Shown here: piece after piece, positions 1-64,000 of the stretch
Layout: the number at the start of each line of letters is the position of its first letter
Numbering within the stretch: position 1 is the first letter of the stretch
Assembly: GCA_963728405.1 (NCBI GenBank)
Contig: CAVSJV010000017.1
Coordinates: 32,001 to 96,000 of the forward strand
Source of the DNA: Methanomassiliicoccaceae archaeon
GTDB taxonomy: Archaea > Thermoplasmatota > Thermoplasmata > Methanomassiliicoccales > Methanomassiliicoccaceae
Direction: 5' to 3'
Length of the DNA: 64,000 bases
Translations under genes and position numbers: made by a program
The notes under the pieces: model-generated
What the model was told of the DNA's origin: nothing
What the model saw: the letters and a program-made list of their open reading frames with translations, nothing else
Databases searched by the model: none

Positions 1-11
1 GCGGATGGCCA

Positions 12-1655
12 TCAGCGACCGCCTCCCGCGCAAGCGCAAGCGCAGGCACAGGCGCAATGCCCGCCACCCCCGCCCCGAAAGCCTCCGGCCGCCGCAGCAG
101 TCGCTAGGACCGCGGGATTGGTGAAGGGGGCGATCTGTCGAGTAAGACCCTTCATGTCATCGACCAGGTTGTTGCTCGCCCCCCTCACCTTGTCGACATA
201 GTCCTGCGCGATGTTCTTTCCGCTGCCCGAACTGGGAAATCCAGGAACCTGAGACCGGCCGACGGGGATGAGGATCGGTAGAGGGAAAACGGTCCGGGCC
301 ATCCGGCCCTGGTAATCCCGGTCCATCATCATCCAGTCGTTCTTATCCTGAAGGGAGACGGCCAGCTCCTCGGGGGTCTTGGCATCGGTGACCTGTTTCC
401 AGGCCTTTTCGACGATCGCTCCATAGTATAGCTTTGTGGCGTCAAGATCGAAGCCATCCATCTTGTTGGACGTGGCCTTGATGGCTTCGACCAGGCAGGT
501 GCGGAGCCCGTTCCGGTCCAGGGTCCCGTCCGGCCTGATCGAGCTCAGGTAGGTGGTCTCGTAGGGATGCTCTCCTGTGGTCGCAAGCCTTTCCAGGCGC
601 ATGGGCATCCTCTCGTCGAGAACCCGCACCTTACCTTTCTTGATCAGCCCGAAAAGCATCATGGCGGCCACGTCCTCCAACGGCCGTTCCAACATGATGG
701 CCGCCTCTACCGCAGTGAGGTCCCGCCGCGGACCGGCTCCTACCACGCTTAGCTTCGGCTCGAAGTAATCGGACCGGGCCTTGGCCGCCCTCCTGATGCT
801 GAAGATGATGACCACCGCGAAGAACGCCACGAACAGCAGGGGGAACAGCAACACGACCAATGCGCCGATATCGCCCAGCAGATTGCCCCCCTGGTTGTTC
901 GGGTCGGTGCTCGGATCGAAGAAGGTTGCTACATAATGGCTGGGAAATCCGGCTCCGACATCGAACGCTCCGGATGCCTGGGCATCGGGTCCCACGTTCA
1001 TTTCCTCCCAGGTCGCCACGCCTCGGCCGACCGAAGGGTCGAAGTACAGCCCGTCGAACGGCTGGTTGGTCAGGAACAACGCTTCCGAGAGATTGGTCAT
1101 GCCCGCCGGAAGGAGGATCGATGCGTTCAGCAGCCCGGTCGGCCCGACCTGGTACTGGGAATTGAACCAGGTGGGAACGAACTTGACCCCGGCGGTCCCT
1201 GGTACCGCATCGTTCCGGTAGACCATGTGCGGATTGTTGACATGGAACATCAATATGAACGAGCCGGTGGACTGTATCGCGGCCATCGTGGCCCCGTCGA
1301 ACTCCACGGCTATACCGACCGGTATGAATGGCGAGGTACGGATCGAGCTGGGGGAGAATGTCGAGCTTCCGACGATGATCGTGGCCGAGGCCGTCTGGAG
1401 ATCGTACAGGTCATTCGGCATGCCGATGTCCACCCCGTCCAGGGACTGCACGTCCGCGAACCGAAAGAGATAATCAATGTTCACGCTGCCGTCCTGCTGG
1501 ACGGTGACATTGACCCGTTCTTCAGGCAGGGAGAACGAGGGGGCCGCTAGGGCCGTTCCTACCGGGCCTGAAGGGAGCGTAAGCGAGACGAGGAACATTG
1601 AGGAGATCAGAACAGTTACCAGGACCAGGGACCTCCAGCGGTCAGACCTCACCAT
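12..1655 (-). CDS. Membrane-anchored protein (DUF2207-like architecture) with C-terminal Gly-rich and (Cys-Ala)5-GGGR tail
   Basis: Signal peptide, extracellular domain, one TM helix, cytoplasmic domain, ending GGGGGHCACACACACAGGGR. ATG at 1655 overlaps the end of the upstream gene. Confidence 0.75.
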   Translation of the reverse strand: MVRSDRWRSLVLVTVLISSMFLVSLTLPSGPVGTALAAPSFSLPEERVNVTVQQDGSVNIDYLFRFADVQSLDGVDIGMPNDLYDLQTASATIIVGSSTFSPSSIRTSPFIPVGIAVEFDGATMAAIQSTGSFILMFHVNNPHMVYRNDAVPGTAGVKFVPTWFNSQYQVGPTGLLNASILLPAGMTNLSEALFLTNQPFDGLYFDPSVGRGVATWEEMNVGPDAQASGAFDVGAGFPSHYVATFFDPSTDPNNQGGNLLGDIGALVVLLFPLLFVAFFAVVIIFSIRRAAKARSDYFEPKLSVVGAGPRRDLTAVEAAIMLERPLEDVAAMMLFGLIKKGKVRVLDERMPMRLERLATTGEHPYETTYLSSIRPDGTLDRNGLRTCLVEAIKATSNKMDGFDLDATKLYYGAIVEKAWKQVTDAKTPEELAVSLQDKNDWMMMDRDYQGRMARTVFPLPILIPVGRSQVPGFPSSGSGKNIAQDYVDKVRGASNNLVDDMKGLTRQIAPFTNPAVLATAAAAGGFRGGGGGHCACACACACAGGGR

Positions 1656-2017
1656 TTCGGCGCCTCCTCCAATGCGTAGATGCTTCCACAGTAGGGGCAC
1701 TTCACTACGACACCGCCGGAAACGACGCTCAGGTCCTTGTCAGCCAGGGGCGCTCCGCAGGAACGGCAGGTCAACTGCTTCTGCTGCAGCTGCCCCGAAC
1801 CGCTCATCTGGACGTTGAATGTCTGATTGAGCAGCTTGGGCTTGGCAGCCTCTACCTTATCACTTCGATATACATAGAACAACAGGAGTACAGCGATGAG
1901 GATGAAGACCCCCCCGATCACAATATTCTCCACCCCGGACGCGATTATGAATATCCCCGCTAGCAATATCAGGAAAATGGCTATGAAGACCAGGAAGGCG
2001 CTGAGTATTCGGTTCAA
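1649..2017 (-). CDS. Two-TM membrane protein with C-terminal zinc ribbon
   Basis: Two hydrophobic helices, then CRSCG...CPYCG. TTG start preceded by GGAGAGG. Confidence 0.75.
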   Translation of the reverse strand: MNRILSAFLVFIAIFLILLAGIFIIASGVENIVIGGVFILIAVLLLFYVYRSDKVEAAKPKLLNQTFNVQMSGSGQLQQKQLTCRSCGAPLADKDLSVVSGGVVVKCPYCGSIYALEEAPKW

Positions 2018-2083
2018 ACCCTCTCCCCTTGTGGATGGGGTTTTCCGCGCTATAAAGTGATTGTTCCACCTCATCGAATGCTG

Positions 2084-2956
2084 TCATCTGTTGCCATGGT
2101 CCAGCCCAACGAGCTTAGCGCTGATCTCCCACAGCCTCTTGGCGGCCTCGGGGTCGGTCGCCTTGTCGGAGGGTCGGCGGGGCTTGTTGCGGACGAAGTA
2201 CTTGCCGCTGACCCCCTCCACCTCCGGCGAGGAGGCCAAGTAGATGGAAGTCCGGGCCCCGGTACGTGGGCCGATCTCGAACGGCCGGACCAGGTACATA
2301 CCGAACCTGAACGGCCCATTTAGCTCATCGCCGAAATGGGTCCTCACACTCCCCGGATGCAAAGTGTTGGCGGTGACCCCCGTTCCGGCCAGTCGCCGGG
2401 CCAGCTCATAGGTGAAAAGGATGTTGGCCAGCTTAGCTTGGCTGTAGGCTTTGAAGGGACGATAGCCCTTATTCAGCATGAGATCGTCGAAGTGCATGGT
2501 GCCGGCCAGATGAGCTGCCGAGCTGACGGTTATCACCCTCGATGGAGCGGAGGTCTTCAACCGGTCAAGCAGCAGGTTGGTGAGAAGGAAGGGGGAGAGA
2601 TGATCGAGGGCGAAGGTGTACTCGTACCCGTCCACGGTCAGGCGGCGATCCCCCACGATCGTTCCGGCATTGTTGATCAGGGCGTCCAGACGAGGGACGG
2701 AGCTTACGATACCAGCGGCAAGCCCCCGCACCTCGGCCATCGATGATAGGTCCGCCTTCATGATGAGGTGATCGCCGGGGCCCGTCTCGCTCGTTAGCAG
2801 CTCCATCGTGGCCGCCAATCGCTCTTCGCTCCTCCCGACCAAGATCAGCCTAGCGCCCTTGCCGGCGAGGCCGAGAGCGGTGGCCTTCCCGATACCGGCG
2901 GTGGCGCCGGTGATCAGGACGGTCTTCCCCTCCATTTCCCTAGAACTAGACATCAT
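2084..2956 (-). CDS. Short-chain dehydrogenase/reductase (retinol dehydrogenase-like)
   Basis: TGATAGIG, NNAG, YSQAK (YxxxK) and LHPG motifs. Confidence 0.9.
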   Translation of the reverse strand: MMSSSREMEGKTVLITGATAGIGKATALGLAGKGARLILVGRSEERLAATMELLTSETGPGDHLIMKADLSSMAEVRGLAAGIVSSVPRLDALINNAGTIVGDRRLTVDGYEYTFALDHLSPFLLTNLLLDRLKTSAPSRVITVSSAAHLAGTMHFDDLMLNKGYRPFKAYSQAKLANILFTYELARRLAGTGVTANTLHPGSVRTHFGDELNGPFRFGMYLVRPFEIGPRTGARTSIYLASSPEVEGVSGKYFVRNKPRRPSDKATDPEAAKRLWEISAKLVGLDHGNR

Positions 2957-3151
2957 GTTCGAACGCCTCCCAAGCCCTGTACCCAGAGATCTTATGCATT
3001 CTCATTAATAAAAAAGAATGGTTCGACCATTCTGCTGGCTAGGCCTGCCCCGCCTAATTATCTTGTGTGATAATCGAATGCAAAACCACATCAAAGATAC
3101 GAGCGTCGTATCGTCTAGCTCTGTCAAATCAGAGAGGGATGTGTAATAAAA

Positions 3152-4789
3152 ATGAATATACCAAAACTAGCGGCAGCTTTCGCGGTAATGGCTTTGCTGT
3201 TGCCGGGATTGTTGCTAATATCCAACATTCCGACCGCTTCGGCCGCAGCTCCCGAGATAGGGAGGGTGACCGTATCCGGCCCTGACATCCTTGTGGACGG
3301 TGTCAAGCCGGTCCACCCGTTCTTTGGCGTGTGCGATACCACCGCCTTGGCGTTCGCGATCGACAACTACATCAACGGCAACACTGCGGTCGCCGGATGG
3401 ACGTCGGTCTTCAACACTCCGGATACAGGGGGCCATGTGCCCGTTACACCCAATGATACCCCAGACAAGTTCTGGAACCAGTACTTCGCTCAGATGAAGT
3501 ACTACGGTGTCAACCTCGTGCGCATAGGCGCCGGGGACACCTGGGGCACTGAACTACAGTATAATGCATGGATGAACCACCGCGAACAGTACTTCGACCT
3601 GCTGCACAGCATGAGCTATTACGCTCAGGCTAATGGCGTCTGGCTGTGCTTCGTGGTGGCTGGTGCTCAGGAGTACCCCACCGCCTACTACGGCGGATCG
3701 GGATCGGTGTTCGACCCGTCCTCCTCGGCCTTCGCCAACTACGTGACCTACGCTAAGGCCACAATGGTGGAGCTAGAGCACGAGAACGCCATCGCTACGT
3801 ACGACCTGTTCAACGAGCCAGACCATAACAATGTAAATGCCAACTACTGGCATGGCAACAAGGTTCAGTTCAACACCTGGGCCAACGCCGTGGCCGACGC
3901 CACCGCTGGCGTGTCGAGCCACCCCCGCAACATGGGAGTGGCCGCCTTCGGTAACCTGTTCGGCATGAACCAGGAGGACTTCAACCTCGCCACCGGCAAC
4001 ACCCGGTTCGAGATCCTCCACCGCCACTACTACGGCTCTAACAGCGATCCGTACAACTTCCAGGCCCCCGAACAGTGGGCTGACGCGGTAGGCAAGCCCC
4101 TCCTGTGGGGCGAGCTGGCCAACAACGGCCCGTACCCCCTGGTCCGCTACGACTACGGGGAGCAGGCGATCTGGGCCGCGGGCGGACAGGCCATCACCTC
4201 GATGGTGCTGACCGGTACCCCTGGGTACCCATACAGTGGCGGAGCGGTTGGGCAGGGGCAGGTCCCCATGCCCAATCCCTGGCCGGAGACCACTCCGACC
4301 CCGGCCGCAGTGCCGACCCCCGTTCCCGTTGAGGTCATCTCCGAGGACCTTGCCAACGGCAGCGTGGCCATCGAGGCCACCTCAACCGCGGGAGAGTATA
4401 GCTTCACCTACACCACCGGTCTAAGCGGCGACATGATCACCTCGGTCCATTGGGACTTCGGCGACGGGAACGCCTCTAACGAGACCTCCCCCAATCATTC
4501 GTTCGCTACTGGTGAGTATGTGGTGACCCTTTCGCTGACCGCCGAGAACGGCACGGTGCTCAAGAGCACCTACGCCGTGCATGTGGCCGGTGCTGCTTCG
4601 TCGGGGAATACCCCGGCCAATGGCAGCAACTCCGACAACTCCATCGCCGGAGCGATCCTGTGGGGCTCCTCGGACTCCATCCTGATGGTGGTGGCCCTGG
4701 TCTCCGCCTCGGTGATCGGCCTGCTAGGCTACATGGCCATGGTCAAGGGGTATGAGTTCCCCTTCTTCAGGTTCCGCCTGAAGCCGTAA
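3152..4789 (+). CDS. Secreted, membrane-anchored clan GH-A (GH5-like) glycoside hydrolase with PKD domain
   Basis: Signal peptide, YDLFNEP acid/base motif, HYY, LLWGE nucleophile, Pro/Thr linker, PKD motif WDFGDG, C-terminal TM helix. Confidence 0.75.
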   Translation: MNIPKLAAAFAVMALLLPGLLLISNIPTASAAAPEIGRVTVSGPDILVDGVKPVHPFFGVCDTTALAFAIDNYINGNTAVAGWTSVFNTPDTGGHVPVTPNDTPDKFWNQYFAQMKYYGVNLVRIGAGDTWGTELQYNAWMNHREQYFDLLHSMSYYAQANGVWLCFVVAGAQEYPTAYYGGSGSVFDPSSSAFANYVTYAKATMVELEHENAIATYDLFNEPDHNNVNANYWHGNKVQFNTWANAVADATAGVSSHPRNMGVAAFGNLFGMNQEDFNLATGNTRFEILHRHYYGSNSDPYNFQAPEQWADAVGKPLLWGELANNGPYPLVRYDYGEQAIWAAGGQAITSMVLTGTPGYPYSGGAVGQGQVPMPNPWPETTPTPAAVPTPVPVEVISEDLANGSVAIEATSTAGEYSFTYTTGLSGDMITSVHWDFGDGNASNETSPNHSFATGEYVVTLSLTAENGTVLKSTYAVHVAGAASSGNTPANGSNSDNSIAGAILWGSSDSILMVVALVSASVIGLLGYMAMVKGYEFPFFRFRLKP

Positions 4790-4799
4790 ACACATTCCT

Positions 4800-4832
4800 C
4801 AACCTTTTCCTTTTTTTATTCTCCTCTTTTTC
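4800..4832 (+). terminator. T-rich archaeal terminator
   Basis: CCTTTTCCTTTTTTTATTCTCCTCTTTTT directly after the GH5 stop. Confidence 0.5.
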
Positions 4833-4853
4833 GATCTCGATAAGGATCGTCCT

Positions 4854-5222
4854 TCATCTGGAGGTATTTTCCCGGGTGATCTCACCTTTGGCATAGCGTT
4901 GATCAAGGGCGTCCTCTGCCGACCCCCCGTAGGGACCGTACCAGTCATGGCCCCAATACCGCCGGCGATATCGAGGCCCCAAGATGACCCATAGGAGCAG
5001 ACGGATTATGAACCCAAAGAAGATGAGCACGAAAAGAAGACCGAAGAACCAGTAGGGGAAACCATTGGCGTCCTGGACATTGATGCCATCGTGCCAGTTC
5101 CATCGAACACTGGCGACGATGGTGACCAGCAGAATGACCACCAGTACCGCGATGACCGCTCCGATGACCCGCCGTGACCGGTCCATGAGAGGAAATATCG
5201 TTCCCCCGATTACTATGTTCAA
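4854..5222 (-). CDS. SHOCT-domain membrane protein; C-terminus frameshifted near 4868
   Basis: Two TM helices, then AEDALDQRYAKGEITRE. YLQMK continues in another frame. Confidence 0.7.
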   Translation of the reverse strand: MNIVIGGTIFPLMDRSRRVIGAVIAVLVVILLVTIVASVRWNWHDGINVQDANGFPYWFFGLLFVLIFFGFIIRLLLWVILGPRYRRRYWGHDWYGPYGGSAEDALDQRYAKGEITRENTSR

Positions 5223-5289
5223 TGGCCCGAGTACAACAAGGCCACGGTGCGCAGCTTCCCGAGATCAGCAGGTCCGGTGCAATATGGCC

Positions 5290-5510
5290 ACGAACCGATG
5301 TTTCCTCTTTATGCATCATCTCGATGGCCCCCTGGGTCGATCTCACGATGAGCCCGTAGGGAGCCAGCATCCCCTTGGCCACGGGGTCCGTTGCTGCATG
5401 GACTTGTATCCCGCACCGACGATCACCACCTCGGGTCACCGCCCAGATGAGGGTGGAGCCAAGGGTGCCGCCGATCTGGTAGGAGTTGGCGAAGCCCTTG
5501 CCTCTCATGT
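5290..5510 (-). pseudogene. Possible Mth938/DUF498-like remnant
   Basis: Fragments PEVVIVGAGYK and LIVRSTQGAIEM lie in different frames. Confidence 0.3.
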
Positions 5511-5669
5511 GCACGGCCAGGATATGGGAAGGCCCCAGGAAGGCCGATGATTCGAGGATGGCCGATCTCAGATCGCGATCGCCCCATTTCCCTGCCACCA
5601 TGGCGGCGATATGCCGGGGGGGAGAAAAAAAGCTACCTCTTTTTTTGAAGGCGAGAGTCCTTGCGAAGA

Positions 5670-5954
5670 TCACTGACCGCTCTGCCCTTGATCGTTGCAG
5701 TGCTTCCGTCCGAAATAGACCTTCGGGCCTACCAGGACCATGATGAGGGCGATGGCGTTCCAGATGATGATGGGCGCGTCCCCCTTGAACAACCCGTATA
5801 GCAGCCATAGGAACATGCCCAGGCTCAGCAGGAGAGGCATGAGCAGGGAGACCTCATCCATCCTCTTGGTGCGCAGGCTCTTTATGATCTGAGGCACGAA
5901 CCCTAAGGTGGTCAGGAACCCGGCGGCGAGGCCCAGGGAGAGCCATTCATCCAT
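5670..5954 (-). CDS. SemiSWEET / PQ-loop family transporter
   Basis: LTTLGFVPQIIKSLRTK, LWLLYG and PIIIWN motifs; three TM helices. Confidence 0.85.
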   Translation of the reverse strand: MDEWLSLGLAAGFLTTLGFVPQIIKSLRTKRMDEVSLLMPLLLSLGMFLWLLYGLFKGDAPIIIWNAIALIMVLVGPKVYFGRKHCNDQGQSGQ

Positions 5955-6072
5955 GAAGGGGCGATCCGTGGCCATTAGTTGGAACTTTCTGTGTCTGGAA
6001 CCACTCGGAGCGGACGAAGTTTTCAGGCCAAAAGTATGTCAACCGCTGACCGCATTGTTCATCGAGGATCGA

Positions 6073-7008
6073 ATGGTCTACATCCGGGCGAACGGCGTCG
6101 TCCTCAACATAGGGCTGCGGGGAAGGGGGGAGCCAGTGGTGCTCATCTCGGACATCGGTGAGGACCTCACATCCTGGGGCTTACAATCGCCATCCTTCGG
6201 CGGCCTTCATTTCCTGATGCAGGTGGACAATCGTGGCTCAGGATGGTCGGAATGCCCTGATAGCTGCCCCATCGATGCCATGGCCAGGGACATCGTCTGC
6301 CTCATGGACCTGATCGGTGTCGACCGCACCCACCTGGTGGGACTGGGTCTCGGCGGCATGATCGCCCTGGAGATCACCCTGCAACGACCGGGTCGAGTGG
6401 GGGGATTGGTACTGGTATCGACATCCCCGTCGATGACCTTGGATCAGAAGCTCGTCTACAGCTCCTGGATCGCCGCGGCCAAGGAAGGACAGGACCTAAA
6501 ACGGATAAGCGCCTGCATACTCCCCTGGCTATACTCCCCCTGGTTCCTGGACAACGACAACTGGCGCGAATACCTGATCAGAGCAAGGGCCGCCAACTAT
6601 AGGTCGACGTCGTGGGACGGAGCGGAACGTCAGCTGGAGGGGATGAAGGCGTTCCGGTCATCGGACCGTCTGTCAAGGATAGCCGCCCCTACCCTCGTCC
6701 TCTCCGGCTCCGAGGACCTGCTGACGCCGACGTCCTGCAGTGAAGAGCTGGCCGCGAACATCGGCAACGCTCGTACCCATATCGTGAACGCCGGGCACAT
6801 GCTCCATGTGGAATTACCAGTGACGTTCAACAAGGTGGTCCTGGAGTTCCTGGCCGAGGTGGAGGGGAGCCCGCTACCTCGGAACGGCCCAGCCCTGCCG
6901 TCCAGCGAACGCGGACCGTCGGCCCCGGGCGCAATAACTAAGAAAAGAACCTCAAGGCCGATGAACGATTTTCATGGTGGACCTGCATTACGATGCGAGG
7001 GCAAATGA
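6073..7008 (+). CDS. Alpha/beta hydrolase-fold protein lacking the catalytic Ser
   Basis: DNRGSG, HLVGLGLGGMIA (GxSxG position has Gly), GSED, AGH. Confidence 0.8.
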   Translation: MVYIRANGVVLNIGLRGRGEPVVLISDIGEDLTSWGLQSPSFGGLHFLMQVDNRGSGWSECPDSCPIDAMARDIVCLMDLIGVDRTHLVGLGLGGMIALEITLQRPGRVGGLVLVSTSPSMTLDQKLVYSSWIAAAKEGQDLKRISACILPWLYSPWFLDNDNWREYLIRARAANYRSTSWDGAERQLEGMKAFRSSDRLSRIAAPTLVLSGSEDLLTPTSCSEELAANIGNARTHIVNAGHMLHVELPVTFNKVVLEFLAEVEGSPLPRNGPALPSSERGPSAPGAITKKRTSRPMNDFHGGPALRCEGK

Positions 7009-7329
7009 TGAACGAGGTGCTCAAGATCATCCATGACCGTCGGTCGGGCGCAGCTACACTGAAGAGAACGTCCCCCGACTGCCTGACCCCCCAACTGAGG
7101 ATGGCTCCCTGTCGGCGGAGAACATGATGCTGATAGCCCGTTCCTACGGCCTAGGAAGCTGTTGAATCGGTTTCGCTAAGTTGCTGGGCGCGAGCCCCGA
7201 GCTCATGAAGGAGCTCAACGTCCCGTGGACCGCCAGCGCATCACCCCGCTCATTTTAGGCTACCCGAGGAAGACAGACATGCGGCCGGCGACCCGGGAAG
7301 AGCCTAAGATCCCCGGCTGGCTGAAGTAA
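7008..7329 (+). pseudogene. Nitroreductase pseudogene
   Basis: MNEVLKIIHDRRS, then an internal deletion, AENMMLIARSYGLGSC*IGF (Trp codon changed to TGA), and PLILGYP. Confidence 0.7.
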
Positions 7330-7366
7330 AAGTTCACCAAGGGGCCTCGGAAGGTCGAAGCCACGC

Positions 7367-7840
7367 TCAGGTGTGCTCGAACACGACGAAGTACTTCCTG
7401 GTTGGGCGCGGCAGAAGGGTCACAAAGATGGCCAGACCTATCGCCACGGTGAAGTAGGTAGCTGGATAGTCCAGGCCGATCAGGACCCCTTCCACCACTA
7501 GCCAGATGACCAGAACGGCCATCTGGGCCATCCCCCCAACCCAGGCCCAGTGGTACCCGAAGGCCCTGCTTATGCTGCCCAGGACCAACTCTTTGCGGGT
7601 CCATGCCCCGTAGGCCAGGACCAGCGAGCCTAGCCCATAGACGATGAACAGGAACAGACCTACTCCAAAGAAGCTCTGGAAGGGGATCTTTTCCCGGATA
7701 TCGGACGCGAAGCCTAGCCCGGCTCCGGAGGGGTCGCTGAGCAGGAGGAGCCCGCTCACGATTCCTAGCAGAGCGTAGAACAGTTCCAGCAGGACGAACA
7801 AGGTGACGCTCGAAGGCCTCTTGATCTGCGCGTAGGACAT
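7367..7840 (-). CDS. Hypothetical four-TM membrane protein
   Basis: Intact ORF with four hydrophobic segments. Confidence 0.65.
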   Translation of the reverse strand: MSYAQIKRPSSVTLFVLLELFYALLGIVSGLLLLSDPSGAGLGFASDIREKIPFQSFFGVGLFLFIVYGLGSLVLAYGAWTRKELVLGSISRAFGYHWAWVGGMAQMAVLVIWLVVEGVLIGLDYPATYFTVAIGLAIFVTLLPRPTRKYFVVFEHT

Positions 7841-8586
7841 TTGGTGTACCGGGGCCAGCACAGTTTTCCGATTACTTCTATCATTGGTCGACCCGTTCGG
7901 CGATCTAATGATGAACATCGTTTTCATTCACGGCCGATTCACCCTCGGTAAAGGCCATCCAAATAGCTCACCTAGGGACCTGACGATCCATCAGGCCAGT
8001 AAGGGGCAGGTTAGGAGTCAGGGCGAGAACACCTCCGCATATGGAGGTGCTGGCGGCAGTCCTGATGCTCATTAGCCTCGGTGTAGCCATGGCCAGCGCG
8101 TTCGATCGAGTAGGGATCGGCCCAGTCACCGACAACGACCATAGGGACATCGGGCTCATGAACCGAACCGGAAGATGAAGCGGCAACGGACCCCTGATCA
8201 TCGACTCGTTCCCGATGGGCACGGGCATCATCTTCGAGGTCCGCGCTCAATACTTCATACCTGCGGGCCAACGCACTCATGTCCGCGTGGTCAATTGCCT
8301 GGTCGTCCTGAGGGAGCGGATCGAGGCGTGGGATCCATAGCTTGCGCACATTGTAAAATGCAAAAGTAATGCCGCGGATGCAAAGAATGCAAGAAGATAT
8401 CTGATCGATGCGCATGGGTGATCGAAAGAGCGCTCTGCGCTGTGATCAGTTGCTCGCGATTCGTCCAACGATTGAACAGACATGTGTTCTCTGGAAACCC
8501 GCTTTTTAAAAAAGAGATAAAGCGGGAAGGTGTTGATCGGGGCCCCCCCATGGCCGGCGAAACGAAGCTTGAGTTACTTTTTGACG

Positions 8587-9502
8587 TCAGGCCATCGAAC
8601 GCTGCACCGCCCTCTCCTGGGCCGGGTCCCGAGGATTCTTCCCCAGCACTGTGGGGTTCTCGGGATGCGAGGTCCATTCGGTGAACGCCCCTTCGTGCTC
8701 CTTGACCCGAGGGTACCCCAGATACCACTTGAAAAGGTTGAACTCATTGGTGGCTTCCCGACCGGTACCGCAGGAGCAGATGACCAGCTTATCCTTGGTC
8801 GCACCGGCCTTCTCGATGAGCGCCTTGATCTCCTCGTCCGGCTTGAGCTTGCGAGTGTTGTCCGGCATCATGAGAGAAGCCCATGGCAGGTTCACCGCCC
8901 CCGGGATGTGCCCGCCGACCCGCCATGGCCCCTTGCCCTCATACAACGCCGGGGGGCGTGCGTCCAAAAGAATGACATCTTCCTGGTCCTTGGTCTCCTT
9001 GAACTCGTCGTAGGTGATGTAAAAATCCTTCTGGACCGCGGTCGTGAAATTGCCCGTTTCCACCTTCGGAAATTCCTGGGACAGGGCCTTGCCCTCGGCC
9101 TTCCACTTTTCCAATCCGCCGTCTAGGATGTAGACCCGGTCATGACCATAGCGAGTGAGACCATAGGCCATCATGGTCTGCTCGAGGCCATCGCCCCACC
9201 CTTTGAACGCACCCTTTCCAGTATAGACCAGCACCGGGGTGTCGTTACGGACCCCTACCCGCTGGTAATAGGGTTCCACAGCCTCTTTGCACATGAACTG
9301 GCCGCATAGTCCCCTCTTGGCCGCCCTCAGGAACTCCTCGTTGAGGTAGACCGCCCCGGGTATGTGTTCGGCAATGTAGTCATGGACATTGGGTTGAGCA
9401 TCAATGATGGTCATCCTGTTCGTCCAGATGGTCCTCGAGCCAATCGGTCGATGTCCACTTCACCTTTTGATTTCCGCTAGGATGGGGTTCTCTCTTCTCC
9501 AT
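8587..9502 (-). CDS. Tandem-rhodanese sulfurtransferase; frameshift near 9418
   Basis: WTSTDWLEDHL in the upstream frame, HIPGA twice, LDGG, active-site loop CGTGRE. Confidence 0.85.
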
Positions 9503-9699
9503 GGTGATCCTCGGCCACATGTTTCTGAGTCCATCTTCCTTAATGATTATGATGTCTGGGTGATGAGCCGAGGGAGAAGTTCGAAGAGCCAGATGATTCC
9601 TGATATATTATGAAATAATAAGGACTCCACCTTAATACCCCACAAAGCTATGATGATTGTAACAGAATTATAAAGATATAGAATTGAAATACGGGTGGT

Positions 9700-11082
9700 A
9701 TGCTCTCAGCGGAGAGGAGACAGCGCCCGAGTGGCGTGGACGCTATCGAAGAGCTATCGTACCACGACCACATATGCCTGCTGTCTGATGGCCCAGAGGA
9801 TAATCTCGACCTCCTGGTACGCTTCTTCGAAAAGGGTCTCGAGAAGGACGGCATGGACGTCTACGTGGCCAAGGATGAGGACGCCCAGCGATTGTTCGCA
9901 TACATGCGATCAGTGGGCTTCGACATCGATGGCCAGTTGCATAGCGGACGGTTCATGTACGCTCCCCGCGACAGGGTGGTCATCAAAGACGGTAAGTTCG
10001 AGCCTGACTCGCTCCTGAAAGCGTGGGAGGACGTGGTCACGGCCGCCATCGACAAGGGGTTCTCCGGAGTCTTCGGCGTAGGGGAGATGAGCTGGCACAT
10101 TGGCAACGAACCCGGCTTGGATCGGTTCCTGGAGTTTGAATCCCGCTACAACGATATCTGTCCGGACAACTCCATCATCGGGTTGTGCAACTACGATGTC
10201 ACCCGGTTCGCCTGGGAGACACTAGCGGGGGCGATGCGTACCCATCCCAAGGTCATCATCAACGGCCTATTGTGCCGAAACCCCTATTACGTGCCGTCGA
10301 AGGAGTGTGCCCGGCCCCGGGCCGAGGATGAGTTCGCCCGCTTGACCGACAATACCTTATCGATAGAGATATACCATCGCCAGCTCGAGGAGATGAACGC
10401 CCGCTTGAGCTCTGAGATGATGTTGAAGCTCGAGGCCGAATCATCCCTTAACGCTATGAACCGCAAGCTGGAGATACTAGGTCGGGTCACCCGGCACGAC
10501 ATGCTCAATCAGCTCTCGGTGCTCGACGGATATCTCACCATGAGCCGTTCGGAGGTCACCGACACCAAGGTGGCAGAGATGCTCAGCAAAGCTGGCCATG
10601 CAAGCGACAACATAGGAAAGTACCTCACCTTCACCCGCGATTACCTGGACGTGGGCACCCTCTCCCCCATCTGGTCTGACGCCGCGCTCGCCTTCGCCCG
10701 CGGAGCATCCACGGTCGATATTGGATGCATCGTCATAGATGTCCGCCTGGCCGGCCTGAAGCTCATGCTGATCGTATGCTGGAGAAGGTGTTCCACAACC
10801 TGGTCGATAACGCCGTCCGCCATGGGCAGAAGGTCAGCAGGATAGAGGTGAGCTACCGCCGAGAGGGCAAGGACGTGATCGATTACCTGCCGGGACGACG
10901 GCATCGGCCTGGACCAGGATTCTAGACTTCGACTATCCCACGGGCAATCCTCCCACGGCCTGAACCTAGCGAACGAGATCCTGCACATCACCGGGATGAG
11001 CATTAGCGAGGTCGGCGAGGAAGGAAGCGGCGCTTGTTTCGAGGTCCGGGTGCCAGCGGATAGCTACCGCATTCGGGACTGA
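9700..11082 (+). CDS. MEDS-domain sensor histidine kinase; frameshifts near 10765 and 10890
   Basis: MEDS motifs DHICL, GEMSW, CNYD, RTHP; H-box RHDMLNQL; N-box NLVDNAVRHG; DDGIG and GACFE in shifted frames. Confidence 0.8.
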
Positions 11083-11172
11083 GATCGAACGAAGGTGCGC
11101 CCCCAAAGGCCATTGCGGCGGAACAGGGAGATTCTTATTATGAAGGGAAAGCATCCAAACGATGGAGATCAG

Positions 11173-11877
11173 ATGGCGGTCAGGAAGATCATCAAGATTA
11201 ACGAGGAAAGGTGCAACGGTTGCGGCAAATGCGTGGACGCCTGTGCGGAGGGAGCATTGGAGATCAGGAGGGGCAAGGCCCGGGTCATCAAGGACCTACT
11301 TTGCGATGGGTTCGGGGCATGCCTGGGGGAGTGCCCCCAGGGAGCGCTCACCATCGAGGAGAGAGAGGCCACACCGTTCGACGAGGAAGCGGCCAAAAGG
11401 CACGTGGAGCTGATGAAGGAGCCCCAGTCCTGCGGTTGTCCTTCCGCCGCTCCACTTTTGCTCAAGCCCCAAGCCGCCGCCGGTACACCGACTGGAGAGG
11501 GCTCAGAACTGGGGAACTGGCCCATACAGATAAAATTGGTCTCCCCCAACGCCCCCTACTTCAAGGATGCCCATCTGTTACTGGCCGGCGACTGTACCGC
11601 CTTTACCTTCGCATCGATGCACTCCGACCTCATCAAGGGGAGGATGACCGTCATCGGTTGCCCCAAGCTCGATGATAACGAGGAGTTCATCGACAAGCTC
11701 TCCTCGATCCTCAGCGAGAACATCATCAGGGACGTCACCCTGGTGCACATGGAAGTGCCCTGCTGCGGCCAGATGAGGAGACTGGTCGAAGAGGCACGGA
11801 AGCGGTCCGGAAGCGCCATCCCGGTGAAGAGCTACACCATCCGCCGGACCGGGGAGCTGGTCGAGGACACTGCCTAG
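11173..11877 (+). CDS. 4Fe-4S dicluster ferredoxin-domain protein
   Basis: CNGCGKCVDAC, CDGFGACLGECP, GCP, WPIQ, GCPKLD, MEVPCC. Confidence 0.85.
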   Translation: MAVRKIIKINEERCNGCGKCVDACAEGALEIRRGKARVIKDLLCDGFGACLGECPQGALTIEEREATPFDEEAAKRHVELMKEPQSCGCPSAAPLLLKPQAAAGTPTGEGSELGNWPIQIKLVSPNAPYFKDAHLLLAGDCTAFTFASMHSDLIKGRMTVIGCPKLDDNEEFIDKLSSILSENIIRDVTLVHMEVPCCGQMRRLVEEARKRSGSAIPVKSYTIRRTGELVEDTA

Positions 11878-11898
11878 AACATCCAATGGCCAGATAGA

Positions 11899-11988
11899 GT
11901 TGGATGTATAATCCAACTATGTTGACCGCTCAGTAAAAGATATATATCGTGCCTTTCTTGGTCAAGTTGGTTGGATGTATACTCCAAC
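11899..11988 (+). promoter_or_regulatory. Two copies of a 19-bp palindromic operator flanking a TATA box
   Basis: GTTGGATGTATAATCCAAC (11899-11917) and GTTGGATGTATACTCCAAC (11970-11988), with ATATATAT at about 11940-11947 between them. Confidence 0.7.
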
Positions 11989-12003
11989 TTAGGAGCGGAT
12001 ATC

Positions 12004-13044
12004 TTGAGGGCAGCCGTACTGAGAAGGCCGGGAGATATGGCGATCGTCGACATGCCAGAGCCCGAGTGCCCCGTCGGCGGAGCGGTCATCCGGGTGGTGG
12101 CCTGTGCGGTCTGCCCCTCGGACATCAAGATGGCCCGGACCGGGCATCGCGATCTCTCCTATCCTCGCATCCTGGGACATGAGGTGGTTGGGGTGGTCGA
12201 AGGTTCCGATGCATCCCCTTCGATGGTTGAGGGCGACCTGGTCCAGGTATGGCCCGGCATCGCCTGCGGAACCTGCATACCCTGTCGGCGGGGGCAGGAC
12301 AACATGTGCGACCGCCAGGGCATCATCGGCTTCAACCGCGATGGCGGGTTCGCCGAGCGCATGGCCGTGCCGGCGGAGACCGTTCGGCGAGGCGGGGTGA
12401 ACGTTATCCCTCAGGGCCTCGATCCGGCACTGGCCTCGCTAACGGAGCCGCTGGCCTGTTGCGTCCACGGTCAGGACGCCGCCGCCCTCTCTGCCGCGGA
12501 CCGCGTGGTGATCCACGGTGCCGGCCCTATGGGCCTCATGCATGCCGCCCTGGCCGCCAGCAAGGGCGCGCCATGCTTGGTGATAGAGCCGGAGCAAGGT
12601 CGCCGGGAGCTGGCGTTGCGCATGGGTGCAGAGAGGACGGCGGACCCCCAGGAAGAGGACGTGGCCTCGGCCATCATGGACTGGAGCATGGGTCGGGGAG
12701 CGGACGTGGCCATACTGGCCACACCCCATGTAAAGGTCAACGACGCGCTCCTTAGGACACTGGCCCCCCGGGGAAGGATCTGCGTGTTCTCCGGCCTGCC
12801 CCGGAGCGATCCAGAGGTCCGGATGGACATCAATCTTCTGCACTACCGCGAGCTGACGATGGTTGGAGCCTACGGCTGCACCAGCGCCAGCAATACCAAG
12901 GCGCTGCATATGCTGGCCGGGGGGGAGGTCGACCTCATGCCCCTGCTGACCGAGCGCTTGCCTCTCGGTTCGCTCGAGAAGGCGTTCGGCCTGATCGAGC
13001 GACGGAAGGCGTACAAAATCGTGATCACGGAACTTACGAGGTGA
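12004..13044 (+). CDS. Zinc-dependent (MDR) alcohol/polyol dehydrogenase
   Basis: CPSD, GHE, CGTCIPCRRGQDNMC, GAGPMG. TTG start after AGGAG. Confidence 0.9.
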   Translation: MRAAVLRRPGDMAIVDMPEPECPVGGAVIRVVACAVCPSDIKMARTGHRDLSYPRILGHEVVGVVEGSDASPSMVEGDLVQVWPGIACGTCIPCRRGQDNMCDRQGIIGFNRDGGFAERMAVPAETVRRGGVNVIPQGLDPALASLTEPLACCVHGQDAAALSAADRVVIHGAGPMGLMHAALAASKGAPCLVIEPEQGRRELALRMGAERTADPQEEDVASAIMDWSMGRGADVAILATPHVKVNDALLRTLAPRGRICVFSGLPRSDPEVRMDINLLHYRELTMVGAYGCTSASNTKALHMLAGGEVDLMPLLTERLPLGSLEKAFGLIERRKAYKIVITELTR

Positions 13045-13048
13045 CGAC

Positions 13049-14167
13049 ATGGAAGAGAAGTTGAGACAATTCGGCAGCGGCGTGAACGATCTGATCGGCG
13101 GTAAGAGCCTGTCGAGGGCCCAGACCAAGGACCTGTTCCGGCAGGTGCTCTTGAACGAACAACCAGACCTGCAGCAGGGCGCGTTCCTGGCCGCCATCAC
13201 CGCGAAGGGCGCTACCCCCCAGGAGATCGCCGGCAGCTGGGAGGCCATCTACGAGATCGACACCATCAAGGTCACCCCCAATGTCACCACACCGCTGGTG
13301 GACAACTGCGGTACGGGCATGGACACGCTGAAGACCTTCAACATCTCCACTGCCGCCTCCATCATCGCCGCGGCTGACGGCATCGTCATGGCCAAGCACG
13401 GAGCGAGAGGCATTACTTCCAAGTGTGGCACCGTGGACATGATCGAGGCGCTGGGCGTGGATGTTGAATGCGATGTCAGCGTGGTCAAGAAGAGCATCGA
13501 GGAAACGGGCATCGGCATCTTCAACGGCATGTCGCCCAAGGTCCATCCCACCGCGTTGGGCCGCATCCTCTCGCAGATCAGGTTCGGGACAATTCTCAAC
13601 ATCGCCGGCTCTCTGGCGAACCCCGCTCTGCCAAAATACGGCGTCAGGGGGGTCTACTCCAAGGATATGCTCGCGCCGACATTACTGACGATGAAGGAGA
13701 TCGGTTACCACCGGGGGTTTGTCTTCCACGGACTGAACGCGTCGGGGACCAAGGGCATGGATGAGATGTCGACCCTCGGCCCCACCACGGTCATGGAGCT
13801 GAGCAAGAACGACTTGATCTCGACCTACCAGATCATACCGGACGATCTGGGCATCAAGGTCGCCCAGGAAGAGGACGTTCTCACCTCAGGCAACAAGGAA
13901 CTCGAGGTGCTCCGCCTGCTTAAGCTGCTGAACGGCGAGGAGGAGGGGGCGCGACAGGACATCGTTTGCCTCAATGCAGCCCCCATCCTCTGCATGATGG
14001 GGCGCGCTTCCACGCTGCAGGAAGGTGTAGAGAGGGCGAGGTCCATAGTCCAGGGCGGCAAGGCCATAAGTAAGTTGCAGGACTGGACCCGGTCGCAGAA
14101 CACCGACCCCTCGATGGGCGTCGGCAAGTTCAATGAGCTGATGAGCCGGGCGGACAGCCCGGCCTAA
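13049..14167 (+). CDS. trpD: Anthranilate phosphoribosyltransferase (TrpD family)
   Basis: DNCGTGMD, TFNIST, AKHG, GMDE, LNAA. Confidence 0.8.
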   Translation: MEEKLRQFGSGVNDLIGGKSLSRAQTKDLFRQVLLNEQPDLQQGAFLAAITAKGATPQEIAGSWEAIYEIDTIKVTPNVTTPLVDNCGTGMDTLKTFNISTAASIIAAADGIVMAKHGARGITSKCGTVDMIEALGVDVECDVSVVKKSIEETGIGIFNGMSPKVHPTALGRILSQIRFGTILNIAGSLANPALPKYGVRGVYSKDMLAPTLLTMKEIGYHRGFVFHGLNASGTKGMDEMSTLGPTTVMELSKNDLISTYQIIPDDLGIKVAQEEDVLTSGNKELEVLRLLKLLNGEEEGARQDIVCLNAAPILCMMGRASTLQEGVERARSIVQGGKAISKLQDWTRSQNTDPSMGVGKFNELMSRADSPA

Positions 14168-14176
14168 GCTCTTTTC

Positions 14177-14568
14177 TCATATCGGCTGCTGGTCGTCCTT
14201 CGCTTCCCCCGCTTCCCACCAGTTGTTCCTCTTCTTGTGGTTATCGACGGGCTCATCGGAGGTGAGGACGATGGATGAACGCTGGGGCTCGCCCTCGAAC
14301 TCCACCACCGGCACCTTGGCCGCCTTGTGGAGCTTGAGGACGAAACCCTTCATGAACTCCAGATCATCGATGCTCACATCGGAGGGGAACTGGAGGTAGA
14401 ACATGTGGACCTCCCTTATGGTATCGAAGTAGTATCTGATGTTGGCCTTGGCAAGAAGCTCCTTGAACTTAGGAGCGTCCTTCCGGCGCTGGGAGAGCTC
14501 AGCAGCCGGTCAGCCCAGACCGCGTCGGCGTTGATCATGATGGCCTCTACGCCCAGTACTTTCCACAT
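14177..14568 (-). CDS. Hypothetical protein of about 130 aa; frameshift near 14503
   Basis: MWKVLGVEAIMINADAVW joins an open frame ELSQRRKDAPKF...MFYLQFP. TATA-like element upstream. Confidence 0.55.
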
Positions 14569-14807
14569 GATTGCCTGGAAGCGGTTCAGCCTAATTAATT
14601 TATACGAGCGAGCTCCCCCTGCGCAAGCGAGTATCGCGCGATCATAACGCTTCGATCAATATCCTCCAAAGAGGATTACAGAAAGTATGGTCGGCACGAC
14701 CGGAACTCACGCTTGTGGACATTGGACCGCTACATCGTGAGGATGGTGCAGATCTGGTGGTTGAAGCAATGAGCGCTTTCAGAGAGGTAGTTCACTAGGG
14801 AGACATC

Positions 14808-15800
14808 ATGTATTTTTTGAGGGATTCACAATATCATCGTACACTCCAAAGGCAATGCTCTCGATACCACTGGGTGGAACCCCGCCGCGCGGCTTGAAAA
14901 GGTCGTGCCCAAGGGAGCGCCGAGGTCCACGTCCTCTCGGAATGATTCGATCCCTTGGGGAGCATCAAGGACCGTATCGCCATCTTCATGGTCGACCAGG
15001 CCAAGAAGTGGGCGACCTCCGGCCGGGGGACCAGATCGTCAAGGCCACCTCCGGCAACACCGGCATATCGTTCGCCTTGGTGGGGGCGACGGAGGGATAC
15101 CTCGTCACCATCGTCATGCCCGGGCAGATGAGCGTGGAGGGAAAGAATCTCATCAAGGCCCTAGGGGCCGAGATCATCTGTACGCCGGGCTACGGGAGCG
15201 ATGTGGACAAAACTCTGGCCAAGGTCCGAGGATCAAGGGGAGCGATCCATGGATCTGGGTACCGGACCAGTTCTCTTCCCCTGACAATATTCTGGCCCAT
15301 GTCAAGACCACCGGCCCCGAGCTGGTCGCAGGCGTGGGGCGGGGCATCCCTACCTTCGTGGCCGGGGTCGGAACGGGCGGTACGCTGATGAGCGTGGCGC
15401 GGTACTTGGAACAGGAGGTCATTCGCGCCGAGATCGTAGGCGTGGAGCTGTCGGAATCGGCGGCCATGCCCAGCGGGAAGGTTGGCCACCATAGCATCGA
15501 GGACATTGGCGATGGTTCCATCCCGCCATTGATGGACATGAGCGCAGTGATCAGAGTGGAGGCCGTATCGGCCCAGGAATCGGTGGACCTCACCCTTCGG
15601 CTGATGAGGGAGGATGGCATCATGGGCGGCATCTCCACCGGCGCCGACGTGGCCGCGGCGATCGGGTCGCTAGGGACCTCGGGCCGGGAAGGAAGGTCAT
15701 GACCCTGGCCCCGACTCGTGCACCAGGCAATTCTCCACCACGTTGTTCCGAGAGCCATTGAAAAGAACTTAAGTAATGACAGGCATTGGAGCGACGCTAT
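14808..15800 (+). pseudogene. cysK: Cysteine synthase (CysK/CysM family), degraded
   Basis: GSIKDRIA, ATSGNTG, GVGTGGT and HSIEDIG spread over three frames; eroded N-terminus and drifted motifs. Confidence 0.75.
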
Positions 15801-15801
15801 C

Positions 15802-15991
15802 ATGGTCGTACGCCTCCCGCCTCACAAGCACTGCCTGAACTGCGAGGAGCCCATCCCCGAGGACCGGGACTATTGCAACGAGGAGTGCATGGTCAAGTCC
15901 AAGGTCAAAGAGAAACAGGGCAGCCGCAAAATGATGATATTCTACATCCTCGCTGCGATCGCTCTAGTTGCTATCTGGCTCCTATCATTCA

Positions 15992-16002
<11 letters not shown>
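15802..16002 (+). CDS. DUF2116-like Zn-ribbon membrane protein
   Basis: PPHKHCLNCEEPIP...YCNEEC followed by a C-terminal TM helix. Confidence 0.8.
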
Positions 16003-18258
<2,256 letters not shown>

Positions 18259-18259
18259 C

Positions 18260-19501
18260 TTAATCCACCCTCGGCACGGTGATGCTTCCATCCATGCTGA
18301 CCAGGACCTTAGCGTCCTTGTTCTGGGCCAGTGCGGCGTCCACCGCCTCCTGTACGGTGGCGAAGGGACGGATGTTCGCCTTCTTCAGGAGCTCGGGGTC
18401 CAGGCCGGTCACGGCCCACACATTCGCCCATACCGCGATCTCGGCCATCTTGGCCGCCTTATGATAGCCAAGCTTGTACTCCTTGGCCAGGTTCTCCAGT
18501 ACCTTGCGTGGGTCGTCGGAGAGAGCTAGCTGTTGCAGGAAGGTGTCGTGGCCGATACCTTGGCGGCACTTGGACACCATGATAATGGTCCCACCCTCCT
18601 TCAATGCCCATTTTCCGTTGTCGAGCGCCTTCTGCGACTGATAGAGGTCCACATCCATGGGATAGGGGGCGATGGACACGACGACGTCGGCCTTCTCCTC
18701 GATCCTGACGGAGAAGACCTCGTTGGCCCACTTGACCGCCTGGGTGAAGGAGGCATGCAGGTCCCCGGCCTCGATCTTATAGATGTTCTGGTGACGGTCC
18801 AGCACGATCTGGATGGCGAAGATCGGTTTATCCTTCACGACCTTCAACGCGTCCATCATGTCCTCGTGGACGGGGTTGCCTTCCAGCACCAGCGCCTGCG
18901 CCTCCTGGCGCATCGCCAGCTTGTGGTTCTGCTCGATGGTCTTGCGCGAAGCGACCCCCGGCAGGAACGACTTCCGTCCCCCAGTATAGCCCGCGAAGTA
19001 GTGCGGCTCGACCGAAGTGATGATCACCAGGCGGTCGGCCTTCACAGCCATCTCATTGACGTGCATCTCGGTGCCGTTCTTCGAGGTGCCCAGGAACACG
19101 AAATTGTCCTTCTTGGAATCGTGGCTGTGAATGTTCGACTTCAGCTTGTCGTACTGCTTGCCGAAGATGAAGCGGTACTCCTCCTCGGTGGGAGCGCGGT
19201 GATCGCCGGTGGCGACGAGGTAGCGCGCCTTGGTCAGGTCCATTCGCTCCGCGAGCGCATCCAGTACCTTGCAGGTGGGCGTCGGCCGGGTGCCGTCGTT
19301 CACGATGAACACGATGTCCTTGCCGCCCTCCAGGAACTTTTCCAGAGCAGGGCCGGCCACGGGATTCTCCAACGCCCTGCGGATCTCCATCCTCTCGTCC
19401 CCGGTCTGGACATCCTTGGGGTAGATCGTTCCGGCGAAATTTTCCTCCGGCAGATGGAGGAACTGCTTCTCGTCCTTTCCGTAGGGGATGGTGAGCCTCA
19501 T
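18260..19501 (-). CDS. larA: Nickel-pincer lactate racemase family protein
   Basis: DGTRPTP, ATGDHR, PHYFAGYTGGRKSFLPG, NH, LYQSQK. Confidence 0.85.
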   Translation of the reverse strand: MRLTIPYGKDEKQFLHLPEENFAGTIYPKDVQTGDERMEIRRALENPVAGPALEKFLEGGKDIVFIVNDGTRPTPTCKVLDALAERMDLTKARYLVATGDHRAPTEEEYRFIFGKQYDKLKSNIHSHDSKKDNFVFLGTSKNGTEMHVNEMAVKADRLVIITSVEPHYFAGYTGGRKSFLPGVASRKTIEQNHKLAMRQEAQALVLEGNPVHEDMMDALKVVKDKPIFAIQIVLDRHQNIYKIEAGDLHASFTQAVKWANEVFSVRIEEKADVVVSIAPYPMDVDLYQSQKALDNGKWALKEGGTIIMVSKCRQGIGHDTFLQQLALSDDPRKVLENLAKEYKLGYHKAAKMAEIAVWANVWAVTGLDPELLKKANIRPFATVQEAVDAALAQNKDAKVLVSMDGSITVPRVD

Positions 19502-19763
19502 GACTAGAACCGATTTGGAATATTGGAGCCGATATATGAAGTTTTGACAAGACCTGACACGGTCCCGGGAGGAAAACACCAGGACCCGGGGCGGCGCTAC
19601 GAGTTACGCTCCCGGGACATCCCATTTTCTTGAGGGACCTGCGGTGCATCAACGGGCTAGACGACATCTATACTCTCCTTGGTGTTTTCATATATCGCTC
19701 ATTGACCGTGCCACCTTTTTATATCGCCTCGCGGATAATGCGCTCGGTCCGAAGGTGGCAGAA

Positions 19764-20489
19764 ATGACCGAGTACAAAGATTCCGATTGGACAGACGGCG
19801 TGTTCGTGGACAAGTTCTTGGACGCGGTGTACCTCAAGGTACCCCAGCGGCAGAGGATGTTCGAGCTAGCCGCCTCGTACTACCGTCATTTCCTCTCAGA
19901 CCGGACCGGAAATGTCATCCTGGACCTGGGGTGCGGCGACGGCATCCTCACCAAGGAACTTCTGGAGGTTGACGGGACCATCTCAGCTGTCCTTGTCGAC
20001 GCCTCATCGGATATGCTGCGGAATGCCAGAACGAAGCTTGCAGCGTACGATAGGATACGCTACGTTCATGCCAGCTTTGAGGACCTTATAGGGTCCAAGA
20101 CCGAGCTGGGACCTTTCGACATGGCTGTCTCCTCGTTGGCCATCCATCACCTGACGCTCAAGGACAAGAGGAGGCTGTTCGAGCTGATATTTCGGAGCTT
20201 GAACCCTGGAGGACATTTCCTGAACATCGACACCATGCTCCCGCCCACCCTGTCGCTGGAAGCCTGGTACCTGGTGCTATGGGAGGAATGGATGCGTCGC
20301 CGTTGCGATGATGCCCAACTGGCGGAAGGGATGGCCCTCATGAACGGACATCACCAGGTAGAGGCCCACCACGCTTGCCTGGACACCCTTGCCGACCAGC
20401 TGACGATCATGAAGGACGTAGGCTTCGAAGACGTGGACGTGGTCTTTAAGGATGGCATCTTCACTATCTATTGCGGACGAAGGCCCTGA
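19764..20489 (+). CDS. Class I SAM-dependent methyltransferase
   Basis: ILDLGCGDG, SSLAIHHL, LNPGG. Confidence 0.85.
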   Translation: MTEYKDSDWTDGVFVDKFLDAVYLKVPQRQRMFELAASYYRHFLSDRTGNVILDLGCGDGILTKELLEVDGTISAVLVDASSDMLRNARTKLAAYDRIRYVHASFEDLIGSKTELGPFDMAVSSLAIHHLTLKDKRRLFELIFRSLNPGGHFLNIDTMLPPTLSLEAWYLVLWEEWMRRRCDDAQLAEGMALMNGHHQVEAHHACLDTLADQLTIMKDVGFEDVDVVFKDGIFTIYCGRRP

Positions 20490-20672
20490 TCATCACGATC
20501 GTTGCCTAGGCCATCGAGCCACACCATGGGGTAGTAGGCCCATCGGAGCAAGTTAGCGGATAATGTAGGGCCTAAGAGAGCTTCGATGATCCATGGACCA
20601 GGTCCTTCCGGTAAGGCCAGAGACTGCCTCCGAAGAAAAAAGGATTTTAGCCCGTACGGCGCTGTGAGGGGC

Positions 20673-21632
20673 ATGAAGACCCTTGCCGACCTGGGAGAAA
20701 AGGAGATCATCTCCCTGCTGCTGCGGGACATAAAGACCGATGTTGCAGTAGGGCCCGGGGACGATGCCGCGGCCATCGACCTGGGAGGGCAATATCTGGT
20801 CGCCTCCACCGATGTCGTTTCCCGGACCGCTCACCTGCCCAAAGGGATGACCGACTGGCAGATCGGGTGGTTCGCCGCCGCGGTCAATTTCAGCGACATC
20901 GCGGCGATGGGGGCCCGGCCCCTCGGCCTGCTGCTCGCGTATGTTCTTCCGCGGAACATGCCGTTCGAGGACCTCCAGCGCATCGTGCAGGGGGCGCAGG
21001 ACTGCTGCCGGTCGGTGGACGCGGAACTGCTGGGCGGCGACACCAAGGAGGGTGAGGAGATGGTCATCGCCGGCACCGCCCTGGGCCTGGTGGACAAGGA
21101 CAAGATACTTTTAAGGAAGGGGGCGAGGGAGGGAGATTTGCTAGCGGTCACCGGCCCCCTCGGCCTGGCCGCCGCCGGCCATATTGCCAGTAAGAAGGGC
21201 ATATTCGCCCCCCGTACGGTCAAGGCGCTGTTAGAGCCACAGCCACGGATCAGGGAGGGGATGGTCCTATCCGCATCGGGCAAGGTCACCTCCTGCATGG
21301 ACATCACCGACGGCCTCGCCTACTCGATCGGAGAGCTATCTCGCCAGAGCGGGTCGCACTTCGAGGTGAGGTGGTGCTCGATACCGGTCGGGGAGGACGT
21401 CCAGAAGGTCGCCGACAAGAGCGGAATGGCGGTGAAGGACCTGGTGATGCACTTCGGCGGCGATTACGAGCTTCTGTTCACGCTGTCCCCGGACGCGGTT
21501 GACGATCTCTCCGCCGCATTGAGAGGGCGGCTGCACGTCATCGGCCGCGTCAAAGGAGAGCAAAACGTTTTAATCACCGCAGGGAAGGTAGTTCCCTTGG
21601 ACACTAGAGGTTACGAGCACTTCAGGAGCTAA
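20673..21632 (+). CDS. thiL: Thiamine-monophosphate kinase
   Basis: GDDAA, NFSDIAAMG, GGDT, DITDGL, GGDYELLFT, GYEHF. Confidence 0.93.
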   Translation: MKTLADLGEKEIISLLLRDIKTDVAVGPGDDAAAIDLGGQYLVASTDVVSRTAHLPKGMTDWQIGWFAAAVNFSDIAAMGARPLGLLLAYVLPRNMPFEDLQRIVQGAQDCCRSVDAELLGGDTKEGEEMVIAGTALGLVDKDKILLRKGAREGDLLAVTGPLGLAAAGHIASKKGIFAPRTVKALLEPQPRIREGMVLSASGKVTSCMDITDGLAYSIGELSRQSGSHFEVRWCSIPVGEDVQKVADKSGMAVKDLVMHFGGDYELLFTLSPDAVDDLSAALRGRLHVIGRVKGEQNVLITAGKVVPLDTRGYEHFRS

Positions 21633-24008
21633 TGATGCACGAGGCCCGATTCTGGAAGGCGGAAGGAGAAAGGATCAGATGCCAACTATGCCCTCACTCC
21701 TGCAGCATCTCCCCATTGCGGAGAGGGATCTGCGGGGTCCGGGAGAACCGCGACGGCAAGTTGTTCAGCATGAACTACGGCAAAGTCTCGTCAGCGAACG
21801 TCGATCCCATAGAGAAGAAGCCCCTCTTCCATTTCTATCCCGGAGAGGAGGTCTTCTCCCTAGGCAGCATCGGTTGCAACTTCCGGTGTCGGCATTGCTT
21901 CGTCCCAGGGACCTTTGTGGTAACCAGAAGAGGTGCCCACAGCATTGAGAAGATATCAGACATCGGCAAGGACGAACTGTTAACTCATTCCGGACGTTTT
22001 ATGAAGGTCAAAGATGTCTTTGATCATCATTATTCTGGTCAAGTCTGCAGGGTGAAGGCAAGATATCTCCCTGAGATCGTTTGTACCCCAGAACATCATT
22101 TCCTTGCTTCAGTTCATCCTACTTCCGATGGTATCCAAAAGATCGAGGCTCAAAACCTAAAAAAAGGACAATATGTCGTGATCCCCAAGAGGAAAGCATC
22201 CAACGATATCGAGATGCTTGATGTTAAGTCCATTTTATCTAACTGTTAATTATTCTTCATTTAAGGTCCACAGAAGAATTGACCCCGATTTTATTCGCCG
22301 AATCATCGAAATGAAAGCCAATGGATTTACTTCTAAGCAGATCGGCTCTGAGGTTTCTTGGAACCCCTCTAACATCAGATCACTATTTTCGACTATCAAC
22401 CGCCAAGGTGTTGATTCTCTTTTTGGGGATTTTGAAAGTAAATTGGACGAAGAAAATGGTTTTGTTAGATTGTCGAATGGGCGCTATTCTATCCCTTCAA
22501 AGATTGAGATGAGCCCTAAACTAGCCCGTCTTCTCGGCCTGTATTGTGCAGAGGGCTGTGTAAGTAAGGAGTCTGAAAGGGCGAATTCGCATAGGGCTGT
22601 TTTTTCTTTTGGTCATTCCGAAGGCGATTTTGCTGAAGAGGTAAAGGACATCTGTCAAGCTGTGTTCGGCGCCGATGCCAGGATCTCAAAAGAAAAGACA
22701 ACTCTCCAGGTCCATGTAAACAAGTCCCTTATTGCGCTATTATTCAAGGAATTATGCGGTGCAGACAGTAAAGCCAAGAAGGTGCCTGATGTTTTATTCA
22801 ACAGTTCCACAGAGATAGTAGGTTCTTTCCTTCGGGGTTATTTCGACGGGGACGGATGTTATAAAAAGGACTACTCGGACGCCATCACGGTATCAAAGCC
22901 CTTAGCCATGGGCGTCTACGAATTGCTCTTGAATCAGGGCGTGGTCCCTGCATTCTATCAATATGATCCTTCAGAGAAGCGTCTGCTATGTGGCAGGGAG
23001 GTTAATCAAAGCACTGAATATATTATCAGAGTACCATCGGCGTTCGACTTTGTCCACGGAAAGTGGACCAAGAAGTACAAATCCTTCTATGTTGAGGATG
23101 CTAACTATTTCTTTGTTCCAATTAGGTCGGTTTCTAAAGATTCTTACGAAGGGGAGGTTTTTAATTTTGAAGTAGAGGATGATCACACCTACACAGCCAA
23201 CTTTGCAGCTGTGTGTAATTGCCAGAACTACACAATATCCCAGGCCTCCCTGAGTGAGTTGGTGCTGAGGGAGATTAGGCCGGAGGAAGTGTCGGAAACG
23301 GCCCTGGCCCATGGGTGCCGGGGCGTGGCCTTCACCTACAACGAGCCGACCATCTGGCACGAGTTCACCTACGACGCCATGAAGACGGCCAAGGAGAGGG
23401 GGATGTTCACCGTCTACGTCACCAACGGCTTCATCCAGGAGGATCCCCTCCGTGAGCTGTCCAGCCGCCTTGACGCCATGAACATCGATGTCAAGGGGTT
23501 CACCGAGAAATTCTATGGAAAGGTGTGCAAGGCGCCGCTACAGCCAGTGCTCGACGCCACCACCCTGGCCCATGAGCTGGGGATCCATATCGAACTCACC
23601 TATCTCATCATACCTGGCGAGAACGACGCCCGGGACGAGATCCGCCAGTTCTCGGAGTGGGTGGTGGACCTCGACCCCCGCATCCCCGTGCACTTCACCC
23701 GTTTCCACCCGGACTATGAGATGACCGACAAGATTCCCACGCCGATCCCGACGATGGAGATGGCCAAGGAGATCGGAAAGGAAGCGGGATTGCAGTTCGT
23801 CTATCTCGGCAACGTCATGCTCCCTCACGGCGAGGACACCATATGCCCGAAGTGCCATGCCCTGGTCGCGGAGAGGAGGGGCTTCGGCATCCTCAAATTG
23901 GAAGCAAAGGAGGGGCATTGCGCCATCTGCGGCCAGGACCTGTACATGGTCCAGAGAAGGGGAGAGGTGGCCCAGTCGGAGCATAGAAGGGAACAGCTCA
24001 AGAGGTGA
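21632..24008 (+). CDS. amrS: AmmeMemoRadiSam-system radical SAM enzyme, intein-containing; one-base frame break near 22245
   Basis: CQLCPHSC...CGVREN, DPIEKKPLFHFYPG, GCNFRCRH|intein|CQNYTISQ, FTYNEP, VTNG, FHP, YLGN. Confidence 0.88.
21896..23219 (+). mobile_element. Intein with LAGLIDADG homing endonuclease
   Basis: Block A CFVPGTFV, block B CTPEH, LAGLIDADG motifs LLGLYCAEG and FLRGYFDGDG, block F VFNFEVEDDHTY, terminus VCN then +1 Cys. Visibly AT-richer than the flanks. Confidence 0.92.
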
Positions 24009-24011
24009 GCG

Positions 24012-24654
24012 GTGGAGGTCCACGAGCTGCATCGCCGCCTCGCCGAGCACTATGACCTCCCCAACTGGTGGCCAGCCGAGACCCCCTGGGAGGTGATGGT
24101 CGGGGCGATCCTTACGCAGCAGACCGCCTGGGAGAAATGTGGAGAGGGTGCTGGGCGAGCTGAAGCGTCGAGATCTCCTGAGCGTGAACGCCATCGTCGG
24201 CCTTCCCCTCGAAGAGCTGGAAGCGATCGTCCGCCCCGCCGGTTTCTTCCGGCAGAAGGCCAGGAACATAAAGGCCCTGGCCGCCTATCTTCAGATGCAT
24301 TACTCTTCAGACCCTCGATGCATCCTGTCCAAGGAACTGAACGAGGCGAGGAGAGAGCTCCTTTCCCTGCCCGGCATCGGTAACGAGACCGCCGATGCTG
24401 TCCTGCTGTTCGCCGGTAGCCGGCCCAAGTTCATAGCTGCAGTGTACGTGTCGAGATTGTTAAAGCGCCTGGGCATCTTCGATTCTGAGGATTACGCCGA
24501 GGTCCAGCGATTCATGGAGGAGCAGGTGCTTCCAGACCCCCGCCAGTACGCCCACCTGTACGCACTCATGGTCCATCACTCCCGGACCGCCTGCCGCTCC
24601 CGTCCGAAGTGCGAGGTCTGCTTCCTCCGGGGCGAGTGTGAGTTCAGCGAATGA
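24012..24654 (+). CDS. Endonuclease III-related HhH-GPD DNA glycosylase; frameshift near 24137
   Basis: WWP, GAILTQQT, LPGIGNETAD, CRSRPKCEVCFLRGEC. Confidence 0.85.
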
Positions 24655-25546
24655 ACAGGAAGAGCAGGTTACCGACAATGACCGAGAACAACAGCGAGGC
24701 CGCGATGGGTATCAGGAACGGTATCTTGGGAGTGACCCAAACCTCCTGCAGACCGGCGGCGGCGAGCTGGTCGAACTCGGCGGCGGTGAACTCGGAGCCC
24801 TTGGGGAAGACGCTGAACTTCAGCTCCCCGTTCTCGATGCGCTCCATGGGCCACACGAACTTGTTCTTGGCCTCGGCCACCGGCAGCTTGTATCCGAAGA
24901 GCATGGCCGGGAAGCGGACCTGGCCCCGGGTTAGGTTATAGACAAGCAGGAACACCGGCACGACGATGGTAATGACCGCCGCATTGAAGAGTATCAACAG
25001 CGGGAACGGCAACACGAACTGGGCAGCGTCGTAGGGCAGGTGGATGATCGGCAGCGTATCAATGAGGGGATACAGCGGGAACATGATGGCCAGGGCGATG
25101 AGGGCCTTGGCGTCCGCTCCCCCCTTGATGATGTCGAACTGGTAGAGCAGGATGAAGATCAGGAACATGATCGGTACGATCATCAGTTTCCAGAAGTACA
25201 GGTCGCTGCTATACTGGAATATCATAAAGCCCAGTATGGCGAACCCCAGGACGTACATGGCGAGGGGGATCGGATTTATGCCATCCTCGAACATCCCCTT
25301 CCGCTCCCAGAATATGTCCAGGAAGAATAGCCCGATGGGCACCAGTATCAGGAGGTAGGCCAGGTTCACTCCGTCATTGAGGATCTGTGCGGCCAGGAAG
25401 ACCATGCCCGCTGCTCCTATCACGATCCAGTAAAGGTCCGAGGCTTCACGGGTCTTCCAATCGGCGCGGGCGGCCAGGAACAGTACGGCGAAAGCGATGG
25501 CCACCATGAGGACGGAGGTCCAGTCCATGGAGGAGGCCAACTCCAT
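24644..25546 (-). CDS. A24 family prepilin/preflagellin peptidase (FlaK/PibD-like)
   Basis: ADWKTRE, GGADAKAL and VWVTPKIPFLIPI; multiple TM helices. Confidence 0.85.
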   Translation of the reverse strand: MELASSMDWTSVLMVAIAFAVLFLAARADWKTREASDLYWIVIGAAGMVFLAAQILNDGVNLAYLLILVPIGLFFLDIFWERKGMFEDGINPIPLAMYVLGFAILGFMIFQYSSDLYFWKLMIVPIMFLIFILLYQFDIIKGGADAKALIALAIMFPLYPLIDTLPIIHLPYDAAQFVLPFPLLILFNAAVITIVVPVFLLVYNLTRGQVRFPAMLFGYKLPVAEAKNKFVWPMERIENGELKFSVFPKGSEFTAAEFDQLAAAGLQEVWVTPKIPFLIPIAASLLFSVIVGNLLFLFIR

Positions 25547-25615
25547 GAGACATAAAAATCCTTTCTACACCCATATCGGGGAAGATTTTTGTAGCAGCAT
25601 TGAATCCGCCCATCG

Positions 25616-27148
25616 ATGAGAAAGAGCCTCACCCTTTCATTCGTCACCCTCCTGTTGGCAATTGTACTTCTGGCCCCGATCGCATCCGGGGCAGATGTCA
25701 ATGTCCTGGAAGTGAAGGACGGTTACGATAAGACCGTTCATGCCCCCGAGACCGTCTCCTTCACTTGGGTCGTTTTTAACAACGATACCGCACCATACCT
25801 GGTCCAGGTGGATGCCCAGATAGGAAAGGACTCCGCCGGGATCATACCCGCGGACATCAATCTGGGAATTGAGCAGAACTACTCCGCGCTGGGTCCGGGA
25901 GAGAGCCGTCAGATCATCATCCAGGTAACTGCTAGTAAGGCCGCGCAATCCGATGACTTCCCCATCTATGCCAATATCTCCTTCTCCAAAATGAGTGACC
26001 CCTCGCAGGTCGAGGTCGTCTCCGAGTCGGCTACGGTGCATGCAAAGGCGATGTTCGAATCATCGGGGAACAAGATCTTCGGGACCTGGGAGAACACCTT
26101 ACCCTCGCCATTCAATACCCTGATCTGGTCCTTCATCTTCACTATCCTGCTCTGGGTGGGCGTCGCCGGGTTGATCTACTTCATCGTGGACCCATTGGTC
26201 CAACAGTTCACCAAGAAGACCAAGACCGACCTAGATGATCGGATCATGGCGGTGATCAGGATGCCCCTGTTCGCCCTCATCGTCATCTTCGGTATCGTGG
26301 ACTCTCTGGCCATCCTCGACATACCCCAAGAGTGGCACATCTCCATCATGCAGATGTATCAGATCCTAGTGGCCATTATTGCCGCCTGGGTCGCATTCCG
26401 CATATTCGACAAGGTGGTGATCTACTACGCCGAGAAATGGGCCAAGACCAGCGACACCGAGATAGATGACGTTCTCGTTCCCCTGCTTCACAAGCTCGGG
26501 ATCGTCATAATTCCGGTGGCTGGAATTATGGCCGTGCTTAGCGTAATAGGCGTGGACGTCACCCTGCTGGTGGCCGGCATGGGAGTGATCGGTTTGGTAG
26601 TAGCCTTTGCCGCCCAGGAAACACTAGGCAACCTCTTCGCTGGACTCCAGCTGCTGATGGATCGGCCGTTCAAGGTAGGCGACATAATCAAGCTGGATTC
26701 TGGACAGGTATGCAGGATCGAGAAGATCGGGCTGCGGTCGACACAGATGTACAACACCTTTGACCACGACATAATCATCATGCCCAACAACGATGTGGCC
26801 AACTCAAAGGTGGAGAACTATTCTCGTCCGGACAAGCGTCACGAACAGTACGCCGAGGTCGGGGTCGCCTACGGCACCGACCTGGAAAAGGTCAAGAATG
26901 TCCTGCTTGGCATCGCCAATGACCACCCTGACGTGATCAAACAGAAGGACCAGATGCCATACATCAGAATGGCCAAGTTCGGCGAGTCCTCGATCGACTT
27001 CAAGCTGTGGTACTGGGTCGATCTGCCCAATATGTGGCGCGTCGCGTCCGATGTGCGCATGGCCATCGACAAGCGGTTTAAGGAGGAGGGCATCGAGATA
27101 CCTTTCCCGCAGAGCGTGGTCACCTTCAAGAACGCCCCGCCCAAGTGA
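25616..27148 (+). CDS. mscS: MscS mechanosensitive channel with extracellular N-terminal domain
   Basis: AFAAQETLGNLFAG, RPFKVGD, IGLRST, PN, GIEIPFPQ; signal peptide. Confidence 0.88.
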   Translation: MRKSLTLSFVTLLLAIVLLAPIASGADVNVLEVKDGYDKTVHAPETVSFTWVVFNNDTAPYLVQVDAQIGKDSAGIIPADINLGIEQNYSALGPGESRQIIIQVTASKAAQSDDFPIYANISFSKMSDPSQVEVVSESATVHAKAMFESSGNKIFGTWENTLPSPFNTLIWSFIFTILLWVGVAGLIYFIVDPLVQQFTKKTKTDLDDRIMAVIRMPLFALIVIFGIVDSLAILDIPQEWHISIMQMYQILVAIIAAWVAFRIFDKVVIYYAEKWAKTSDTEIDDVLVPLLHKLGIVIIPVAGIMAVLSVIGVDVTLLVAGMGVIGLVVAFAAQETLGNLFAGLQLLMDRPFKVGDIIKLDSGQVCRIEKIGLRSTQMYNTFDHDIIIMPNNDVANSKVENYSRPDKRHEQYAEVGVAYGTDLEKVKNVLLGIANDHPDVIKQKDQMPYIRMAKFGESSIDFKLWYWVDLPNMWRVASDVRMAIDKRFKEEGIEIPFPQSVVTFKNAPPK

Positions 27149-27248
27149 GACGAAAAACCCTTTCCAACCCCTTCCTTTCTATTTTTAACAAGATATTTCT
27201 AAGCCCACGTCCATAAGAACGCTTCAGAAATAGCTCAGAGGCGAGATC

Positions 27249-27749
27249 ATGGACGTTACCACTGCCATCAGGACCCGGCGGAGCATCCGCAAGTACAAGA
27301 GGAAGGAGATACCGGAGAACGTGCTGAAGGAGCTTCTGGAGGTCGCGAGGACAGCCCCCTCGGCAGCGAACCGGCAAGCCTGGGAGCTCATCGTGGTCAA
27401 GGACCAAAAGCTCAAGGCCGAGTTGGTGCCGGCGTGCAAGAACCAGAAGTTCGTGGAGGATTGTTCCGTTTTCCTGGTCGCGTTGGAGGACCCCGAGCAG
27501 AAGTGGAGCCGGGTAGACGTGACGATAATGATGGACCACATCACCCTGGCCGCTCACGAAAAGGGGCTTGGCACCTGCTGGATCGGAGCCTTCGACAAGG
27601 ACAAGGTGGGAACGTTGCTCGGAGCGCCGGCTAACCGTACGGTCGCCGTCTGCCTCACCCTGGGATACCCCGACGAGAGCCCCGAAGCGAGACCGCGCAA
27701 GCCCCTGGAAGAGCTGGTCCACTATGACCACTATGGATCCCGACAATGA
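27249..27749 (+). CDS. Nitroreductase family protein
   Basis: RRSIRKY, APSAANRQ, GLGTCWIG, LGYP, RK. Confidence 0.9.
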   Translation: MDVTTAIRTRRSIRKYKRKEIPENVLKELLEVARTAPSAANRQAWELIVVKDQKLKAELVPACKNQKFVEDCSVFLVALEDPEQKWSRVDVTIMMDHITLAAHEKGLGTCWIGAFDKDKVGTLLGAPANRTVAVCLTLGYPDESPEARPRKPLEELVHYDHYGSRQ

Positions 27750-28066
27750 AGATGGCCCATGAAAAGGACATCGGCTGCGAGAAGCGGGCCGGACAGAAGG
27801 GTTTCGTCCATGTCTGCGACCTCCTCGACGAGGAGCACTTCCTCCTGGGAGTGAGATGGATCGATCCGGACTCGGTCGTACCGCAGAAGCCTCACCGCCA
27901 CCTATTAAAGCAGGCCAACTACGTCATCGAGGGCACCGGCACGGTCACCAATGGTGAGGAAACGATGGACTTCCAGCCAGGGGACATCCTGCTGATGGAG
28001 GGGGGCGAAGAACATTACTTCTCCACCGCTTCGGGCATCAAGATGATCGAGATCAGATACAAATGA
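27746..28066 (+). CDS. Cupin domain protein
   Basis: PHRH...YVIEG and PGD...GEEH; ATGA overlap with the upstream gene. Confidence 0.8.
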   Translation: MKMAHEKDIGCEKRAGQKGFVHVCDLLDEEHFLLGVRWIDPDSVVPQKPHRHLLKQANYVIEGTGTVTNGEETMDFQPGDILLMEGGEEHYFSTASGIKMIEIRYK

Positions 28067-28169
28067 CGAGCCTCGATCGTCACCTTTTTCTTATTTGATG
28101 GAGGGTTAATCTACATGGAGCTGGCATGCTTAGTCCATGACCAGCGGACTGGTGGTCAGGGGTCACAGA

Positions 28170-28648
28170 ATGGATATCTGGGCGTGGGTCGCTCTGAGAT
28201 TTGTGCTGGCTTGGATGTTGCTGTGGGCGTTCTTCGACAAGCTCTTCGGCCTGGGATATGCGACGCCCCCCGGCCATGCATGGATCAACGGGGTCTCGCC
28301 CACCACCGGGTATCTTAAATTCGGCTCCGGGGGGCTGTTCGGAGACCTGTTCCAAGGGCTGGCCAATAACGTCGCCGTGGACGTGGTGTTCATGGCCGCC
28401 CTGTTGCTGATCGGAGGCGCCCTACTCCTGGGAATCGGCCTGAAGATAACGGCCGTCGCGGGCTCGCTGTTCTTCGGGTTGCTGTGGTTGTCGAACTTTC
28501 CTCCGGCGAACAACCCCATCGTGGACGAGCACGTGGTCTACATCATCGTGGTCATCGGCATCGCTTTGGCCGGGGCAGGAAGATATCTCGGCCTAGGAAG
28601 AGATGGTCGGAGCTGGAGATGGTCAGGAGGCATCGCTTCCTGGAGTGA
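28170..28648 (+). CDS. DoxX/DoxD family membrane protein; frameshift near 28600
   Basis: LRFVLAWMLLWAFFDK, SPTTGYL, NNPIVDEH, GRYLGLG. Confidence 0.8.
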
Positions 28649-28701
28649 TGGGGGGGAGACCTTCGGCGAGGTTTATTATCGAGCGTCCGGATTTCATACT
28701 C

Positions 28702-29436
28702 ATGATGATCGGGGCGATGGGAGACGCCCACGGCGGGAAGTACTTCCAGGAGACCATGGTGGAACAGCTCAAGGGCGTGGACCTGCTGTTGCTGGCGGGG
28801 GACATCGCCGATAGCAACGACCTGGAGAGCTTCGATCGGGTCTGGCGACAGCTCAGGAGCTCGTTTCACGGCACGATCGTCGCCGTGTTCGGCAATGACG
28901 AGTACGAACAGGACCGGGCGGAGTACCGCGCCAGGTTCGACGCGGTATTCCTGGACGACGAGGTCACCGACCTGACGGTCGATGGGGTCAAGGTGCGGAT
29001 CGTCGGGACCACCGGACCCCTGGACCGGCCGACCTGGTGGCAGCGCACCCACATTCCCAACATATGGAGCAAGTACGGTGACCGGGTCACCCGTCTTGAC
29101 GCCCTTTTGGACCGTGGGGGCGCGGACCTGCTGGTCCTCCTGAGCCACTACGCTCCGACCTATCTGACCCTGGAAGGGGAGAGGCCCAAGGCCTTTCCAG
29201 AGATGGGGTCGAAGGCCATGGAGAAGGTGCTCCTGGACCGGGGACCGGACCTGGTGGTCCACGCCCATGCCCACAATGGCTCAAGGCACGCCCTACTAAA
29301 GGAGAAGCAGACCAAGCTGGACGGACCGACGGGCAGGGCGGTGCCCATATGGAACGCCTCGCTGCCGTTGGGCAAGGAGATCTCGAGGTTGGAGTTGACC
29401 AAGGACGGTGGATGGAACGTTCGGCTGCAGAGTTGA
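28702..29436 (+). CDS. Metallophosphoesterase
   Basis: GDAH, AGD, GNDE, SHYAP, HAHAH. Confidence 0.85.
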   Translation: MMIGAMGDAHGGKYFQETMVEQLKGVDLLLLAGDIADSNDLESFDRVWRQLRSSFHGTIVAVFGNDEYEQDRAEYRARFDAVFLDDEVTDLTVDGVKVRIVGTTGPLDRPTWWQRTHIPNIWSKYGDRVTRLDALLDRGGADLLVLLSHYAPTYLTLEGERPKAFPEMGSKAMEKVLLDRGPDLVVHAHAHNGSRHALLKEKQTKLDGPTGRAVPIWNASLPLGKEISRLELTKDGGWNVRLQS

Positions 29437-30373
29437 ACCGGACATCGCGCGGTCGATCTACGACGCCACGACCCAGATACCTCCAGGGATGGTCTCCACA
29501 TACGGTGATATCGCGGCGGCTCTGGGCGATCCGGTGGCGGCCAGGGCGGTCGGGGAGATCCTCTCGCGCAACCCCACTCCCATAGTGGTCCCTTGCCACC
29601 GCGTCGTGTACTCGACTGGCCGGACTGGCTGGTACGGAGGCCATGGGCAGGGAGCGGACAGGAAGGTCGAGCTGCTGCGGGCCGAGGGAGTGAGGATCGA
29701 AGATGGAGCGGTGGTCGACCTGGACCGGGTCCGATTCACTGGTTTCCAGATCGAGCCGGTGCTGCGGGACATTAAGGAGGAGCAGGACCGCGTCCGCGAG
29801 CAGGTCATCGAGGAGGACCGGTTCGGAACGCTGCAGCGAATAGCCGGACTGGACATATCCTATGCTGGCGAGAGGGCCTTCGCGGCCATGGCAGTGTATG
29901 ACTGGGCTACGGGAGAAATGATAGAAGAACGGACCGCCGAGAAGGTGGTTCGATTTCCCTACATACCCACCTATCTCTCGTACCGGGAGATCCCGGCCCT
30001 GCGACCACTGATCGACCGCTCGGACGATCTCATCTACCTGATCGACGGGCAGGGCGTGCTGCATCCGCGGGGAGCGGGGATAGCCTCGCACATCGGCGTA
30101 TGCTTCGACGTCCCCACCATAGGGGCGGCCAAGAGCTGGTTGGTGGGGCAGGTCCAGGACGACATGGCCGAGCGCTCTCCCATACTAGTGGACGGTCGGG
30201 TGCGGGGCTACCGGCTGGGGGGCGGGAAGAAAGGGACCTATGTGTCCGTAGGCCACCGGGTCTCCTTGGACACCGCCGTCACCATCAGCGAGCGGTTCCT
30301 CCATAAGGGCATTCCCCTGCCGCTGCGGCGGGCCCACGACCTCGCCACTGAGCTCCGGAGGTCCTCGGAATGA
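29408..30373 (+). CDS. O6-alkylguanine-DNA alkyltransferase / endonuclease V fusion
   Basis: TYGDIA, ARAVG, PCHRV; then GLDISY, FPYIPTYLSYRE, DGQGVLHPR, IGAAK, YVSVGH. Confidence 0.88.
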   Translation: MDGTFGCRVEPDIARSIYDATTQIPPGMVSTYGDIAAALGDPVAARAVGEILSRNPTPIVVPCHRVVYSTGRTGWYGGHGQGADRKVELLRAEGVRIEDGAVVDLDRVRFTGFQIEPVLRDIKEEQDRVREQVIEEDRFGTLQRIAGLDISYAGERAFAAMAVYDWATGEMIEERTAEKVVRFPYIPTYLSYREIPALRPLIDRSDDLIYLIDGQGVLHPRGAGIASHIGVCFDVPTIGAAKSWLVGQVQDDMAERSPILVDGRVRGYRLGGGKKGTYVSVGHRVSLDTAVTISERFLHKGIPLPLRRAHDLATELRRSSE

Positions 30374-31258
30374 AGATAACGGTGTTCGGGGTCGGAGCGG
30401 TCGGCAGCGTCGTCGGGGGACTGCTGTCAAGGGGGCACCGGGTGACTTTGATTGCGAGGAGGGAGCATGTCAATGCCGTCAACGCTGGCGGCCTACGCCT
30501 GACCGGGGTCGTGGACGAGACCTTCCGTCCAGATGCCAGGACCTCAGTGGATGGCCTGGGCGAGCAGGACCTGGTCCTCATCACCACCAAGGCATACGAT
30601 ACTGCCAAAGCTGTCGAGCAGATCACGCCACTGGTGGGCGCGGGCACGCTCGTCGTCTCCCTGCAGAACGGCCTCGATAACCTCGAGGTCCTGAGCGACT
30701 CTTTCGGCCACCAGGCGATCGTAGGGGTCCCCTTCCTGGGGGCGACCTACCTAGGGCCGGGCCAGGTCCGGCTGGCCGGATTCGGGGAGATCGTCCTGGG
30801 CTCGCCGTCCGACCGGAAGGAGAGCGTCGCGCTCGTCCGCGAGGCCCTGGACAGCGCGGGTATGAACGCTCGCATTTCGGATGTTATAATCTCGGTGGTG
30901 TGGCTGAAGGCCATCGTCAACGCGTCGATCAATCCGATCACCGCCCTTGTCCGGAAGGAGAACGGCTTCATCCTCGGTTCCGAGGAGCTGCTCGAGCTGA
31001 GCCGGTCGGCCTGCCTGGAGGGGGCGAGAGCAGCGGAGGCCAACGGCATCACGCTCGGTTGCGACGACCCGTTCGTAAAGGTGCTGGAGGTGCTTAGGGC
31101 CACTGCCTCGAACCGCTCCAGCATGCTCCAGGACTGTGCTCCGCTCGAAGCGCACCGAGATCGACCAGATCAACGGCGCGTTGGCCGACCGGGGTGAGGC
31201 CATGGGAGCACCTATGCCGGTCAATAGGACATTGTGGGCCCTGGTCCGGTCCTTGTGA
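30370..31258 (+). CDS. panE: 2-dehydropantoate 2-reductase; frameshift near 31140
   Basis: GVGAVG, TKAY, LQNG, WLKAIVN, NP, SSMLQD; TEIDQING in another frame. Confidence 0.88.
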
Positions 31259-31364
31259 TACACTTGCCGATGAAGACGAGGCGGCCTCATGTTGGGACCG
31301 ACTTCCGCGTTGCACCCCGATGCCAACCCATTTATAGCCCGGTCAGTATTTTTCAACGGAGAGC

Positions 31365-32006
31365 ATGGTGGACGTAAAAGAGCTGGTCAGACGGGCGCAG
31401 GCATTGAACGAGAAGGGTCTGAGCGAGCGAGAGGTCGCTGACGAGCTTCACCTCTCCATAGATACCGTCCGCTACCTCGTCGAGCAGGGCGAGGACGGCG
31501 GCCTGCCGCCTACCGATGTCAAGATCGGCTGGCGCAGCCTGGGCGTGAGCGGGACGAGGGTCGCGCTGATGAGCGAGATCCTGGCTGACATCATCGACGA
31601 AGAGCTGGGCAAGAGCGGGGCAGTGGCGGAGGCGGTCCTGGGCATCGCCCTCAACGGCGTGCCGTTCGCCACCTATATCTCCGAGAACCTTGGCCTGGAC
31701 CTGACGGTCTACAAGCCTCCCGCAGCGCGGGGGAGGGCCGGCGGGGCCATCTCTGCCAACTACGCATCGGTCAAAGGGAAGAAGATCGTCGTGATCGACG
31801 ATGTCGTGACCACCGGCGCTACGGCGGAAGAGGCGGTCAAGGACATCAGGGAGGCGGGCGGGGACCCCATCCTCATCGTGGTCATCGTCAACAAGAGCAG
31901 CTTGAACGAGATCGCCGGCGTTCCGCTCCGAGGGTTGATACGAGCGAGGTCCATGGGCGGCACCATCCTGGGCGGCGGACCCCTGCATTCGTTCCCGTAT
32001 CATTAA
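31365..32006 (+). CDS. Orotate phosphoribosyltransferase-like protein with N-terminal HTH (GfcR-like)
   Basis: GLSEREVADEL HTH, DVKIGWRSLG, VVIDDVVTTG PRT motif. Confidence 0.8.
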   Translation: MVDVKELVRRAQALNEKGLSEREVADELHLSIDTVRYLVEQGEDGGLPPTDVKIGWRSLGVSGTRVALMSEILADIIDEELGKSGAVAEAVLGIALNGVPFATYISENLGLDLTVYKPPAARGRAGGAISANYASVKGKKIVVIDDVVTTGATAEEAVKDIREAGGDPILIVVIVNKSSLNEIAGVPLRGLIRARSMGGTILGGGPLHSFPYH

Positions 32007-32036
32007 TATCGTTGCATTCGTTCCGATGCCATTGAC

Positions 32037-32486
32037 ATGCCCGATTACAAGGACGTCTGTTCAGGGTCGGGAATACTTAGCTCCGAGGACCGCGGCAAGA
32101 TCATATCCCGCATCCACTCCATGCTCTTCTGGGTCGGGGAGATCATCCCTCAGGAGATCAAGATAGAGGACCGCACCGTTCAGCTGCGCGACGTGGTGTT
32201 CAACTATTTGATAAAGGAGAACCCCACCAAAGAGGAAAGGAAGGACGCCGAAGTGCTGGCGGAGCTGTTGGATAAGCATGTCAAGGAGATCGAGGCGGAG
32301 ATACGCAGGGGCGATGCCAACCGAGCCGATGCCTGCGAACTGATGAATGAGGCCCGTTCCTATCTTCGTGCGGTGGATGAGCTACGGACATCGAAAGGAG
32401 ATGAGATGGAGATCAAGATGCATGGCCTGATCCAGAGGGTCGAGGACGCCCGCCGATGGCAACACTTCGTGGATATGGTCAAATGA
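32037..32486 (+). CDS. Conserved archaeal hypothetical protein (DUF5788-like)
   Basis: Intact helical ORF with WVGEIIP and VEDARRW. Confidence 0.6.
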   Translation: MPDYKDVCSGSGILSSEDRGKIISRIHSMLFWVGEIIPQEIKIEDRTVQLRDVVFNYLIKENPTKEERKDAEVLAELLDKHVKEIEAEIRRGDANRADACELMNEARSYLRAVDELRTSKGDEMEIKMHGLIQRVEDARRWQHFVDMVK

Positions 32487-32661
32487 TCGCGGTCCGGCCG
32501 ATGCCAGCCATCCATCAACAAATAGAGGGACCATCGACGATGACCTTTCCTTTGACATTTCGGAAAATGGACGTTCGAAGCCCGTTGCCGTTCCCGCTGT
32601 TTTCTACGGTCCGGCTCGTTCCGATTGATAACTTTCGCAGAATGGACCGCCCATCGCACAA

Positions 32662-32680
32662 AAGGTATATTATATACCTT
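32662..32680 (+). promoter_or_regulatory. Perfect palindrome overlapping the TATA box of the Lrp-lysine operon
   Basis: AAGGTATAT-T-ATATACCTT, containing TTATATA. Confidence 0.65.
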
Positions 32681-32739
32681 GATTATCATCAAAAAGCTCT
32701 AGGGAAATCGTAGTATAATCAACGAAAGGAGAGGAAACC

Positions 32740-33162
32740 GTGATAGATTACTTGGACGAGAAGATCATCGAGATCCTCAAGAGGGACTCCCGGAGGCCCT
32801 TCGTAGACATAGCCAACCAGCTGAAGGTGTCCGAAGGGACCATTCGCAGCCGGGTCCGCAAGCTGGTGGACGATAATATCATCCAGTGCTTCACCATCAA
32901 GACCAGCAGCAAGAACGTCAAGGCCATCATAGAGATCAAGATCAACGTCAACGTGAACACCTCCGATGTGGCGGCCAATATCGCGCGGTTCGATGGCGTC
33001 TCCGAGGTCTTCGAGGTCACCGGCGAAGAGGACGTCGTGGCCATCATCGACGTGACCTCCTCGCCACAGCTGAACGAGATCATCGAGCGCATCCGGCGCT
33101 TCGATAACGTTCAGTCGACCAGGACCCGCCTGATCCTGAAGGAGCACTTCGGGGGACAGTAA
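32740..33162 (+). CDS. Lrp/AsnC family transcriptional regulator
   Basis: LDEKIIEILKRDSR HTH, SEGTIRSRV, VTGEED. Confidence 0.92.
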   Translation: MIDYLDEKIIEILKRDSRRPFVDIANQLKVSEGTIRSRVRKLVDDNIIQCFTIKTSSKNVKAIIEIKINVNVNTSDVAANIARFDGVSEVFEVTGEEDVVAIIDVTSSPQLNEIIERIRRFDNVQSTRTRLILKEHFGGQ

Positions 33163-33163
33163 G

Positions 33164-34036
33164 ATGTTCTCTGGCTGCGCCACTGCCATCATCACCCCGA
33201 TGACCAGGGACGGAGGGATCGATGAGATCGGCCTGAGGGAATTGGTCAGGTTCCAAGAGGAGAACGGGATAAGGACATTGGTCCCCTGTGGCTCCACCGG
33301 GGAATCGGCCACCTTGAACCACCAGGAGCACCTCCGGGTCATCGAAGTGGTCATCGACGAGGCTAAGAGAGCAAAGGTCATCGCGGGGGCCGGTTCGAAC
33401 GCCACCAGCGAAGCGATCCACCTCAGCAAGGGAGCCCAGAACCTGGGCGCGGACGGCCTGCTGTCCATCTCCCCCTATTACAACAAGCCCACCATGGCGG
33501 GCATCATCAAGCATTATGAGGCCGTCGCCGCATCGGTGGACATACCCACCATCATCTACAATATCCCATCGCGGACCGGTTCCAATATCAACGCCGCCAC
33601 CATGCTGAAATTGGCCCTGATACCGGGCATCGGAGGGGTCAAGGAAGCGTCTGGAGATATCCACCAGATCGCGGCTATCGCCGCCCAGGCGCCCAAGGAC
33701 TTCCTGGTGCTGTCGGGCGACGATGCCATGACCGTACCGGCCATGGCGGTCGGGGCGAGAGGGGTCATATCCGTCACTTCGAACCTCATGCCTGGAACGA
33801 TGCTTTCCATGGTCAACGCCATGATGGACGGCAACGTGAACGAGGCCCGCCGGATCAACGACAGCCTGCTGCCCATGTACAGCGCCCTGTTCATCGAGAC
33901 CAACCCCATACCGGTTAAGACCGCCCTCCGTCTGATGGGGCGGCCGGCGGGACCGTTCCGCCTGCCGCTGTGCGACCTGATCCCGGCGAACCTGGATACA
34001 CTAAAGCGGACGCTTTCCGACTATAAGCTGATCTGA
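33164..34036 (+). CDS. dapA: 4-hydroxy-tetrahydrodipicolinate synthase
   Basis: GSTGE, PYYNKP, YNIPSRT, KEAS, SGDD, NPIPVK. Confidence 0.95.
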   Translation: MFSGCATAIITPMTRDGGIDEIGLRELVRFQEENGIRTLVPCGSTGESATLNHQEHLRVIEVVIDEAKRAKVIAGAGSNATSEAIHLSKGAQNLGADGLLSISPYYNKPTMAGIIKHYEAVAASVDIPTIIYNIPSRTGSNINAATMLKLALIPGIGGVKEASGDIHQIAAIAAQAPKDFLVLSGDDAMTVPAMAVGARGVISVTSNLMPGTMLSMVNAMMDGNVNEARRINDSLLPMYSALFIETNPIPVKTALRLMGRPAGPFRLPLCDLIPANLDTLKRTLSDYKLI

Positions 34037-34049
34037 AAGGGTGATGTGC

Positions 34050-34829
34050 ATGATAAGGGTCGTTGTAGGTGGGGCCACTGGCAAGCTCGGTAGCATGGTC
34101 TGTGCATTGATCAGCGAACAGCCGGACATGCAACTGGTCGGTGGGATCGTGTCCGCCGGTAGCGAGAGCGTCGGCCGGCCGATCGCGCTGGGCATCAACG
34201 CCACTGGATCAGACCGCATCGCCGCGGCGGTCGAAAACGCCGACGTCTACGTGGACCTGACCTCGCCGGCAGCGGCGGAGAGGAACATTCCATCAGTGGA
34301 GCGGACGGGGCTGAACTTGGTGATCGGGACGACCGGCATATCGGCCGAGGCAATGGAGCGGCTCGCTTCCTCGGTGAAGGAGCACCTCTCCTCGGCCGTG
34401 GTCACTCCCAACTTCTCCATCGGAGTGAACGTGTTCTTCAAGACCTGTGAGAGCCTGGCCAAGGCTCTTCCCGGTTACGACGTGGAGATCGTCGAGGTGC
34501 ATCACAATCAGAAGAAGGACGCTCCCTCCGGGACGGCCAAGAAGGCCGCCGAGATCGTGGCCGAGGTTACCGACGTGGACAAGATAGTATATGGTAGGGA
34601 GGGGAAGGTCGGAGCAAGGGGGCACGAGATCGGCATCCATTCAGTACGGGCCGGGGATGTGGTGGGGGAACACACCATCATCTTCGCCGGCCGAAGAGAA
34701 AGGATCGAACTGACCCACCGGGCCCATTCCCGGGAGGCGCTCGCCGAGGGCTGCGTGATGGCCATCCGGTGGATCGCCGACAGAAAGGACGGCCAGATAC
34801 ACTCAATGGACGAGGTGCTGGGATTATGA
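34050..34829 (+). CDS. dapB: 4-hydroxy-tetrahydrodipicolinate reductase
   Basis: GATGKLG, GTTG, PNFSIG, EVHHNQKKDAPSGTA. Confidence 0.95.
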   Translation: MIRVVVGGATGKLGSMVCALISEQPDMQLVGGIVSAGSESVGRPIALGINATGSDRIAAAVENADVYVDLTSPAAAERNIPSVERTGLNLVIGTTGISAEAMERLASSVKEHLSSAVVTPNFSIGVNVFFKTCESLAKALPGYDVEIVEVHHNQKKDAPSGTAKKAAEIVAEVTDVDKIVYGREGKVGARGHEIGIHSVRAGDVVGEHTIIFAGRRERIELTHRAHSREALAEGCVMAIRWIADRKDGQIHSMDEVLGL

Positions 34830-36183
34830 TCAAGGTCATGAAGTTCGGAGGCACTAGCGTAGGGAGCGTAGACGCCATGGAGCGGACCGCTTCGGTCATC
34901 CTGAGAGAAGAGGCCCAGAAGGTCGTGGTGGTATCGGCGATGTCCGGGGTCACCAACACTCTTATCGCTTGCATAAGGGACGGGCCGCCCATCGAGGAGT
35001 TCGTGACACAGCTCAGGAACAAACACCTGTCCTGCGCCAAGATCATCATGCCATCCGACATCTTTAATGAGTATTGCGTGACCCTGGACGAGAGCGTGGA
35101 CGGTTTGCGCAAAGCGCTGGAGGCGCGTAAGAACTGTCGATTGCGACCCCGTTCTGGACGATACTATCTCCTCTTGGGGAGAGCGGCTTTCGTCGATCAC
35201 CATGGCCCATATCCTCCGGGCCAAGGGGGCGGAGGGCATCCCCCTCACTTCGGAGCGATCGGGCATCGTGGCAGAGGGAGCGCCCGGCAACGGTTCGGCC
35301 AATCTCGACGCCACCCATCACAACCTCAAATGCACCGTCCGTCCCCTTCTAGAGAAAGGTATGGTCCCGGTGCTCACCGGCTACTACGGCTGCGGCGCGG
35401 ACGGACGGCCGCTGACGTTCGGCCGGGGCGGTTCCGATTACTCCGGCAGTGTGGTGGCCTATGGCATCGATGCCAACTGCTGCGAGATCTGGACCGATGT
35501 CAACGGTTTCATGACCGCTGATCCCCGGGCGGTGCCGGGGGCCAGGTGCATCGACGAGATGGACTACAATGAAGCGGCCGAGTTGGCGTACTTCGGAGCG
35601 AAGGTGCTGCATCCTCGCACGATAGAACCAGTTCGACGGAAGGGCATCCCGCTGATGGTGAAGAACACCTTCAATCCCGAGGCCAAGGGCACGCTGATCC
35701 GGGCACAGAAGAGCAACGGTGGGGACATCTTGAGATCGGTGGCGGTCAAGTGCGACCTGTCCATCGTCAAGGTCTATTCCTCGGAGCTGGTGTATCAGCC
35801 CAGCCTGATCTCCAGGCTGGTCGGCTCCATCTCTGACGCGGCGGTGAACACCTACGCAGTGTCAACGTCATTATCCACAGTTGGCGGTGGTGATACCGAC
35901 GCCAGCGGTCGACAAGGTCCTGAAGAAGATCGATTCGCTGAACGAGCAACAGGTGGAGAAACTTAAAGTTAAAGGCAACGTCTCGCTCATCTGCTGCGTC
36001 GGCGATAACATGATCAACATGCCCGGTGTCGCGGCCAAGGTGTTCGCCACGGTGGCCGAGATGGGCGCCAATATTGAGATGATCTCCGAAGGAGCATCGG
36101 ACGTGGCGCTTAACTTCGTGGTCCCCAGTGACAAGGCCCTGGACGTGGTCAGGAGCATTCACGGTACGTTCATAGGTGGTTGA
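34826..36183 (+). CDS. lysC: Aspartate kinase; frameshifts near 35130 and 35880
   Basis: MKFGGTSV, VVSAM, GRGGSDYS, WTDV, GAKVLHP, C-terminal ACT domains. Confidence 0.9.
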
Positions 36184-36184
36184 A

Positions 36185-37444
36185 ATGAGAAAGTTCGAGA
36201 GCGTGGATGGGCAGATGCTCATCGGTGGGGTGAAGGCGACCGACATCGTTAGCAAGTACGGCACGCCGGTCTACGTGACCGACGAGGATGCCGTCCGCCG
36301 CAACTATCGGGCGATCTACAACGCCTTTGCCAAGCACATGCCGACCAGGATCAACTACGCCTGCAAGGCCAACACGAACCTGGCGATCCTGAGGATACTA
36401 GAGCAGGAGGGCAGCTGCATCGATGCCGTTTCCATTGGGGAGGTCGATGCCTGTCTGCGTGCTGGCTTCTCCCCCGACCGCATCCTGTATACCGGCGTTA
36501 ACGTACTCCACCCCCGAGCTGAAGGCAGTGGCGATGCGTAAAGTGCCGATCAATATCGACTCGTTCTCCGAGATGAGGCGCCTGGCGCTCATCACTACCG
36601 ATCTCCCCATATCCTTCCGGGTGAACCCTGAGGTGGGGGCGGGCCACCATGAGAAGGTGGTCACCGGTGCCCGGTCCACCAAGTTCGGCATTCCCAAGGG
36701 TCAGATCATCGATGCATACTCCGAGGCGATGCAGCTGGGCTTCAGACCGGTAGGTCTGCACTGCCACATCGGCGCGGGGGTACAGGTCGTCGACCCTTTC
36801 GTACAGGGAACCGAAGTGCTCGTATCCATCGTCCAGCGACTGGAGAAAGAGCTCAAGTTGAACCTGCGGTTCATCGATATCGGCGGGGGCATCGGCATAC
36901 CCTACCATGTCGAGGACCAGCCCATGGACCTCGACCTGCTGGCCAAGGAGATAACCACTCGCATAAAGGAGGGGACGAAGGTCAAGCAGATCATTCTGGA
37001 GCCTGGTCGGTACATCATCGCCGACACCACCGTCCTGCTGACCTCGGTAGTGGACATCAAGGAGACGCCGGACAAGCGCTTCGCCGGCGTGGACGCGGGC
37101 TTCAACACCCTGGTCCGCCCGGCGTTCTACGGTTCGTTCCATCATGTCGCCGTGGCCAACAAGTTCGGAAGAGATGGCGAGCTGATGTACGATGTGGTCG
37201 GGCCCATCTGCGAGTCCGGAGACTACCTGGCCAAGGAACGGATGCTCCCGAAATTAGAGGAAGGCGATGTCATCGCGGTGTATGATGCGGGAGCGTACGG
37301 TTTCACCATGAGCTCCAACTACAACATGCGCCCACTGTCCCGGGAGGTCCTGGTGCACAACGGCGTCACCAACCTGATCAGGGAACGGAGAGCATCGAGG
37401 ACCTCCTGCAGAACCAGCGCATACCGTCGAGGCTGATGCTGTGA
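36185..37444 (+). CDS. lysA: Diaminopimelate decarboxylase; frameshifts near 36505 and 37390
   Basis: YGTP, YACKAN, KFG, HCHIG, DIGGG, EPGR, GPICESGD, GAYG, SNYN. Confidence 0.92.
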
Positions 37445-38272
37445 TCTTCTGGAAGTACCATGGTCTGGGGAACGACTTTATCCTGTTCGAGGACCTGGAA
37501 GAGAAAGCGCCTACCGATCCAGAGATCGTCAGGAAGTTGTGCGACCGCCGGTTCGGCATCGGCGGGGACGGCATCCTGTACGTCCGCCTGGATGCCGATG
37601 CCGATGCCTTCATGAAGGTCATGAACTCCGACGGCAGCGAGGCGGAGATGTGCGGCAACGGCATACGCTGCGTGGCCAAGCACCTGTACGATTTCGCCAT
37701 CGCTCCGTCCGAGCGGATGCGCATCAACACCCTGGGCGGGATCAAGGAGATCGAGGTCAAGGTCGTGGAGGGAGAAGTGACCGAGGCCTCGGTGGACATG
37801 GGCGCACCCCGCCTGGACTGCCAGGACGATCCCCATGCGGTGCGAGGGACGGTTCGTGGACGGCACCCTGGATATTAATGGCGTCAAGATCGTGGGAACG
37901 GCGGTCAGCATGGGCAATCCCCATTTCATCACCTTCCAGGAGCTTAGCGATGAGCAGGTCAGGGACCTCGGTCCGCGGATCGAGGTGCATCCCCTGTTCC
38001 CCCGCAAGACCAACGTGGAGTTCGTCCGTCCCGTGGACGGGCGGCTGGACGTGAAGGTGTTCGAGCGGGGAGCGGGGTGGACCTATGCCTGCGGGACCGG
38101 GGCCTGTGCCACCGCAGTGGCGGCCGGCCTCAAGGGCATCGCCCCGCCGGGGCACGATGTGAAGGTCAGACTTCCGGGAGGGGACCTGACCATCAATGTT
38201 AAGAGGGACCTTTCCATGGTCCGGATGACCGGTCCCGCCACCAGGGTGTTCCAGGGCGAGATCGAGTGGTAG
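37441..38272 (+). CDS. dapF: Diaminopimelate epimerase; frameshift near 37830
   Basis: KYHGLGNDF, EMCGNGIRC, MGNPH, ERGAGWTYACGTG. Confidence 0.93.
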
Positions 38273-38285
38273 AGTGGTGAATATC

Positions 38286-39439
38286 ATGGCTTACGAGTTC
38301 GCGGATCGTTTGAAGAACATTCCGCCCTATCTGTTCGCGGAGATCGAGGAGAAGGTCAACGAGAAGAGGGCGATGGGCCTGGACATCATCGACTTTGGCA
38401 TCGGGGGTACCTGACGTACCCACCCCCCAGCCTATCGTCGAGGAGATCAAAAAGCAGCTGGAAGACCCGGAGAACCACCGTTATCCGTCCTCAGGCGGAG
38501 AGCGGGACACCAGGGTCGCCATCGCTGAATGGTACTCCAAGCGCTTCGGTGTGGAGCTCAACCCGGACCGCGAAGTGGCGGTGCTGCTGGGAAGCAAGGA
38601 GGGACTGGCCAATATCGCCCGGGCCTTCGTGAACCCCGGCGACAAGGTGCTGTGCCCGGACCCCGCCTACCCGGTCTACGCCCAGGGCGCGACCCTGCTG
38701 TGCGACGCTCGGCCGGTCAAGGTCCCGCTGTACGACGAGGACGATTTCCTGCTGGACCTCGACGAATGCCCCGAGGACGCCAAGATGCTGTTCCTCAACT
38801 ACCCGAACAATCCGACCGGGGCGGTGGCCAGCGGCGCTTACCTGAAGAAAGCGCTCAAATGGTGCAACGATACCGAGACCATCCTGTGCTATGACAACGC
38901 CTACTCGGAGATGACCTTTGATGATTACATTGCGCCATCGATCCTCGAGTACGGCCGGCAGGCCATCGAGTTCGGTTCGCTGTCCAAGACGTTCAACATG
39001 ACCGGCTATCGTCTCGGCTACGCCGTGGGGGACGCTAACCTCATCGCGGGGCTTAAGAAGGTCAAGTCCCAGATCGATTCGGGCGCCCCCAAGTTCATCC
39101 AGAAGGCTGCGGTGACCGCACTCGGCGAGTACCAAGGACGCACCCGGCCCAAGATGGTGCAGGATGAACGTGGATATCTACCAAGAGCGTAGGGACATCA
39201 TGGTCGGCGGCCTCCGGAAGCTGGGCTTCGACATCAAGCTCCCCAAGGGGACGTTCTACCTGTTCTTCAATGTCGACGGCAACAGCATGGACTTCGCCGC
39301 ACGACTACTGGACGTGGGCGTCGTGGTCACTCCGGGCATCGGGTTCGGCTCCAACGGAGAGAACTTCGTCCGGATGGCCCTCACCCAGCCGACCGCGAGG
39401 ATCGAGGAAGCGCTGGAAAGGATGCGCAAGGCGTTGTAA
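38286..39439 (+). CDS. dapL: LL-diaminopimelate aminotransferase; frameshifts near 38400 and 39165
   Basis: PPYLFA, GSKEG, NYPNNPTG, DNAY, SLSKTFNMTGYRLG, PGIGFG; last gene of the dap operon. Confidence 0.85.
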
Positions 39440-39474
39440 GCCTTCTCCCCAAAGGCATCGGGTCGGGAACGCCC

Positions 39475-40734
39475 TCAGGCCGGCGGGGCTGGCTTCAGCG
39501 AGGGCATCGCGCTGTTGGCGCACTTGCACGACTTCAGCGCCTCGACCGCCGGCAACGGCTTCCCGAGGATGAAGGACTCCAGTGCGCCCCCCGCTGTGCT
39601 GACGTAGGAGAACTTTTCGGCCAGCCCGAACTTCTCGGCTGCGCCCACGGTGTGACCGCCTCCGATCAGGGTGAACGCCTTGGAGTGGACCATGGCGTTC
39701 ATCAGCTCCCGGGTCCCCAGACCGAACTGCTCCTTCTCGATCAGACCGGCGGGACCGGACATAAAGATGGTCTTGGCCGGTCCGAGCACCTTGGCGAACT
39801 TGGCGGCGGAGAACTTGCCGATATCGAAGATGGGGACATCGATGGGGAGGTCCCCGACCATCATGTCGCGCCTCTGGCCATTGATCTCCACCGCCACATC
39901 GAAGGGAAGCAGGATGCGGTCGCCCCGCTCCTTGAACAGCTTCTTGGCCGCCTCCAGTGTCTCGGGGGTCAGTTCGCTCTCCAGTATCTTAGTGGAGGGG
40001 TCCCCGAGCTTCACTCCACGGGCGGTCAGGAAGGCGTTGGCGCTCAGTCCGACCAGGATGACCCAGTCGGCCGTTCCGCTCTTGAGCACCCGTTCGATCA
40101 CCTTGATGGAATCGCCGAACTTAGCTCCGCCCAGGATGAAGACGGAAGGGTGCGCGGGATCGTCGAAGACCGACTGCAGGGCGGTCAGCTCCTTCTCCAT
40201 CAGGCGGCCCACCGCCGACGGCAGCACCTTGGGGAAACCCACCAGGGAGCACTGGGAGCGATGAGCAGTGGCGAAGGCGTCGTTCACGTAGAAGTCGGCC
40301 AGGGGGGCGAGGAAGGTGACCAGCTCGCATCTGGCATGCTCATCCATGCTCTTCTTCTCCAGCTCGTAGGGAAGCTCCCGTTAGTTTCTTCAGTAGGATG
40401 GCATTGCCCGGGGTGAGCCCTTGATCTCGCTGGCCACGGTCTCGCCGACGATGTCGTCAACGTACTTGACCTGCTTGCCCAGATACTTGGACAGGTGCTC
40501 GGCATGCTTGTCGAGGCGGCAGAAGTCCCAGTCGCCTGGTCGGCCCTGATGCGCCAGAATAACGACCTTGGCGCTCTTATCCAGCAGCTCCCGAACGGTG
40601 GGAATTATCTGCCGGATGCGGTTGTCGTCCTCGATCTCCAAGGTCTCCTGGGCCAGAGGACAGTTGATGTCGACCCTCAGAAGGACGGTCTTGTTCTCGA
40701 AGTTAAAATCGTCAAGCGTGTTGAACTCCTTCAT
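39475..40734 (-). CDS. pgk: Phosphoglycerate kinase; frameshifted around 40350-40410
   Basis: LRVDIN, AHQGRP, NDAFATAHR, GGAK, GGGHT, STAGGA. Confidence 0.92.
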
Positions 40735-40861
40735 TTGGTCCCGGCTCCAACAGATCAGGCTGTATTACCACGATGTTGCATGCTCAAAATAACCCTTCCG
40801 CTTCCCGCGACCACAGCGACATGGGCATTCTTTATGCTCCGGTCCCCCATCCCCGGGTAGG

Positions 40862-41603
40862 ATGAGGATGATGCCCTGCCGTCATCGGCTGGTTCCAGAG
40901 AGCGAGAGCTACTGCTGGCTGGAGACCTTTCGAAGAACGGAGGATGGGGCCTCGCTGGTGTTCCAGGGGGAGGGTGAAGGCCGCCCGGTCAAATGCACTG
41001 CCCCGTTGGCCGCGGCATGCCCGTTCCGAGAATGGATCGGGCGTACGGAGAAGGCGCAAATGGTCTCTTGCTCCCACTGCCGCCGCCGTCATCTTGAGGG
41101 TATCGAACTCGCAGATGCTGTGCGAGGCCTGGAGCTCTACCAAGGACATCCTGGCGCAGTTGCGGAAAGAGTTGCCGGAAGGGCACCGATTCTACGATGA
41201 GGGGACGACCCTCCCGCCGTATGACGAGAACACATGGCCCCTCATCAGGCGGCTGGTGTGGCAGCGGCTAAAGAACACCGTTCTGCGCAGGGACCGATAT
41301 AGATGCCAGGACTGCGAGGTGGAGTTCGGGGCGCGTCGTCGGAAGATCTTCGACCGCCGGTTACGGAAGGGAAAGGGCGGGTACCGGTGGGAGTCCCTGG
41401 AGGTCCATCACATCATCGCGCGATCAAGGGGGGGCTCCGACCACCCTGGGAACCTGAAGACGTTATGTCCGGCATGCCATCGCAGCTACACCTCAGAGCA
41501 GGCCGTGACGCGCTTGGCGGAGACAAGGCAAAGAAGAGAGGCCCTGAGGTCGCTGGAAGAGGGCGGCCATGGCGATGAGGTCATCGAGGATCCCCGGGAC
41601 TAG
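40862..41603 (+). CDS. HNH endonuclease with Cys-rich N-terminal domain; probable frameshift near 41085
   Basis: RDRYRCQDC...LEVHHI...GGSDHPGNLKTLCPACH. The upstream frame has PCRH, YCW, KC, CPF and CSHC. Confidence 0.75.
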
Positions 41604-41793
41604 GTTTGGGGCTTCGACACCCCGTTTTTCCAACGGATACTTCGGATTTCGCTTGTAATGGCCTCGGAAAATCCTATGTGAAGTCGCGTCTCGAATAACC
41701 TATATATTCAGAGGGATTAGGGGCAGAATATACAGAAGCGTATGAAGGTCGGAGCTAGAGTCGTCGACCTTCATCCGGGGATGGGCGAACCGA

Positions 41794-42873
41794 TTGTCTG
41801 AAGTGGGCACTACTGCGTGGATAATTTTCATCATCAGCATCTTTGCCTTGCTGGCAATTGATCTTGGGGTCTTCAATCGGAAGGCCCATGTGATCAAGCC
41901 GAGGGAGGCTTTGTTGCAGGTCGCCTTCTTCGTTTCCGCCGGCGTAATATTCAATCTTGGAATATACTTCTGGATAGGCTCTCAGGCAGGGCTGGAGTTC
42001 ACCACCGGCTACATAATGGAGCTGATGCTGAGCGTCGACAATCTGTTCGTCTTCGTTCTGGTCTTCGCCTCCTTCTGCGTGCCGGCAAAGGACCAGCACA
42101 AGATCCTGTTCTTCGGCATCCTGGGCGCCCTCGTATTCAGGATGGCGTTCATCTTCGCTGGGGTCGCCCTAGTGGAATCGTTCGAGTGGGTCCTCTATAT
42201 CTTCGGAGCCTTCCTGATATTCACCGGCATAAAGATGGGCCTTGACAAGGGCGAGGAGACCGTTCACCCCGACCAGAACATCATGGTCCGGTTCTTCCGT
42301 AAGTTCATGAGGATCACCAGCGGCTACGAGGGGGACAAGTTCTTCGTCCGGAAGAAGGACGAACGCGGCAAGCTGCTCCTGTGGGGCACGCCCATGCTCA
42401 TCGCCCTCATCGTGGTGGAGACCACCGACATCATGTTCGCCGTGGACTCCATCCCCGCCATCCTGGGCATCACCACCAACGCATTCATCGTGTTCAGCTC
42501 CAATGCCTTCGCCATCCTCGGCCTGAGGTCGATGTACTTCGCGCTGGCCCACATCATGAACGCGTTCTGCTACCTGAAGTACGGGCTGGCCGGCATCCTA
42601 TCCTTCGTCGGCGCAAAGATGCTGGTCGCCTACTTCGGCATCCACATCGACGTGCTCACGTCGCTGCTGGCCATCGTCGTCATACTGGGCATCGCGATCG
42701 TCGCCTCGCTGATCAAGAACCGGCGCAGCGGCAACACTCCAGGCAAAGAGGAGAAGGCCAAGGAAAGTCCCCTCCTCAGGGAGCTGGAAGGATCCGGGAC
42801 GGCCACCGGCAACGGAGAGGCCTGCCCGGCCCTGAAGGATATCAGGCACACCGAGGAGAAGTACAACAAGTAA
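41794..42873 (+). CDS. TerC/Alx family membrane protein
   Basis: LSVDNLFVF, GALVFR, ETTDIMFAVDSIPA, SNAFAILGLRSMYF. Confidence 0.92.
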   Translation: MSEVGTTAWIIFIISIFALLAIDLGVFNRKAHVIKPREALLQVAFFVSAGVIFNLGIYFWIGSQAGLEFTTGYIMELMLSVDNLFVFVLVFASFCVPAKDQHKILFFGILGALVFRMAFIFAGVALVESFEWVLYIFGAFLIFTGIKMGLDKGEETVHPDQNIMVRFFRKFMRITSGYEGDKFFVRKKDERGKLLLWGTPMLIALIVVETTDIMFAVDSIPAILGITTNAFIVFSSNAFAILGLRSMYFALAHIMNAFCYLKYGLAGILSFVGAKMLVAYFGIHIDVLTSLLAIVVILGIAIVASLIKNRRSGNTPGKEEKAKESPLLRELEGSGTATGNGEACPALKDIRHTEEKYNK

Positions 42874-42884
42874 GGAAAGGCGCC

Positions 42885-42912
42885 CTCGAGGGTGGACCTT
42901 GTCCACCTCGAG
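42885..42912 (+). terminator. Stem-loop just after the TerC gene
   Basis: CTCGA(G)GGTGGAC-CTT-GTCCACCTCGAG: 12 bp with one bulge, no U-tract. Confidence 0.35.
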
Positions 42913-43359
42913 TACATCAATTGGCGCCTGGACCTGCCTAAGTGCGTGGAGCTGCTGCGGGCGGCTCTAGCATTGGTATTGCCCCGTTGTTCGACGCCCT
43001 GCTCTACCTGGAGCTCATCATCCTGGTCGTGTCGACCGCATGATCGTCAATCAGGCATATGCCGTAATAAGAATCGATCACCTGATTCGTCTGAATTTGG
43101 CAATTGATGTATCTAGACGGGGACCGTCCACGGTGGCCGGACGTTCGAGGATACCTCCAGTGATGCTACCGTTGAGACGGTCAAGGACACCGATGTAAAG
43201 GCGACCATCACGCTAGCTAACGCTAGATCTCTTGAACGTGATCCAGCCGATCCGAACGTCGACCCTTCTTCTCCCGAAGAACAGCTTATGGTGTAAAATA
43301 TTTACAATTACCTATGAAAGTAGACGATTAGGGACAAAAATGGAAGATCGTAAAGGGTT

Positions 43360-44376
43360 TCACTTGTTGATGCCCAGGGTGCGGTCGGTCTTCTGGATGG
43401 ACCGCATGGCGTCCGGCTCTAGCTTCATCATCGCCCGTATGCAGTCGACGCTCTCGGGGACGACGTCGCTCTCCTGGTGGATACCCTGGTAATAGTACAG
43501 AGTATTGCCGATGACCTTGACCCCGTCCTGCCAGACCACGATCTCCATGAAGTCACCGCGCTCGCGCTTCAGGTCCTTGGCCAGTTCGAGGATCTGAGCG
43601 GTGGTCTTGACCCCGTGCTTGCCGCTGACGAACTTGACCCTCGGAACATTGTCCCAGACCGCCAGAACATCCTGGTCCTTGGCCTTCTTCCTCAGGTCGG
43701 CCACGATGCAGTGGACATGCATGAGGGTGGTCGGGGCCTTCACCGCCATGGTGGTGATGTTGAGCCAGGGCATGATGGTCTGGACGTCCGGTCCGTGGTG
43801 GGTCGGAAGCTTCAACGACGGCTCGAGCGCGTTGAGGGCCGAGCCCTTTAGGTCCGATGGGTCTGCGCCCCTCCTCACGATGGTGGCAGAGACCCTCTCC
43901 AGCCCGAAGACCTTGTCCAGAGGGTAGAGCGTTCTCACCAGTCCGGTGGTGTTGCATGAGACAACGCGGACGAACTGCGCCCCCCAGGCCTCGTTATAAT
44001 TGGCAAAAGCGTTGAACGATATGCCTGCTAGACCATGGTCCTCTCCTCCCTGGAAGATCGCCTTCACTCCGGCCTTCTCGTACAGAACCTTGTAATCCTC
44101 GGCCACCCCGCCGGGAGTGGCATCCACCATGATGTCGACATTCTTCAGCAGGTCGTCGATGGTGCCCTCGACCTTGATGCCGTCCTTCTCGAAGGCCGTC
44201 ACCTGTTCGGTGTTGGCCGTGTAAAGAGGAAAACCCTCCATCCCCGCCAACCTAGCCTCATAGGATGGTCTGGTCTTGGTGACCCCCACGATCTCCATGT
44301 CGTCCTGGGCCTTGATCGCGCAGGCGACCCTCTTGCCGATGGTACCGTAACCGTTGATGCCAACTCTGACCTTCAT
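43360..44376 (-). CDS. gap: Archaeal type II glyceraldehyde-3-phosphate dehydrogenase
   Basis: GYGTIGKRVA, IFQGGE, VVSCNTTGL, HHGPD, IHQES. Confidence 0.95.
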   Translation of the reverse strand: MKVRVGINGYGTIGKRVACAIKAQDDMEIVGVTKTRPSYEARLAGMEGFPLYTANTEQVTAFEKDGIKVEGTIDDLLKNVDIMVDATPGGVAEDYKVLYEKAGVKAIFQGGEDHGLAGISFNAFANYNEAWGAQFVRVVSCNTTGLVRTLYPLDKVFGLERVSATIVRRGADPSDLKGSALNALEPSLKLPTHHGPDVQTIMPWLNITTMAVKAPTTLMHVHCIVADLRKKAKDQDVLAVWDNVPRVKFVSGKHGVKTTAQILELAKDLKRERGDFMEIVVWQDGVKVIGNTLYYYQGIHQESDVVPESVDCIRAMMKLEPDAMRSIQKTDRTLGINK

Positions 44377-44569
44377 GCTGTGGTCTCCGTCGAACCTGTC
44401 AATGTCATTGATTCATTATGTGCCTTGTGGTTAGCTACCACAGGGTCACGTGGACGGGATGCCGAAGTGACATAAAGAGATGTAGGACGTTGTCCTCGGT
44501 TCCAGCATTATGAGCGGAAAGATATCACTGCCACATGATAACACGTGTAATGTCAGGACCTCGCAATAC

Positions 44570-44577
44570 TTTATATA
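44570..44577 (+). promoter_or_regulatory. TATA box of the ilv operon
   Basis: TTTATATA about 25 nt before the leader ORF ATG, implying a nearly leaderless transcript. Confidence 0.65.
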
Positions 44578-44601
44578 CATTCTCTATTATTTGGGAGACC
44601 A

Positions 44602-44673
44602 ATGCCTAGCGGTGCCACTAAAAGCTCCATCGTTTCTTCCGTTTTGAGCGTAGTGGTAGTATTGATTAGGTAG
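44602..44673 (+). CDS. Putative ilv operon leader peptide MPSGATKSSIVSSVLSVVVVLIR
   Basis: 23 codons; 10 of the last 14 residues are Ile/Val/Leu. Sits between the TATA box and ilvB and is followed by a hairpin. Confidence 0.7.
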   Translation: MPSGATKSSIVSSVLSVVVVLIR

Positions 44674-44699
44674 AGGCATCCAGCCGTTTGGGTGTCCTC
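44673..44699 (+). promoter_or_regulatory. Leader hairpin (putative attenuator switch)
   Basis: GAGGCATCCAG-CCGT-TTGGGTG(T)CCTC: 11 bp including two G-U pairs and one bulge, starting at the leader stop codon. Confidence 0.55.
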
Positions 44700-44721
44700 A
44701 CACATTGTAAAGGGTGATTAG

Positions 44722-46392
44722 TTGAGAGGTTCTAAAGCAGTTCTCACATTACTGGAAAATGAAGGGGTCGAGGTCATGTTCGGGTACCCGGGGGGTTCTA
44801 CCCTCACGCTGTACGATGATCTGCTGACCTCAGATATACGGCACGTGCTGGTCCGCCACGAACAGTGCGCGGCCCACATGGCCGATGGATATGCCCGAGC
44901 GACCGGCAAGATCGGGGTGTGCACCTCGACCTCCGGACCGGGCTCCACCAACCTGGTGACCGGGGTCGCCACCGCCTATGTCGATTCATCGCCCATGCTC
45001 GTCCTCACTGGACAGGTCACCACCAGCGCGATAGGCAACCAGGCTTTCCAGGAGGCTGACTCGTTCTCGCTGATGATGCCCATCACCAAGCATAACTTCC
45101 GTGTTCTTACTCCCGGCGAGATCCCAGAGGCCATCAAGAGGGGTGTGGCCATAGCCAACAGCGGACGGAAGGGGCCGGTCCACATCGACCTACCATCGGA
45201 CGTCCAGAAGGCCGAGGTCCCCGAGTCGGAGATGGTCAAGGAATTCCCGTCCCCACCATCCCTGGAGGACTTCTCCAATCTCCCCGAGGCCATCAAGGTG
45301 CTCAAGGGCGCTGAGAGGCCGCTGCTCCTGGTGGGCGGAGGGGTCATCTGGGCCAACGCCAGCCAGGAGGTTGTCAGACTGGCAGAGATGCTCATGGCGC
45401 CGGTCACCACGACCATCATGGCCAAGGGGGTCATCCCCGAGAACCATCCGCTCTCCCTGGGAATCATCGGCATGCATGGAAAGGAGTCGGCCCGCAAGGC
45501 GTTCCTGGAAGCGGACGTCATCCTAGCGGTCGGCACGCGCTTCTCCGACCGCAGTTCCGGCGCGCAATCCGAGCTGCCCATGTCCACGAAGATCATTCAC
45601 GTCGACATCGATCCCGGTGAAGCGGGCAAGTCCGCCCGCACCCAAGTGCGCATGGTCGGTGACGCCAAGAAGGCGCTACAGCTCATCATAGAGGGCCTTT
45701 ACGCTACCAAAGGCGAGACCGCCTGGTCCCTACGCATCAAGGAGATTCTGAAGAACTGCGACTGTGACATTGATATCTCTTCGTCGCCGGTCCTTCCGCA
45801 GTTCGCCATCTGCGAGCTGAACCGCTCCCTGCCGAAGGATGCTATCGTCTGCACCGAGGTCGGGCAGAATCAGATGTGGGCGGCCCACTTCTTCAAGGCC
45901 CGCTACCCGCGGCAGTTCATCACCTCCGGCGGGTTCGGCACGATGGGATTCGGATTCCCTGCATCGCTCGGGGCTAAGACCGCCTTCCCCAACAAGGCGG
46001 TCATCGATATCGCCGGCGACGGCAGCATCCAGATGGTCTCCCATGAGTTCGCCACGGCCGTCTCCGAGAACCTGCCGGTCGTGGTCTGCGTCTTCAACAA
46101 TGGATGGCTCGGGATGGTCAAGCAGTGGCAGAAGCTGTTCAACCAGTCCCGGTACAGCGGCACAGAACTGCGCAACAACCCAGACTTCGTCAAGCTCGCC
46201 CAAGCCTACGGCGCGGACGGGCTGCATGTCGAGCGCTCCTCGGAGCTGAGAGAAGCGCTACATACCGGCCTCAATGCAGGAGTGCCGTTCCTTTTAGATA
46301 TCCACATGGACCCCGAGGAGGACGTCCTCCCGATGATCCCCCCGGGCGCAAACCCCAACACAGTCATAAGAGGTAGGTGCACATGGAAGTGA
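44722..46392 (+). CDS. ilvB: Acetolactate synthase large subunit
   Basis: FGYPGG, RHEQ, TSGPG, FQE, GTMGFG, GDGS...NN ThDP motif. TTG start after GGGTGA. Confidence 0.95.
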   Translation: MRGSKAVLTLLENEGVEVMFGYPGGSTLTLYDDLLTSDIRHVLVRHEQCAAHMADGYARATGKIGVCTSTSGPGSTNLVTGVATAYVDSSPMLVLTGQVTTSAIGNQAFQEADSFSLMMPITKHNFRVLTPGEIPEAIKRGVAIANSGRKGPVHIDLPSDVQKAEVPESEMVKEFPSPPSLEDFSNLPEAIKVLKGAERPLLLVGGGVIWANASQEVVRLAEMLMAPVTTTIMAKGVIPENHPLSLGIIGMHGKESARKAFLEADVILAVGTRFSDRSSGAQSELPMSTKIIHVDIDPGEAGKSARTQVRMVGDAKKALQLIIEGLYATKGETAWSLRIKEILKNCDCDIDISSSPVLPQFAICELNRSLPKDAIVCTEVGQNQMWAAHFFKARYPRQFITSGGFGTMGFGFPASLGAKTAFPNKAVIDIAGDGSIQMVSHEFATAVSENLPVVVCVFNNGWLGMVKQWQKLFNQSRYSGTELRNNPDFVKLAQAYGADGLHVERSSELREALHTGLNAGVPFLLDIHMDPEEDVLPMIPPGANPNTVIRGRCTWK

Positions 46393-46751
46393 TAAAGATA
46401 GTCGGAAACGACTCACAGGGCCTGTTCCAGAGGGTCCTGGTGGAGCTCGGAAGAAGGAAGATAAACATTGAGAAGTCGTTCATGGCTCGGAACAAGGGTC
46501 TGATCACCATCATCGTGGAAGCGAACACCGGCAACATGAACGGACGACTACTGCACGCCCTCATGGCGCTACACGATGTGAACACGGCAGAATATCTCAC
46601 CGAGGACTACTTCTGCTTCTGGGAATCGTCCCCCAGCAAGGGCTCCGATTTCATCATCGCCTGTGGTGCCGATAAGGATGCTGGCGAGATGCGCCGGACG
46701 GCCGAACAATGCTTATACAGGGGCACAGATAACAGCGAGAAAAACTCGTAG
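46383..46751 (+). CDS. Divergent ACT-domain acetolactate synthase regulatory subunit
   Basis: Lies between ilvB and ilvC; ACT-like GLFQRVLVELGRRKINIE. Confidence 0.6.
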   Translation: MEVIKIVGNDSQGLFQRVLVELGRRKINIEKSFMARNKGLITIIVEANTGNMNGRLLHALMALHDVNTAEYLTEDYFCFWESSPSKGSDFIIACGADKDAGEMRRTAEQCLYRGTDNSEKNS

Positions 46752-46762
46752 GAGCCGGTAAC

Positions 46763-47755
46763 ATGGTTACTAAGATCTATCACGATTCCGACGCTGACTT
46801 GGACATATTGAAGGGCAAGAAGATCGCCGTCATCGGCTATGGGAACCAGGGCCGCGCCCAGGCGCTGTGCCTGCACGACTCCGGCCTCAACGTTACCGTA
46901 GGCGCTCGGAAAGGCGGGGAATCCTGGGACATGGCTCAGGCCGATGGCCTGAAGGTCGCCGAGATCCCCGAGGCGGTCAAGGGCGCGGACGTGGTCATGA
47001 TCCTGCTGCCGGACGAGGTCCAGCCCCGGGTGTACAAGGAGCAGATCGCTCCCCACCTGAAGGAAGGCGCTGCCCTGGAGTTCGCTCATGGGTTCGCTAT
47101 CACTTTCAAGCTCATCGCCCCGCCCAAGGACACCGACGTTATCATGGTCGCTCCCAAGTCCCCCGGCCGCATGGTTCGGCAGACCTATCTGGAAGGGTTC
47201 GGGGTGCCGTCGCTCATAGCCGTGGAAAAGGATGCGTCCGGCAAGGCCAAGAAGATCGCCCTGGCATTGGCCAAGGGACTGGGCTCTACCAAGGCCGGCG
47301 TGCTGGAGACCGACTTCCGTGAGGAGGCGACCTCCGATCTGTTCGGCGAGCAGGCCGTGCTGTGCGGCGGAGTGACCGCGCTGATCGAGGCCGGGTTCGA
47401 TACCCTGATTAAGGCAGGCTACAAGCCAGAGATCGCCTATTTCGAGGTACTGCACGAGCTGAAGCTCATCGTCGACCTCATCCAGGCCGGCGGCATGATG
47501 CACATGTGGGACTCCGTTTCCAACACCGCCGAGTACGGCGGGCTGACCCGCCGGGACATGGTCATCAACGAGGACTCCAAGAAGGCCATGAAGAAGATCC
47601 TCGACGATATCAACTCCGGCAAGTTCGCCGAGGAGTGGACCAAGGAGTGGACCGTCGACCTGGCCAACATGAAGAAGCTCGAGAAGGAGGAGTCGGAGAA
47701 GCAGGTCGAGAAGGTCGGCAAGGAGATCCGCTGCCTCTTCGAGCGCAAGTGCTAA
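46763..47755 (+). CDS. ilvC: Ketol-acid reductoisomerase
   Basis: GYGNQG, LLPDE, AHGF, APKSPG, DLFGEQ, SNTAEYG. Confidence 0.96.
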   Translation: MVTKIYHDSDADLDILKGKKIAVIGYGNQGRAQALCLHDSGLNVTVGARKGGESWDMAQADGLKVAEIPEAVKGADVVMILLPDEVQPRVYKEQIAPHLKEGAALEFAHGFAITFKLIAPPKDTDVIMVAPKSPGRMVRQTYLEGFGVPSLIAVEKDASGKAKKIALALAKGLGSTKAGVLETDFREEATSDLFGEQAVLCGGVTALIEAGFDTLIKAGYKPEIAYFEVLHELKLIVDLIQAGGMMHMWDSVSNTAEYGGLTRRDMVINEDSKKAMKKILDDINSGKFAEEWTKEWTVDLANMKKLEKEESEKQVEKVGKEIRCLFERKC

Positions 47756-47795
47756 ACCCCTTCCCTACCTCAATCTTTTCATTTTATTCTTTTCA
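47756..47795 (+). terminator. T-rich terminator after ilvC
   Basis: CTTTTCATTTTATTCTTTTC. Confidence 0.45.
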
Positions 47796-47952
47796 AGCGG
47801 AAATAGCCAGAGGGGGCGAGATCTCGAAACGCGCCCCTGACCTTTGGTCCTGATCGCACGGATCCTCATTTCAGTAAGGTTCCTGACATTGGTTGTTCCT
47901 CCCGATGGCGGAAAAGGATAACTAGGGGCCGGTCGTTCAATCAGACGAGAGC

Positions 47953-48324
47953 ATGGGCAACCGCATTCTCCTTCTCATCGGCCAGTACGACTTCGAGGTA
48001 GATCTCAATGATTCGGACACGGCCAATGCCATATGGCTGGCCGCTCCGTTCGAGGCCTACACCAATGCCTGGGGTGAGGAGATATACTTCGAGATCCCGG
48101 TGAACACCAAGCTGGAGAACGGCCGCAAGGTCCTGGAGCCGGGCGAAGTAGCGTACTGGCCCAGCGGCAAGGCGCTGTGCATCTTCTTCGGACCTACACC
48201 CATAAGCAAGGGAGCGGAGGCCGAGGCCATCTCCGATGTCTCCCCGGTCGGCCGTTTGGTGGGCGACCCGCGCCGGTTCGAGGCAGTAGGCGACCGGCTC
48301 AAGGTGCTGGTACGCCGGGCGTGA
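47953..48324 (+). CDS. Cyclophilin-like fold protein (DUF369)
   Basis: WGEEIYF and GEVAYWPSGKALCIFFGPTP. Confidence 0.85.
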   Translation: MGNRILLLIGQYDFEVDLNDSDTANAIWLAAPFEAYTNAWGEEIYFEIPVNTKLENGRKVLEPGEVAYWPSGKALCIFFGPTPISKGAEAEAISDVSPVGRLVGDPRRFEAVGDRLKVLVRRA

Positions 48325-48335
48325 CGGTGAACATT

Positions 48336-48858
48336 ATGGAACCTGTGTCGTTTCTATCCTTCTTGCTACCTCTGCTGCCCTCGAAAAAGGAGAGCGGTCT
48401 GGTCAATAAGAACGACCACGTCATCTTTTCAGTGACCGGGACGATCGGCGAGAAGAAGGTGCAGGGCGCGCTGGGCCTGCGGTTCGTGGCCGTGAAGGAC
48501 CTGGAGCTGATGGTCGAGGTCATGCCCAAGAGCGTGCCGTTCATGAACCGCGCCCGCCTGACCTTTCCCTGGAACGGTAGTGAGCTTTCAGACCTCGGGG
48601 GCATCATCGCCGGCTGGTCCGTTCTCCACGAGGGCGAGCGGCTGGGAAAGGAGGTCATCTCCACTCCCTTCGGACCGCGGGAGGTAGAGCACTACATGCG
48701 CATCGAGCAGCTGGAGAACGGCACCCTGAAGAGCGACCAATTTGTCGATCCGGTGCACCACCTGCCCTACGGCGCGAGGATGTCCGGCAAGAGCGGGGAC
48801 AGTCCTGTTCGGCATCATCGAGACCAGCCTGGGCTGGGTCAAGGAGAGCAAGACCTAG
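48336..48858 (+). CDS. Hypothetical protein; frameshift near 48800
   Basis: Codon-typical ORF with EVISTPFG; LFGIIETSLGWV continues in another frame. Confidence 0.55.
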
Positions 48859-48876
48859 GATGGCTCGTCCCTCGGC

Positions 48877-50235
48877 CTACTTACTACCAACCACCTCGAA
48901 GCCGTCGAACGCCATGGTCGGGATGATCATCGAACCGACCGTTACCGCATCGGCGCCGACCTCTCGGACGTTCTTCAGGCCCTCGTACATGTTCCCGACC
49001 ACCAGGGCGTGCTTGATATGCCCGACGATCGAGCCGCCCTTGATCACGTGGGCCAGGCGGGCCTCCAGGGCGAACGCCCCCGAGAACGGGTTGACCGTGG
49101 GGTAGGCGAACTTCTCGACCAGGACACCTTCGTCCAGGGAGGAGATCATCTGCTCACGGGACCGGGTTCCGGGCTTTACCACCAGGTTCAAGTGGCCGCA
49201 TCCTAAGGGGCTCTGGAACAAGTACTGGGCGTCGGTGGCCCTTCGGCGCATGCCGTTGCCTGAAAGGGGCCGGGAGGCGATAGCAGCGTTATAGCTGTCG
49301 TACAAGAAGTTCCTCAGCACACCGTTGTCCACCACCGGTTTTACGCTAGCGGGGACGCCCTCGTCATCATAGGCCGCCGATAGAACGCCTCTCGGATCGG
49401 AGGGATCGTCCATCAGGGTGAGCTTTTCCGACGCGACCTGCTTTCCTTCCATGCTGCCCCAGGGGCTGCGCTTCTTATTGACGCTCTCCGCACTTAGAGC
49501 GAACCCGGCAGAGTCGTTGAGCATCTCGCCTAGCTCGCCGGGTGTGATGAGCACGGGGACATTTAGCTTACCGTCCAGGGAACGGGCCTCCCGAGCGTCC
49601 TTGGCCTGACGGGCCAGGCTCTCTCCGATGAACGACGGATCAAAACCTTTCAGCCATGGCGAGCTGTAGTTGCAGATGCCCTCGCCGGGGGATGGTCCCT
49701 CGGCCATGGCGTTGAGGTCGGCGAACACTAGCGTGCTGCGGTGGGTGACCTCCAGATCGTTGGTGTTCATGACCGTCGATTCGATGGCGGCCGTCCGAAG
49801 CATGGCCTTGGGCACCTTGGCCCCATGGTCCAGGGCCACCGCCACCACTGCCTTCATGAGTTCGGCTAGGGCCACCGGATCGGTCGAGGCGACCTGCTCA
49901 TCCCAGTTGCTGACGGAAATTTTCGCCTTGGACGGGGAGGGAAGACGTTCATAGTTGCGGGTCTGCGGAGAGCGTTCCGCCAACATTGAGGCGGAGCGGG
50001 CGCAGGCCTCGGCCTCTTCCACCGTCGAGCAGGACGAGGTGGCCTGGGCGAGCTTATGTCCTTTGAGCACTCGCATGGCTATTCCCTGATCGGCCTTCTC
50101 CTCGCTGATCTTGATGCGGCTGTCGTCCACGTACACGATCCTGGTGACCGCACTGACGGCGAACGCCTCGGCCTGGGAGGCGCCCTCCCGCTTGGCGGTG
50201 GCTAAAGCCTTTCGAGCCAATGCCCTGATGTCCAT
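48877..50235 (-). CDS. pmbA: TldE/PmbA family protein
   Basis: DDP, YDDEG, GNG; no HExxH; adjacent to tldD. Confidence 0.88.
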   Translation of the reverse strand: MDIRALARKALATAKREGASQAEAFAVSAVTRIVYVDDSRIKISEEKADQGIAMRVLKGHKLAQATSSCSTVEEAEACARSASMLAERSPQTRNYERLPSPSKAKISVSNWDEQVASTDPVALAELMKAVVAVALDHGAKVPKAMLRTAAIESTVMNTNDLEVTHRSTLVFADLNAMAEGPSPGEGICNYSSPWLKGFDPSFIGESLARQAKDAREARSLDGKLNVPVLITPGELGEMLNDSAGFALSAESVNKKRSPWGSMEGKQVASEKLTLMDDPSDPRGVLSAAYDDEGVPASVKPVVDNGVLRNFLYDSYNAAIASRPLSGNGMRRRATDAQYLFQSPLGCGHLNLVVKPGTRSREQMISSLDEGVLVEKFAYPTVNPFSGAFALEARLAHVIKGGSIVGHIKHALVVGNMYEGLKNVREVGADAVTVGSMIIPTMAFDGFEVVGSK

Positions 50236-51612
50236 TCAATCACCCCCGGCGATGATCTTGGAACGACAATACGGACCGCCCGATGTGACCGGTACGTAGT
50301 CCTCCGAGCCCTTGCCGCACTGCCCAGCGTCCAACGAGAGCTTGTTGCCCACCGCATCGGTCGTCTTGAGAATGTCCAGAGCCTTGCCGGTAAGAGTTAT
50401 CGCGCGCAGCGGCTTGGTGATCTTGCCGTTCTCGATAAGGAAGCCGCGATGAGCCTTGGCCTCGAACCCTCCTCCCACGGGGTCCTCCATGCCGTTCACG
50501 AACTTGTCGGTCAGGATGCCGAACTTGACGTCCTCAAGCATCTCCTCCAGCTTCCAGTCGCCCGCCTCGAAGAAAGTGTTGGTCATGCGGACCCACATGC
50601 GCCGGCCGAAATCCTGAGCTCGGCCGTTGCCGGTCGATGGGACGCCCATCTCCGCCCCGGTCTCCAGGTTCTGCATGTATCCGGTGTACACGCCGTCCTT
50701 GATGATGACCGTCCTCGAGGTGGGGGTGCCCTCGTCGTCGAACTGCAAGGAGCCGTACGCGCCCTCCACCTTGCCGTCGTCGATCATGGTGATCTGCTCG
50801 TTGGCTACGACCTTGCCCACCTGCCCGCAGAGGAACGAACGGTTCTTGACGACCTCGTCCGCTTCCGATGCGTGGCCCATGACCTCATGGGCCAGCAACC
50901 CGGTGATCTCCGGGTCGGTGATGCAGGTGACCAGCCCCGAGGGAGGTTTGATCGCGCCCAGCTGGACGATGGCCTCCTTGGCCGAGGTTCTCCCCATCTC
51001 GTTAGGGTCCTGCTGCTGGATCAGCTCCATGCCCCTGGTCCCGGCCACTCCCTGCCGGTACGACTCCATGCGCCCGGCGTCCGCGGCGACGGTCTGGGCG
51101 ATCAGCCGGATGCGGCCGTCCTCCCAGCGGAGGTCGGAGCCGAAGGAGTTGACCAACGTGGTGGTCCGCATGCTCTCGACATAGATGGCATTGGTATTGA
51201 CGATCTTGTCCGAGATACGCTGCGCCTCGTCCAGGTCCCTGACCAGGGCCAGCTTTTCTTCCACCGGGATGGAGGATGGCAGGATACGCATCTTCGCCTT
51301 GTGCTCACCGGTGTGCGCTGGCTGCTCCAGGATCGCTCGTCCTTGTCCGCTGCCGTTCCGGGCGGACCGGACCGCCTGCCTGGCCATCTCGGCGATGGCG
51401 TGGTTGTCGGCCCGCCCGCCGGAGACAAAACCCCATGAGCCCCCCACCCGTGCCCGCAGACCGATGCCGTTCAGGCGGTTGGTGGACAACGTTCTCAGCT
51501 CCTTGTTGGAAACGGATATCAACAGCGCCGAGGTATCCTGGTACCTCGCATCGCAGAACTCTGCGCCCTCGTCCTGCATGATCCTTACCGCTTTCTTCAG
51601 CTCGTCCTGCAT
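50236..51612 (-). CDS. tldD: TldD metalloprotease
   Basis: AHEVMGHASEAD, FDDEG, GNGRA, RMTNT, CGKG. Confidence 0.9.
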   Translation of the reverse strand: MQDELKKAVRIMQDEGAEFCDARYQDTSALLISVSNKELRTLSTNRLNGIGLRARVGGSWGFVSGGRADNHAIAEMARQAVRSARNGSGQGRAILEQPAHTGEHKAKMRILPSSIPVEEKLALVRDLDEAQRISDKIVNTNAIYVESMRTTTLVNSFGSDLRWEDGRIRLIAQTVAADAGRMESYRQGVAGTRGMELIQQQDPNEMGRTSAKEAIVQLGAIKPPSGLVTCITDPEITGLLAHEVMGHASEADEVVKNRSFLCGQVGKVVANEQITMIDDGKVEGAYGSLQFDDEGTPTSRTVIIKDGVYTGYMQNLETGAEMGVPSTGNGRAQDFGRRMWVRMTNTFFEAGDWKLEEMLEDVKFGILTDKFVNGMEDPVGGGFEAKAHRGFLIENGKITKPLRAITLTGKALDILKTTDAVGNKLSLDAGQCGKGSEDYVPVTSGGPYCRSKIIAGGD

Positions 51613-52700
51613 TAGATCACCCTCAATTCCTTCTTCGCCGTGGTGAGCACTTCGCATCCTCCCTTGGTAACGCGAACATCATCCTCGATCCGGACCCCGC
51701 CGACCCCCGGAACGTACACCCCGGGCTCGACGGTCATGATCATGTTCTCCTCCAGAGTAATATCGATGTTCGGCGCCAGCCTCCCCCCATCATGAACGGC
51801 AAGGCCAAGACCGTGCCCGGTGGAGTGGATGAGCGCCCCTTTGAACTCCGTGGAGTCTATATACGAACGGGCCGCGGCGTCGACCGCCGTGCCCTTGACC
51901 CCGACGCGCACCTCCGCGATGGCCCTCCTCTGCGCTTCCAGCACCACCTCGTACATCCGCTTGAAACGTTCATCCACCTTTCCGACAAAGAAGGTCCTGG
52001 TCATGTCCGAACAGTACCGCCGGACCTTGCAGCCAAAGTCGAACAGGGCGGGGTCCCCGTCCTTCAGTCGACGGTCCCCCGGCGAGTAATGCGGCTCCGC
52101 CGAACTGGGACCGAAGGCGGCGATGGTCTCGAACGAGACCGAAGAGGCACCCAGCTTCTGCATGCGGTAGCCGATCTCCGCTCCGGCCTCGTACTCGGTC
52201 ATGCCGATATTTAGGAAATCGGGGATCTGGTCCCCGACCTTGGAAGCAATTCGGCAGGCATCCCGGATGGCCTCGATCTCCTGCATGTCCTTGATCATCC
52301 TGGCCTGGGCCACGGCCCTCTCCACATCGACCAGTCGGGCGGCCGGGGCGCACCTCTCGATCTCCTTGACCCAGTGGTAGGTGATGCCGGAACCGTTGAT
52401 GCCCAGCCGCTTCACTCCCTTCAGCGACCGCTCAAGAATAGCGTTCCTCTCTGCAGCGGTGGCGAAAGGCAGTACCTCGGCCGTGGTGGTGCGGGCGGTC
52501 GTCTCCTCCAACCGGGAGGTGATGAGCTGCATTTTTCCGTCGGGCCAGAGGATGACGGGGCAGTGCTCGAACAGCCCGGAAGTGGCGCCGGTGGCGTAGA
52601 AGAACGATGCGTCGGTGATGGGGTCCTCCTCATTGACGAGCAGTATAGCGTCCACCGGTTCGGTGAGCTTGGAGAAGATGCGAAGGGCTCGTTCGGTCAT
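51612..52700 (-). CDS. Xaa-Pro aminopeptidase (M24 family)
   Basis: PH, DFG, SDMTRT, HSTGHGLGLAVHD, TVEPG, GVRIED. Confidence 0.92.
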   Translation of the reverse strand: MTERALRIFSKLTEPVDAILLVNEEDPITDASFFYATGATSGLFEHCPVILWPDGKMQLITSRLEETTARTTTAEVLPFATAAERNAILERSLKGVKRLGINGSGITYHWVKEIERCAPAARLVDVERAVAQARMIKDMQEIEAIRDACRIASKVGDQIPDFLNIGMTEYEAGAEIGYRMQKLGASSVSFETIAAFGPSSAEPHYSPGDRRLKDGDPALFDFGCKVRRYCSDMTRTFFVGKVDERFKRMYEVVLEAQRRAIAEVRVGVKGTAVDAAARSYIDSTEFKGALIHSTGHGLGLAVHDGGRLAPNIDITLEENMIMTVEPGVYVPGVGGVRIEDDVRVTKGGCEVLTTAKKELRVI

Positions 52701-52956
52701 GGTGATACCTAACTCCAGAAAGTTTACTCGGGCGATAAAACTGCTGTTTGCTTTCGCTCTCGACCGCGCGCTTCCAAATCGACGACATTCTGGGCGGAAG
52801 ATGATGCAAAAGATATCGACCATATAATGGGCGCCGTCATTGTTGCGGAGCCGTGGCTCGTCTCAGGACCATGAAGCATGCAGTTGACAGAAATGATTTT
52901 TTTCCATACTTTCAAATATCACAAAATGTTGTAACTTTTAGAATAAGGTGAATCAC

Positions 52957-53265
52957 ATGGTCACACTTGGTACCACTTTCGAGGATCTTGACAACGAGCT
53001 GGAGAGCATGCTGGACATGGTGTCCGAAGCTCTGGACCTGATGGAAAAGAACAAGAAGGAAGAGGCCATGGAAGTCCTGGCCGACCTCGAGGACGCCCTC
53101 CTAGATTTCCTGGACTACGAAGAGGTTGAGGAAGAGGCTGAGGTCGCTGAGATCGTAATCGAGGAGCCTAAGAAGGCCGCTGCCCCCAAGAAGGCACCCA
53201 CCAAGGCCGCCCCGAAGAAGGCTGCGCCGGCCAAGAAGGCCGCCGCCAAGCCCAAGAAGAAGTAA
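52957..53265 (+). CDS. Small protein with acidic helical N-terminus and histone H1-like PAKK tail
   Basis: AAGGTGA Shine-Dalgarno, AT-rich promoter, tail PKKAAAPKKAPTKAAPKKAAPAKKAAAKPKKK. Confidence 0.75.
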   Translation: MVTLGTTFEDLDNELESMLDMVSEALDLMEKNKKEEAMEVLADLEDALLDFLDYEEVEEEAEVAEIVIEEPKKAAAPKKAPTKAAPKKAAPAKKAAAKPKKK

Positions 53266-53272
53266 AACCCCT

Positions 53273-53301
53273 TCGGCCTCACGGCCGATATTCTTGTTTT
53301 T
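53273..53301 (+). terminator. Hairpin plus T-tract terminator
   Basis: TCGGCC-TCAC-GGCCGA followed by TATTCTTGTTTTT. Confidence 0.55.
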
Positions 53302-54120
53302 CAGACCCCTATCCAGACATTACCCAGTATCCTCTTGATGGCCGCTATGGCCGATAGTGCGGCCAGGTAGCTGGTCGATGGGGTCATGGGCGACGGGACG
53401 TTCTGGGTCTCGCACCTCAGCTCACCGAAGTCCCCCTTGACCTCGAGCGTGTGAGAGTTCTTCTCCGCGGTCGGATCGCAGATGATGGTGACCCGGGTGC
53501 GGTCGAAGCCGACGCCCAGTAAGGACAGGGTGGCGGCCACGTTGAGGTTCTTGGGGAACTGATTGGAGGCGTCGCGGGCATTTCCCTCGAACACCACGGT
53601 CGGTTCCCGCAACGAGTCTACGTCGATGTTCCTCATTTTCAGGCCCGGCGCCCCCCTAAGCCCCTTCGGCCCCTTCCGAGTGATCAGGTGGACCTCGCTG
53701 ATGCCGGCCGCCGCGGCGGAGTGCAGCCCGTCCGTACCGCAGATGGCGCCCGACGGGACGTATAATCTGGACCGGTGCTTCTTGGCCAGAGTGAAGCAGC
53801 GCTCTCTGAACTGTGTCATCGGCGAACACCCCTACGCTCATGACCATGACGTCCACGCCGTTCTCCAGGACGAACGGGATGTACTTGCGGGCGGCCTCCT
53901 GACTGGCCGCCTCCACCGCCAGGTCCACCTCGCCCAGAACGCGGGACAGGTTGCCATTGACATTATCGACGTACTCGGCCTTCTCCAGGCTCTCGATCAG
54001 GTGGACGGCATAGTCCTTGCTCTGGTCCGTGACGTAGATGCGGTCGACCTCTGGCATGTCATGCACTGCCTTGGCCAAGACCGACCCGATTGACCCGCAC
54101 CCGATGATGAGTATGCGCAC
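53301..54120 (-). CDS. nadX: L-aspartate dehydrogenase; frameshift near 53815
   Basis: IGCGSIG, VEAASQ, MSVG, SGAICGTD, FPKNLNVAA, TSYLAALS. Confidence 0.9.
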
Positions 54121-54197
54121 GACAGGTCGATTGGTGGACCTAGATATGAATTTGTCCCATTGCCGACCAACCCTTTTATCTCGGAACGAGCAATCCG

Positions 54198-54608
54198 ATG
54201 CTGATGAGGTACGAGAACCTCGAGCATACCGCGGATGTCATGATCAAGGCGCACGGCTCGACCCTGAAGGAGTGCTTCGAGAACGCCGCCTACGGGATGG
54301 TCGACCAGATCGTGGACGCCTCCACGATCGTGCCGAGGCAGGAAGAGTCCTTCTCGGTCGAGGCCGAGATACTGGAGGACCTCCTCTACAACTTCCTGTC
54401 CGAGGTGCTGTTCATCTTCGACGCCCGGCACCTGGTCCTGGTCGAGTTCGACGTGGACATCCAGCCAGGGAAGCTCAACTGCCGCGCCCGGGGGGAGAGG
54501 TTCGACCGCGAAAGGCATGGGCCCAAACAAGAGATAAAGGCGGTGACCTATCATATGCTGCAGGTGAACGAGCAGGAGCCGTCGATTACGGTCCTTTTCG
54601 ACGTGTAA
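54198..54608 (+). CDS. Archease
   Basis: EHTADV, IKAVTYH, C-terminal FDV. The stop codon is supplied by the IS right end. Confidence 0.93.
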   Translation: MLMRYENLEHTADVMIKAHGSTLKECFENAAYGMVDQIVDASTIVPRQEESFSVEAEILEDLLYNFLSEVLFIFDARHLVLVEFDVDIQPGKLNCRARGERFDRERHGPKQEIKAVTYHMLQVNEQEPSITVLFDV

Positions 54609-54760
54609 ACTGACCCCCCACCAAAGTGGGGGGTCTTCGCTCTACCTTTGCAGGGAGCATTCGGCTGGTTTACTGTTCAGCCTCTGCAAGGCAGATATAC
54701 CGCGATGCAGGATGTTGCGAGAGGCGTTCAGATCAGCGTTCAGGGAGAAGCCGCATTTCA
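54585..54760 (-). ncRNA. Predicted TnpB omega/reRNA (scaffold plus guide); 5' boundary approximate
   Basis: Inferred from known TnpB biology: scaffold over the tnpB 3' end and right end, guide from the flank ACGTCGAAAAGGACCGTAAT. Confidence 0.55.
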
Positions 54761-55755
54761 GGCATACAAAGCTGGAGCCGTGCCTGTTGGCCTTCTCCGT
54801 GTGCCCGCAGCAGGAGCACTCCTGACTGGTGTGCTTGGGATCCACTTCCAATACTGTCTTGCCAGCGGCTTCGGCCTTGTATGTCAGGAAGTACTCGAAT
54901 TGGTGGAATGACCAGGAGCCGATGCTCTTCCGCTGTTTCTTGCTGCCTTTGCCCTTTTCCCCAGTGCGCTTCCGGATCCTAGTCAGGTCTTCAAGAACGA
55001 ACGCTGTAAACTCGCTTTCGACCAGCCTCTTGGAGAGGCAGTGGTTCACGTCAGTTCACGAACCGTCGCTCCTTTCCGCTAACCGCGTAGTATTTGCGCT
55101 TGGCGGACCTAGTGCCTTTGGACTGGAGTTCGGATTTTATGTGCTGGTATCTACCCTTTACGGCCCGAAGGTGCTTCGAGTTGTAGAACTTGTTGTCGCT
55201 GGTGACCAGGATGTTCTTGACGCCTCGGTCGCCACCGAGCATCTCGTCCTCGGTGAAGGGGAGCTTCGGCGGGGCGGGCTTCTCCATCACTGCATGGAGG
55301 TACATTCGGTCGCCCTTCTTGACCACGAGCATCGCCGCCTTGCAAGTCCATCCGTCCTTGCACCAAGCGGGGAGGCGGACCTCGATGTTCCGCCTGCCAT
55401 CGATGCTCGCCAGGGAGCCCCTCCCGGTCAGGACGTTCAGCTTGAAGCACCTGGCGTCGTAGCGCAACGCCCGGTTCTTCCCCGGCGTCACGAGCTTGTT
55501 GTCCTCACCGTTGCTCCTGGCCGACCTCCTGGCCTCTGCAACCGTGCCCCCGATGTTCAAGGTCAGCTGCGAGGGATATTCGGGGAACGCCTCACGCGCC
55601 TTGGCATACGCCAGCCGATGCAGTTCGAGCTTGCCGTAGCAGTCGGCGTCGTATCCCACCTTCGCGTAGAACGAGAATATGTCGCACCCGATGCGGACGG
55701 TTTCGAGCAGCGCCACATCGAAACCAATGGGGCACCTGACCGTTCGCATCATCAT
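54642..55755 (-). CDS. tnpB: TnpB RNA-guided nuclease; one extra base near 55056
   Basis: RuvC-I GGDRG, RuvC-II VLEDL, Zn finger CSCCG/CLKCG, RuvC-III NADLNASRNI. Removing one A restores FVTDVNHCLSK. Confidence 0.9.
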
Positions 55756-55784
55756 TCAGAAGCATGCCTTAAATCAATAAAGCA

Positions 55785-56016
55785 CTCACCCATACAATTA
55801 ATCTGATAGACGTCCCAATATGGTCGCCGGCGGCCGTGGTCGAGATACTCAAGGAAACGTCGGCCAGGATGCCGTGCCTTCGGCATCCGTAACGGAAGGA
55901 CGCTCTGAAGGGAACATCTATGATCATAATTGAATTACATTGGAACGGCTGGCACGGTCAGCGCAGAGAGCATACGGGCCCATGTGGAAGCTCAGATATC
56001 GAAGACAAAGGGATGA
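55785..56016 (+). pseudogene. tnpA: Y1 (HUH) transposase remnant
   Basis: WSPAAVVEILKETSARM and HL*S*LNYIGTAGTVSAESIRAHVEAQ; internal stops, catalytic Tyr position is His, 5' part missing. Confidence 0.75.
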
Positions 56017-56098
56017 GGTTCGACGTACCTGTTACGTCGACTAGGAGGGGCGCATTCCTCACCCGACTAAGGTCGGGGGTTTCCCGCGCAAACGAAAT

Positions 56099-57064
56099 AT
56101 GAATACCAAGGCTTCCGCCATCGCGTATCCCATCCAGGGATTGATCAAGTACCACGGGCTGAGGGACGAGAAGCTCCGCCTGCCGTTCCACGACTCCATC
56201 TCCGTGTGCACCGCGCCGATCCATACCCGCACCACCGTCGAGTTCGGCTACGAGCGCGATTCGGCGATGATCGACGGTAAGGATGTCAGCGAGCGGGACA
56301 TGGAACGGATCCATGATGTGGTCGACCCCCTGCGCCAGGAGGCCGGAGCGCGTTCGGGCCTGCGCATGGAGTCCAGGAGCGACTTTCAATCCAACATAGG
56401 GCTGGGCGCATCGGCCTCGGGCTTTGCCGCCCTGGCGGTGGCCGCGGCCGGCGCGCTGGGGCTGGAGATGTCGCTTGAGGAGATCTCCCGCTTCGCCCGC
56501 CGGGGCGCGGGTTCGGCCGCGCGGGCGGTGACCGGAGGCTTCTCGCGCTGGTACGCCGGCACGGGGGATGAGGATTCCATCTCTCGCTCCATCCCTTACC
56601 CCGAGAGCTTGGACCTGGCCATCCTGGTCGCGCTGGTCCCGGCCCACAAGTACACGGACGCAGCGCACAAGGACGTCGTGAGCTCGCCGTTCTTCAAGGC
56701 CCGGCTGGAATACGTGCCCACGGTGGTGGACCGGATGGAGAAGGCCATCCGGCAAGGAGATGCCAAAGAGATCGCCCGGCTGGCCGAGGTCGATACGCTG
56801 CTGCTGCACGGCATCACCATGACCGGAGCGGACGAGATGATCCTGTGGCGGCCAGACACCGTCAAGGTGATCCTGGAGGTCCAGGCCATGCGGCGGGACG
56901 GCATCCAGTGCTACTTCTCCATCGATACGGGGGCCACCGTGTACATCAACACCGACCGCGACAGCCTGCTAGTGGTACGGAAGCGCATCGAAGGCTTGGG
57001 CATTACTACCTTGACCTGCTCCGTAGGGGGAGCGGCCAGGCTGGTACCTGATCACCTATTCTAG
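56099..57064 (+). CDS. mvaD: Phosphomevalonate/diphosphomevalonate decarboxylase (GHMP family)
   Basis: AYPIQGLIKYHG, HDSISV, GLGASASGFAA, RGAGSAAR, DTGATVYINT. Confidence 0.85.
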   Translation: MNTKASAIAYPIQGLIKYHGLRDEKLRLPFHDSISVCTAPIHTRTTVEFGYERDSAMIDGKDVSERDMERIHDVVDPLRQEAGARSGLRMESRSDFQSNIGLGASASGFAALAVAAAGALGLEMSLEEISRFARRGAGSAARAVTGGFSRWYAGTGDEDSISRSIPYPESLDLAILVALVPAHKYTDAAHKDVVSSPFFKARLEYVPTVVDRMEKAIRQGDAKEIARLAEVDTLLLHGITMTGADEMILWRPDTVKVILEVQAMRRDGIQCYFSIDTGATVYINTDRDSLLVVRKRIEGLGITTLTCSVGGAARLVPDHLF

Positions 57065-57466
57065 TAATTTCATCGTACTCTTCTCGACGTTACCCTCGGG
57101 ATCGTAGACATGGATAGCTGGCCGTTGAGTGGTCACATACCCTTCATCGCGTACATGTTCCCGAAGGGCATCGAGCCTCACCAAGAGGTTATTCTCATGT
57201 TCGAAGGAAAGTCGGGGTATGACTATGCCCAGATACAGGTCGTCACGGAGGAACCGCAGATATTCCTTATCGGCCGCAGGATGGTTCAGGGACAGTTCGG
57301 TCTCGATGAACTCCACTCCCGACGGGGTGCCGTCTTTGGTCAGGTGTATCACCACCCTATTCTGGTAGGGCTGTGCCTCGATCTCCGCCTTGGTACCTTT
57401 CTGCTCTCTCTCGATCTCCCTGGCCCGACGGGAGGCTACCATTACGAGGAGGTCTTGCTGCATCAT
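57056..57466 (-). CDS. Hypothetical protein
   Basis: 136-aa ORF filling the gap between convergent and divergent neighbours. Confidence 0.55.
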   Translation of the reverse strand: MMQQDLLVMVASRRAREIEREQKGTKAEIEAQPYQNRVVIHLTKDGTPSGVEFIETELSLNHPAADKEYLRFLRDDLYLGIVIPRLSFEHENNLLVRLDALREHVRDEGYVTTQRPAIHVYDPEGNVEKSTMKLLE

Positions 57467-57631
57467 CGTGATGAACTAGTGTTTCACCGGGTCATGTGCT
57501 TTTGCCCATTCCGGAGGATACCGATGTAGGAGGGAGATGGGCAGCAATCAGGGTGGAGTACGGTCATTTGATCTTACTGATTGGCCGCCCAGCATCAAAC
57601 TTTATTAGGTGCTTCGCTTTAAGTGACCACG

Positions 57632-58594
57632 ATGGACGTCGTTGGGGTCGGTGCGCTGAATGTGGATATGTTCTACGAGGTCCCTTCCCTGACCATCGGC
57701 GGAAAGGCCTTCGAGCCAGGAGGAGAGGTGTTCGGCGATGAAGCCGCATTCTCGCAGGTCACCGCCGAGCTGGCCAAGAAGGCGAAGCTGGTCGGCAAGA
57801 GCGGCGGGGGTTCCGCAGCCAATACTGTCGTCGCCCTCTCCCGCATGGGCTATTCCACGAGCTTTCTGGGCGTGGTGGGCAAGGATGATGATGGAAAGTA
57901 CCTGCTCCGTTCCATGGAGGGCGTAGAGGTATCGCACGTCAAGAAATACAAGAAGTCCGGCATGTGCATCTCCATGCTAAAGCAGGGCGAACGGTCATTG
58001 CTCGGCCTCCCCAACGCTAACGATTACTTCTCGTTCAACGAGGACGACCTGGGTCTCCTCAACTCATCGAAGTTCGTCCATCTCAGCTCCTTCGCTGCCG
58101 ATAGCGCGCTGATGATGCAGAAGCAGCTGGTGAACCTCCTTGATGATGGAGTGTACATCTCCTTCGCACCCGGCGAGAGATACGCCCGGCGGGGGCTCAA
58201 GCAGATAACCGACCTGATCGAACGGTCCCGCATCCTGTTCGTCAACGAACGGGAGATCGAGATGCTTACCGGCAGCGGGCCGAAGGAGGGCAGCAAGAGC
58301 CTGCTCGAGCTCGGTCCGGCGGTGGTCGTGTGCACCCAGGGAGAGAGAGGGTCGCTCATCACCACCCGCAATGTGGAGCTGGACATCCCGGCCAAAAGGT
58401 CCATCGCGGTGGACACCACCGGCGCGGGGGACGTCTACGCGGCCGGGTTCTTGGCGGGCTTCATTGACGGCGCCAATCTGGAAATGTGCGGGGAGATCGG
58501 TTCGGCCGCGGCGGCCCTGAGCATCGCGTCGTACGGAAGGGGCAGCTATCCGGACGAGCGGTTCCTGAGGAAGTACGCGAGGGAGCTGAGCTAG
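57632..58594 (+). CDS. PfkB-family carbohydrate/nucleoside kinase
   Basis: GGSAANT, NERE, DTTGAGDVYAAGF. Confidence 0.9.
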   Translation: MDVVGVGALNVDMFYEVPSLTIGGKAFEPGGEVFGDEAAFSQVTAELAKKAKLVGKSGGGSAANTVVALSRMGYSTSFLGVVGKDDDGKYLLRSMEGVEVSHVKKYKKSGMCISMLKQGERSLLGLPNANDYFSFNEDDLGLLNSSKFVHLSSFAADSALMMQKQLVNLLDDGVYISFAPGERYARRGLKQITDLIERSRILFVNEREIEMLTGSGPKEGSKSLLELGPAVVVCTQGERGSLITTRNVELDIPAKRSIAVDTTGAGDVYAAGFLAGFIDGANLEMCGEIGSAAAALSIASYGRGSYPDERFLRKYARELS

Positions 58595-58833
58595 GATGCT
58601 AGGGCAGGGATGGTCCTCCACCGGGCGCGACCACGCGGCCAGGGGGCTTCCGCCCATGACCGCACGAAAGGGCAAGCCGCGCCTGGCCTATGCTGAAGAT
58701 CCATTGGCGGAAGGAAAGTTTCATTTAAAAGGTGAGTGTCTCTACGAGGGCGACATGAGGCTCGACCGTCTTTGTGACATGACCAGGGTCGTCGACGGAG
58801 CGCTGCGGGGCGGAGAGTTCAGGGAGGCTTGGA

Positions 58834-59956
58834 ATGGACTTTGACGGGCTCGAGGAGACCCTGGCCGGGGGATGGAGGCAGTTCATCAGCGACGGCGAGG
58901 GGCCGATCACCAAGAACGATAATGCCTTCGAGCTGTGCAGCGACCTCATCGAGAACGGCGGCGAGTTCTTCAAGATCGTCAGCAAGTACGATGACATCCT
59001 GTCCGATGTGCTGCAGCGGCCGAACTACAAGGCCGGGGACACCCTGAAGCTGGTGCTGCCCTTCCTGAAGGCCCACGGTGCCACCGACTCCAACATGCTG
59101 GAGTTCTCCCGCAAGAACATCCTGACCGTTCCGGGGGCGCGAAAGACGATGCGCTTCGTCCAGGAGTTCATGACCCCGTTCATCGTCGCTACTTCCTACG
59201 AGCACTACATCAGCGCGGTTTGCGACGCCATCGGGTTCCCCATGGAGAACGCCTATTGCACTGCCCTGGACATGGACTCCATCAAGATGGAGCCCTGGGA
59301 GGGGGACCTGCTGAAGCGCTACGCCCAGGAGATCTCCCGCATGGAGAAGCTGGAGATCCCCGAAGGAGGCCAAGACGATCGATGATTTCAGCGCCTCGGA
59401 CAAAGAGACCATCCGTCGCCTGGACGAGATATTCTGGGAGGAGCTTACCGACCTATCGGCGTACCAGCTCATCCTGGAAGTGAACCCGGTAGGGGGCGAG
59501 GAGAAGGCATCGGCGGTGCTGGACATCAGGAGAAGGACCGGGATCGGCCTGGAGGACACGCTCTACATCGGGGATTCCATCACCGACGTCCAGGCGTTCC
59601 AGCTGGTGCGCGAAGGAAGCGGCCTCACCATCTCATTCAACGGCAACGAGTATGCACTAAGAGAGGCAGAGTTCGCCATCATCTCCGACAACACGGTCAT
59701 CACCTCGGTCCTGGCGGAAGCATTCCACAAGGCCGGGATAGAGGGCATCAATACCCTAGTGGAGGACTGGAACATGGAGACCGTCCGCTCCTCTGGGATG
59801 GTCAATGAGTACCTGATGAGGGAGTTCGAGAAAGTGTTCCCGGATAAGTTGCCCACGGTGGCCAAGATCACCCCGCAGAACATCAAATCCCTCACCCGTC
59901 AGAGCCTGGCCTTCAGACGCTCGGTACGAGGAGAGACCATCGGCGCTCTCGGCTGA
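58834..59956 (+). CDS. EhaR-like HAD-superfamily hydrolase; frameshift near 59370
   Basis: SDGEGPITKNDNAFEL, TSY, GDSITD, SFNGN. Confidence 0.75.
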
Positions 59957-60343
59957 TCACTGCGCTTCTTCGACGGCCTTACCCATCATCTCGGCGAACT
60001 TCTTCCACTCTTCTTCCTTTATGTTCGGGAAATCGAAACGCGCGCAGCTCTCGCACTTGGCCAGTTCCCGTTGGACGGCGTCATCGAGCACGATGCTGAC
60101 CCTGGGCGTCATTTCCGCCTTATTCAGTATGAGGTCGGCGCACTTGTTGCGGCAGCCGTTGACGGCGACCATATGCTGGGGGTCCCCTCCGCTCATCTGT
60201 ATGAGGATCGGCGACACCGCTACGGTGCAGGCGCTGAACTGGAGGATGCGATCGAAGTACTTCTTGGCGAACTCCTCCACCGCCCGCTCGATGATCATGG
60301 CCCGCTCGGCGTTCGCTCCGCAGACGACGACTAACACCCTCAC
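59957..60343 (-). CDS. DGC-like putative zinc-binding protein
   Basis: VCG...SAC...AVNGCRNKCA; GTG start overlaps the upstream TGA. Confidence 0.65.
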   Translation of the reverse strand: MRVLVVVCGANAERAMIIERAVEEFAKKYFDRILQFSACTVAVSPILIQMSGGDPQHMVAVNGCRNKCADLILNKAEMTPRVSIVLDDAVQRELAKCESCARFDFPNIKEEEWKKFAEMMGKAVEEAQ

Positions 60344-60684
60344 GCTCCCATCTCCATCAGGGTGGCGAGGATCTTCGTCTCGGTGGCGACGATATCCTTC
60401 TCGGTGACCGCGATGACCTTGTCGACGACCAGGGTCTTGGCGGGCATGATGCCGTAGAGCAACAGGGCCTGCATGCCGCAGCAGCCCTCGCAGCCCTCCA
60501 CCGCCACCGTCCGCTGGGGATCGAGGGCCTTGAGCTCGTCGGCGAACTTGTTCAGCCCCGCCCCCGCTGGGCAGGGGGTGATGACCCGGATGTCCTTCTT
60601 CTCCGCCACGCGACGAAGCGCTTTCCGCACCATGCGGGCCGAGGGCGAGAAGCCAGCGCACATCACCACGTTGATGGCGGTCAT
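60340..60684 (-). CDS. DGC-like putative zinc-binding protein
   Basis: MCAG...PCP...AVEGCEGCC. Confidence 0.7.
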   Translation of the reverse strand: MTAINVVMCAGFSPSARMVRKALRRVAEKKDIRVITPCPAGAGLNKFADELKALDPQRTVAVEGCEGCCGMQALLLYGIMPAKTLVVDKVIAVTEKDIVATETKILATLMEMGA

Positions 60685-62714
60685 CTCTTGCCCTCGAAGA
60701 ACAGGCGAGGTTTCCCCACACCGGTGATGGTGATGTTGACCTCCAGCAGGATGTTGCTGCCCCAGCCCTTGTCCAGGCGCGCTTCCTTCCTGTTGTTATC
60801 GATCAGCACCTCGACGGTGTCCGCGCCGGAGGCCAACGCTCTCACTTTGACCAATCGACTGCCCTCCTCGCGGGCATAGGTGATCGCTTCATCGAGGTTC
60901 TCGAAGTCCTTCTTCTCCTGCATCCAATACAGGGTGCAGGGCGGGTTCTCCATCGCCCCCAGGCCCTTCTTGGGCTTGATGAGCATCTCGACGGACTCCA
61001 TGACGTTGCCGGAGATCGCTCCCGCGGCGTTACCTATCTCGGAATGTAGCGGCAGCTCCAGGCCAGTGTGGAAGCGTTCGGCCACCCCCGGCAGGTACGC
61101 GCCCACCGGGGCACCTATGCCGATGATGGGCTTGTTAAGAATGAGCTGACAAGCGAAGTCCCGGCGTCCTGTGCTACGGATCATGTTGCTGACCAGAGAC
61201 GTCGCCACCTCGTCCAACTTGGCCTCGCCGACCTCCTCGTAGATAAGCTTCTTGAAGACCTCGGTGGAGATCTTCTCGATGACCGCCGTCTTCACCGTAC
61301 TGATGAACTCCGGGGCCGGGATCTCCAGATTGGCCGCTTGGATCTCCACGCCGATCTTGGATGCCTCGGCGTCATACTCAATGTAGGAGCCTTCGGCGTG
61401 CAGCATGTCCGTGGGAGTGAGGCCAATGCGCAGGATCATGCCCAGCGCCTCCATCTTCCTCAGGTTGAGGGAGAGCGGATGAACGTTCATCAGCTCGGCG
61501 ATCTCGTACAGGGACCGCGGCTCGGCCTTGAGCAGCTCAAGCATTCTTTCCTGGTCGGGGCCGACATCGGGGCCGGACACCTTCTTACAGAACACATAGA
61601 ACTCGGTTACCTGAGGTATGGCGTCGAGATCCATGTATGACGGGACCCATTTGTCCTTAGCGCCCCGCAATGCCTCCAGCTTCGGCCGAAGCGTCGGGTA
61701 GGTGGAGGATGCGATGCATAACGGTATCACCCTCAGCGGACTGAGATGGATCTTGCCGGCTGCCACGACCACACGGGAGTCGCCACCGATACCGGAGGTG
61801 AACACGTCCACCGCCTTGACCCGGGTACGCCAGCCGCCCAGCACCGCTCCCTCGGGATCGAGGCGCGGACGGCCGTTCCTCAGGATGCCGATGTCGGTGG
61901 TTGTGCCGCCTACGTCGACGATGACCGCGTCGGGCAGCTTGGTCAGGGCCTTGGCACCGATGATCGACGCCGCGGGGCCGGAGAGGATGGTCTCCACTGG
62001 CCGTTCCTTGGCGACCGCCTCGTCCATGAGCGAGCCGTCCCCTTTTACGATCATCAGGGGCGCCTGGATGTTCAACTTGTCCTGCACCCTCTTGATCGAG
62101 GCGATGAGGTCGGCGATGATAGGGATGAGCCGCGCGTTCAGCACCGCGGTGATCGTCCTCTCGTGGAAACCGAGCGCTGACGAGAGGTCGTGACCGCATA
62201 CCACCGGATAGGGGGTCAGGGATTGCACCATCTTTTTCACGGCGACCTCGTGCTCGGGGTTCCTGACGCTCAGGTAGCCGGAGATGGCGAAGGCGTCGAC
62301 CTTGTCCTTCACCCGGAGCACGAACTCCGTGGCCGCTTCCATGTCCAGGTCGGAGCGCTTCTCCCCCTGGAGGTTGTGGCCGCCCTTGACCTGTTGAAGC
62401 TCGTCGACCGGGATATTGGCCACCGCGTCGTGGCCTATTACGATAAGCCCGACCCGGCAGCCCTTCCCCTCGACCACTGAATTGGTGGCCAAGGTGGACG
62501 AGACCGCCAGCAGACGTATGTTTTCGAATAGGGAGTGGTCCAGCCTGTCGATGGCATTCCCTATGCCCAGCGCCAGGTCGTTGCGTGTGGTGAGCGCCTT
62601 GGCCTTGCTCAGCACGCTGCCATCGTCCATCCTCAGGACCACCGCGTCGGTGTACGTCCCTCCGGTATCAATTCCCAGCCCTAGGTTCGACGCTCCGTTC
62701 TTGCCTGCTTCCAT
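60681..62714 (-). CDS. Hydantoinase/oxoprolinase A-type (ASKHA ATPase) protein
   Basis: GIDTGGTYTD, STLATN, NPEHE, SGPAAS, DVGGTTTD, GGDS, TPTD, GNAAGA. Confidence 0.88.
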   Translation of the reverse strand: MEAGKNGASNLGLGIDTGGTYTDAVVLRMDDGSVLSKAKALTTRNDLALGIGNAIDRLDHSLFENIRLLAVSSTLATNSVVEGKGCRVGLIVIGHDAVANIPVDELQQVKGGHNLQGEKRSDLDMEAATEFVLRVKDKVDAFAISGYLSVRNPEHEVAVKKMVQSLTPYPVVCGHDLSSALGFHERTITAVLNARLIPIIADLIASIKRVQDKLNIQAPLMIVKGDGSLMDEAVAKERPVETILSGPAASIIGAKALTKLPDAVIVDVGGTTTDIGILRNGRPRLDPEGAVLGGWRTRVKAVDVFTSGIGGDSRVVVAAGKIHLSPLRVIPLCIASSTYPTLRPKLEALRGAKDKWVPSYMDLDAIPQVTEFYVFCKKVSGPDVGPDQERMLELLKAEPRSLYEIAELMNVHPLSLNLRKMEALGMILRIGLTPTDMLHAEGSYIEYDAEASKIGVEIQAANLEIPAPEFISTVKTAVIEKISTEVFKKLIYEEVGEAKLDEVATSLVSNMIRSTGRRDFACQLILNKPIIGIGAPVGAYLPGVAERFHTGLELPLHSEIGNAAGAISGNVMESVEMLIKPKKGLGAMENPPCTLYWMQEKKDFENLDEAITYAREEGSRLVKVRALASGADTVEVLIDNNRKEARLDKGWGSNILLEVNITITGVGKPRLFFEGKR

Positions 62715-62828
62715 GGTAATACTTCCTCGATGGGTTCGCTCTGTACGGTTGAACTTTGTGGTTTGCTATCGTTGGGTCTGAGCGGCCCAGCGGGTTCCAG
62801 ATCGAGCACCCGTTGGTCACTCCGGTAA

Positions 62829-64000
62829 TCATTTCTTGAGTTTGGGTTTGCCGGTGGCGGTGGCGGTGATGTCCACCCAGTTTGTGAACTTCATCTCCTG
62901 CCCGTAGCCGTCGCAGAACCGATGCTCATCGACGTCAAGCTTGACCTTGACGTCGACCGCGCCGGTGACCTTCATCTTTTCCTTCACGTAGTACTCGGCA
63001 TAGGACTTGGCGGCGCTCATGGCCGAATCATAGTAAGTATATTCCATTGGTGACCCCCCCGGTCCGAACACGATGAACTTGCAGTCCTTGGGGTACACCT
63101 GCACGGACACGGTCTCCGATACCTGGCTAAGTACCGCTCCGACCGCGTTGCCCACGTCGAAGTTCTCGGGGACCACGACCTGGCAATCCATTCGAGATTC
63201 CAGGGGCTTGACGAACACATGGGCGGGGGCGCCGATGCCCACGATGGGCACCTTGGGCCTGACCCTGATCCCCAGGTCGTTCAGTGTCCCGGTGCCGATG
63301 GACGCTCGAAGCAGTAGATCGAACCCCTTCGACCCCGGCAGGTCCACGCCCTTGTCGACCACCGCCTTCTTGACTATCTCCTCCCCGATGCGGGTGACCA
63401 TCAGTTCCATGACCATCTCAGCTAGCTTTTCCGGCTCGGCGCCGTATTTGCCGGCAAAGACATTTAGCGCGACGATGGAGGCCTCCTTGTCCCCGGCCTC
63501 GTAGATTCCCTTGACATGCATTATGTCCGTCGGCGTCAGGCCGCTCTGGAGGATGTAACCGCGCTTCTTCAAGGATATTAGCTGGTCCTCCACGAACACC
63601 ACGTCATCGATCCCGTTGATCGCTTCGAACAAAGTGCAGGGCGCCTGTTGCCAGACGAACTCCAGTACGCGCTTCTCTTTAGAAGAGAGCGCTGCGGACG
63701 CCACTCTCAAAGGCATGAAGAAGGTGACCGTGTTGGCGGAGAGCATTTTCTCCCTCAGCACCGGATATACCTGGGCCGAGGTGGCCATGGGCACTACACG
63801 ATCGGGGCCGATGCTCAGGTCCCCCAGATCATCCATCCCCAGGCTGGAATCGCCTCCCAATCCACAGGTCCAGATGTCGATGGCTCGGACCCGTGTCCTC
63901 CATTTGCCGACCATTGCCCCTGCCTTGTTGATACGGGGAAAGCCGTCGGTGAGGTAAGCGATGTCGGTGGACGTGCCACCCAGATCGACGACCACGCAGC
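62829..64000 (-). CDS. Second hydantoinase/oxoprolinase A-type paralog, 5' end outside the window
   Basis: DLGGTSTD, GGDS, TPTD, GIGAP, GNAVGA. Confidence 0.85.
   Translation of the reverse strand, partial: CVVVDLGGTSTDIAYLTDGFPRINKAGAMVGKWRTRVRAIDIWTCGLGGDSSLGMDDLGDLSIGPDRVVPMATSAQVYPVLREKMLSANTVTFFMPLRVASAALSSKEKRVLEFVWQQAPCTLFEAINGIDDVVFVEDQLISLKKRGYILQSGLTPTDIMHVKGIYEAGDKEASIVALNVFAGKYGAEPEKLAEMVMELMVTRIGEEIVKKAVVDKGVDLPGSKGFDLLLRASIGTGTLNDLGIRVRPKVPIVGIGAPAHVFVKPLESRMDCQVVVPENFDVGNAVGAVLSQVSETVSVQVYPKDCKFIVFGPGGSPMEYTYYDSAMSAAKSYAEYYVKEKMKVTGAVDVKVKLDVDEHRFCDGYGQEMKFTNWVDITATATGKPKLKK

What the first reader, a model, noticed from the sequence alone, without database searches (positions are those of the whole stretch)
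44602..44673. Val/Ile/Leu-rich leader peptide ahead of an archaeal ilvB-ilvN-ilvC operon: candidate ribosome-mediated attenuation in Archaea
Seen: ATG CCT AGC GGT GCC ACT AAA AGC TCC ATC GTT TCT TCC GTT TTG AGC GTA GTG GTA GTA TTG ATT AGG TAG, encoding MPSGATKSSIVSSVLSVVVVLIR. Ten of the last 14 residues are products of the downstream pathway (6 Val, 2 Leu, 2 Ile), including a VVVVLI run. They mostly use GTA/GTT/TTG/ATT codons, whereas neighbouring genes favour GTC/GTG/CTG/ATC. The ATG is about 25 nt after TTTATATA (nearly leaderless) and the stop is 48 nt before ilvB. Established: E. coli ilvL and ivbL, and actinobacterial ilvB leaders, sense branched-chain aminoacyl-tRNA this way. To my knowledge such amino-acid-sensing leader peptides are not experimentally established in Archaea. 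Inference: this is an archaeal attenuator.
Basis: partly seen in the sequence, partly recalled or inferred. Interest (0 to 1): 0.92.

Follow-up and report, generated by a model that had tools for sequence, protein, structure and literature searches.

The report
Archaeal branched-chain amino acid leader peptide
A tiny gene packed with rare valine, leucine and isoleucine codons sits in front of the genes that make these amino acids in several groups of archaea, and it probably lets the ribosome itself sense their supply, a control device so far established only in bacteria.

Summary
It is also far more than chance. The same kind of short ORF precedes ilvB in 30 of 30 relatives from six families of the order. 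Its start codon always lies about 24 nt after a TATA box, which implies a leaderless mRNA. Its last codons are always Val/Ile/Leu, and its stop codon always abuts a conserved hairpin (P2). The element occurs once per genome. It was not found in the one family (f7, 0 of 64 genomes) whose ilvB has its own promoter. Codons show strong period-3 selection and use the rarest Val codon, GTA.

Analogous leaders precede ilvB in other Thermoplasmata lineages and in 30 of 30 sampled genomes of the class that holds an Archaeoglobus locus. A Leu-rich uORF precedes leuA in this genome and in 30 of 30 relatives.

Best reading: a ribosome-sensed BCAA leader peptide. How ribosome position is converted into ilvB output is not resolved. 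There is no terminator-like element and no alternative 2:3 helix. My tests of SD sequestration were negative. Eight literature searches found no archaeal precedent. No expression data could be obtained.

The parts
44570..44577 (+). TATA box TTTATATA of the leader/ilvB promoter. Its first base is at -32 of the leader ATG.
   Evidence: Sequence. A TATA (>=7 of 8 match to TTTAWATA) has its first base at -30..-32 of the uORF start in 26 of 30 relatives. L015 has Ns there.
44602..44673 (+). Leader peptide ORF (23 codons plus TAG), MPSGATKSSIVSSVLSVVVVLIR. By geometry the mRNA is leaderless or nearly so.
   Evidence: An equivalent ORF of 21-26 codons is present in 30 of 30 relatives. Gaps in the coding part of the alignment are multiples of 3. 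The other two frames carry stops in 24 and 25 of 27 distinct 36-nt tails.
44650..44667 (+). Regulatory codon run GTA GTG GTA GTA TTG ATT (VVVVLI), the proposed stall site.
   Evidence: These are rare codons in this genome. The V/I/L tail is conserved as a class while individual residues change (VVVVLIR, SVVLTS, AVVIIIS, VGIIIR, VIVVL). GTA makes up 46 of 90 Val codons in leader tails against 0.06 in the ilvB CDS of the same 30 loci.
44614..44618 (+). P1 5' strand (GCCAC, codons 5-6 of the leader).
   Evidence: Pairs with 44653-44657. The helix lies at A1 columns 13-17:61-65, with 90% of cells paired and 3 of 5 pairs showing changes on both sides.
44653..44657 (+). P1 3' strand (GTGGT, inside the Val codons).
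44673..44699 (+). Hairpin P2, GAGGCATCCAG-CCGTT-TGGGTGTCCTC. Its first base is the G of the stop codon.
   Evidence: Predicted in the single sequence and in the alignment. It has 9 pairs, 92.6% of cells paired and 5 pairs with compensatory change. The GAGG/CCUC base is nearly invariant.
44700..44707 (+). Conserved post-hairpin motif (here ACACATTG; consensus GCTCATTG). Its role is unknown.
   Evidence: Columns A103, T104 and T105 are invariant or nearly so in the 30-sequence alignment.
44712..44718 (+). Shine-Dalgarno-like GGGTGAT of ilvB.
   Evidence: Sequence. Purine-rich GGTGAT, GGGGAT or GGAGG lies at the same place in relatives. That these act as SD is inference.
44722..46392 (+). ilvB, biosynthetic acetolactate synthase large subunit, with a TTG start.
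   Evidence: TIGR00118, 681 bits against a cut-off of 538.
46377..46751 (+). 124-aa ORF, a possible short ACT-type regulatory subunit (ilvN-like). This is weakly supported.
   Evidence: No Pfam family at 1e-3. ACT_4 E=0.033 and ACT_AHAS_ss E=0.061, both below cut-off.
46763..47755 (+). ilvC, ketol-acid reductoisomerase.
   Evidence: KARI_N 2.6e-73 and KARI_C 1.6e-57.

Best explanation
The 23-codon ORF is a leader peptide gene (functionally ilvL-like) of the ilvB-(ACT ORF)-ilvC operon.

Transcription starts about 24 nt after the TATA box, at or within a few bases of the ATG. The ribosome therefore loads on the 5' end without a Shine-Dalgarno sequence. Near the end of the ORF it must read a run of rare Val, Leu and Ile codons.

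When charged Val-, Leu- or Ile-tRNA is scarce, the ribosome stalls on this run, 6-21 nt before the stop. That opens helix P1, whose 3' strand is the Val codons, and leaves hairpin P2 folded. When these tRNAs are plentiful, the ribosome runs to the UAG. The last base of the UAG is the first base of P2, so every terminating ribosome must unwind the 5' arm of P2.

Ribosome position thus sets the RNA conformation of the 48-nt spacer, and through it the expression of ilvB.

Shown here: the anatomy, its conservation, the codon-level selection, and the covariation of P1 and P2.

Inferred: that the ORF is translated, that ribosomes stall on the run, and the direction of the response (starvation switches expression on).

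Not resolved: the output step. My order of preference within this explanation is as follows.
(a) About 35%: P2 folded is permissive. Repeated unwinding by terminating ribosomes lowers initiation at the weak TTG start of ilvB, through refolding of the spacer.
(b) About 30%: the ribosome controls premature transcript termination or cleavage in the spacer by aCPSF1/FttA or at U-rich stretches. This would be an archaeal analogue of tna-type control.
(c) About 15%: stalled and queued ribosomes cover the 5' end and stabilise the mRNA.
For: (1) Conservation. All 30 of 30 ilvB loci from 40 relatives (families f1-f6) carry an ORF of 21-26 codons ending 47-58 nt before ilvB. V/I/L fill >=4 of its last 8 codons in 30 of 30 and >=5 of 8 in 25 of 30. 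As a natural control, family f7 of the same order, where a TATA sits directly before ilvB, scores 0 of 20 at >=5 of 8 and 1 of 20 at >=4 of 8. The one exception, L142, carries a true copy with its hairpin.

(2) Coding signature. The start codon (ATG or GTG, often followed by TC) lies at a fixed distance from the TATA box (first base at -30..-32 in 26 of 30). Indels are multiples of three. T occupies codon position 2 at 0.64, against 0.26 and 0.33 at positions 1 and 3. V, I and L replace each other between families.

(3) Rare-codon selection. GTA is 46 of 90 Val codons in the leader tails against 0.06 of Val in ilvB of the same loci. ATT is 45 of 58 Ile codons against 0.14. TTG is 41 of 53 Leu codons against 0.07.

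(4) Constraint beyond protein level. Among 11 species whose ilvB third positions are only 0.64 identical, the 36-nt tail has 2 variable sites.

(5) RNA structure. For P1 plus P2, 91.6% of cells are paired against 35-50% when the partners are slid. Eight of 14 pairs show compensatory change, and 0 of 500 shuffles reach the observed values.

(6) Specificity. A covariance model finds the element in 78 of 151 genomes of the order, once per genome (twice in G410), and next to ilvB wherever I compared coordinates. By family: f1 22/23, f2 1/1, f3 42/47, f4 4/4, f5 0/1, f6 8/10, f7 0/64.

(7) Independent recurrence. BCAA-rich, TATA-positioned uORFs precede ilvB in other Thermoplasmata (f10 6/6, f30 2/2, f24 genus g91 3/3). 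They also precede ilvB in 30 of 30 loci of the class that holds an Archaeoglobus locus, where 95 of 108 Val codons are GTA against 0.09 in ilvB.

(8) A second operon with a cognate leader. leuA of this genome and of 30 of 30 relatives is preceded by a uORF with the motif L-[ILF]-L-R, up to LLLLL.
Against: There is no expression evidence of any kind. No RNA run was listed, so the transcription start, translation of the ORF and any short terminated transcript are all inferred.

The defining RNA logic of classical attenuators is missing. An unbiased helix scan found only P1, P2 and a few weak short helices, none of them a 2:3 antiterminator. There is no hairpin plus T-run on the + strand. T runs of >=5 occur in the spacer of only 4 of 30 relatives.

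My tests of output model (a) were negative. The predicted accessibility of the ilvB SD and start is the same with no ribosome, a terminating ribosome or a stalled one (mean SD unpaired 0.40-0.42; also flat in the other clades). Duplexes of the P2 3' arm with the ilvB initiation region are no better than shuffles (mean z -0.40; 4 of 30 below -1.5).

The near-invariance of the tail at the nucleotide level could also mean an RNA or protein-binding element.

The leader was not found in f7 or in several other Thermoplasmata families, so it is dispensable.
Confidence: 0.75

Rival explanations
1. The conserved region is a structured cis-regulatory RNA, or the binding site of a protein or tRNA. The open reading frame would then be a by-product of the conserved sequence. 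Regulation would be by a ligand or factor, not by a translating ribosome.
For: The tail of the ORF plus the P2 5' arm is almost invariant at the nucleotide level, including synonymous sites (2 variable sites in 36 nt against 0.64 third-position identity in ilvB). P1 and P2 covary. A conserved motif follows P2.
Against: The frame stays open in 30 of 30 relatives despite indels, which are all multiples of 3. The start codon keeps a fixed distance from the TATA box. T is periodic at codon position 2. Between families the nucleotides change while the V/I/L class is kept. Unrelated sequences with the same composition and the same GTA preference occur in a different class. There is no Rfam match.
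Confidence: 0.1
2. The uORF is translated but does not sense amino acids. It would act constitutively, for example to deliver ribosomes to the weak TTG start of ilvB by termination-reinitiation, or to insulate ilvB from the leaderless 5' end.
For: ilvB has a TTG start and sits 48 nt after the uORF stop. In the Archaeoglobus-containing class the stop lies only 16-40 nt before the ilvB ATG, a distance compatible with coupling (this compatibility is recalled knowledge).
Against: A constitutive device does not explain V/I/L enrichment ahead of ilvB in at least three separate lineages, Leu enrichment ahead of leuA, or the use of the rarest Val codon.
Confidence: 0.08
3. The product is a functional small hydrophobic (membrane) peptide that merely happens to be co-transcribed with ilvB.
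For: Some of the Archaeoglobus-class versions (for example a 26-residue one made almost entirely of V, L and I) would look like a transmembrane segment.
Against: The N-terminal two thirds are not conserved even within the genus. Lengths go down to 13 residues. Only the residue class is conserved, not the sequence. The linkage is always to ilvB, and the element is single-copy.
Confidence: 0.04
4. It is a chance ORF in an AT-rich promoter-proximal region.
For: In a single genome about 1% of comparable short frames are as V/I/L-rich (65 of 5919; 2 of 183).
Against: It is conserved in 30 of 30 relatives and in 78 of 151 genomes by covariance model, with covariation and codon selection.
Confidence: 0.01

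Closest known systems
Leaderless ilvBNC leader peptide attenuator of Corynebacterium glutamicum and other Actinobacteria (PMC11857589: abstract and passages seen; Morbach et al. 2000: seen only as a reference title in PMC13158618; PMC10272879 and PMC1262725: search listing and one passage)
   Same: A short BCAA-codon-rich leader peptide is translated without a ribosome-binding site from the 5' end of the mRNA. It lies ahead of ilvB-ilvN-ilvC. RNA hairpins in the leader include one near the 5' end that involves the leader coding region.
   Different: In Corynebacterium a hairpin terminator, an overlapping antiterminator and an anti-antiterminator are demonstrated by mutation. Here no terminator-like element and no alternative 2:3 helix was found. 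The BCAA run sits in the last 7 codons, the stop codon is part of the hairpin foot, and the host is an archaeon with a TATA/TBP promoter and a different termination machinery.
Classical enterobacterial attenuators ilvL (ilvGMEDA), ivbL (ilvBN), leuL and trpL (recalled, no call)
   Same: Cognate-codon runs in a short upstream ORF. Rare codons are used to sharpen the response (recalled for leuL). The ilv and leu operons each have their own leader.
   Different: Those leaders are SD-dependent, have four RNA segments forming mutually exclusive 1:2/3:4 and 2:3 pairings, and end in an intrinsic terminator followed by a U-tract. None of the last three features was found here.
Polycysteine leaderless short ORFs of mycobacteria (bioRxiv 10.1101/834739: abstract and passages seen)
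   Same: A leaderless sensory short ORF is the first cistron, and several operons are controlled by the same amino acid. There, control acts on translation of the next gene, not on transcription termination. This is the best precedent for output model (a).
   Different: There the codon tract takes part in a duplex that sequesters the downstream ribosome-binding site. Here the Val codons pair with the N-terminal codons of the same ORF (P1). I found no consistent sequestration of the ilvB SD or start.
tnaC-type control, in which a ribosome held at the end of a leader ORF blocks a termination factor (mechanism recalled; PMC8429421 seen in a listing only). Archaeal factor aCPSF1/FttA as described in PMC8116511 (passage seen)
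   Same: The sensing codons lie at the very end of the leader, next to the stop. The review proposes that ribosomes and aCPSF1 compete for the nascent RNA and for Spt4/5.
   Different: tnaC senses free tryptophan through the nascent peptide, not tRNA charging. No factor site is defined here, so this is purely an analogy.

Membership tests
Ribosome-mediated (leader peptide) attenuator, classical transcriptional type | A short ORF upstream of a biosynthetic operon, enriched in codons for the end-product amino acids | tested here: met
   10 of the last 14 codons are V, I or L. P = 1.7e-4 against the genome background. Conserved in 30 of 30 relatives.
Ribosome-mediated (leader peptide) attenuator, classical transcriptional type | The leader ORF is translated | not testable with these tools
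   Only indirect evidence: a fixed TATA-to-start distance, frame conservation, codon periodicity and rare-codon choice. No RNA or ribosome data were available.
Ribosome-mediated (leader peptide) attenuator, classical transcriptional type | Mutually exclusive terminator and antiterminator pairings (1:2/3:4 against 2:3) | tested here: not met
   A scan of all column pairs of the 30-sequence alignment gave P1 and P2 plus three weak 4-5 bp candidates. None links segment 2 with segment 3.
Ribosome-mediated (leader peptide) attenuator, classical transcriptional type | An intrinsic terminator (hairpin followed by a U-tract) before the first structural gene | tested here: not met
   P2 is followed by ACACATTG. 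The longest T run between stop and ilvB is 3 in the window and >=5 in 4 of 30 relatives. No terminator-like site lies on the + strand. Archaeal termination does not need a hairpin (PMC8116511), so this does not exclude termination control.
Ribosome-mediated (leader peptide) attenuator, classical transcriptional type | Operon expression responds to supply of the cognate amino acids through the leader | not testable with these tools
   Needs growth experiments or reporters.
Translational attenuation by a leaderless sensory sORF (mycobacterial Cys type) | The sORF starts at the 5' end of the transcript | tested here: inconclusive
   The geometry fits (TATA first base at -32; 26 of 30 relatives at -30..-32), but no transcription start is mapped. 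In this genome TATA boxes at -29..-32 of long-ORF starts are only about twofold enriched.
Translational attenuation by a leaderless sensory sORF (mycobacterial Cys type) | An RNA structure sequesters the downstream ribosome-binding site unless a ribosome is stalled on the codon tract | tested here: not met
   SD and start accessibility do not change with the modelled ribosome position. 3'-arm:TIR duplexes are no better than shuffles. These are thermodynamic predictions at 37 C only.
Any described RNA family (Rfam 15) | A match at or above the gathering score | tested here: not met
   No relevant match in 44300-44900 even at E<=10. None at gathering score in nine related loci.
Biosynthetic acetolactate synthase operon (identity of the regulated genes) | ilvB and ilvC family membership | tested here: met
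   TIGR00118, 681 bits against a cut-off of 538. KARI_N and KARI_C. The small-subunit ORF is not confirmed.

The most novel reading that the evidence does not exclude
Sensing of amino acid supply by ribosomes on short, leaderless, cognate-codon-rich leader ORFs is a widespread and so far undescribed regulatory principle in Archaea. It is seen here for ilvB in six families of Methanomassiliicoccales, in at least three further Thermoplasmata lineages and throughout a sample of the Archaeoglobus-containing class, and for leuA in Methanomassiliicoccales.

It works without the bacterial terminator/antiterminator switch. The sensing codons are placed at the very end of the ORF, against the stop codon and a hairpin or U-rich spacer. 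That placement points to a different output. One possibility is that ribosome position controls access of the archaeal termination/cleavage factor aCPSF1/FttA. Another is that it controls refolding next to the start of the first structural gene.
Probability: 0.5. Interest if true: 0.92.

Novelty: new variant of a known kind. Interest (0 to 1): 0.86.

Why it matters
Leader-peptide attenuation is a textbook consequence of coupled transcription and translation in bacteria. Whether archaea use coupling for regulation is an open question. Archaea couple the two processes but have a eukaryote-like RNA polymerase, TATA/TBP promoters, hairpin-independent termination and many leaderless mRNAs. A 2021 review of archaeal coupling that I searched does not contain the words attenuation or leader peptide.

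This finding gives that question concrete, conserved and easily mutated test objects. One is in Methanomassiliicoccales (the window). Another is in the Archaeoglobus-containing class, where the sample includes single-contig genomes. It also suggests that many unannotated short ORFs at archaeal 5' ends are sensors.

Practically, it marks a control point for branched-chain amino acid production in methanogens, which are now being engineered for valine (PMC13158618).

Tried and rejected
1. SD sequestration by the freed 3' arm of P2 (CCUC as an anti-SD mimic). I modelled ribosome positions as unpaired stretches. Mean unpaired probability of the SD was 0.42 free, 0.41 terminating and 0.40-0.41 stalled in 30 loci. 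The result was likewise flat in 30 Archaeoglobus-class loci and 11 other Thermoplasmata loci. Duplex energies of the 3' arm plus flank with the ilvB initiation region had mean z -0.40, with 4 of 30 below -1.5. Not supported. It is not excluded either, because these are 37 C parameters with no kinetics.

2. A closing helix between the 5' end (CAAUG/GUGUCAAUGA) and the post-P2 CAUUG motif. It is strong in L021 (-13.2 kcal/mol, z -4.3) and L012 (z -3.0) but not general. Five loci scored below -1.5 and 4 of 30 could not be scored. Rejected as a general feature.

3. Intrinsic termination. See the T-run counts and the terminator scan. There is no support in the window. It is partly suggestive in genus g3 (L017-L019: hairpin, then T5) and in 12 of 30 Archaeoglobus-class loci.

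4. A second copy or regulon of the same element in the own genome. There is none at <=7 mismatches to the 32-nt core or by hairpin pattern. The covariance model gives one hit per genome.

5. Leaders for other amino acids in this genome. A scan of 183 TATA-positioned short ORFs gave no convincing His, Trp, Phe, Thr, Cys or other runs. The three I inspected lie inside genes or have no downstream gene. The upstream regions of ilvD, trpE, hisG and three further HMGL-family genes show nothing obvious. Only leuA does.

6. An apparent 'MWMR' peptide upstream of ilvB in Methanosarcinia and Methanomicrobia. It turned out to be an off-frame reading of the 3' end of an upstream leuA/cimA-like gene. It is not an element.

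7. Prevalence of leaderless genes in this genome. The test was crude and showed only about twofold enrichment of TATA at -29..-32. It is neither strong support nor contradiction.

8. Expression data. No RNA holder was listed for 44400-46400, and read laying was therefore not used.

9. Earlier notes of this scan.

10. Literature. Eight searches found no report of an amino-acid-sensing leader peptide in Archaea. The library lacks most subscription journals, and supplements were not consulted, so an earlier report cannot be excluded.
Full report
THE OBSERVATION

The window holds the ORF exactly as described. It runs from ATG at 44602 to TAG at 44671-44673 and encodes MPSGATKSSIVSSVLSVVVVLIR. TTTATATA lies at 44570-44577, 24 nt before the ATG. 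The stop ends 48 nt before a TTG-initiated ORF at 44722-46392.

That ORF is a biosynthetic acetolactate synthase large subunit (Pfam TPP_N/M/C; TIGR00118 681 bits against a cut-off of 538). ilvC follows at 46763-47755. The 124-aa ORF in between has only sub-threshold ACT similarity, so 'ilvN' is a weak label. The gene upstream, on the other strand, is GAPDH-like.

The codon claim holds. GTA, GTT, TTG and ATT each make up 0.10-0.11 of their families in 1392 long ORFs of the genome. GTC, CTG and ATC make up 0.43, 0.42 and 0.74.

Within this one genome the composition is unusual but not overwhelming. P(>=10 of 14) is 1.7e-4 against a V+I+L background of 0.232. However, 65 of 5919 upstream open frames and 2 of 183 TATA-positioned short ORFs are as rich.

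CONSERVATION IN THE ORDER

ilvB orthologues were found in 41 of 41 genomes, the own genome and 40 relatives. The record titles of close named loci say Methanomassiliicoccales. The 30 best loci, from families f1-f6 with ilvB 67-100% identical, all carry an equivalent ORF. It has these features:
- It is 21-26 codons long.
- It starts with ATG or GTG, commonly followed by TC.
- The first base of a TATA box lies at -30..-32 of the start in 26 of 30 (L015 has Ns there).
- It ends 47-58 nt before ilvB.
- Its tail is V/I/L-rich: VVVVLIR, SVVLTS/SVVLIS, AVVIIIS, VGIIIR or VIVVL/AVVIL.

By a uniform score, V/I/L fill >=4 of the last 8 codons in 30 of 30 and >=5 of 8 in 25 of 30.

The N-terminal part varies freely even within the genus. 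Gaps in the alignment are multiples of three. In the last 36 nt the two other frames contain stops in 24 and 25 of 27 distinct sequences. T occupies codon position 2 at 0.64, against 0.26 and 0.33 at positions 1 and 3.

The codons chosen are the rare ones. GTA is 46 of 90 Val codons, against 0.06 in the ilvB genes of the same loci. ATT is 45 of 58 Ile codons against 0.14. TTG is 41 of 53 Leu codons against 0.07.

Among 11 species whose ilvB third codon positions are 0.64 identical, the 36-nt tail of the leader has two variable sites. Both codon choice and RNA pairing are therefore under constraint.

A NATURAL NEGATIVE CONTROL

Family f7 of the same order has ilvB genes only 50-54% identical, often in tandem. 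There a TATA box lies directly before ilvB. Of 20 sampled upstream regions, none reaches 5 of 8 and one reaches 4 of 8. That one, L142, is a genuine copy with its hairpin, ahead of a paralogue.

I built a covariance model from the 30 sequences. It finds the element in 78 of 151 genomes of the order. It occurs once per genome (twice, 2 kb apart, in G410), and it lay next to ilvB wherever I compared coordinates. By family the counts are f1 22/23, f2 1/1, f3 42/47, f4 4/4, f5 0/1, f6 8/10 and f7 0/64. Misses include incomplete genomes.

The own genome has no second copy.

RNA STRUCTURE

The G of the stop codon is the first base of a hairpin, P2 (44673-44699). P2 is predicted in the single sequence and in the alignment.

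A scan of all column pairs of the alignment also recovered a helix P1. It joins codons 5-6 (ACCAC-like) to the Val codons (GUGGU), and it changes to other complementary pairs in diverged families.

Counted together, 91.6% of cells pair, against 35-50% when the partners are slid. Eight of 14 pairs show changes on both sides, and no shuffle of 500 reaches the observed values. One caveat applies: P1 was found on the same alignment on which it was counted.

The foot of P2 (GAGG/CCUC) is nearly invariant, and a motif (G)CUCAUUG follows it. Rfam has nothing here or in nine related loci.

BEYOND THE ORDER

In a class-wide sample I fetched 20 upstream regions outside the order. Leaders of the same kind are present in three groups:
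- f10, 6 of 6. They end in a motif like ...PILVVLGVLVDLRILRP, with the stop inside a long hairpin.
- f30, 2 of 2.
- Genus g91 of f24, 3 of 3.

All of these have 5-6 V/I/L in their best window of 7, although only 5 of the 8 in f10 and f30 reach 4 of the last 8 codons.

They were not seen in three other f24 genera, in f31 (2), or in f19 (1, an unclear hydrophobic ORF). In f13 (3) the evidence is weak. Named loci gave the same picture (L032, L034, L035-L038).

Unexpectedly, two Archaeoglobus-type loci also had such ORFs. In a sample of their class, 59 of 61 genomes have ilvB. All 30 of the 30 best loci carry a 13-29-codon ORF that:
- starts about 22 nt after a TTTAAA-type TATA box (first base at -27..-30 in 24 of 30);
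- ends 16-40 nt before the ilvB ATG;
- finishes in V/I/L (29 of 30 with >=5 of 8).

There 95 of 108 Val codons are GTA, against 0.09 in ilvB.

In the named Methanosarcinia and Methanomicrobia loci, ilvB follows another gene, so nothing can be said about them. Other archaeal loci showed no such ORF by a quick scan. That scan covered 79 of 80 loci, because L056 has no upstream DNA.

A SECOND OPERON

The leuA gene of this genome is a 2-isopropylmalate synthase (NF002085, 661 bits against a cut-off of 517). It is preceded by a 21-codon ORF ending ...IIAIKVALILREY, 38 nt before the conserved ATG.

The 30 best of 41 relatives' loci all have a counterpart. It carries a conserved L-[ILF]-L-R core, with up to five consecutive Leu. 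It mostly follows a GAGGCCC Shine-Dalgarno-like box rather than being leaderless (L168 was read by eye).

So the operon for all three amino acids carries a Val/Ile/Leu leader, and the leucine-specific gene carries a Leu-centred one. This is the pattern expected of sensors.

MECHANISM

Established here: the anatomy and the selection acting on it.

Inferred: ribosomes load at the 5' end and read the rare-codon run. They stall on it when charged BCAA-tRNA is short, which opens P1 and leaves P2 closed. Otherwise they run into the foot of P2.

With a footprint reaching roughly 10 nt beyond the A site (recalled), only stalls at the last two codons would touch P2. P2 should therefore be folded in the starved state and repeatedly unwound in the replete state.

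How this reaches ilvB I could not determine:
- There is no alternative 2:3 helix and no terminator-like site.
- There is no change of predicted SD or start accessibility with ribosome position in any clade.
- There is no above-chance pairing of the freed 3' arm with the ilvB initiation region, and no general helix between the 5' end and the post-P2 motif.

I therefore keep three outputs open, in this order:
1. Refolding next to the weak TTG start.
2. Ribosome-controlled termination or cleavage in the spacer by aCPSF1/FttA or at U-rich stretches. T runs of >=5 occur in 4 of 30 loci of the order and 12 of 30 in the Archaeoglobus-containing class. The competition between ribosome and aCPSF1 is proposed in PMC8116511.
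3. Protection of the 5' end by queued ribosomes.

COMPARISON WITH WHAT IS KNOWN, AND NOVELTY

The closest known system is the leaderless ilvBNC leader of Corynebacterium. There a terminator, an antiterminator and an anti-antiterminator are proven (PMC11857589). The closest in logic may be the mycobacterial polycysteine leaderless ORFs, which act on translation (10.1101/834739).

The present element shares the sensing half with both. It lacks the defining output structures of either, so I do not file it as a member of the classical family.

Eight full-text searches found no amino-acid-sensing leader peptide reported for Archaea. The library is incomplete, so I rate the finding as a new variant of a known kind, with a real chance of a new output mechanism.

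VERDICT

Interest is high, because the element is conserved, widespread and directly testable.

Noticed in passing
Outside the window: G000 contig C4, locus L151 1969-2034 (-), ahead of leuA at L151 335-1963 (-): A 21-codon uORF (...IIAIKVALILREY) lies 38 nt before the conserved ATG of 2-isopropylmalate synthase. The 30 best loci of 41 relatives all have a counterpart with a conserved L-[ILF]-L-R core (up to LLLLL), mostly behind a GAGGCCC SD-like box. A CATTGCT motif after the stop is complementary to AGCAATG at the uORF start in genus g1, and the complementary pair AAATGTG/CACATTT takes its place in genus g3.
   Followed up: partly
Loci L182-L211, about 130 nt upstream of ilvB: In a sample of the class that contains an Archaeoglobus sp. 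locus, 30 of 30 ilvB loci have a TATA-positioned ORF of 13-29 codons. It ends in runs such as VVVVC, IIVVH, VVVLF or VVVVLLL, 16-40 nt before ilvB. Val is almost always GTA (95 of 108). In 12 of 30 the stop is followed by a T run of >=5.
   Followed up: partly
Loci L111-L118, L123-L125 and L035-L038, upstream of ilvB: Other Thermoplasmata lineages (f10, f30, f24 genus g91) have their own versions. They are 24-29 codons long, with a BCAA cluster followed by DLRILRP, VLRIERP or IIIGL. In f10 the stop codon lies inside a long hairpin. Several end in Pro-stop.
   Followed up: partly
Loci L060, L066, L078, L083, L085, L092 (and, diverged, L075), about 105-160 nt upstream of ilvB: Bathyarchaeia share a nucleotide-conserved 16-codon ORF, MRDRHLNSWNRRVLIL-like, about 50 nt after a TATA box. 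It is not leaderless and only its last four residues are BCAA. It could be a different leader or an RNA motif. The five of these loci that I searched (L060, L066, L078, L083, L085) gave no Rfam match.
   Followed up: partly
Loci L126, L127, L128, about 60-90 nt upstream of ilvB: Three low-GC f24 genera lack the leader but share the motif AGGTT(T/A)ATCTAACATCT(G/A)(T/C)GGCG ahead of ilvB. This may be a different regulatory site.
   Followed up: no
Genomes of family f7 (for example loci L131-L150): This family of the same order has ilvB genes only 50-54% identical to the window's, often as tandem paralogues. A TATA box lies directly before the start and there is no leader (0 of 64 genomes by covariance model). 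The leader was lost, or ilvB was replaced.
   Followed up: partly
G012 contig C1, about 245535-246164: The leader element (covariance model hit at 245535-245653) is retained next to what looks like an internally deleted remnant of ilvB (matches to residues 7-141 and 507-547 only). A 45%-identical paralogue lies elsewhere in that genome.
   Followed up: no
Window 46377-46751 (+): The ORF between ilvB and ilvC is short (124 aa), overlaps the end of ilvB by 16 nt, and matches ACT domains only below threshold. If it is the regulatory subunit, it is a divergent one lacking the usual C-terminal domain.
   Followed up: partly
Loci L061-L063, L067, L068, L074, L076, L082, L096, L105, L109: In Methanosarcinia, Methanomicrobia and Methanocellales, ilvB directly follows the 3' end of a leuA/cimA-like gene. 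Any leader there would have to be sought upstream of that gene.
   Followed up: no

Follow-up and report, generated by a model that had tools for sequence, protein, structure and literature searches.

A candidate Val/Leu/Ile attenuator sensed by the ribosome, without a classical terminator, upstream of ilvB in Methanomassiliicoccales

What does a short reading frame rich in valine codons do directly in front of an archaeal acetolactate synthase gene? The question is raised by a 64,000-nucleotide stretch of contig CAVSJV010000017.1 from a Methanomassiliicoccaceae archaeon (contig positions 32,001 to 96,000; hereafter the window, in which positions are counted from the first letter and all features lie on the plus strand). 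Here ilvB (44722..46392) encodes the large subunit of acetolactate synthase (TIGR00118, 681.3 bits vs. a cutoff of 538.35) and starts with TTG, where relatives have TTG, GTG, or ATG in the same place. It is followed by an ORF of 124 aa (46377..46751), which occupies the usual place of ilvN but matched none of the NCBIfam families, and by ilvC for ketol-acid reductoisomerase (46763..47755; NF004017, 500.6 bits vs. a cutoff of 336). An archaeal type II GAPDH is the divergent neighbor of this operon. The Shine-Dalgarno (SD) sequence of ilvB, GGGUGAU (44712..44718), pairs with the 3' end of the 16S rRNA from contig C7 of the same genome at -11.2 kcal/mol. Further upstream, an archaeal-type promoter with the TATA-like box TTTATATA (44570..44577) begins 32 nt before the ATG of the short ORF; in 43 of 49 relatives the first base of the best TATA-like octamer lies at -32 or -31 relative to the corresponding start codon, and in 46 of 49 it lies between -32 and -30. 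This distance matches the usual archaeal spacing between TATA box and transcription start, which we take to place the latter at the leader ATG or a few nt from it. Thus, judging from the position of the box, transcription of ilvB, the 124-aa ORF, and ilvC should set in at the start codon of the leader (44602) and give a leaderless messenger. Metatranscriptome data contained nothing that covers the leader; the contigs from four runs (each with 0.04 of the words) cover only 44786-45050, and these contigs, mostly below 90% identity, stem from conserved coding parts of ilvB in other organisms.

The Val-rich leader ORF that the original prediction had placed upstream of ilvB is present (44602..44673). 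It comprises 23 codons, MPSGATKSSIVSSVLSVVVVLIR, and ends with V-V-V-V-L-I-R before the stop codon TAG (44671-73). Five of the six codons in its regulatory run, GTA GTG GTA GTA TTG ATT (V V V V L I; 44650..44667), are rare: in a crude set of 1283 long ORFs from the same genome, GTA accounts for 0.10 and GTG for 0.36 of the Val codons, TTG for 0.11 of the Leu codons, and ATT for 0.10 of the Ile codons. The ORF is intact in all 50 relatives whose loci were read, with a length of 20-26 codons and at least five Ile, Leu, or Val among the last nine residues. The N-terminal residues vary among these relatives, and the C-terminal runs differ as well (VVVVLI, VVIII, GIII, VIVVL, VVVVI, TVIVVL), all of them being of the Ile/Leu/Val type. 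The stop codon is TAG in 32, TGA in 16, and TAA in 2 of the 50 relatives. The start codon is ATG in 19 and GTG in 31; a GTG start on a leaderless RNA was counted against the reading as an attenuator. Methanomassiliicoccales use pyrrolysine, which suggested that the leader TAG might be read through. This idea was rejected, as the spacing between leader and ilvB is not divisible by three in relatives and TAG is the stop codon of 297 of the 1283 long ORFs. In the window, leader and ilvB share one reading frame, with a second TAG directly adjoining the TTG at which ilvB starts.

Of 151 genomes of the order, 73 yielded a match to a covariance model of the leader, each with a single copy and in every case in front of ilvB, and no match was obtained in 133 searched genomes of the class's other orders. 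In the window's own genome, the model matched once. Only 19 species genomes contain the motif, of which 16 are titled Methanomassiliicocc-, two "Methanobacteriota archaeon", and one "Methanomicrobia archaeon". TATA box, short ORF, and hairpin were found at the ilvB loci of all 30 relatives and of a further 20 from the most distant family. The same arrangement recurs with other sequences. A 53%-identical acetolactate synthase paralog is preceded in all six loci by a leaderless leader, whose stop codon is followed at a distance of 2-3 nt by a GC-rich hairpin. In two additional families of the class, all nine ilvB loci carry leaders of 26-30 codons, whose hairpins (-23.5 to -28.3 kcal/mol) take in the stop codon. 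By sequence comparison, three unrelated leader sequences appear to follow one plan, and the leaders of the paralog and of the other families would count as independent cases. A scan of the window's own genome for a TATA box followed by an ORF of 10-40 codons, a hairpin at the end of this ORF, and a long ORF retrieved 16 candidates, among which only the ilvB leader contains an amino-acid run.

Two helices accompany the ORF. In the minimum free energy fold, helix P1 joins a 5' strand within codons 1-7 (44603..44620; core CCACU at 44615-19) to a 3' strand (44651..44672) that extends over the Val/Leu/Ile codons and into the stop codon; the codons for branched-chain amino acids (BCAA) are thereby paired with codons 2-7. 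The core of P1 (G44614..U44619 with A44652..U44657) is paired in 81-85% of the cases in relatives, with two-sided changes in four to five of its six pairs. As a duplex, the 5' and 3' halves of P1 pair better than 95% of shuffled sequences in 20 of 30 orthologs (mean z -2.4, against mononucleotide shuffles and among relatives that are not independent). The 5' strand co-varies with the BCAA codons, giving AACAAC:GUUGUU, GACCAAC:GUUGUC, or ACGAC:GUCGU. The apical part of P1 is a pyrimidine-rich single strand of 15-25 nt in predicted folds. Helix P2 (44673..44699; 5' arm 44673-83, loop 44684-87, 3' arm 44688-99) consists of 11 pairs, two of them G-U, with one bulged U (44695), and has -13.0 kcal/mol if folded alone. 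P2 shares its first nucleotide with the end of the leader stop codon; in relatives it follows the stop at a distance of 0-5 nt. The base of the helix, GAGG:CCUC, is nearly invariant.

On the level of single sequences these folds do not stand out. The leader folds are not significant (z -1.66 and -0.35), and P2 alone is within chance in the window, where 67 of 200 shuffles of 44668-44735 fold as well (z = -0.35). Comparative evidence is more telling. In a MAFFT alignment of 30 orthologs, 90.2% of the cells in P2 pair, and in a model-fitted alignment of 56 sequences (55 distinct) this value is 93.2%, with two-sided changes in 6 of 10 pairs. For the structure with all three helices (P1, P2, and P0, see below), 85.5% of the cells pair, compared to 37-52% with the partners slid, and none of 500 shuffles reaches the observed value; here the structure was set by hand, and the 56-sequence alignment had been fitted to the structure of the covariance model. 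RNAalifold recovered from the MAFFT alignment of 30 only six pairs, at the base of P2, and from subsets either P2 together with a doubtful helix between the U-tract and GAGAGG, or little. Column-based methods miss P1 because the register of its outer part shifts between genera, and since this shift defeats RNAalifold, duplex tests and a hand-set structure were adopted. Taken together, P1 and P2 are supported by covariation in the compared sequences.

The third helix, P0, appears to be weak. The conserved CAUUG after P2 (44703..44707) can pair with CAAUG at 44600-04, and 76-80% of the cells pair. The start codon retains its pairing with CAU, the second pair is disrupted in most cases, and three to four pairs hold. 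The duplex test was significant in 6 of 30 orthologs, and P0 is missing from the type-3 leaders, as judged by reading their sequences. Its 3' strand ends 4 nt before the ilvB SD. Two further candidates for translated elements in this region were rejected. A second mini-ORF that starts in CAUUG (UUG to UAA, 44705-10) and ends near the ilvB start occurs in 24 of 30 orthologs vs. 14.4 expected from shuffled spacers; this enrichment is weak, frames and ends vary, and there are CAUCG variants without a start codon. Likewise, a start codon in the 3' arm of P2 (GUG or AUG before UCCUC) is in frame with ilvB in only 6 of 30 orthologs, and the other frames end at -18 to +35.

Is the ORF then a gauge of amino acid supply? 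It could instead be incidental to an RNA that binds a protein or ligand, or encode a small hydrophobic protein. Strong nucleotide conservation within the family, synonymous sites included (GUAGUGGUAGUNUUGAUUAGGUAGAGGCAUCC), would fit such a function, as would the nearly invariant base of P2. A precedent exists in the ilvB leader of Streptomyces coelicolor, where mutation of the candidate regulatory codons had no effect (PMC1262725); this calls for caution. However, the 3' strand of P1 varies between families and yet always provides in-frame Ile/Leu/Val codons. All 50 relatives retain the start, the stop, and the length of the ORF. The N-terminal residues are not conserved, and three unrelated leader sequences share the common plan. 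Moreover, no Rfam family matches the leader: a cmscan of 44300-44900 with E-values up to 10 yielded only a chance match to CRISPR-DR28 on the minus strand (E = 8.5). A function other than a gauge is thus improbable, and the sequence data make it likely that this is a BCAA leader read by the ribosome.

By which route would the position of that ribosome reach ilvB? The original prediction offered a translational switch, in which the 3' arm of P2, CCUCACAC, is released once a ribosome has reached the leader stop and then blocks SD and start of ilvB, whereas with a ribosome stalled on the Val codons the hairpin stays folded and the SD accessible. Much of its groundwork holds. The hairpin from G44673 to C44699 with its 11 bp is real, as compensatory changes across 55 distinct relatives indicate. 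It lacks a U-tract, with no T-run past 44699 and no plus-strand terminator in a scan of 44300-44900. A ribosome at the leader stop must melt it, and it stays untouched by a ribosome stalled on the Val codons. The letters of the arm and tail, CCTCACAC (44696-44703), are complementary as stated to TGAG (44723-26) over the TTG start at 44722 and to GTG (44714-16) within GGGTGA (44712-17), and CCUC of the 3' arm matches the end of this genome's 16S anti-SD. The alternative helix itself did not withstand scrutiny. CUCA:UGAG plus CAC:GUG amounts to -2.4 kcal/mol compared to -13.0 kcal/mol for P2, and each of its pairs has a probability of 0.006 or less in RNA folded from 44684 on, in which the 5' arm of P2 is missing. 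The best duplex between the 3' arm with its tail and the ilvB start in the window has -5.9 kcal/mol (z = +1.3). In the orthologs, complementarity between arm and start is at chance level (2 of 30 exceed 95% of the shuffles; mean z -0.34), and the 3' arm tested against 150 nt of downstream sequence was significant in 2 of 30.

Folds with masked ribosome footprints point in the same direction. In the window, opening of SD and start costs 7.6 kcal/mol in the free leader, 7.0 kcal/mol with a stalled ribosome, and 6.3 kcal/mol with a ribosome at the stop, which is the opposite of what the switch would require; among the 30 orthologs, the start is harder to open in the stop state than in the free state in 11 and easier in 9. 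Masked and duplex folds alike describe equilibrium, with kinetics and proteins ignored. Some relatives come closer to the proposal. Where the ilvB SD is of the GGAGG type (L020, L021, L024, L027, L029), a duplex of about -12 kcal/mol is attained (z -1.2 to -2.2), and in three relatives (L017-L019) the opening energy of 3-4 kcal/mol climbs to about 7 kcal/mol in the stop state. The arm and the start region do not covary: L017-L019 have changed the base of the hairpin (GAGG:CCUC to AAGG:CCUU) together with ilvB codon 2, and in seven others (L012, L021, L023, L024, L028, L029, L030) the ilvB side alone has changed. On inspection of the sequences, neither of the two further leader types has a complement to the SD in its 3' arms. 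Finally, a vacant leader would refold P2 and thereby turn ilvB on again, and P1 limits repeated translation of the leader. A switch based on the 3' arm of P2 is therefore very improbable.

Initiation at ilvB might still be controlled by another route, if the vacant leader, folded into P0, P1, and P2 next to the SD, or a hairpin at the ilvB start site lowered initiation and a stalled ribosome relieved this effect, much as in ermC or the leaderless Cys sORFs of mycobacteria. The SD and start of ilvB are indeed partly paired with ilvB codons 7-12, at a mean pairing of 0.36 and an opening energy of 3-12 kcal/mol, and P0 is close to the SD. The bacterial analogue consists of leaderless sORFs without terminators (10.1101/834739). 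Against this speaks that no part of the leader was found to pair with the start region. Duplex tests were significant in 1 of 30 orthologs for the BCAA codons against the ilvB start region, in 0 of 30 for the apical region, and in 0 of 30 for the 5' strand of P1 against downstream sequence, and the mean probability that the ilvB start region pairs with a leader part is 0.02 or less for each part. In addition, masks for the stalled state make the ilvB start easier to open in 3 and harder to open in 13 of the 30 orthologs. Control of initiation by this other route is accordingly unlikely, if less so than the switch described above.

Attenuation of the classical kind finds no counterpart in these sequences either. 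An intrinsic terminator with GC-rich hairpin and U-tract is absent from the window's leader, and relatives contain no consistent T-run after P2. A mutually exclusive pair of antiterminator and terminator was not detectable among the partners tested in 30 orthologs, the 5' strand of P1 pairing significantly with P2 in 2 of 30. The 5' arm of P2 is a partial exception, with significant pairing to downstream sequence in 7 of 30 orthologs; this signal is not general and arises because CAUCC:GGAUG matches the SD in some genera. Control of messenger stability needs no alternative helix and is consistent with the null results of the pairing tests. Ribosomes stalled near the 5' end could shield the messenger from a 5'-to-3' exonuclease or from a cut in the P1 loop, and stabilization by a stalled ribosome is known for the ermC mRNA in Bacillus. 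One stalled or two queued ribosomes would cover the single-stranded apical part of P1. However, the 5' end of the vacant leader is hidden in P0 and P1, which should protect as well, and the U-richness of the loop follows from its Val, Ser, Leu, and Phe codons. Control through stability is improbable on these grounds.

The best reading is that of a Val/Leu/Ile attenuator sensed by the ribosome, without a classical terminator. In this mechanism, a ribosome would load onto the 5' end of the RNA during transcription. If charged Val, Leu, or Ile tRNA is short, the ribosome would stall on the 3' strand of P1, keeping P1 open while P2 is folded. With a good supply it would run to the stop codon, unwind P2, and leave. 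The vacant leader would then collapse into P1 and P2, with the weak P0, and bury the 5' start. Only the first, co-transcriptional ribosome would thus sense the amino acids, and this single round of sensing argues against a steady-state control of translation. Archaeal transcription terminates at poly-U or through aCPSF1/FttA acting on nascent RNA, and a coupled ribosome is expected to exclude the factor (PMC8116511, PMC13681488). In the leader, opening of P2 and release of the ribosome could leave naked RNA behind the polymerase, on which aCPSF1/FttA, or a nuclease, would end the transcript before ilvB, and a stalled ribosome together with folded P2 would prevent this.

This co-transcriptional read-out via aCPSF1/FttA or a nuclease, drawn by analogy and favored here, is the most speculative step. 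Two considerations were counted against the termination logic: P2 should refold very fast after the ribosome has left, and a stalled ribosome also uncouples from the polymerase. As a consequence of the latter, the logic depends on the difference between open and closed P2 alone. Provided that the leader is read by the ribosome, a read-out by termination or cleavage rather than at translation initiation has close to even odds, perhaps slightly lower. The whole chain, from a gauge of Val/Leu/Ile through the ribosome to a co-transcriptional, factor-dependent read-out, is assigned a probability of roughly 0.4. The more specific proposal that Thermoplasmata have at least three times built a ribosome-mediated attenuator in which aCPSF1/FttA terminates prematurely, gated by a hairpin at the stop codon, is rather doubtful.

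Among the ways in which coupling between transcription and translation regulates genes, attenuation by leader peptides is the textbook example, and it is known from bacteria. To our knowledge, archaea do not have hairpin-plus-U terminators of the bacterial kind, and a conserved sensing leader without a terminator thus raises the testable question of whether the polymerase, a termination factor, or the ribosome provides the read-out. The element is short, sharply defined, present in a single copy, and comes in many natural variants, which makes experiments straightforward; it also marks small ORFs that are missed by genome annotation. A full-text literature search retrieved no description of leader-peptide attenuation in archaea, and the stem "attenuat" is absent from a review on archaeal coupling that was searched for it.

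Well-known BCAA attenuators are the ilvBN and ilvGMEDA leaders of enterobacteria, which are of the trp, leu, and his type. As in these systems, the archaeal leader has a short ORF before a biosynthetic operon, with the pathway's own codons near the end of the ORF; helices overlap the regulatory codons, and the position of the ribosome would decide which helices exist. The differences are the archaeal host, the leaderless start, the lack of a U-tract terminator and of a detectable pair of exclusive helices, and the location of the regulatory codons in the 3' rather than the 5' strand of the first helix. In Corynebacterium glutamicum, the ilvBNC leader peptide is reportedly made without a ribosome-binding site (Morbach, 2000). 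Leaders upstream of ilvB are also found in other actinobacteria, the one of C. glutamicum being leaderless (PMC1262725, PMC11857589), and they resemble the archaeal leader in that an ORF before ilvB(N)C contains Ile/Val/Leu codons overlapping a hairpin; they have candidate terminators with poly-U (PMC1262725), which the archaeal leader with its TATA-type promoter does not have. The polycysteine sORFs of mycobacteria, the "Cys ribulon", share the leaderless sensory first cistron, the lack of a terminator, and the stalled ribosome as signal. There, stalling prevents the formation of a duplex in which the downstream ribosome-binding site is sequestered (10.1101/834739); the archaeal leader contains no complement of the ilvB start region above chance. 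The working analogy for the read-out comes from elsewhere. In the Rho-dependent leader-peptide attenuators tnaC-tnaA and mgtA/mgtL, as in the archaeal leader, there is no intrinsic terminator, and a ribosome near the leader stop would gate the access of a factor. The putative factor in the archaeal leader would be aCPSF1/FttA instead of Rho, and the signal would be a starvation stall within the ORF instead of a ligand-induced arrest at its stop codon. If this mechanism is true, the leader upstream of ilvB represents an archaeal counterpart of Rho-dependent leader-peptide control.

The region upstream of ilvB (+ strand; TIGR00118, 681 bits) carries what is well supported as an archaeal variant of leader-peptide control. 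A 23-codon leader ORF, MPSGATKSSIVSSVLSVVVVLIR (44602-44673, + strand, stop TAG at 44671-73), follows a TATA-like box, TTTATATA (44570-77, + strand), that lies 32 nt upstream of its ATG; a spacing of -32 or -31 was also found in 43 of 49 relatives. Because the usual archaeal distance between TATA box and start places the transcript start at the leader start codon, the ORF is predicted to be leaderless. Its run of branched-chain amino acid (BCAA) codons, for Val, Leu and Ile, uses the rarest codons of this genome (GTA 0.10, TTG 0.11, ATT 0.10). Leader and ilvB share a frame, in which a second TAG directly precedes the TTG start of ilvB (TAGTTG, 44719-44724); relatives do not preserve this arrangement of frames. 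Between ilvB and the downstream ilvC, a 124-aa ORF in the ilvN position (46377-46751, + strand) overlaps the end of ilvB, stop codon included, by 16 nt and had no NCBIfam family match. An archaeal type II GAPDH gene lies upstream of the leader in divergent orientation. The window also encodes a TerC/Alx-family membrane protein (41794-42873, + strand; TIGR03718, 377.6 bits), a family that in bacteria often is riboswitch-controlled, as reflected in the name of the TIGR03718 model, 'R_switched_Alx'.

A pattern derived from the leader (21 specific bases) matches 19 of about 185,000 species genomes, 16 of them titled Methanomassiliicocc-, two 'Methanobacteriota archaeon' and one 'Methanomicrobia archaeon'; the source of the window is therefore archaeal and most likely belongs to the order Methanomassiliicoccales. 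The gene ilvB was present in all 41 related genomes, and a TATA box, a short ORF and a hairpin at the ORF stop were found at 30/30 ilvB loci examined (26 by an automatic filter, the other four confirmed by eye) and the leader element in 20/20 further loci of f3, the most divergent family carrying it. Across 50 relatives the ORF has 20-26 codons, begins with ATG (19) or GTG (31), ends with TAG (32), TGA (16) or TAA (2), and contains at least five Ile, Leu or Val among its last nine residues. Since the C-terminal run varies between families in sequence (VVVVLI, VVIII, GIII, VIVVL, VVVVI, TVIVVL) but not in kind, its composition staying Ile/Leu/Val, and the N-terminal residues are free to vary, this pattern, judged from the sequences, is the signature of regulatory codons rather than that of a protein or of RNA alone. 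A rival explanation is a structured RNA without a sensing role, and passages of a study on S. coelicolor, where codon mutations in the ilvB leader were without effect (PMC1262725), call for caution against assuming an amino-acid gauge.

Two constant helices recur in per-sequence folds. In P1, the leader is folded on itself, with codons 2-7 (conserved CCAC) pairing with the Val/Leu/Ile codons (GUGG). P2 (G44673-C44699) begins at the leader stop and has 11 pairs, two of them G-U, and a bulged U44695, with -13.0 kcal/mol when folded alone; in the single sequence it is not beyond chance, as 67/200 shuffles of 44668-44735 fold as well. In a weak helix, P0, the start codon and the rest of the 5' end pair with a conserved CAUUG 3' of P2. 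The P1 duplex was better than 95% of shuffles in 20/30 orthologs (mean z -2.4), the P0 duplex in 6/30. A MAFFT alignment of 30 sequences has 86.4% of cells paired (P2 90.2%; slid partners 36-48%), and 11/21 pairs changed on both sides. The corresponding values in a model-fitted alignment of 56 sequences (55 distinct), which is biased towards the structure and, like the former, contains relatives that are not independent, are 85.5% (P2 93.2%, P1 core 81.2%, P0 75.6%; slid partners 37-52%) and 13/21. In each alignment 0/500 shuffles reached the observed score. Even without alignment, the sequences themselves clearly display compensating changes (AACAAC:GUUGUU, GACCAAC:GUUGUC, ACGAC:GUCGU). The comparison demonstrates both the parts of the element and their conservation. 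The original prediction of an 11-bp hairpin without U-tract at the leader stop, exact in all letters and coordinates, is borne out: there is no T-run 3' of P2, and a terminator scan of 44300-44900 found no terminator-like site on the + strand. Both P2 arms resemble ribosome-binding sites: pairing of the 5' arm with the 3' end of the 16S RNA of this genome (-10.9 kcal/mol) matches that of the true ilvB SD in strength (-11.2), and the SD pentamer GGGUG (44712-16) is repeated in the 3' arm (44690-94). A UUG-UAA start-stop mini-ORF (44705-44710) lies within the conserved CAUUG, and 24/30 orthologs have comparable tiny ORFs that terminate close to the ilvB start, vs 14.4 expected from shuffling.

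It had further been proposed that the freed 3' arm of P2 acts as an anti-SD by pairing with the SD and TTG start (44722) of ilvB. This switch is rejected. The alternative helix (CUCA:UGAG plus CAC:GUG) yields only -2.4 kcal/mol, with pair probabilities of at most 0.0055 when the 5' arm is left out. In a duplex test, the arm and its tail are no more complementary to the region around the ilvB start than expected by chance (2/30 orthologs, mean z -0.34; window z +1.3). In footprint-masked folds of the window, opening the SD and start costs 7.6 kcal/mol in the free RNA, 7.0 with a stalled ribosome and 6.3 with a ribosome at the stop; among 30 orthologs, a ribosome 'at stop' makes opening harder in 11 and easier in 9 when compared with 'free', and harder in 9 but easier in 14 when compared with 'stalled'. 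Finally, an apparent co-change of arm and start region in L017-L019, three upstream regions of relatives (GAGG:CCUC to AAGG:CCUU, accompanied by a change in codon 2 of ilvB), does not hold up in seven other relatives. The ilvB start region finds its partners among the early codons of ilvB itself (mean pairing 0.36), not in the leader, no part of which exceeds 0.02; no other alternative partner stands out. The original observation is partly confirmed: a finishing ribosome must melt P2 and a stalled one spares it, but a role of the freed arm as an anti-SD is not supported. Translational control by another route is a rival explanation.

We propose that a ribosome would stall on the rare BCAA codons. 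Once the leader is vacant, P1 would bury the start region, so that sensing would be confined to a single co-transcriptional round, during which the sole consistent difference between the supplied and starved states would be whether P2 is opened. Because U-tract and competing helix are both absent, the read-out we consider most likely is Rho-like and depends on a factor, aCPSF1/FttA. According to passages of two reports, this factor acts on nascent RNA, and a coupled ribosome is expected to exclude it (PMC8116511, PMC13681488). A weak point of this read-out is that P2 should refold quickly and that stalling, too, uncouples the ribosome from the polymerase. Alternatively, the stalled ribosome might stabilise the messenger.

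A covariance model of the leader, R1, has one match in the own genome and matches 73 of 151 genomes of the order, once per genome, and 0/133 in a sample from other orders of the class under strict filters. By family (labels of the search tool), matches number 22/23 (f1), 1/1 (f2), 37/47 (f3), 4/4 (f4), 0/1 (f5), 8/10 (f6) and 0/64 (f7). The ilvB relatives present in f7 all have about 51-53% identity, and no leader was seen in nine f7 upstream regions inspected. Two further leader types occur in the class. Type 2, missed by R1, belongs to an acetolactate synthase (ALS) paralog 53-54% identical to ilvB (families f2, f4, f6), which has its own leaderless leader in 6/6 loci (L084-L089, upstream of the second ALS-like gene in genomes G024, G028, G032, G035, G036 and G040). 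These leaders of 21-26 codons are Leu/Val-rich, with ends such as LLVSVQVLVV and QLLVVLVVR, and unrelated in sequence to that of the window; a GC-rich hairpin of variable sequence begins 2-3 nt past the stop. Type 3 precedes ilvB of two other families (58-60% identity) in 9/9 loci (L112-L120). It has 26-30 codons (one example ends ILVVLGVLVDLRILRP), a hairpin of -23.5 to -28.3 kcal/mol that includes the stop and the last two sense codons, and P1-type complementarity, which in 7/9 has a p value of roughly 0.06 or lower. All three types have in common an ORF that is leaderless and rich in BCAA, a P1 helix that covers the BCAA codons, a strong stop-codon hairpin, a spacer of 20-35 nt with the SD, and the lack of a U-tract. 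No Ile/Leu/Val run was found at four f13, two f24 and one f31 ilvB upstream loci. The f13 loci (L122-L125) contain 24-27-codon ORFs that start about 25 nt past a TATA box and end, for example, in ALLHFIIA or DSIIH; these are possibly leaders that have degenerated or are tuned in another way.

The leader matches no Rfam family, and a full-text literature search (listings, abstracts and selected passages) found no description of an archaeal leader-peptide attenuator; as far as we found, the element is unpublished. Mycobacterial leaderless Cys sORFs are defined by an RBS duplex (10.1101/834739), whereas the archaeal leader shows none. It likewise differs from the classical attenuator family, for which a terminator and alternative helices are both defining and of which it shows neither. 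Its likeness to the bacterial leader-peptide attenuator would lie in the way of working.
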